20,000 nt of DNA, taken from IMG/VR virus record IMGVR_UViG_3300043427_001443. One strand, given 5' to 3'. The notes beneath the pieces were generated by a model. It did not search any database. It worked only from the letters and a program-made list of their open reading frames with translations, and had not been told where the DNA came from. Made by a program: the position numbers and the translations under genes. Below, one piece after another: positions 1 through 20,000 of the stretch. Numbering within the stretch: position 1 is the stretch's first letter; each line of letters starts with the position of its first letter. The stretch is from an uncultured virus (IMG/VR IMGVR_UViG_3300043427_001443). Lineage: Duplodnaviria; Heunggongvirae; Uroviricota; Caudoviricetes.

Positions 1-3
1 TGG

Positions 4-43
4 TTGACAATCAGTTGACCTTTGATACTATCTTGTGTAATAT
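4..43 (+). promoter_or_regulatory. Two overlapping sigma70-type promoters
   Basis: TTGACA (4-9)-N16-TACTAT (26-31) and TTGACC (15-20)-N17-TAATAT (38-43), upstream of ATG at 73. Confidence 0.55.
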
Positions 44-72
44 CTATCCAGCCTTGGAGGCAAATACATCAA

Positions 73-759
73 ATGTGGACGAAAACGGATTTATCACGGT
101 GGCATGATCTAAGCCCAGCTATAAACATAGTGCCTACTAGTAAAAAGTTTTATGGGTGCTATTCGCATAAAATGGTGTTCACTGTGGCAAATAGTTATCT
201 TATAACCAAGTATGGTGGCACAACACTGGATTGGCTAACAGCAAAACCGCAATCAGGTTCAGATAACCTTGACACGCTACGATGTTTTCGCAGTGTATTA
301 CGTGCCCCTGATTCAGGATTTAGACTACGCAGCGAAGGCAGCACTCTTGGTGTGTTTCACACAGATATTGATTTTATGTACGACACTGTGATCAATAAAC
401 TGCGACCATATGCACATCGCCTAAAATTAGTTAGCACAGTAACCAGTCAAGCTCAACACGACGCACTAGAAAACAATTACATTATAACCAATCAACCCAC
501 AGACTATCCTTGGCGTGTTTATGTGCGCGACGGTTTCTATCGTGACTTTAAAGAACGAGTAGCCTTGGCCGCGTATTTAGAAAACATAGGAGATCAAGCT
601 CGAGTAAGCAAATATTTTATCAAGGACCTCAAAGGGACCAATAAATATCTTAAGGGTAATTATTTTCATGTCAAAGATCCAAGATTAGTTGACATGCTGC
701 ATTTAATCATGCCTAAGATAGTAAGATCGGTTCAACAAGTAGTAACAATATCAACTTAA
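73..759 (+). CDS. Hypothetical phage protein (228 aa from ATG 73; the track starts at TTG 22)
   Basis: Long ORF. The TTG at 22 lies inside the promoter-like region, so ATG 73 (MWTKTD...) is the likelier start. No family recognised. Confidence 0.75.
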   Translation: MWTKTDLSRWHDLSPAINIVPTSKKFYGCYSHKMVFTVANSYLITKYGGTTLDWLTAKPQSGSDNLDTLRCFRSVLRAPDSGFRLRSEGSTLGVFHTDIDFMYDTVINKLRPYAHRLKLVSTVTSQAQHDALENNYIITNQPTDYPWRVYVRDGFYRDFKERVALAAYLENIGDQARVSKYFIKDLKGTNKYLKGNYFHVKDPRLVDMLHLIMPKIVRSVQQVVTIST

Positions 760-767
760 AGAAATTT

Positions 768-1619
768 ATGGACAATCAAGAAAAACCCAAATCCGATATC
801 GAGCTGCCAGGAAAAACTGCCACAGAAGTTGTAGCAAAAATTTCCGAGTTAATGAAACAACAGCAGCAACAAAAACCAACTGCTACTACCAGTCAAGGCA
901 CTGGACAGCCCTATGACTTTAGCAAGATTCACTTGCACATAGGTATTCCTTGCTACGGCGGCATGATGAGTGAACCCACTGTTACCAGTTTACTAAAGTT
1001 TATCTTAATGGCAGCTAGAGCTGGACTAAACTGGAGTCTAGACACCATGGTTAATGAAAGCCTTATTACTCGTGGCAGAAATAACCTAATGGCCAAGATG
1101 ATGAGCAATAAAGCTGCTACACATTTTATGTTCATTGATGCTGATATTAGATTTGAGCCTGAAGCTATTTTTCAAATGTTGGTCTATGAAAAAGACGTAA
1201 TCGGCGGTCTTTACCCTAAGAAAAGTATCCCTACTAACTATGTGATTAACCTGTTGCCACAAACACAGATCCAAGGTGATGTGTTTACTGTGGACACCAT
1301 GGGCACAGGGTTTCTGATTTTCAAACGTGATGTTTATCAAAAGCTGTGCGATGCACATCCTGAAAGCAAGTATGTGGATGACGTAGGCTTGGGCAAACAA
1401 TACGAGCCTTACATGTATGCTATCTTTGACACTGAGATTGATCAGAAAGGCCACTATCTCAGTGAGGATTGGCTGTTTTGTCGTCGTTGGCAAGAACTAG
1501 GTGGTACTATTTGGGCACACAGCAAGGTATTGTTAAACCATTGCGGTCACTATGAATACAAAGGAGACCTCAGCCAAATGCCAGACTTTACCAGAGCTAA
1601 AACTGCTACAGCAGCTTAA
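768..1619 (+). CDS. GT-A fold glycosyltransferase-like protein
   Basis: HIGIPCYGG first strand, ESLITRGRN, THFMFIDADI (DxD), VIGGLYPKK, GTGFLIFKRDV and YLSEDWLFCRRW (ED motif) follow the GT-A/GT2-like layout. The first ~50 aa are a low-complexity extension. Confidence 0.8.
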   Translation: MDNQEKPKSDIELPGKTATEVVAKISELMKQQQQQKPTATTSQGTGQPYDFSKIHLHIGIPCYGGMMSEPTVTSLLKFILMAARAGLNWSLDTMVNESLITRGRNNLMAKMMSNKAATHFMFIDADIRFEPEAIFQMLVYEKDVIGGLYPKKSIPTNYVINLLPQTQIQGDVFTVDTMGTGFLIFKRDVYQKLCDAHPESKYVDDVGLGKQYEPYMYAIFDTEIDQKGHYLSEDWLFCRRWQELGGTIWAHSKVLLNHCGHYEYKGDLSQMPDFTRAKTATAA

Positions 1620-1625
1620 ATCGAG

Positions 1626-1646
1626 TCCGCCCAGGCGGTCTTTATT
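1626..1646 (+). terminator. Weak possible intrinsic terminator
   Basis: CCGC-CCAG-GCGG hairpin (1627-1638) followed by TCTTTATT just after the glycosyltransferase stop. The stem is short. Confidence 0.3.
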
Positions 1647-1653
1647 CTAGGAC

Positions 1654-1661
1654 CATAAATA
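1654..1661 (+). promoter_or_regulatory. T4-type late promoter-like box (CATAAATA)
   Basis: 7/8 match to the T4 late consensus TATAAATA, intergenic, 7 nt before ATG 1669. Confidence 0.55.
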
Positions 1662-1668
1662 TGTTATT

Positions 1669-2415
1669 ATGTTCCTAACCGAGTTATTTGAAGCCGCTAC
1701 ACAGCCATATTTGGTAGTCTATCCAGGTAGATTTCAACCTTTTCACAAAGGGCATCGTGCAGTCTACGATTACCTAGTAAAGAAGTATGGTCGTGATCAT
1801 GTGTTTATTGCTACCAGCAACAAGGTAGACCCTCCTAGAAGTCCTTTTACGTTTAGTCAAAAGGCACAGTTTATGCAGTTAACTGGTGTGCCCATGGATC
1901 GTGTGGTAGAAACACGCGATCCATATCGTGCACCAGAGCTAACGCAACATTACCCAGAAAACACTAGACTGATATTTGCGGTCAGCGAAAAAGACATGTC
2001 AGAAGATCCACGGTTTTCAAAGTGGACTAAAAAAGATGGGTCACCTAGCTACTTTCAACCCATGCCCAGCAGTGCCAGCGACATGGTAGGCATGAATCAA
2101 CATGGTTATATTATGACTGTGCCCACGTTTAATTTCACTGTCTTGGGCGAGCCCATGCGTAGTGCTACTCAAGTACGAGCACAATTTGCTGCTGCCGACG
2201 ACGAAACACAAAAGGCCATTATACGAGACCTATTTGGATCCTATGATGAGCATGTACATCAAATCATGAAACAGCACATACATGAAGATGCTGCGGGCGT
2301 AGGTGTAATTGCCAGCAATAAACAACGCCGGGATCCACGCTATCTTAATAGTCTAACAGTAGATGTTCAACCAGGCACACAGCGCAAGATGATGCGAGCC
2401 ATGCGTTTAATATAA
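1669..2415 (+). CDS. HxGH cytidyltransferase-like nucleotidyltransferase with N-terminal leader and C-terminal appended peptide module
   Basis: VVYPGRFQPFHKGH (HxGH/HIGH motif), SPFTFSQK and MRSATQVR (SAT/SST motif). Starts MFLTELFE; a separate basic module follows QHIHE. Confidence 0.85.
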   Translation: MFLTELFEAATQPYLVVYPGRFQPFHKGHRAVYDYLVKKYGRDHVFIATSNKVDPPRSPFTFSQKAQFMQLTGVPMDRVVETRDPYRAPELTQHYPENTRLIFAVSEKDMSEDPRFSKWTKKDGSPSYFQPMPSSASDMVGMNQHGYIMTVPTFNFTVLGEPMRSATQVRAQFAAADDETQKAIIRDLFGSYDEHVHQIMKQHIHEDAAGVGVIASNKQRRDPRYLNSLTVDVQPGTQRKMMRAMRLI

Positions 2416-2418
2416 ATA
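2411..2418 (+). promoter_or_regulatory. T4-type late promoter (TATAAATA)
   Basis: Perfect match to the T4 gp55-dependent late consensus, overlapping the upstream stop, 23 nt before ATG 2442. Confidence 0.7.
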
Positions 2419-2441
2419 TAGTTTATTAACTCTGGACCACT

Positions 2442-2924
2442 ATGAAACCTACCGACTTTATCACAGAAAATCACAACATTGTACAGGCTGTTGTCGAAAT
2501 GCATGATGATCATGAGATTCAAATGGCTCGCGAACAGTGCTATAATGCTGCCAGCAATGCCATTGAACTGCATCGTATGCTCAAACAGATCACTGAGCGT
2601 GAAGGCTTAGAAGGCTGGGTACAAGAGAAAATCACACTAGCCAATGACTATTTGCGTCAGGTCAAAGAGTGGATGGAACATGATCTACTACAGCGCAACG
2701 CCATGCCAGTTGCAGCCATGGGCGAAGATGCCAGTGCTGGTGCTAGTTCAGCTGGAGCAGTAGCAACCAGTACTGCTGTACCAAAAAGTCGTATTCCTGC
2801 TTATCAACGTAAAAAGTTTGGTGGCAAAGATTGGAAAGTTACTGCCAAGGACATAGAAAAAGAACCCAGTCAAAAGAACTTAATCAGTCACCCGCAGGTG
2901 CTGCGTCGTAACATTGGTGCATGA
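2442..2924 (+). CDS. Hypothetical modular protein, putative internal head protein
   Basis: Leader MKPTDFITE, a helical domain (DHEIQMAREQC...LEGWVQEKITLANDYL), an Ala/Ser-rich EDASAGASSAGAVAT module and a basic tail. Confidence 0.8.
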   Translation: MKPTDFITENHNIVQAVVEMHDDHEIQMAREQCYNAASNAIELHRMLKQITEREGLEGWVQEKITLANDYLRQVKEWMEHDLLQRNAMPVAAMGEDASAGASSAGAVATSTAVPKSRIPAYQRKKFGGKDWKVTAKDIEKEPSQKNLISHPQVLRRNIGA

Positions 2925-2925
2925 T

Positions 2926-3246
2926 ATGAGTCGTATACTATCTGTGCTCAAAGAAGTTGATCAGTTAAAAGAAATAGGACCTATACAGCCTATTAAACCT
3001 GTCGGCATGGCCACTGCACCCAAGCCAGCACCAGGTGCACAAACACAGCAGGCAGTAGCACCAACTACACCTGCAGCCAATGTACAAGTAACAGGTACAC
3101 AAACTGGTTCGCAGCCTGCTCCTCAGTCCAGTGCTACCGCAAATCCAGCAATGAATGCCAAGAATTTTTCAGACACACTCAAGGACATAATGACCAATGC
3201 AGGTCTACGTTCTGAATTTGAAAAATTGATAGCCAAGGTAAAATAA
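2926..3246 (+). CDS. Hypothetical Pro/Ala/Gln/Thr-rich protein
   Basis: ATG 2926 lies 1 nt after the upstream TGA and is preferred over TTG 2914. Starts MSRILSVLKE, with a low-complexity centre and helical end. Confidence 0.7.
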   Translation: MSRILSVLKEVDQLKEIGPIQPIKPVGMATAPKPAPGAQTQQAVAPTTPAANVQVTGTQTGSQPAPQSSATANPAMNAKNFSDTLKDIMTNAGLRSEFEKLIAKVK

Positions 3247-3247
3247 C

Positions 3248-3655
3248 ATGCGAGTACATGACCTATTCCGCGAAGACGAGGATCAGCCCGTCAGCAAACC
3301 TGCCATGCCTAATCCTGAAGATCGTGTAAGCATGGATGTACCCTTACTGCTGCGTATCATGGAATACGCCAGAGAAGATGCCAAAACAGACATGGATCTA
3401 CACGTAGTAGCAGATCGCATGGTCAAGCTCAGCGGAACCGGTAACACCTTAGGCATGCAACACTACAATCAAATAGTACCACAAGCTCAAAACGAAGGTG
3501 ATGCTGCTGCTGAAAAACTTATTCATGATGTCGAGTACGATCCTGATGACTACCAGGATGACGAAGAAGATGTGCAAGAAGGTTATGGTCGTTATTGGTG
3601 CAGTACTGACAAACGTTGGAAGGAACGCAAGGGTCCTAAGCAGTCAAGGAGCTAG
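3248..3655 (+). CDS. Hypothetical modular protein, putative internal head protein
   Basis: Leader MRVHDLFRE, domain DRVSMDVPLLLRIMEYAREDAKTDMDLH, acidic linker, then basic module GYGRYWCSTDKRWKERKGPKQSRS after DVQE. Confidence 0.8.
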   Translation: MRVHDLFREDEDQPVSKPAMPNPEDRVSMDVPLLLRIMEYAREDAKTDMDLHVVADRMVKLSGTGNTLGMQHYNQIVPQAQNEGDAAAEKLIHDVEYDPDDYQDDEEDVQEGYGRYWCSTDKRWKERKGPKQSRS

Positions 3656-3658
3656 ACC

Positions 3659-5833
3659 ATGCGAGCTCGTAATTTTATAGCAGAAGCAGAACTATTTGAA
3701 ATAAACATGAGTCCTGGCAACCTTAAACAGTTGGCCAGTAAAATAGACGCTCGTGTGGGCATGGAATTTGAAATGATTGTGCCCAATGTTGAATCCGATG
3801 AAAGTAGCGAAAGCGAACCCGATTATACCAATGATGAGCGTGTACGCGGTTGGAGTTCCATTGAACAATTTTTCAACGACGGTGAATGGAACTCGAGATC
3901 GTCAGTGTCTGATCTACATAACGAACTGTTTCAAGAATACACAGAAAGTGACTACTGGCGGGAAGCCGAAGACTCGTGGTGGGAAGAAAACCAAGAATAC
4001 TATGTAGAACAAGCAGTTGAAAAAGAACTAGGCGAAGAGCTATGGGCACAGGCCGCAGAACAATTAGGCGACAAGAAGTTTGCCGACGAGCGTGACCGTA
4101 AGAATGCCATACAAGAGATATACAGCACTCTGGTCTCGGATCGTAGAGATGAAAGTATACAAAACACAGACGAGATCTATGACCTCGCTCAAGACGAAGC
4201 CATGGAGGAGTCTGAGCCAGACCATGGCACCGGATTTGATCGTTTCCTACGTGGCACATACAGCTACATGACAGACATTGAAAGTAATTTTGCTAGTATA
4301 ATAACTTGGCCGCATTGGGAAATGGCCGGCGATGCTGATGTTGATGTTGGCACAGTAGCCAACGATTTTTCACCTTATGTGGGCATGAAGGTTGACTACA
4401 GCCAAAGTTATCACGGTGCCAAGCGTAAACCAGACACTTATGTGGTCGAACCCGACTCGAGTTTGAGTGGCGACAATCCCGGTGACGCAGGCTTAGAGTT
4501 TGTGAGTCCACCACTGACCCTAGAGCAAATGGGCAAACACTTGGAAGGTGTGCGAGAATTTGCTCGCGACCATAACTGCTACACTAATCGTACCACTGGC
4601 CTACATATCAATGTCAGCGTGCCCAACATGAACTTAGAAAACCTAGACTATGTGAAATTGGCTCTGCTGCTAGGTGACAAGTATGTACTAGAACAATTTG
4701 GTAGGTCGGCTAATACCTATACCAAGAGTGCCATGGATGAAATACTGACCCGGGCCAAAAGCAATCGTGATCAAGTTCCTGGCCTGTTAGACATGATGAA
4801 AAATGGCCTAAACAAAATGGCCAGCAAAATGATACACAGTGGCATAACCGGCAAGTATACCAGTATTAATACCAAAGACAAATACATTGAGTTTCGCAGC
4901 CCAGGTGGCGACTGGCTCAATGAAGACCTAGACAAGATTGTAGCCACTATGAATCGCTTTGCTGTGGCCTTAGACGCCGCAGTTGATCCAGAAAAGTACA
5001 AAGAGGAATACAGTAAAAAATTATACAAAGTCATAGCACCAGAAGATGCTGATGATACTATCAAGTACTTTGCCAAATATGCAGCAGGAGCCATGCCCAA
5101 GGCAGCACTAAAGAGTTTCCTCAAGCAGGCTAAACTAGAACGCGAAGTCAAGCGTAAGCCAGATGATGGTAAACGCTACTGGTGGAAGGTCACAGTGGCA
5201 GGTAGTGGTGCAGGAGCGGAAGTAGTTGCTGCTAATCGGGATGAAGCCATTGATGCTACCATAGCCTCTAACTCGGCGCTGGCACGATACAATCGCGGTG
5301 CGTTTACTGCCAAGGTCCTTAGACCCTACGAAGGACCCGAGACTCCACAAAACAATACACCTGTAAGTGGTACAGGTAGTGCCCAACCGCCGGCACAGGA
5401 ACAACCTCGTAGACAAGATGGATCAATGACTGCACCCGAAAGTGATCCTGATGCTAACTTTGCTGTTATAAGATCCAGTGACAATGCTGTAATCAACTAT
5501 TTTACTCGTAATACCAGACAGGAAGCAGATCAAGCATTTACTAGATGGTTAGCGTCCCAAGGATTGGCTGGAAACCCATCACCTGGCTATTACCTTATTG
5601 CCATAAGACCCCGGCGTGATTCAGAAAGTCGAGCAAATGATGGTACCTGGACTGGGCGCTGGAACATTGTCACAGATCAAGGACAGGTCCTACACACATT
5701 TGGTGGCGTAGGCAATAGTCAAGCTGATGCCAATGCTCATGCTAGACAGTGGCTAGAAAGAAATCGTAGATTGGCTCAATCAACAGCAGGAGGATCACTC
5801 CTTGGACTAACAGTTGTTCCGGATCGGGCATGA
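3659..5833 (+). CDS. Putative amidoligase enzyme (COOH-NH2 ligase, glutamine synthetase/GCS fold) with acidic insertion and repeated C-terminal modules
   Basis: Ordered motifs VGMEFEM, EPDSSL, GLEFVSPP, TTGLHINVS, KYTSIN and IEFRSPGG match the Amidoligase_2-type pattern (ExE, DxS, ExxSP, GxHxxxS, ExR). Leader MRARNFIAE. Confidence 0.8.
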   Translation: MRARNFIAEAELFEINMSPGNLKQLASKIDARVGMEFEMIVPNVESDESSESEPDYTNDERVRGWSSIEQFFNDGEWNSRSSVSDLHNELFQEYTESDYWREAEDSWWEENQEYYVEQAVEKELGEELWAQAAEQLGDKKFADERDRKNAIQEIYSTLVSDRRDESIQNTDEIYDLAQDEAMEESEPDHGTGFDRFLRGTYSYMTDIESNFASIITWPHWEMAGDADVDVGTVANDFSPYVGMKVDYSQSYHGAKRKPDTYVVEPDSSLSGDNPGDAGLEFVSPPLTLEQMGKHLEGVREFARDHNCYTNRTTGLHINVSVPNMNLENLDYVKLALLLGDKYVLEQFGRSANTYTKSAMDEILTRAKSNRDQVPGLLDMMKNGLNKMASKMIHSGITGKYTSINTKDKYIEFRSPGGDWLNEDLDKIVATMNRFAVALDAAVDPEKYKEEYSKKLYKVIAPEDADDTIKYFAKYAAGAMPKAALKSFLKQAKLEREVKRKPDDGKRYWWKVTVAGSGAGAEVVAANRDEAIDATIASNSALARYNRGAFTAKVLRPYEGPETPQNNTPVSGTGSAQPPAQEQPRRQDGSMTAPESDPDANFAVIRSSDNAVINYFTRNTRQEADQAFTRWLASQGLAGNPSPGYYLIAIRPRRDSESRANDGTWTGRWNIVTDQGQVLHTFGGVGNSQADANAHARQWLERNRRLAQSTAGGSLLGLTVVPDRA

Positions 5834-7098
5834 GAGTTTTAGATTTATTTGAAGATGATAGCAAACATCAACAAGCCTTAAACCGAACAGGCTTTTGGGG
5901 GCGTCGTGGTGCTGGTTGTATTATCATGGCTAGGGACACTGGCAGATTTTGTATTGCTCATCGTAGCAACAGTGTTGAACAACCTGGTACCTGGGGTACT
6001 TGGGGTGGTGCTATAGATGAGGGCGAAGATCCTGCTCAAGCAGCTCGTAGAGAACTAGCAGAAGAAGCCGGCTACGCCGGTGCAATGAAGTTGGTACCTT
6101 TGTATGTGTTCAAGCATGAATCAGGATTTACTTATTATAACTTTCTAGCCATAGTCGAAAGGGAATTTCGGCCTAAGCTAGACTGGGAAACACAAGGATG
6201 GGATTGGGTAGAATATGGTGCGTGGCCCAATCCACTTCATCCTGGACTTAAGGCTGTATTATCAGATCCGCATAGCGTCGAAGTCATGCGTCGTGCTACA
6301 CCACCCCACCCGCAGCGTGGTTCGCACTATCCTAGCATTGAAACTCATAGCCTTACCCAACCACCCAAAACAGAAAGTGCTGTATTTGAAAAAGAATCCG
6401 ACGAACAAGAGATAGCAGCGACACCTAAATCAATACATTCTAAGCTACAAATAAGAAATCCTAAAAGCTCAGAGCGGGGAGTTTTGCATTATTATACCGA
6501 CGATGGGGCAAAATACATTAACAATTTTTTACATAAACATTATAGGCAACAAAAGTCTAAACTAAACAAAGGCGCTGATGTCGCTAAAATCGATAAAATT
6601 CTAAAACAATATAAACTAAAAGAAAATGTCAAGGTATATTCAGGCATACCAGAAAGTCCGGGTAGAATATGGGAGAAATACAAAGCAGATGTCACAAAAC
6701 CAGTGCGTGTTCATTTACCAGCATACACCAGCACTACTACAGATTTTAACATAGCCTATGTTAATTTCGCCAAAACCGACTACACTAACTATAATGATCA
6801 CAAACCTCGAAATGTACTCAAAGGAAATTTAGAGCTTTATTCAATGGGTGTAGTAAGTCAAGGCGTCAAAAAGGTTTACGACGGATGGCACATATTACAC
6901 ATTATTGTACCGGCAGGATATCCAGCAATGAGTTTACTTAATGTAAGTAAATTTGGTAGTCAAGAAGAAGAAATATTATTACCACGCGGCCTAGACATTG
7001 AAATAGAACCAAATCCTTATATAAAAACCACACCTGGTAGACCAATTGTAATATGGTTTGCCAAGGTAGTAGGACATAACCCAGTGGTGATAAAATGA
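5830..7098 (+). CDS. Nudix hydrolase - ADP-ribosyltransferase (VIP2/Alt-like) fusion protein
   Basis: Canonical Nudix box GGAIDEGEDPAQAARRELAEEAG (~6004-6072). The C-terminal domain has HYYTDDGAKYINNFLH, VYSG, YTSTT and EEEILLPRG, the layout of R-S-E class ARTs. Leader MRVLDLFE. Confidence 0.8.
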   Translation: MRVLDLFEDDSKHQQALNRTGFWGRRGAGCIIMARDTGRFCIAHRSNSVEQPGTWGTWGGAIDEGEDPAQAARRELAEEAGYAGAMKLVPLYVFKHESGFTYYNFLAIVEREFRPKLDWETQGWDWVEYGAWPNPLHPGLKAVLSDPHSVEVMRRATPPHPQRGSHYPSIETHSLTQPPKTESAVFEKESDEQEIAATPKSIHSKLQIRNPKSSERGVLHYYTDDGAKYINNFLHKHYRQQKSKLNKGADVAKIDKILKQYKLKENVKVYSGIPESPGRIWEKYKADVTKPVRVHLPAYTSTTTDFNIAYVNFAKTDYTNYNDHKPRNVLKGNLELYSMGVVSQGVKKVYDGWHILHIIVPAGYPAMSLLNVSKFGSQEEEILLPRGLDIEIEPNPYIKTTPGRPIVIWFAKVVGHNPVVIK

Positions 7099-7889
7099 GG
7101 CTGCATGAATTTGTATGTGAACAAGAACTAGACGAAGATTTGCCTGCATGGATAGGCACTGGTATTGGCGCTGCTGCTCTAGCTACTGGTATAGGTCATC
7201 GTCAAGGCCCTGCCTATGACAAACCACAGCCTTATGTAGCCCCCGTAGCACAAGTAGCACCGGCGCAGCGTCCACAAACTGCTCCTGCACCGGTACCGCA
7301 GGCAAAAGTGGCTCCTGCTGCCAAAACTGAACCAGTTAAGGCAGAACCTAAAGCAGTAGAAAAACCTCAAGTTAAAAATAAGCCTATTACATTAGAAAAT
7401 CCCAAAGCCAATGTACTAGCACAGCGAGCACAAAAGTCTGGTATTAAAGGCATTGAACTAGCGCAATTTCTAGCACAAATGGAACATGAGTCTTGGGACT
7501 TTAAGAAAATGAAAGAAGTTCCGCAGGGCAAAGATTATTTCAAACGATATGATCCTAAACACGCACCCAAGACCGCACAAAAGCTAGGCAATGTTAAGGC
7601 CGGCGACGGCGAGCGTTTTCGAGGGCGAGGTTTCATACAGTTGACTGGGCGTGATAATTATCGTGCTGCCAGCCAAGCACTGGGTATTGACTTACTAAAG
7701 AATCCTGATCTTGCTGCTCGTCCAGATATTGCTGCGGAAATCGCCATATGGTATTGGTTTGAACGTGTGCGCCCGGGTGTAATGGATTTTGCCAATACCG
7801 TGGCAGTAACCAAGCGTATCAATCCTGCACTAGCCGGTATAGAAGATCGTCACGAGAATTTCAAATATTACCTTAAATACATGCGATGA
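7095..7889 (+). CDS. Glycoside hydrolase family 19 (chitinase-like phage lysozyme) with hydrophobic segment and Pro/Ala/Lys linker
   Basis: AQFLAQMEHES, LGN..AGDGERFRGRGFIQLTGRDNY, DLLKNPDL, IAIWYW and VTKRIN are GH19 endolysin-type motifs. Leader MRLHEFVCEQELDE. Confidence 0.9.
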   Translation: MRLHEFVCEQELDEDLPAWIGTGIGAAALATGIGHRQGPAYDKPQPYVAPVAQVAPAQRPQTAPAPVPQAKVAPAAKTEPVKAEPKAVEKPQVKNKPITLENPKANVLAQRAQKSGIKGIELAQFLAQMEHESWDFKKMKEVPQGKDYFKRYDPKHAPKTAQKLGNVKAGDGERFRGRGFIQLTGRDNYRAASQALGIDLLKNPDLAARPDIAAEIAIWYWFERVRPGVMDFANTVAVTKRINPALAGIEDRHENFKYYLKYMR

Positions 7890-8752
7890 GAGCTACCGAA
7901 TTTTTAATTGAACGTATTAGCAGCCGAGTATTCCACTATACTCGTGTTACCACCGCTCTCAAAATACTACAGTCTGGTAAGTTTGAACTCAGTCATACAC
8001 TGGGCACAAGTTGGGAAGCACAGTTCGCACCACGAGGTTATCCTTATTTTCTAAGCACTACAAGAACACGCCATGGTGGTTATCATGGATATCTTGGACA
8101 GGATGCTGTGCTATTTGAACTTGATGGTGATTTTTATAATCAACGCTATCCTGGTAAAGCTGTAGACTATTGGAACAATCGCGATCCTGCCAAGGACCAT
8201 CATAAAGCACACGAAGCCGAAGATCGTATATTCAGTCGGGAGCCTGCTATTCCTGCTGCTATCACAGCTATAGATCTTTACATAGCGCCAGACGCCGATG
8301 AAGCTGCTCGCGCTCGTACAAGACAAGTAATTATTTTAGCCAAAAAGGCCGGTATACCCGTAAACTTGTTCAATGACCAAGAAGCATGGCGTATGCGTGA
8401 TACTAGAAAGACAGCAGATGTCAGTCAGCTTACAGGCCAAGATCCTGCTCGTGGTTATGTGTCAAGTCGTAGAGGTGGATACTTAAAACCCTGGATGGAA
8501 CTCATGCAGGCCAAGACCAAGGCACAGTTGAGCAAGGACGCTGATCGTAAGCGTTATGATCTACAATACACTTACGATAAGCAAGGATTAGCTAAGAGTC
8601 TAGCAGTGGATCTCAGCAATGCTCGTAAACCTGGTCCTGATCCTGATCGCAACAATGCCATAAGAATTATTAAGTTTATGCAGCAGAACCAACTGGCTAC
8701 TGTAAACGACTTTGTGGACTTCTTAGCCAACAAATGGAAGAACATAAAATAA
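7886..8752 (+). CDS. Hypothetical protein, possible ADP-ribosyltransferase-fold domain
   Basis: VFHYT...ILQSGKF, FLSTTR, VLFELDG and HEAEDRI are spaced like ART strand-1 His, S-T-x and ExE motifs. Leader MRATEFLIE. The ORF is certain; the function is tentative. Confidence 0.6.
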   Translation: MRATEFLIERISSRVFHYTRVTTALKILQSGKFELSHTLGTSWEAQFAPRGYPYFLSTTRTRHGGYHGYLGQDAVLFELDGDFYNQRYPGKAVDYWNNRDPAKDHHKAHEAEDRIFSREPAIPAAITAIDLYIAPDADEAARARTRQVIILAKKAGIPVNLFNDQEAWRMRDTRKTADVSQLTGQDPARGYVSSRRGGYLKPWMELMQAKTKAQLSKDADRKRYDLQYTYDKQGLAKSLAVDLSNARKPGPDPDRNNAIRIIKFMQQNQLATVNDFVDFLANKWKNIK

Positions 8753-8753
8753 C

Positions 8754-9380
8754 ATGCGCTTCAGCGAAATAGAATTAGTTGAATATTCAGAGTTCGACCT
8801 CCATCACGAGTTTTTCGAAGATATATCACAACTCGATGCCGCCCTCTTCGAAAACTATGAAGATTATAATAAACTAACACAGATATTAAATGGATTTGAT
8901 ACACCCGAGCCCGAAGTCAATAATAGGTATTGTTTTGCCTCAGTAGCAGCCACACCAATAGCAAAAATCATTAATATAGCAAAATTTAGTACAGAACACC
9001 GTCTTACTGACATACGCCGCGACAAATACATCTTTGAAGTCGCTGGTTGTCAACGAGCATTTCCTGAACAAGGAAGCATTAAACAAGGTGACAGTTATCA
9101 ACATATTTTTATGTTTGATTCTGTTGAATCTTGCGACAAATTAGTAAATTGGTTGGGGTTAAATTACTCCGGAGATTCAGGTTGGCGGTTAAGCACCAAG
9201 CAGTTAACTGAAAACTTTGCCGACGGAAAGAAGCCTGGGCGTAAAGGGCTAGCCAAGCGTGTTGGCGTCAACTGTCGACAGTCTGTTAGCAAATTACGCA
9301 AGATTGCTAAAAATTCGTCAGGCGAGCGTCAACGCATGGCACATTGGTGCGCCAACATGAAATCTGGCAGGAGTAAATAA
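8754..9380 (+). CDS. Hypothetical modular protein with C-terminal basic module
   Basis: Leader MRFSEIELVE, an acidic/aromatic N-terminal domain, then after KQLTE a very basic module NFADGKKPGRKGLAKRVGVNC...AHWCANMKSGRSK. Confidence 0.8.
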   Translation: MRFSEIELVEYSEFDLHHEFFEDISQLDAALFENYEDYNKLTQILNGFDTPEPEVNNRYCFASVAATPIAKIINIAKFSTEHRLTDIRRDKYIFEVAGCQRAFPEQGSIKQGDSYQHIFMFDSVESCDKLVNWLGLNYSGDSGWRLSTKQLTENFADGKKPGRKGLAKRVGVNCRQSVSKLRKIAKNSSGERQRMAHWCANMKSGRSK

Positions 9381-9383
9381 CGC

Positions 9384-10082
9384 ATGCCTGAAAATTTTGT
9401 ACAAGGGAATGTAGCCTATAACTCAACACTAGCACCTGAAGCCTGGCGCCATGGTCGCCTACGCCGTGAAGTACGCTATAAACTTTTACGAGCTGCTAAG
9501 TTTTTCATTGACCAATTGGATATTCCTGGGTTCAGAGTTTACGATGTAGTGCTTACTGGTAGCATGGCTAATTATAATTATACCAAGTACAGCGATTTTG
9601 ATGTGCATGTTGTTACCAAATACAGCGAACTAGAATGCGACGACATTGCCGAAGAATTTTATCAGGCCAAGAAAAAGATTTGGAACGACAACCATGACAT
9701 CATGGTTCGTGGACATGAAGTAGAACTCTACGTAGAAGATGCAGCACAACCACCAGTGGCAGCAGGTATCTATAGTTTATTAGACGATCGTTGGATACGT
9801 GAACCCGAATACAGCAAGCCGGGCATTGATCAGCTGGCTGTCAATGCCAAAGTAAAAGATTTGGTAGTACAAATAAACAAAACCATTTCGGCAGCAGATG
9901 ATCCTGAAGACATTACCAGACTGTTTACTAAACTACGTAAAATGCGTCAAAGTGGTTTAGACGCAGGCGGTGAATTCAGTGTGGAAAATCTCAGTTACAA
10001 GATCCTACGCAATATGGGCTACCTGGACAAAATGTCACGTGCCAGACAGGATCAACAAGATGCTGACCTTAGCTTACGCTGA
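9384..10082 (+). CDS. Pol-beta superfamily nucleotidyltransferase
   Basis: VVLTGSMANYNYTKYSDFDVHVV (hGS-x-DxD signature), third carboxylate in EVELYVED, and a helical C-terminal region (GEFSVENLSYKILRN). Confidence 0.8.
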   Translation: MPENFVQGNVAYNSTLAPEAWRHGRLRREVRYKLLRAAKFFIDQLDIPGFRVYDVVLTGSMANYNYTKYSDFDVHVVTKYSELECDDIAEEFYQAKKKIWNDNHDIMVRGHEVELYVEDAAQPPVAAGIYSLLDDRWIREPEYSKPGIDQLAVNAKVKDLVVQINKTISAADDPEDITRLFTKLRKMRQSGLDAGGEFSVENLSYKILRNMGYLDKMSRARQDQQDADLSLR

Positions 10083-10213
10083 TGCCTTGGTACCTACACC
10101 TTTATCATCTTACTTGGTTACTGTTTTTCATTGGTCTGGGCTATTATATCAGCTGGTGGGTATCGGGCGTTATTTTTAGTGCAATGGCAGTAACCATATT
10201 CATGCGCGGTTAA
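10082..10213 (+). CDS. Small membrane protein, 43 aa (not in ORF track)
   Basis: Hand translation gives MPWYLHLYHLTWLLFFIGLGYYISWWVSGVIFSAMAVTIFMRG*. The ATG overlaps the upstream TGA (TGATG), the ORF fills the gap exactly, and it is almost entirely hydrophobic/aromatic. Confidence 0.7.
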   Translation: MPWYLHLYHLTWLLFFIGLGYYISWWVSGVIFSAMAVTIFMRG

Positions 10214-10219
10214 TAAATA
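10212..10219 (+). promoter_or_regulatory. T4-type late promoter-like box (AATAAATA)
   Basis: 7/8 match to TATAAATA, overlapping a stop codon, 22 nt before ATG 10242. The geometry matches the 2411 site. Confidence 0.6.
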
Positions 10220-10241
10220 CTGTATATCTCAGGATCATGTC

Positions 10242-11303
10242 ATGAAACTCAGTGAATTTATTGATGAAGCCGCCAATCCTGCTCAACAAGCAGCCATCGC
10301 CATTGCCATGAAAAAGGCAGGTAAGAAACCCAAAAACGAAGCAGAAATCGATGAGCGTTTTCAGCTGCCTAAACATCTTGGTACTAAACGCGATCGTTTT
10401 AAAAGTTTGCGTAAAGAAGCCGCCAAAGACACCGGACCTAAATTTACAGGATACTTTAAAGGCAAAGATCGTCCACCTGTTGGTCGGAGACTAGTCGGTG
10501 AAAATATTCAAGTAGGTGATTTAGTCAGAACCAAAGACATGAGTCGTCGCGGTATAGTAGAAAGTGTAGAATTATACAGACCTTTTGCTAGTTTAGCAGT
10601 TTATTTTAGAACCGCCGATGACGAATTGCTGCGTACACCTGTTGGCAATGTGGTTCGTATACCGGTCGCAGAAGCAGTCACAGGAGATGCTAATTTCGAT
10701 CCTGCAGGTGAATATAAAAATTATCCTTTGTATGTTACTCTAAAACCATGGCGTGGCAAATATATTGCTGTAACACAGATTGGTAGGGAAGAATACAAAC
10801 AAGCAGGAGCCACTCGTGAACTAGCACTTCAGGCCGTACGCGATCACATTGACTTTTTGCTTAACGCACAGCGCAAGGTAGTAGCCGGTGCCACTATCGA
10901 TTTTAATAAAAAATTTGTTACAGATATTTTAGGAAGTCCTAGAGAGCGATTTTTTGCTAAGATCGTTAACCAAGGTGGTCAACCTAAACTAGTCATTGCA
11001 GGCAATGAAATGTTAACGTTTGGAAGAGAACTAGCTGATTTAGGTTTTAAACCCGGAGCACTACGCACCAATTCGGATAACCCTGATGCTACACCATTGC
11101 CTGCTATTAGTTACAGTAAAAATCAAATTGCGGGCCTTGGCTTAATTGCCAATGGTAGATATGTTATCGGTAATATGACCACAGACCAAGATGGTAATAA
11201 GGTATTTGATCTCAAGTATGACAGCACTGTGCATACCAAGAGTGACAAGCAAAGATTAAACCAACCAGCTATCACCATTGGCACATCACGAATAGAAGGT
11301 TAA
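10242..11303 (+). CDS. Hypothetical multi-module protein (polyprotein-like), putative internal head protein
   Basis: Leader MKLSEFIDE, then successive modules: AANPAQQAAIAIAMKKAGKKPK; RFQLPKHLG...; AAKDTGPKFTGYFKG...RLVGE; SH3/KOW-like IQVGDLVRTKDMSRRGIVESV; then a larger C-terminal domain. Each is bounded by a Glu. Confidence 0.8.
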   Translation: MKLSEFIDEAANPAQQAAIAIAMKKAGKKPKNEAEIDERFQLPKHLGTKRDRFKSLRKEAAKDTGPKFTGYFKGKDRPPVGRRLVGENIQVGDLVRTKDMSRRGIVESVELYRPFASLAVYFRTADDELLRTPVGNVVRIPVAEAVTGDANFDPAGEYKNYPLYVTLKPWRGKYIAVTQIGREEYKQAGATRELALQAVRDHIDFLLNAQRKVVAGATIDFNKKFVTDILGSPRERFFAKIVNQGGQPKLVIAGNEMLTFGRELADLGFKPGALRTNSDNPDATPLPAISYSKNQIAGLGLIANGRYVIGNMTTDQDGNKVFDLKYDSTVHTKSDKQRLNQPAITIGTSRIEG

Positions 11304-11304
11304 C

Positions 11305-11472
11305 ATGGAAAACTATATAGATGACAATGAAGCCTATTATCGTTTAACACATCGTTGTGGTTGTGGGTGTTTTCACCATTGTAAAGGCGAATGCCTCACT
11401 GATGGCTGTGATTGTAAAGAATGTAGTTGTAACGACTGCATAGACAAGCATATAATCAAAAGCAATAACTAA
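11305..11472 (+). CDS. Cys/His-rich metallothionein-like peptide, 55 aa (not in ORF track)
   Basis: Hand translation gives MENYIDDNEAYYRLTHRCGCGCFHHCKGECLTDGCDCKECSCNDCIDKHIIKSNN*, with 10 Cys and 4 His. It starts in TAACATG after the upstream stop, and its TAA overlaps the next ATG (TAATG). Confidence 0.8.
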   Translation: MENYIDDNEAYYRLTHRCGCGCFHHCKGECLTDGCDCKECSCNDCIDKHIIKSNN

Positions 11473-11891
11473 TGCGTAATTTAATCCGTATCGTGGAAGC
11501 TGCCAGTAAGGGTTGCCCAGTGGCTACCTACGATATTGATGTGAACTTGAAGAATAGACAACGGGCCATTGATGATTACCACTATGGTCCTGCTAATCCC
11601 GACGAACCAGGCGATTATTGGAAGCAGGCAGCCGAACGTTGGAACATCACAGAAAAAACTGCCAAAACCATGCAGTGCGGCAACTGTGCTGCCTTTGATG
11701 TGTCAGACAAAATGTGGGCTTGTATTGAATCTGGTATCAAAGGTGATGAGAAAGCAGCAGATGCTATGGCCAGTATACACCGGGCTGACCTGGGTTATTG
11801 TAATTTTCATCATTTCAAATGCGCCGGAACTCGAAGTTGTACAAGTTGGATCACTGGCGGCGCCATAGACAATCGAGACCGAACACAGTAA
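11472..11891 (+). CDS. Cys-rich protein, possible HiPIP-like / metal-binding domain
   Basis: CGNCAAF ... GYCNFHHFKCAGTRSCTSW resembles the CxxCxxF...C...CxxW spacing of HiPIP-type proteins. Leader MRNLIRIVE. Confidence 0.65.
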   Translation: MRNLIRIVEAASKGCPVATYDIDVNLKNRQRAIDDYHYGPANPDEPGDYWKQAAERWNITEKTAKTMQCGNCAAFDVSDKMWACIESGIKGDEKAADAMASIHRADLGYCNFHHFKCAGTRSCTSWITGGAIDNRDRTQ

Positions 11892-11894
11892 GCC

Positions 11895-12509
11895 ATGCTT
11901 AGTTGTAACCGAATTAGTATACGTACTGATTTGCATTGTGATCGTATATGCTTAGATCTGCATAAAAACGATTTTCTGTACTATGACAAAGATGGGTTTG
12001 AACTAAATCGTGCCGAACAAAAGTATTACCAAATCTGCGGCTATAAATTAGATCATACACTGAACCACCATGCTTATCAGGTACCTTGGTACACCAGTTC
12101 AGATCCAACACTGATCGTGGATCATAGTTTAATTTTATACCGTTGCGGATACCGAGGTGATGCCGAACGACAGCTACAAGCATTAAAAGAATCAATACCT
12201 CAAGCCAGCTTAATGCTAATGACCAAACCAAAATGGGGTTTTGATTTTGCTCTAGACAGTGTAGACAGCAATGGAAACCTATTCGAAGTTGTACATATTG
12301 AGTACGATACAAATATTTTTACTGAGTTCTGTAATCAAGTAAATAAAATACAAGAACGCATTGACCATACAGATTGGCGTGATGCTGCTAGCACCATAGA
12401 ACATAAACGCGATCAGTGGCAGTCCTTGCGTGGTTTTGCACAGAATGATTGGAAAGCTCGTTACTTGTTGAATTGGTCACGTGCCGAGTTTACCGAAAAG
12501 GCTATATAG
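11895..12509 (+). CDS. Hypothetical phage protein
   Basis: 204-aa ORF abutting the upstream gene. Aromatic-rich ([28 protein letters not shown]); no family recognised. Confidence 0.75.
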
Positions 12510-12514
12510 CATAC

Positions 12515-12612
12515 CCTTAGGACCGTCCTAGTTATCTAGGCCTAAGGCGCCGGGCGGCTGCTGCCCTGTCGATCCAACCTCCGCTACCACCCCGGATCGG
12601 CTAAAGTGAGCA
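12515..12612 (+). ncRNA. Candidate structured RNA / cis-element (three consecutive stems)
   Basis: Stem A: CCTTAGG (12515-21)/CCTAAGG (12541-47) enclosing bulge ACCGT and hairpin CCTAG-TTAT-CTAGG. Stem B: GGGCGG (12552-57)/CTGCCC (12561-66). Stem C: GTCGATCC (12568-75)/GGATCGGC (12594-601). The G-U pairs in B and C work only on the + strand. Intergenic and GC-rich. Confidence 0.55.
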
Positions 12613-12621
12613 TTTACACTA

Positions 12622-12650
12622 TTGCACCTGCTGCACAAATTCTGTATAAT
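12622..12650 (+). promoter_or_regulatory. sigma70-type early/middle promoter
   Basis: TTGCAC (12622-27)-N17-TATAAT (12645-50), followed by RBS AAGGAG (12662-67) and ATG 12673. Confidence 0.75.
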
Positions 12651-12672
12651 AAGATTTTTCCAAGGAGTCCAC

Positions 12673-12933
12673 ATGAGTGACCGTATGTTCAGTGCTGAGC
12701 AAAAGCTCAAGCTCACCCAAATAATCAACGAAGGTATTCAAGTATTAACCGAAATTGATGATCTTAACAGTGGTCTAAATGACACAGTAAAGGCAGTGGC
12801 AGAAGAACTAGAGATCAAGCCAGCTATTCTCAAGAAAGCTATCAAGATCGCTGCCAAAAGCAAGCTAGGTGAAACCAATCGTGACCACGACGATCTAAAT
12901 ACTATTTTGGAGACTGTGGGCCGTACTCTATGA
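12673..12933 (+). CDS. Small dsDNA-binding protein (T4 DsbA / GapR-like), 86 aa
   Basis: The true start is ATG 12673 with a strong RBS; the track's TTG 12622 is the -35 box. A coiled coil followed by DTVKAVAEELEIKPAILKKAIKIA is the DsbA/GapR-type layout. It lies directly before the polymerase. Confidence 0.6.
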   Translation: MSDRMFSAEQKLKLTQIINEGIQVLTEIDDLNSGLNDTVKAVAEELEIKPAILKKAIKIAAKSKLGETNRDHDDLNTILETVGRTL

Positions 12934-15584
12934 GTTATGTTGACGCACTATTCAGTCGTGAACAAAATCGTATCTACGTAGTAGAACGTGTAGATGGACG
13001 GCGTGTGTATCGCGACTACGCTGCCAATTATCAATTTTACTATGATGATCCCAAGGGTAAATTCCGTACCATTTATGGAACGCCAGTCAGTAGATTCAGC
13101 AGTCGCAACTACAAAGAATACAGTCGCGAACTCAAACTACACAGTAATCGTCAGCTTTGGGAATCTGACATCAAGCCGGTCAATCGCTGCCTAGAAGAAA
13201 ATTATCTAGGGCAAAATGCGCCACGTCTGCACACAGTATTTTTCGATATTGAAGTTGACTTTGACCCAGTACGTGGTTTCAGCCGTCCCGAGGATCCTTT
13301 TAATCCCATTACTGCTATTAGTTTGTACTTGGACTGGCTAGATCGTTTGGTTACCTTGGTAGTGCCTCCTAAGACACTGAGCTGGGAATCAGCCACAGAA
13401 ATGATCAGCAAGTATGACAACTGTTTTCTAGTAGAGCGCGAAGAAGATTTGATTTTGACCTTTCTGGATCTCATTGACGATGCAGACATACTCAGTGGGT
13501 GGAACTCAGAAGGCTTTGATATTCCCTACATGGTCATGCGTACCAATCGAATTTTAAGCAAAGACGATACACGTAGATTTTGTTTATGGGAACAGTATCC
13601 TAAACAGCGTACCTTTGAGCGTTTTGGTGCAGAAAACATCACATTCGATCTTGTTGGTCGTGTGCACATGGACTATATGCAACTATATAGAAAATACACC
13701 TATGAGGAACGACATAGTTACAGCTTAGACGCCATTGGCGAATACGAACTTGATGAAAGGAAAATTCAATACGAAGGTACACTAGACCAATTGTACAACA
13801 GAGATTTTATAACCTTTGTTGACTACAACAGACAAGACACCATGTTGTTGGCCAAGTTGGACAAGAAACTGCGTTTTCTAGATCTAGCCAACGAACTAGC
13901 GCATGATAACACTGTGTTATTACCCACTACCATGGGAGCTGTAGCAGTAACCGAGCAGGCTATTATCAACGAAGCCCATAGTATGGGACTAGTAGTTCAA
14001 AATAGGAAAAATCATGAAGGTGACACTCAAGCGGCAGGTGCCTATGTTGCTTATCCCAAAAGGGGCATGCACGAATACATTGGCGCAATCGACATCAACA
14101 GTCTGTATCCGTCAGCGATCCGCGCTCTTAACATGGCCCCGGAAACCATTGTCGGACAATTGCGACCCACTTATACAGAACGTTACATAAAGGACAAAAT
14201 GGACTCAGGCAGTTCGTTTGCAGATGCCTGGGAAAATTTGTTTGGAAGTCTAGAATACACCATGGTCATGAACCAAGAAGCTGGTCGAGAAATTACCATA
14301 GACTGGGAAACTGGTGGTTCGGACGTTATGATGGCTCGCGACGTTTATCAATTGATCTTTGAAGGTCGTCAACCTTGGATATTGAGTGCAAATGGAACTA
14401 TCTTTAAGTATGATACCAAAGGCATTGTACCGGGCTTGCTTGAGCGTTGGTACGCTGAAAGAAAAGAGCTACAGGCTAAGAAGAAAGACGCACAGACTGC
14501 TGAAGACAAGGCCTTTTGGGACAAGCGACAGTTGGTTAAGAAAATTAACCTTAACTCACTGTATGGTGCTATCCTTAATCCTGGATGTCGCTTTTTTGAC
14601 AAGCGTATTGGTCAAAGTACAACCCTGACAGGTCGTGCAATTGCACGTCACATGGATGCACATGTCAACGAGTGCGTCACTGGCGAGTACGATCATGTAG
14701 GCCGAGCCATTATATACGGCGACACTGATTCTGTTTACTTTTCAGCTTATCCTATTCTCAAACCGGAAATAGAAGCAGGTACCATGGAATGGAACAAGGA
14801 TATCTGTATTCAACTCTACGATACCATTGCCGAAAGCGTCAATGACAGTTTTCCAGCGTTCATGGATCGAGCCTTTAATTGCCCTAGGGACATGGGTGCC
14901 ATTATCAAAGGCGGGCGCGAGTTGATCGCCAGCAAAGGCCTGTTTATTAAGAAAAAGCGTTATGCTGTGCTGATCTATGATCTGGAAGGTGCTAGGCTGG
15001 ATATCAATGGCAAGCCAGGTAAAGTCAAAGCCATGGGTCTAGATCTTAAACGGTCAGACACTCCCAAGGTAGTGCAAGACTTTCTCAGTGATCTACTGCT
15101 ACGAGTGCTTACTGGTTCCGATGCTGCTTATGTATACGATCGTGTACGCGAGTTTAAAACCGAATTCCAGAAACGCCCGGCCTGGGAGAAGGGTACACCG
15201 AAACGTGTGAACAATCTTACTCATTATGGTGAGCTAGAAAACAAGAAAGGTCGAGCCAACATGCCCGGGCACGTTCGAGCTGCACTAAACTGGAATACTC
15301 TGCGTCGTATGCACTCAGACAACTACAGCATGCAAATTGTGGATGGTATGAAAACCATTGTGTGTAAACTGCGATCTAATCCTTTGGGCTATACATCTGT
15401 GGGCTATCCCACTGACGAAACTCATATACCACAGTGGTTTAAAGATTTGCCTTTTGATGATGGGCTTATGGAAGACACCATTGTGGATCAGAAAGTGGAA
15501 AATCTATTAGGTGTACTTGGTTGGAGTATTGCCGAGCATACCAGTATCAAGACCACATTTGACCAACTGTTTACTTTTGAATAA
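12930..15584 (+). CDS. gp43: Family B DNA polymerase (T4 gp43-like) with 3'-5' exonuclease
   Basis: ExoI FFDIEVD, ExoII WNSEGFDIPY, ExoIII YNRQD. Polymerase motifs DINSLYPS, KINLNSLYG, YGDTDS and KKRYA. C-terminal TTFDQLFTFE is a clamp-binding-like tail. Uninterrupted, with no intein or intron. Confidence 0.97.
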   Translation: MSYVDALFSREQNRIYVVERVDGRRVYRDYAANYQFYYDDPKGKFRTIYGTPVSRFSSRNYKEYSRELKLHSNRQLWESDIKPVNRCLEENYLGQNAPRLHTVFFDIEVDFDPVRGFSRPEDPFNPITAISLYLDWLDRLVTLVVPPKTLSWESATEMISKYDNCFLVEREEDLILTFLDLIDDADILSGWNSEGFDIPYMVMRTNRILSKDDTRRFCLWEQYPKQRTFERFGAENITFDLVGRVHMDYMQLYRKYTYEERHSYSLDAIGEYELDERKIQYEGTLDQLYNRDFITFVDYNRQDTMLLAKLDKKLRFLDLANELAHDNTVLLPTTMGAVAVTEQAIINEAHSMGLVVQNRKNHEGDTQAAGAYVAYPKRGMHEYIGAIDINSLYPSAIRALNMAPETIVGQLRPTYTERYIKDKMDSGSSFADAWENLFGSLEYTMVMNQEAGREITIDWETGGSDVMMARDVYQLIFEGRQPWILSANGTIFKYDTKGIVPGLLERWYAERKELQAKKKDAQTAEDKAFWDKRQLVKKINLNSLYGAILNPGCRFFDKRIGQSTTLTGRAIARHMDAHVNECVTGEYDHVGRAIIYGDTDSVYFSAYPILKPEIEAGTMEWNKDICIQLYDTIAESVNDSFPAFMDRAFNCPRDMGAIIKGGRELIASKGLFIKKKRYAVLIYDLEGARLDINGKPGKVKAMGLDLKRSDTPKVVQDFLSDLLLRVLTGSDAAYVYDRVREFKTEFQKRPAWEKGTPKRVNNLTHYGELENKKGRANMPGHVRAALNWNTLRRMHSDNYSMQIVDGMKTIVCKLRSNPLGYTSVGYPTDETHIPQWFKDLPFDDGLMEDTIVDQKVENLLGVLGWSIAEHTSIKTTFDQLFTFE

Positions 15585-15602
15585 TAAAAATACACAAACC
15601 TA

Positions 15603-15631
15603 TTGCAAAATCTAAATAGATTTTGTATACT
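15603..15631 (+). promoter_or_regulatory. sigma70-type promoter with a perfect inverted repeat in the spacer
   Basis: TTGCAA (15603-08)-N17-TATACT (15626-31). CAAAATCTA-AA-TAGATTTTG (15606-15625) is a perfect 9-bp inverted repeat. AAGGA RBS precedes ATG 15655. Confidence 0.7.
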
Positions 15632-15654
15632 ACAACTATTTACAAGGATCAAAT

Positions 15655-16386
15655 ATGAAAGACGCACTACATGACATAGTTCAACACACCAATGGACTAG
15701 GCATTGAGTTATTAAAGGTCACCGGTGACGACAAAGATACCATGATCAATGCTGTAGCCGATGATCGCAGCGTGATTTTAGATGCACGTCTGCACCATGC
15801 TATCGCAGACTTTGTTGGCGTATTTGGTATGCCCAATCTCAGCAAGCTAAGTGTTATCTTAAACATTCCTGAGTACAAAGAAGATGCTAGACTTAGCATT
15901 GCTCGTCAGAAAGACACCAATGGCGATATGATTCCCTGCGGCATTGACTTTGAAAATCGCGATGGTGACTTCAAGAACAACTATCGTTTCATGGTAGCCA
16001 GCGTGATCAATGAAAAGCTCAAATCAGTTAAATTCCGCGGTGTGCCTTGGGATATTGAAATTGAACCTGCTGTGAGCAGTATTCAACGCATGCGATTCCA
16101 AAGCCAAGCCAACAGCGAAGAAACCAGCTTTATTGCCAAAACCAATGGCAACAAACTAGAGTTTCATTTTGGTGACAAAAGCAGTCATGCCGGAGACTTT
16201 GTGTTTCATCAAGGTATCTCAGGTAAACTAAATGCTAATCGTGTATGGCCAGTGGCAGTGTTTAACACTATTTTAGCATTACCCGGCGACAAAATGTTGC
16301 GGTTCAGCGATCAAGGTGCTGCACAAATCACAGTTGATTCGGGTCTGGCTTTGTATAGCTATACCATTCCTGCACTACAGAAATGA
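15655..16386 (+). CDS. Probable DNA polymerase sliding clamp (gp45/PCNA-like)
   Basis: 243 aa, directly downstream of PolB, with a repeated alpha/beta pattern ending in GAAQITVDSGLALYSYTIP. Size and context fit a two-domain clamp. There is no diagnostic motif, so this is inference. Confidence 0.55.
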   Translation: MKDALHDIVQHTNGLGIELLKVTGDDKDTMINAVADDRSVILDARLHHAIADFVGVFGMPNLSKLSVILNIPEYKEDARLSIARQKDTNGDMIPCGIDFENRDGDFKNNYRFMVASVINEKLKSVKFRGVPWDIEIEPAVSSIQRMRFQSQANSEETSFIAKTNGNKLEFHFGDKSSHAGDFVFHQGISGKLNANRVWPVAVFNTILALPGDKMLRFSDQGAAQITVDSGLALYSYTIPALQK

Positions 16387-16739
16387 TTAAAAGCCTGGTT
16401 TCACAAGGTCCATACCTTGTTGTTAACGGTGGATACAACAACTATCCATATATGAGCCCGGGTGCTGTTGGCGCAGGACAGCTACGTTGGAACACCAACA
16501 TCAATGACATGGAAGTCAATGATGGTGTAAGTTGGCGTAGCCTAAATGCTAATAATACCTCCATTGCACTAACCACAGAAGCACAAGATGCACTAAGCTG
16601 GGCAATGACCAAGATGCAACAAGAACGTGAACTAAATGAGCGTATACAGCGTCATCCTGGCTTGCGTGACACCTGGGAAAAGTTTAAAATAATGGAAGCA
16701 CTATGTCAGGAAGAAGATGCAAGACAATCTAACAGCTAA
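16383..16739 (+). CDS. Hypothetical protein
   Basis: ATGA overlap with the upstream gene. Contains GQLRWNTNINDMEVNDGVSW, then a helical C-terminus (HPGLRDTWEKFK). Confidence 0.75.
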   Translation: MIKSLVSQGPYLVVNGGYNNYPYMSPGAVGAGQLRWNTNINDMEVNDGVSWRSLNANNTSIALTTEAQDALSWAMTKMQQERELNERIQRHPGLRDTWEKFKIMEALCQEEDARQSNS

Positions 16740-18267
16740 ACAAAAGGACTATGCCGTGTTTCTGCCGGCTATTTCTGGTTTCTATGCTACCTTTATAGGG
16801 AAACAGCGTGATCCTGTAACAGGTCCTTATGTGGATCCTGCACGTTTTCCACAAGGGCTCACAGACATGGAGCAGCTAAATTGGTTAAATGCTCAACAAG
16901 GTCTGTATACATATCAGTGGAGTTTGTATTCAGGAGGCCATGCCAACTTGGATTTAACCAAACAGGATTGGTCTGAGGACATGGTACGTAATCGAGCATC
17001 AGGCACATTCATGCTAGGTGATTCGGGTGGGTTCCAGATTGCCAAAGGACTTTGGGAAGGTGATTGGAAAGCCAATTCTGGATGTGCTCGAGCACAGCAC
17101 AAACGCGAGTCAGTGTTGAAATGGCTTGACAGCATTTCGGACTATGGCATGATTTTAGATATTCCTACCTGGGTTATTCATGATAAAAAGGCCAGTGCTG
17201 CTTGCAAAATCAGCACACTAACCGAAGCTGTGGATGCTACCAAGTTCAACAACGAATATTTTATCAATAATCGTCGCGGTGTGGCCAATGGTGGTGCACG
17301 TTTTCTCAATGTATTACAAGGTGATAACCATACCAGTGCCGAATCATGGTATCAAATCATGAAGCACTACTCAGATCCCAAGCAATACCCAGGACGCCAT
17401 TTTGATGGTTGGGCCATGGGCGGTCAAAACATGTGCGACGTTGAACTTATTCTCAAAAGGCTAGTTGCACTTAAATACGATGGATTATTACAGGAGGGTA
17501 TACATGATTGGATGCACTTTTTGGGAACCAGTAAACTCGAATGGGCGGTATTACTTACAGTCATACAGCGAGCAATACGCAAGTACGCAAACCCCAACTT
17601 CACCATCAGCTTTGACTGTGCTAGTCCATTCTTGGCAACCGCTAACGGCCAGGTCTATTACGAAAACACTTATCCCAACTTGGACAAATGGAGTTATCGA
17701 ATGGCGCCTAGTGCCGACGATAAGCGATATGCAACCGATACACGTCAGTGGAGTACTGGGGTACTAGCTGACAAAATATTCGAAAGTTGGCAGGATAGTC
17801 CAATTAGTAGCTTGCTCACCATGCGTGATATATGTTACTATAAGCCCGGGGATCTCAATAAAAACGGCAAAGAAGGTCGAACCAGTTGGGATAGTTTCAG
17901 TTATTGTTTACTGATGTCACACAATGTTTGGATGCATATTACCGCAGTGCAAGAAGCCAATCGTAGATTTGATTCCGGAACAAGACCGCGCATGATGGAA
18001 TATGAAGCGCCCGGTGCCGATCATTTTGAAGATATTGTAGAGGCTATTTTCGCTGCACCTACTAGACAGGAGTCCGAAGCTATTATCGCCGGCTATCACA
18101 AATACTGGATGCAGATTGTAGGTACTCGTGGTTTCGCTGGCAAGAAGGCACTGAATTCTCGCACACAAGCAGATCAACACATTGAAATTGAAGGTTCAGT
18201 TTCAGTGGATCGTGTAAAGAAAGAACGTGCCGAACCTGACCTTAACACTTCACTATTTGAGATTTAA
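16717..18267 (+). CDS. dpdA: tRNA-guanine transglycosylase (TGT)-fold protein, probable DpdA-like DNA 7-deazaguanine transglycosylase
   Basis: TGT motifs in order: MLGDSGGFQI, MILDIP, NVLQG, GWAMGG, WMHFLG, ISFDCASP, SHN. Lacks the CxCxxC zinc site of tRNA TGTs. Lies between replication genes and a QueD-like gene. The fold call is firm; the DNA substrate is inferred. Confidence 0.8.
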   Translation: MQDNLTAKQKDYAVFLPAISGFYATFIGKQRDPVTGPYVDPARFPQGLTDMEQLNWLNAQQGLYTYQWSLYSGGHANLDLTKQDWSEDMVRNRASGTFMLGDSGGFQIAKGLWEGDWKANSGCARAQHKRESVLKWLDSISDYGMILDIPTWVIHDKKASAACKISTLTEAVDATKFNNEYFINNRRGVANGGARFLNVLQGDNHTSAESWYQIMKHYSDPKQYPGRHFDGWAMGGQNMCDVELILKRLVALKYDGLLQEGIHDWMHFLGTSKLEWAVLLTVIQRAIRKYANPNFTISFDCASPFLATANGQVYYENTYPNLDKWSYRMAPSADDKRYATDTRQWSTGVLADKIFESWQDSPISSLLTMRDICYYKPGDLNKNGKEGRTSWDSFSYCLLMSHNVWMHITAVQEANRRFDSGTRPRMMEYEAPGADHFEDIVEAIFAAPTRQESEAIIAGYHKYWMQIVGTRGFAGKKALNSRTQADQHIEIEGSVSVDRVKKERAEPDLNTSLFEI

Positions 18268-18268
18268 C

Positions 18269-18769
18269 ATGGACAGACCCGGATTTGACACGGTGAAATT
18301 TTTCCATGGCATTGAAGTAGAACATACTCCAGCCCTGGGCAAACAGACTTTATTTGTTATAGGTGTACAACCTGTTGATGAAATCAAAACTCACCTACTA
18401 GGTTGTGAGCATATTTACTTTGGCGCAAATCAAAGTTTTCCGAAAAAGCCCGAAGTTGATACCTGGCGCAGTTGGGAGACTATGATAAAACCTTTTCTAG
18501 ATGCTGGGTATTGGTGTACTTTAGATCTAGATATATCAGCTTTGGAAGAATTTCATGACGGTGGCCTATGCGAATATCGTAGATTTATTCCTATGATTAG
18601 TGCTAAACTACCATACATAGAGTTACTAAATTATAATGCAGTATTAAAGATCGACGACCGAGATTTCGAAGCAACCAACCCTGGTGTATGGTGTCATAGA
18701 GTACATGATTTAATGAACTCTAAACATTTCACCGACTGGGATCAATACACTAAAGATCAAGTATGCTAA
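18269..18769 (+). CDS. Hypothetical protein in the TGT/QueD cassette (166 aa)
   Basis: ATG 18269 in TAACATG after the TGT stop is preferred to the track start 18227. Alpha/beta pattern with GIEVEHTP, HIYFGAN and KIDDRDFEATNPGVW. Confidence 0.75.
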   Translation: MDRPGFDTVKFFHGIEVEHTPALGKQTLFVIGVQPVDEIKTHLLGCEHIYFGANQSFPKKPEVDTWRSWETMIKPFLDAGYWCTLDLDISALEEFHDGGLCEYRRFIPMISAKLPYIELLNYNAVLKIDDRDFEATNPGVWCHRVHDLMNSKHFTDWDQYTKDQVC

Positions 18770-19326
18770 AACTTAAATCTGTAAAAACAGGCCTAATAGG
18801 TCGACAAATGCCTCGTGATGATGCTGCTAGAGGTGTGTTTATTCACAATTATTTCGAATCAGAAGGTTGGCCTCTTAATCGAGGCCCAGGAGCTGATTTT
18901 CCTGAATATGCAGTTGAATTAAAATCAAGACGCATCAATGCCACATCCGGTCATACCATTGGTTCGATGAATTTTTATGATTTGTGTACGGTTCCATTTA
19001 AAGATAGTTTAGTAGCAGCAAAATTACAATATCAAATACGTGTCACAGTTGACGAAAACAGTGTGGTAACAGCAGTAGATGTATATGATTTCACACCTGA
19101 CTTTATTCAAGACATGGTTAAAACTGGCTATGAAGAAATTCAAAATAAAGCCAGGAAATTAGATGTGACTTGTAAATTACCAGACTCAATTTACGGAACT
19201 CAATATTGCTATGCAGAGTTGCATAAAGATACAGAATCGTATAAAATTAGACTAAGCAAGAAAGCTATGATCAATATCATTAACGCTAGTACATCAACCT
19301 TTAGAGACCTTGTAATTTATGGATAA
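18763..19326 (+). CDS. PD-(D/E)xK endonuclease, MutH/Sau3AI-like
   Basis: RGVFIHNYF helix, then GPGADFPEYAVELKS (DF-x5-ELK, as in MutH/Sau3AI catalytic cores), followed by TIGSM and FKDSLVAAKL. Confidence 0.6.
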   Translation: MLKLKSVKTGLIGRQMPRDDAARGVFIHNYFESEGWPLNRGPGADFPEYAVELKSRRINATSGHTIGSMNFYDLCTVPFKDSLVAAKLQYQIRVTVDENSVVTAVDVYDFTPDFIQDMVKTGYEEIQNKARKLDVTCKLPDSIYGTQYCYAELHKDTESYKIRLSKKAMINIINASTSTFRDLVIYG

Positions 19327-19774
19327 TCAACAACGAAACCAGGCATTAACAGAACAACGAGCTCGTATTCGAGATCGTGCTCGTCGCATGATTTGGGTTA
19401 CTTTTCGCAAGGAAGGTATTCACAAATATCCAGCGGCAGCTACAGACCCGGCTTTAGCCACTGGCGACGAGTACGATGTCTCGTTCTTAGGAACACCACA
19501 CAGACACATCTTTCACTTTACAGTAGCTATTGAAGTATTTCACAACGACAGGGATATTGAGTTTATCCAATTCAAACGCTGGCTAGAAAAGTTGTATGCT
19601 GGCGGGACGTTGGAACTAAACTACAAGAGTTGTGAAATGATCAGTGATGACCTTTATGAGGCCATTGCTAGTCGTTATCCCAATCGTGACATCGAAATCA
19701 CCGTGGCCGAAGACGGAGAGAATGGTGCCACAATCGCATATAATAAATCTCAACCACAACTTATCTCAGTATAA
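19319..19774 (+). CDS. queD: QueD-like / 6-pyruvoyl-tetrahydropterin synthase T-fold protein
   Basis: EGIH, PHRHIFHFTV (H...HxH zinc ligands), DIEFIQFK, SCEMIS and ITVAEDGENGA follow the QueD/PTPS layout. Close to a TGT-fold gene. Confidence 0.7.
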   Translation: MDNQQRNQALTEQRARIRDRARRMIWVTFRKEGIHKYPAAATDPALATGDEYDVSFLGTPHRHIFHFTVAIEVFHNDRDIEFIQFKRWLEKLYAGGTLELNYKSCEMISDDLYEAIASRYPNRDIEITVAEDGENGATIAYNKSQPQLISV

Positions 19775-19785
19775 GGAACAATGAA

Positions 19786-20000
19786 ATGTCTAGAAAAGGC
19801 ATCAAGAAGTATTTGCAATTCAAACCCGAAGTCACACGCATCTTTGACGAGTTAGATCGTTATCGCGACTTCTGTCGCGAGTTTGGCTATGTGTTTAATG
19901 AAGCACATCTTGGCAACAACCACAGCCCTTACGCTGATTTCCAGCGTTACCAAGCTGGTAAGTACCCACGCGATAACTGGGGTTACGCTATCAAGCAGGC
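19786..20000 (+). CDS. Hypothetical protein, truncated by window end (not in ORF track)
   Basis: RBS AAGGA 19773-77 and ATG 19786. Open to the end: MSRKGIKKYLQFKPEVTRIFDELDRYRDFCREFGYVFNEAHLG... Confidence 0.75.
   Translation, partial: MSRKGIKKYLQFKPEVTRIFDELDRYRDFCREFGYVFNEAHLGNNHSPYADFQRYQAGKYPRDNWGYAIKQ

Follow-up and report, generated by a model that had tools for sequence, protein, structure and literature searches.

Introduction

Several described systems bear on the element reported here. Loop-presenting antisense RNAs of plasmids and phages include CopA/CopT, RNA I/RNA II, and Sok/hok. Phage T4 makes rnaC and rnaD (species 1 and 2), small stable RNAs with no known role that are processed from longer transcripts. 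In archaea and eukaryotes, box C/D and H/ACA RNAs pick rRNA sites via antisense elements; to our knowledge, no rRNA guide system of the C/D or H/ACA kind has been described in bacteria or phages. Lastly, the preQ1-II riboswitch is an H-type pseudoknot with a hairpin in its long loop.

The DNA analyzed, referred to throughout as the window, is a 20,000-nucleotide stretch from an uncultured virus of the Caudoviricetes (IMG/VR record IMGVR_UViG_3300043427_001443). Window positions 12510-12612 are one member of an uncatalogued family of structured + strand RNAs of ~70-120 nt. The family architecture consists of a domain, P1, with the invariant motif CCUUAGGACCG; a hairpin, P2, with a loop that pairs with the 3' tail GU(G)AGC in an H-type pseudoknot; and a variable hairpin, P3, between that loop and the tail. 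The preQ1-II riboswitch likewise joins the loop of one hairpin to a 3' tail and places a second hairpin in the interval, but the phage RNA has no Rfam match, no association with a gene class, and no expression platform.

Architecture and Folding of the Element

The features of the locus, in base-pair order, are these:

11895-12509, + strand: upstream ORF, 204 aa, no family; its stop codon, TAG (12507-12509), lies 5 nt before the conserved motif
12510-12612, + strand: structured RNA element, between the upstream ORF and the dsbA-like/polymerase pair
12515-12547, + strand: P1 domain (stem 1 plus inner hairpin), from the sequence, RNAfold, and the antisense comparison
12515-12526, + strand: motif S1, CCUUAGGACCG(U), the family's invariant 5' motif; CCUUAGGACCG itself is 12515-12525
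12552-12566, + strand: P2 hairpin GGGCGG-CUG-CUGCCC, made of GGGCGG (12552-12557), CTG, and CTGCCC (12561-12566); its core CGGCUGCUG is invariant
12557-12561, + strand: pseudoknot 5' strand, the P2 loop GCUGC, from comparative evidence
12568-12601, + strand: P3 hairpin (stem 3), GTCGATCC (12568-12575) with GGATCGGC (12594-12601)
12603-12612, + strand: 3' tail AAAGUGAGCA; G12606, U12607, A12609, G12610, and C12611 pair with the P2 loop, and G12608 is bulged
12622-12650, + strand: sigma-70-like promoter, TTGCAC (12622-12627), 17 nt, TATAAT (12645-12650); outside the RNA and serving the downstream pair
12662-12667, + strand: Shine-Dalgarno sequence AAGGAG for the DsbA-like gene
12673-12933, + strand: gene for a DsbA-like small DNA-binding protein, 86 aa (phrog_12534, 5.4e-20; phrog_639, 9e-08)
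12930-15584, + strand: family B DNA polymerase gene (phrog_262, 1e-191; PF00136, PF03104), overlapping the preceding stop codon

The three hairpins of the original prediction are all present in the sequence, and RNAfold recovered each of them on the + strand, at -38.0 kcal/mol overall. Within stem 1, where CCTTAGG (12515-12521) pairs with CCTAAGG (12541-12547), lie the bulge ACCGT (12522-12526) and the inner hairpin (12527-12540), formed by CCTAG (12527-12531) and CTAGG (12536-12540) around TTAT. The first seven positions of S1 (12515-12521) are predicted to be paired (unpaired probability 0-0.02) and the next four (12522-12525) to be unpaired. The P3 loop comprises 18 nt (12576-12593; unpaired probability at least 0.98) and carries at 12581-12588 the sequence CCGCUACC, the window lineage's form of the family motif (A)UUCGCUAC(C). 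Directly 3' of P3 is TAAAGTGAGCA (12602-12612).

A stability beyond that of dinucleotide shuffles, a yardstick named in the original prediction, was obtained only marginally: the + strand gave a z of -1.91 against a mean of -31.7 for 200 shuffles, 8 of which were as stable. The - strand had no advantage over its own 200 shuffles (z +0.54, 143/200). As folding energy alone is marginal, the existence of the element rests on conservation and covariation.

The RNA Family and Its Pseudoknot

Homologues do form a conserved, covarying family, as the original prediction would have it. A covariance model matched 99 members, in whose alignment 88.8% of cells were paired versus 61.9% after shuffling (0/500 shuffles attained the native value). 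The covariation score was 0.624, versus 0.171 when shuffled and 0.05-0.10 when the partners were slid; across the family, all but two of the 18 pairs (16) showed changes in both partners. Model-based alignment was required here, because MAFFT plus RNAalifold on 71 sequences recovered P2 alone. About 30 letters of the family are invariant, in motif sets drawn partly with patterns that require the conserved letters. In a 19-row alignment of close relatives, conservation was higher in the element than in the coding DNA that flanks it or in the spacer of the promoter.

The P1 helix changed on both sides in 4/4 pairs family-wide, and the inner P1 stem covaries among close relatives (CCTAG/CTAGG to CATAG/CTATG or CACAG/CTGTG). 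Stem 1 as originally predicted exists in the window, but its particular pairing of CCTTAGG with CCTAAGG is lineage-specific: CCUUAGGACCG is invariant, whereas its partner varies or is absent. Exact CCUUAGG was found in 37 of 41 covariance-model members, these 41 being loci picked via a neighboring protein. The S1 variants are mixed, as GGGCC and CCUUGGG retain pairing as G-U, whereas GGUCC, GGACG, and GGAAC do not.

In P2, 99.7% of cells are paired; the outer pairs covary (both-side changes in 4/6 pairs), whereas the core is invariant. The G-U pair of stem 2 was found in 99/99 members, and because it would be A-C on the opposite strand, the assignment of a structured RNA to the + strand is borne out. 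All eight P3 pairs changed on both sides, with covariation also among close relatives; native P3 arms averaged -6.88 kcal/mol versus -2.31 for chimeric arms (p 1.4e-26, 79 distinct), and 50 of 615 P3 pairs were G-U or U-G.

The pairing of GCTGCT with AGTGAGC, proposed from the window as a possible pseudoknot, is upheld by covariation of the loop and tail (GCUGC with GUGAGC). A P2 loop with C7 occurred with tail AGC in 112 cases and with ACC in none, whereas a loop with G7 occurred with AGC once and with ACC in 37 (Fisher p 2e-34, uncorrected for phylogeny). In G9 loop variants, the matching tail letters are altered or deleted, an indel-type compensation. The other proposed alternative, between loop CCGCT and GGCGG, found no comparative support: stem 2 covaries, and entire lineages have another motif in the loop, as in types D and E (27/258), or none, as in locus L046. 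The 18-nt C-rich loop is real, but it is a 9-nt loop that has expanded in the window's lineage. A loop-to-junction pairing of ACGCC with GGCGU fits loop types B and C and the family of Limnohabitans phage DC31, but not type A.

Beyond this core, the P1 hairpin that mirrors helix 69 of 23S rRNA (see below) is missing from minimal members, and optional peripheral hairpins are capped by GNRA tetraloops (GAAA, GCAA). The 5' flank of the element is conserved and A-rich. Immediately 3' of the tail, A is present in 83% of 96 distinct members and is followed by a G-poor, U-rich (mixed A/U) run.

Known RNA Classes

The statement that the element matches no known RNA class survived a covariance-model search: Rfam 15 gave no matches in the 20-kb window at gathering thresholds. 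At E<=10 there were two - strand matches in the window, both far under gathering (21.4/40 and 10.1/57), and 20 family loci gave six matches at E 1-8.4, only one of which touches an element (L195, 8 nt, opposite strand). The models of known self-cleaving ribozymes (hammerhead, twister, twister-sister, pistol, hatchet, and HDV-like) did not match, and on manual mapping, by reasoning only, the strand order does not fit the nested double pseudoknot of the HDV-like class. Likenesses to SRP RNA, 5S rRNA, Y RNA, the sarcin-ricin loop, and CsrA sites are short and unsupported.

An intrinsic terminator was rejected, in agreement with the original prediction, because no hairpin is followed immediately by a U-run and none of 22 terminator-like sites falls in 12400-12700. 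Nor does a riboswitch fit: the flanking genes are unrelated, there is no terminator or sequestered start, and a promoter separates the element from the next gene in the window. ARAGORN found no tRNA or tmRNA in the window or within 1.5 kb in 60 family loci, whereas the T4 rnaC and rnaD genes lie in a tRNA cluster. The rnaD loop GUCGCUA, within ACCGG...CCGGU, has the letters UCGCUAC of the family P3 loop, but the T4 RNAs have neither the S1 motif nor the pseudoknot core, and our model R1 did not match the T4 locus. A stable RNA of the T4 type was therefore rejected, UCGCUAC being the only shared letters.

Gene Neighborhood and Expression Context

Where an upstream ORF was called (81 of the 99 members examined; 18 had none), its stop codon lay inside S1 (17) or 3-13 nt before it (51), i.e., in 68/81. 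Both neighbors mostly share the element's strand: the upstream ORF does so in 84/89 loci and the downstream ORF in 79/89. Past the tail, the next ORF starts within 1-45 nt in 44 of 97 members with a called start, and a further 16 have GTG start calls within the tail; in the remainder, a promoter or a longer spacer follows. Leaders lacking a Shine-Dalgarno sequence past the element are unremarkable, as about half of the window genes are without one.

A link to a single gene family was rejected because the flanking genes differ widely; clustering of their proteins gave 74 groups with no relation to one another, among them DNA polymerase, radical SAM, ferredoxin, terminase, and nucleases. A dsbA-like/polymerase pair follows the element in about a quarter of members, in a sample partly chosen via dsbA. 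On the upstream side of the putative late/replication boundary, the ORFs in the window have glycosyltransferase-, cytidyltransferase-, NUDIX/Alt-, or endolysin-like PHROG matches or none, and none matches a structural gene. The promoter originally predicted downstream of the element is conserved in the 19-row alignment of relatives, but a consensus scan did not list it, and its -35 hexamer matches at only 3/6 positions. Given a promoter 3' of the element in the window and many relatives, the downstream genes there do not depend on the element for their expression. Twenty upstream flanks yielded no recurring sigma-70-like or TATAAATA-like motif that might be the element's own promoter.

One metatranscriptome contig of 187 nt (library X20) spans 12367-12553; it is single and of low depth, and may reflect DNA carry-over. 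RNA libraries X18 and X24 gave no contig across the element. The RNA would be made within a polycistronic transcript, and is possibly trimmed at the A/U-rich, G-poor run after the tail.

Distribution

The carriers form a clade of freshwater jumbo phages with genomes of ~320-375 kb and one copy each. A single match was found in each of four genomes of 320,767-374,314 bp (92-100% complete) and in one further record (G007), whereas carrier records of 33-47 kb are 10-13% fragments. Carrier contigs number in the hundreds and come from lakes, estuaries, and drinking water; four sequence patterns matched >120, 64, >121, and >120 stretches of viral contigs. The family is virtually phage-only. Among 185,579 species genomes, only two of 27 bacterial pattern hits were true members, both on MAG contigs, and the other 25 were chance matches in G+C-rich coding DNA, so a bacterial origin or an attachment-site fragment was rejected. 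No repeat family in the window includes the element, and with one copy in each of five whole records, a dispersed intergenic repeat (REP-like, or a T4-type promoter/stem-loop cassette) was likewise rejected.

Searching isolate phages by blastn, type A members had no matches and type B members matched only the 5' module of DC31. The nearest isolate by polymerase DNA, Xanthomonas phage XaC1, has no member (best E 0.475), and its syntenic spacer holds an ordinary hairpin plus a T7 terminator in place of the element. A second RNA family of ~190 nt, headed by the same antisense module, is present in Limnohabitans phage DC31 and Curvibacter phage P26059A; in DC31 it adjoins tRNA genes. No description of such an RNA was found in literature listings or in passages of the DC31 and P26059A genome papers.

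Complementarity to Ribosomal RNA

Complementarity to rRNA was missed in the original prediction. With E. coli rrnH as the reference, CCUUAGGACCG (12515-12525) is a perfect 11-nt antisense of 23S rRNA positions 1920-1930, a stretch made up of the helix 69 3' strand and the linker; in the window, the match extends to 12 nt (1919-1930), and the P1 3' strand CCUAAGG (12541-12547) is identical in letters to 1924-1930. The commonest P3 loop, type A (209/258 distinct members), is a 9-nt antisense of the abutting stretch 1929-1937. In the window's own P3 loop, only CGCUACC (7 nt) is antisense to 1929-1935, and its complement GGTAGCG occurs at both 830 and 1929. Loop types C and B match 23S positions 1968-1978, and types D and E have no meaningful rRNA match.

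In several lineages the likeness goes further. The best blastn-short match was on the minus strand of 23S 1900-1935 in 77/99 members, and seven members align over 1908-1933 for 22-24 nt at 87.5-96% identity (E 1e-5 to 6e-4); scores reached 35.3 bits versus a maximum of 25.7 in shuffled controls. The whole 5' domain of some members mirrors 1908-1933, and the P1 inner hairpin mirrors helix 69 in loci L121, L193, and L198. Among 258 distinct members, selected by patterns in which 10 of these letters are fixed, 249 have an uninterrupted antisense of 11-17 nt.

By chance, the operon should contain a given 11-mer 0.002 times, and an 11-mer with an abutting 7-mer 3e-7 times. In shuffled and sense controls, rRNA matches reach 8-10 nt, occasionally 11-12. 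Because 9-10-nt matches thus arise by chance, single-loop matches weigh little alone, as does that between P2 and 16S rRNA. In the latter, the P2 core CGGCUGCUG is antisense to 16S positions 519-527 (the 530 loop), with a second match at ~349; the core sits in the P2 stem and pseudoknot, and loop variants G7, U9, and A9 (105/227 distinct) break the 16S match but keep the pseudoknot. A duplex-energy scan of 23S did not discriminate (-28.9 at 1901 vs. -27.0 at 2231).

Discussion

Our preferred reading, which we consider plausible but hold only tentatively, is that the RNA base-pairs with host 23S rRNA around helix 69. The invariant S1 would pair with 1920-1930, and in many members the adjoining hairpin would carry the antisense on along helix 69; the P3 loop, in its commonest form, would pair with the abutting 1929-1937. 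The pseudoknot core could be a scaffold presenting the antisense segments, or could bind a protein. Helix 69 is exposed on nascent 23S rRNA or free 50S subunits, and pairing would need one or the other. Candidate consequences are that a subunit bridge is blocked, that the site is marked, or that an enzyme is recruited.

Several observations count against pairing with 23S rRNA. In the window the first seven letters of S1 are predicted to be held in stem 1 rather than freely exposed, and in mature ribosomes helix 69 and the 1925-1930 linker are structured. Strict conservation of S1 is equally compatible with a protein site or a tertiary contact, duplex energy fails to single out the 23S site, the P3 loop is replaced or absent in some lineages, and the behavior of the S1 variants is mixed.

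The position of the element between genes suggests a different role, somewhat unlikely in our judgment, as a cis-acting intercistronic mRNA element that marks the end of the upstream cistron, for example as a barrier in processing or decay, as a signal for pausing or termination, or as a device coupled to the ribosome stopping just before it; the resemblance to rRNA would then be incidental, or would tether the ribosome locally. Co-orientation with both neighbors, the lack of a recurring promoter, the stop codon in or just before S1, the closeness of the next ORF, the A followed by a G-poor, U-rich 3' flank, and the hairpin and terminator that take its place in XaC1 all fit such a role. However, compact phage genomes would space their genes tightly in any case, a promoter follows the element in the window and in many relatives, and no hairpin has an immediate U-run. 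A general operon-boundary device should also recur, whereas there is a single copy per 320-375-kb genome and its flanking genes differ widely, and ~30 invariant letters plus a pseudoknot exceed the needs of a barrier or terminator.

Those invariant letters might instead serve tertiary structure or catalysis, in an RNA acting without rRNA pairing as a protein scaffold or decoy, or as a small self-cleaving ribozyme of a new class. We regard this as possible but rather doubtful. A pseudoknot, conserved junction and loop letters, optional GNRA-capped hairpins, the lack of a gene association, and a phage context all speak for it, such features being hallmarks of small ribozyme and riboswitch-like classes; so do the partial burial of S1 in P1 in the window and the conserved A-rich 5' and A/U-rich 3' flanks. 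Yet no ribozyme or riboswitch model matched, the strand order found by manual mapping misfits the HDV-like nested double pseudoknot, and two things would be left unexplained: the 22-24-nt 23S antisense in the 5' domain of several lineages, and the covering of abutting rRNA segments by two separate motifs. Very improbable is a site acting at the level of DNA, such as an origin or packaging site or the target of a recombinase or endonuclease, in which hairpins would form in single-stranded DNA or be recognized as inverted repeats; the original prediction had entertained an origin or packaging element. The single copy per genome, the adjoining replication genes in the window lineage, and the near-palindromes CCTTAGG and GGACC are consistent with such a site, but the G-U pairs of P2 and P3 are strand-specific, the - strand folds no better than shuffles, the pseudoknot covaries even in its bulge and indel compensation, optional hairpins are GNRA-capped, and the position in the genome varies.

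Pairing with host 23S rRNA, if true, would make this the first known viral RNA directed at the RNA of the bacterial ribosome itself, at the bridge where subunits join. It would add a layer to the takeover of translation by giant phages, beside their tRNAs and ribosomal proteins, and would constitute a natural antisense design against a universally conserved region that is an antibiotic target. A more elaborate version strikes us as improbable: a phage-made guide, whose two segments would clamp the 23S strand where helices 69 and 70 meet, on large subunits that are nascent or free, while the pseudoknot recruited an enzyme of the phage or its host to cut, modify, or block that site. It would be the viral, bacterial-world counterpart of the rRNA guide RNAs, taking over or disabling host ribosomes. 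Even should the 23S reading fail, there is a large family, absent from Rfam, with an architecture defined by covariation and strictly one copy per genome. The related module in two cultured phage-host pairs, those of DC31 and P26059A, makes these ideas directly testable.

Relative to known systems, the phage RNA shares with box C/D and H/ACA guides, and with ribosome-associated ncRNAs, a short conserved antisense to universal rRNA on a structured scaffold, with two segments covering abutting rRNA stretches; it has no C/D or H/ACA boxes, and its pairing is putative. With CopA/CopT, RNA I/RNA II, and Sok/hok, it has in common a hairpin that mirrors a target hairpin (the P1 inner hairpin and helix 69 in the three loci named above) and adjacent single-stranded complementarity. 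Those RNAs, however, are transcribed opposite their targets and are fully complementary to them, whereas the phage RNA is trans-encoded and complementary over 11-24 nt, its putative target is rRNA, and it has an extra, invariant pseudoknot domain.

The Element and Its Surroundings

The element occupies positions 12510–12612 on the + strand of the window, and the three hairpins and tail that the original prediction described are all present in the sequence. The features concerned are as follows:

11895–12509: upstream ORF, 204 amino acids, of no family; its stop codon precedes the element
12515–12547 (+): stem 1 (P1 domain), with the 5' motif at 12515–12526
12552–12566 (+): stem 2 (P2 hairpin)
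12568–12601 (+): stem 3 (P3 hairpin)
12603–12612 (+): tail
12622–12650: sigma-70-like promoter TTGCAC-17-TATAAT, downstream of the element
12673–12933: dsbA-like gene (small DNA-binding protein), downstream of the promoter
12930–15584: family B DNA polymerase gene, downstream

The minimum-energy fold of the + strand (RNAfold) consists of those three hairpins, at −38.0 kcal/mol. Comparison with dinucleotide shuffles had been proposed as a check, and the + strand did fold better, but only marginally so (z −1.91; 8 of 200 shuffles fold as well); the − strand was ordinary (z +0.54; 143 of 200 shuffles equal it). A consensus scan gave no terminator-like site in 12400–12700, in agreement with the view that this is not a simple terminator. 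The promoter is absent from the list of the consensus promoter scan and is conserved among relatives in an alignment of 19 rows, and none of the ORFs further upstream of the element is recognizably late or structural, so the late/replication boundary at which it had been placed is a putative one. The record to which the window belongs is a fragment of 36.5 kb (10% completeness), and its phage was seen in DNA runs from lakes, estuaries, and drinking water, 13 or more studies in all. Elsewhere in the window, a 422 amino acid ORF (5830–7098) has an N-terminal NUDIX hydrolase match (phrog_1198, 4.7e-24) and weakly matches RNA polymerase ADP-ribosyltransferases of the Alt-like kind (phrog_802, 4.8e-05). 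A near-copy of the conserved 5' motif, TCTAGGACC, lies at 1646–1654 in the spacer ahead of an ORF starting at 1669, and a weak match to R1, the covariance model of the family, at 17683–17758 (+; 16.1 bits, E 0.056) falls within ORF 16717–18267 and is probably noise.

Conservation and Secondary Structure

Loci with relatives of two neighboring proteins carry the element at 75–92% identity, and over 19 distinct aligned rows it is near-invariant while the coding flank and promoter spacer drift. Stem 3 and the inner stem of stem 1 show compensating substitutions in this alignment; in two lineages (L100 and L096), stem 1 is missing entirely. MAFFT with RNAalifold recovered stem 2 alone, with a covarying closing pair, and a covariance model was therefore built, seeded from 12 minimal members. 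It gave significant matches in 50 of 100 sources picked via neighboring proteins, including loci without the exact pattern, and none in phages T4 and DC31. In the 99-member model alignment, which was fitted to the model and is thus biased towards structure, 88.8% of cells were paired, against 61.9% after shuffling (0 of 500 shuffles reached 88.8%) and 38–51% with partners slid; the covariation score was 0.624, compared with 0.171 for shuffles and 0.05–0.10 for slid partners, and 16 of 18 pairs changed on both sides. Alignment-free energies of the P3 arms agree with this, being −6.88 kcal/mol with their own partner but −2.31 when arms from different members are combined (79 distinct, p 1.4e-26). 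Across the 99 members, the outer three pairs of stem 2 flip between G-C and C-G around a constant CGG-CUG-CUG core, and the G-U pair of this stem is kept in all 99, so the + strand is the RNA strand, as the G-U pairs had been taken to favor.

The proposal that GCUGCU in the stem-2 loop might reach AGUGAGC in the tail was borne out by covariation between loop and tail. The pseudoknot pairs are G12557-C12611, C12558-G12610, U12559-A12609, G12560-U12607, and C12561-G12606, with G12608 bulged. Members were drawn with patterns fixing only the 5' motif and stem-2 flanks. Where loop position 2 is C (n = 117), the tail reads ..AGC in 112 and ..ACC in none, and the regular expression failed to parse the remaining five, four of which read GAGUGAGC; where it is G, the tail reads ..ACC in 37 of 38 (Fisher p 2e-34, ignoring shared ancestry). 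The loop-G variant spans varied stem-2 flanks, varied loops of the third hairpin, and two versions of the tail, and so is not one lineage. Where A replaces G as the fourth loop letter, the tail is GUGUAGC, GUAGC, or GUGGC, restoring a continuous helix each time, and where U replaces it, the tail GU is lost in 25 of 30 distinct members.

Anatomy of the Family

Members begin with an A-rich 5' flank, in which the preceding gene usually has its stop codon. The P1 helix is variable, but its 5' strand bears the invariant CCUUAGGACCG, whose partner is CCUAAGG in the window's lineage and CUARGG or UAAG elsewhere; minimal members have CCUUAGGACCG without a partner, placed in a 12-nt loop. An inner hairpin 3' of the motif is optional, and one lineage also has a second hairpin with a GAAA or GCAA cap. 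P2 is the hairpin whose loop pairs with the tail, and P3 is a two-part helix with a loop in five forms. One member (L046) has a minimal P3 with none of these loops, and the 18-nt C-rich loop of the window is a lineage-specific expansion around CCGCUACC. Most members were gathered by patterns in which some of the conserved letters are fixed; in the least biased sample, 41 model matches in loci picked through dsbA, 37 have CCUUAGG unchanged, three differ from it by one letter, and one lacks it.

Forms of the P3 loop among 258 distinct members
Type A: (A)UUCGCUAC, closed by G-C or A-U; 209/258
Type B: UUACGCCAG; 1/258 (under-sampled by the pattern)
Type C: AACGCCAUUC; 7/258
Type D: GGGAGUCGUGCCCC; 24/258
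Type E: GGCCGGGAAUCC; 3/258
Other: 14/258

Distribution, Genomic Context, and Expression

The first search pattern, two invariant blocks, found at least 120 stretches of viral contigs, and three more anchored on the 5' motif found 64, at least 121, and at least 120. Against one genome per species of 185,579 prokaryote species, the first pattern returned 27 stretches, of which 25 were rejected as chance matches in G+C-rich coding DNA and two were true members, both on metagenome-assembled-genome contigs. Of these two, L287 lies on a 6-kb contig of a Flavobacterium bin and L296 near the end of a 183-kb contig assigned to Haliscomenobacter; they may represent phage DNA placed in the wrong bin, or a hint of host. 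In contrast, the shared 5' module was found in Comamonadaceae phages. The element had originally been matched to no tRNA, hammerhead, twister, pistol, or preQ1 consensus, and it is not a known RNA: Rfam 15 at gathering thresholds gave no match in the whole 20-kb window, just two weak ones around the element at E ≤ 10 (both minus strand), and none on the strand of the element in 20 family loci. Neither the window nor any of 60 family loci gave a tRNA or tmRNA with ARAGORN. Rfam has no entry for the RNA family, and bacterial genomes have virtually no members of it.

Covariance-model matches per genome record
Near-complete, 354,429 bp, 98% complete: one
Near-complete, 374,314 bp, 100% complete: one
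Near-complete, 354,680 bp, 100% complete: one
Near-complete, 320,767 bp, 92% complete: one
Fragment (G007), 166 kb, 48% complete: one

Carriers of 33–47 kb are 10–13% fragments of such genomes. Because each near-complete genome has one match and the small carriers are fragments, the element is a single-copy feature of a jumbo-phage clade; one copy per near-complete record also rules out a dispersed repeat. It is, then, an RNA structure of jumbo phages that is conserved, pseudoknotted, on the + strand, and present in a single copy. More than one copy was seen only in a 117-kb viral contig, where two pattern matches (L450 and L451) lie ~840 nt apart on opposite strands (58250–58575 +, 59092–59417 −); the pair may reflect an inverted duplication or an artefact of assembly.

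The element was intergenic in 89/89 distinct loci of the first set, co-oriented with the upstream ORF in 84 and with the downstream ORF in 79; the flanking proteins form 74 clusters with no common theme. The window's order (element, promoter, dsbA-like gene, polymerase) was found in a sizeable minority of a sample that was partly dsbA-selected. An upstream ORF was called in 81 of the 99 members examined; its stop codon is the UAG within CCUUAGG in 17/81 and lies 3–13 nt ahead of the motif in 51/81. No recurring promoter motif was found in 20 upstream flanks. The base after the tail is A in 83% of 96 distinct members, and over the ten positions after that A, G falls to 0–9% (background 21.6%) and U reaches 38–67% (background 27%). 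Xanthomonas phage XaC1 (349 kb), the closest isolate by polymerase DNA, has no family member (best E 0.475), and its syntenic spacer, between a 198-aa gene and the dsbA-like/polymerase pair (L307 5232–5332), has in place of the RNA a canonical terminator made of a hairpin plus T7. A 187-nt contig from a freshwater metatranscriptome covers window 12367–12553, and a 264-nt contig, whose source library is guessed to be RNA, covers 12504–12768; as evidence of expression these are weak, since the ends and strand of a transcript cannot be read from contigs and DNA may have been carried over.

Complementarity to Ribosomal RNA

Antisense matches to rRNA of the real E. coli K-12 rrnH operon
CCUUAGGACCG: 23S 1920–1930 (CGGUCCUAAGG), 11 nt, perfect
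Type A loop: 23S 1929–1937 (GGUAGCGAA), 9 nt, abutting the first target
Type C loop: 23S 1968–1976, 9 nt
Type B loop: 23S 1971–1978, 8 nt
Stem-2 core: 16S 519–527, 9 nt (10–11 with flanks)

Single matches of this size mean little because shuffled and sense-strand controls give 8–10 nt, occasionally 11–12, within the 4.6-kb operon. More weight attaches to three observations. The 23S match coincides with the family's invariant motif, which is antisense to 23S 1920–1930; chance would provide a specified 11-mer 0.002 times, and one with a 7-mer abutting it 3e-7 times. For 77/99 members the best blastn-short match was to 23S 1900–1935, minus strand (maximum 35.3 bits, versus 25.7 for shuffles), and seven members (L121, L198, L193, L183, L173, L030, and L061) align across 23S 1908–1931/33 over 22–24 nt with 87.5–96% identity (E 1e-5 to 6e-4). 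From these alignments, the consensus CCUUAGGACCGUUAnnGUUAC reads as an antisense image of helix 69, which we take to span 23S 1906–1924, and its 3' flank, and the P1 inner hairpin reads as a mirror of the helix 69 hairpin.

The window member has 12 nt antisense to 23S 1919–1930 and the loop CGCUACC (1929–1935). The 3' strand of its stem 1, CCUAAGG, repeats the putative target (23S 1924–1930) letter for letter, and its tail resembles the 16S stretch with which the stem-2 loop could pair, so both antisense pieces are capped in cis; the first seven letters of its motif are predicted to be paired, leaving only ACCG and the P3 loop open. A duplex-energy scan did not single out the 23S site. The 16S match of the stem-2 core is doubtful because these letters also match 16S near 349, because stem and pseudoknot bury them, and because loop variants in 105/227 distinct members break the match and keep the pseudoknot via compensating tail changes. 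Some lineages dispense with the P3 loop or have a different one, and no meaningful match to rRNA exists for loop types D and E. The 5' motif has variants of both kinds, some retaining pairing as G-U and others not.

Relatives of the 5' Module and Interpretation

A type B member matches Limnohabitans phage DC31 (PQ492658) over the 5' module only, in a spacer (L300 1496–1690) directly 3' of a five-tRNA-gene cluster. This spacer has no Rfam match and is 68.7% identical to a spacer of Curvibacter phage P26059A (KY981271; L310 701–893). Both are cultured freshwater phages, and both spacers are unannotated, structured, and ~190 nt long; the available parts of their genome papers mention no non-coding RNA there. 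Common to the two are an A-rich flank, the motif CCUUAGGRCCG (in DC31, 13 nt antisense to 23S), a mirror hairpin, a second hairpin (GCAA cap in P26059A), AGGCGUC, and a later hairpin with loop CGCCAA. In a third context, three viral contigs (L396, L416, and L423, ~150–260 in each locus) have the motif CCUUAGGACCGUUAC and then a long, perfect hairpin of 13 bp, AUGCAGAAGCCGG...CCGGCUUCUGCAU. Across these contexts, the anti-helix-69 module is combined with different 3' domains.

Our tentative reading, held with rather less than even confidence, is that the RNA would base-pair with host 23S rRNA around helix 69, the pseudoknot serving as a scaffold; the portion of the literature open to our search held no account of a phage RNA complementary to rRNA. 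The adjoining stop codon, the 3' flank composition, and the terminator in the XaC1 spacer point instead to a cis-acting intercistronic device, against which stand the single copy and the amount of conservation, and we consider such a device unlikely. To a protein-binding RNA or new ribozyme that does not pair with rRNA we give similarly little credence, and a site acting at the DNA level seems very improbable indeed.

The family has a likeness in letters, which may be due to chance, to RNAs of phage T4. The first hairpin of T4 species 2 RNA (rnaD; L301 2554–2672, minus strand) is ACCGG-GUCGCUA-CCGGU and has UCGCUAC in common with the family's commonest P3 loop, and the complementary GAGUAGCG occurs twice in T4 rnaC.
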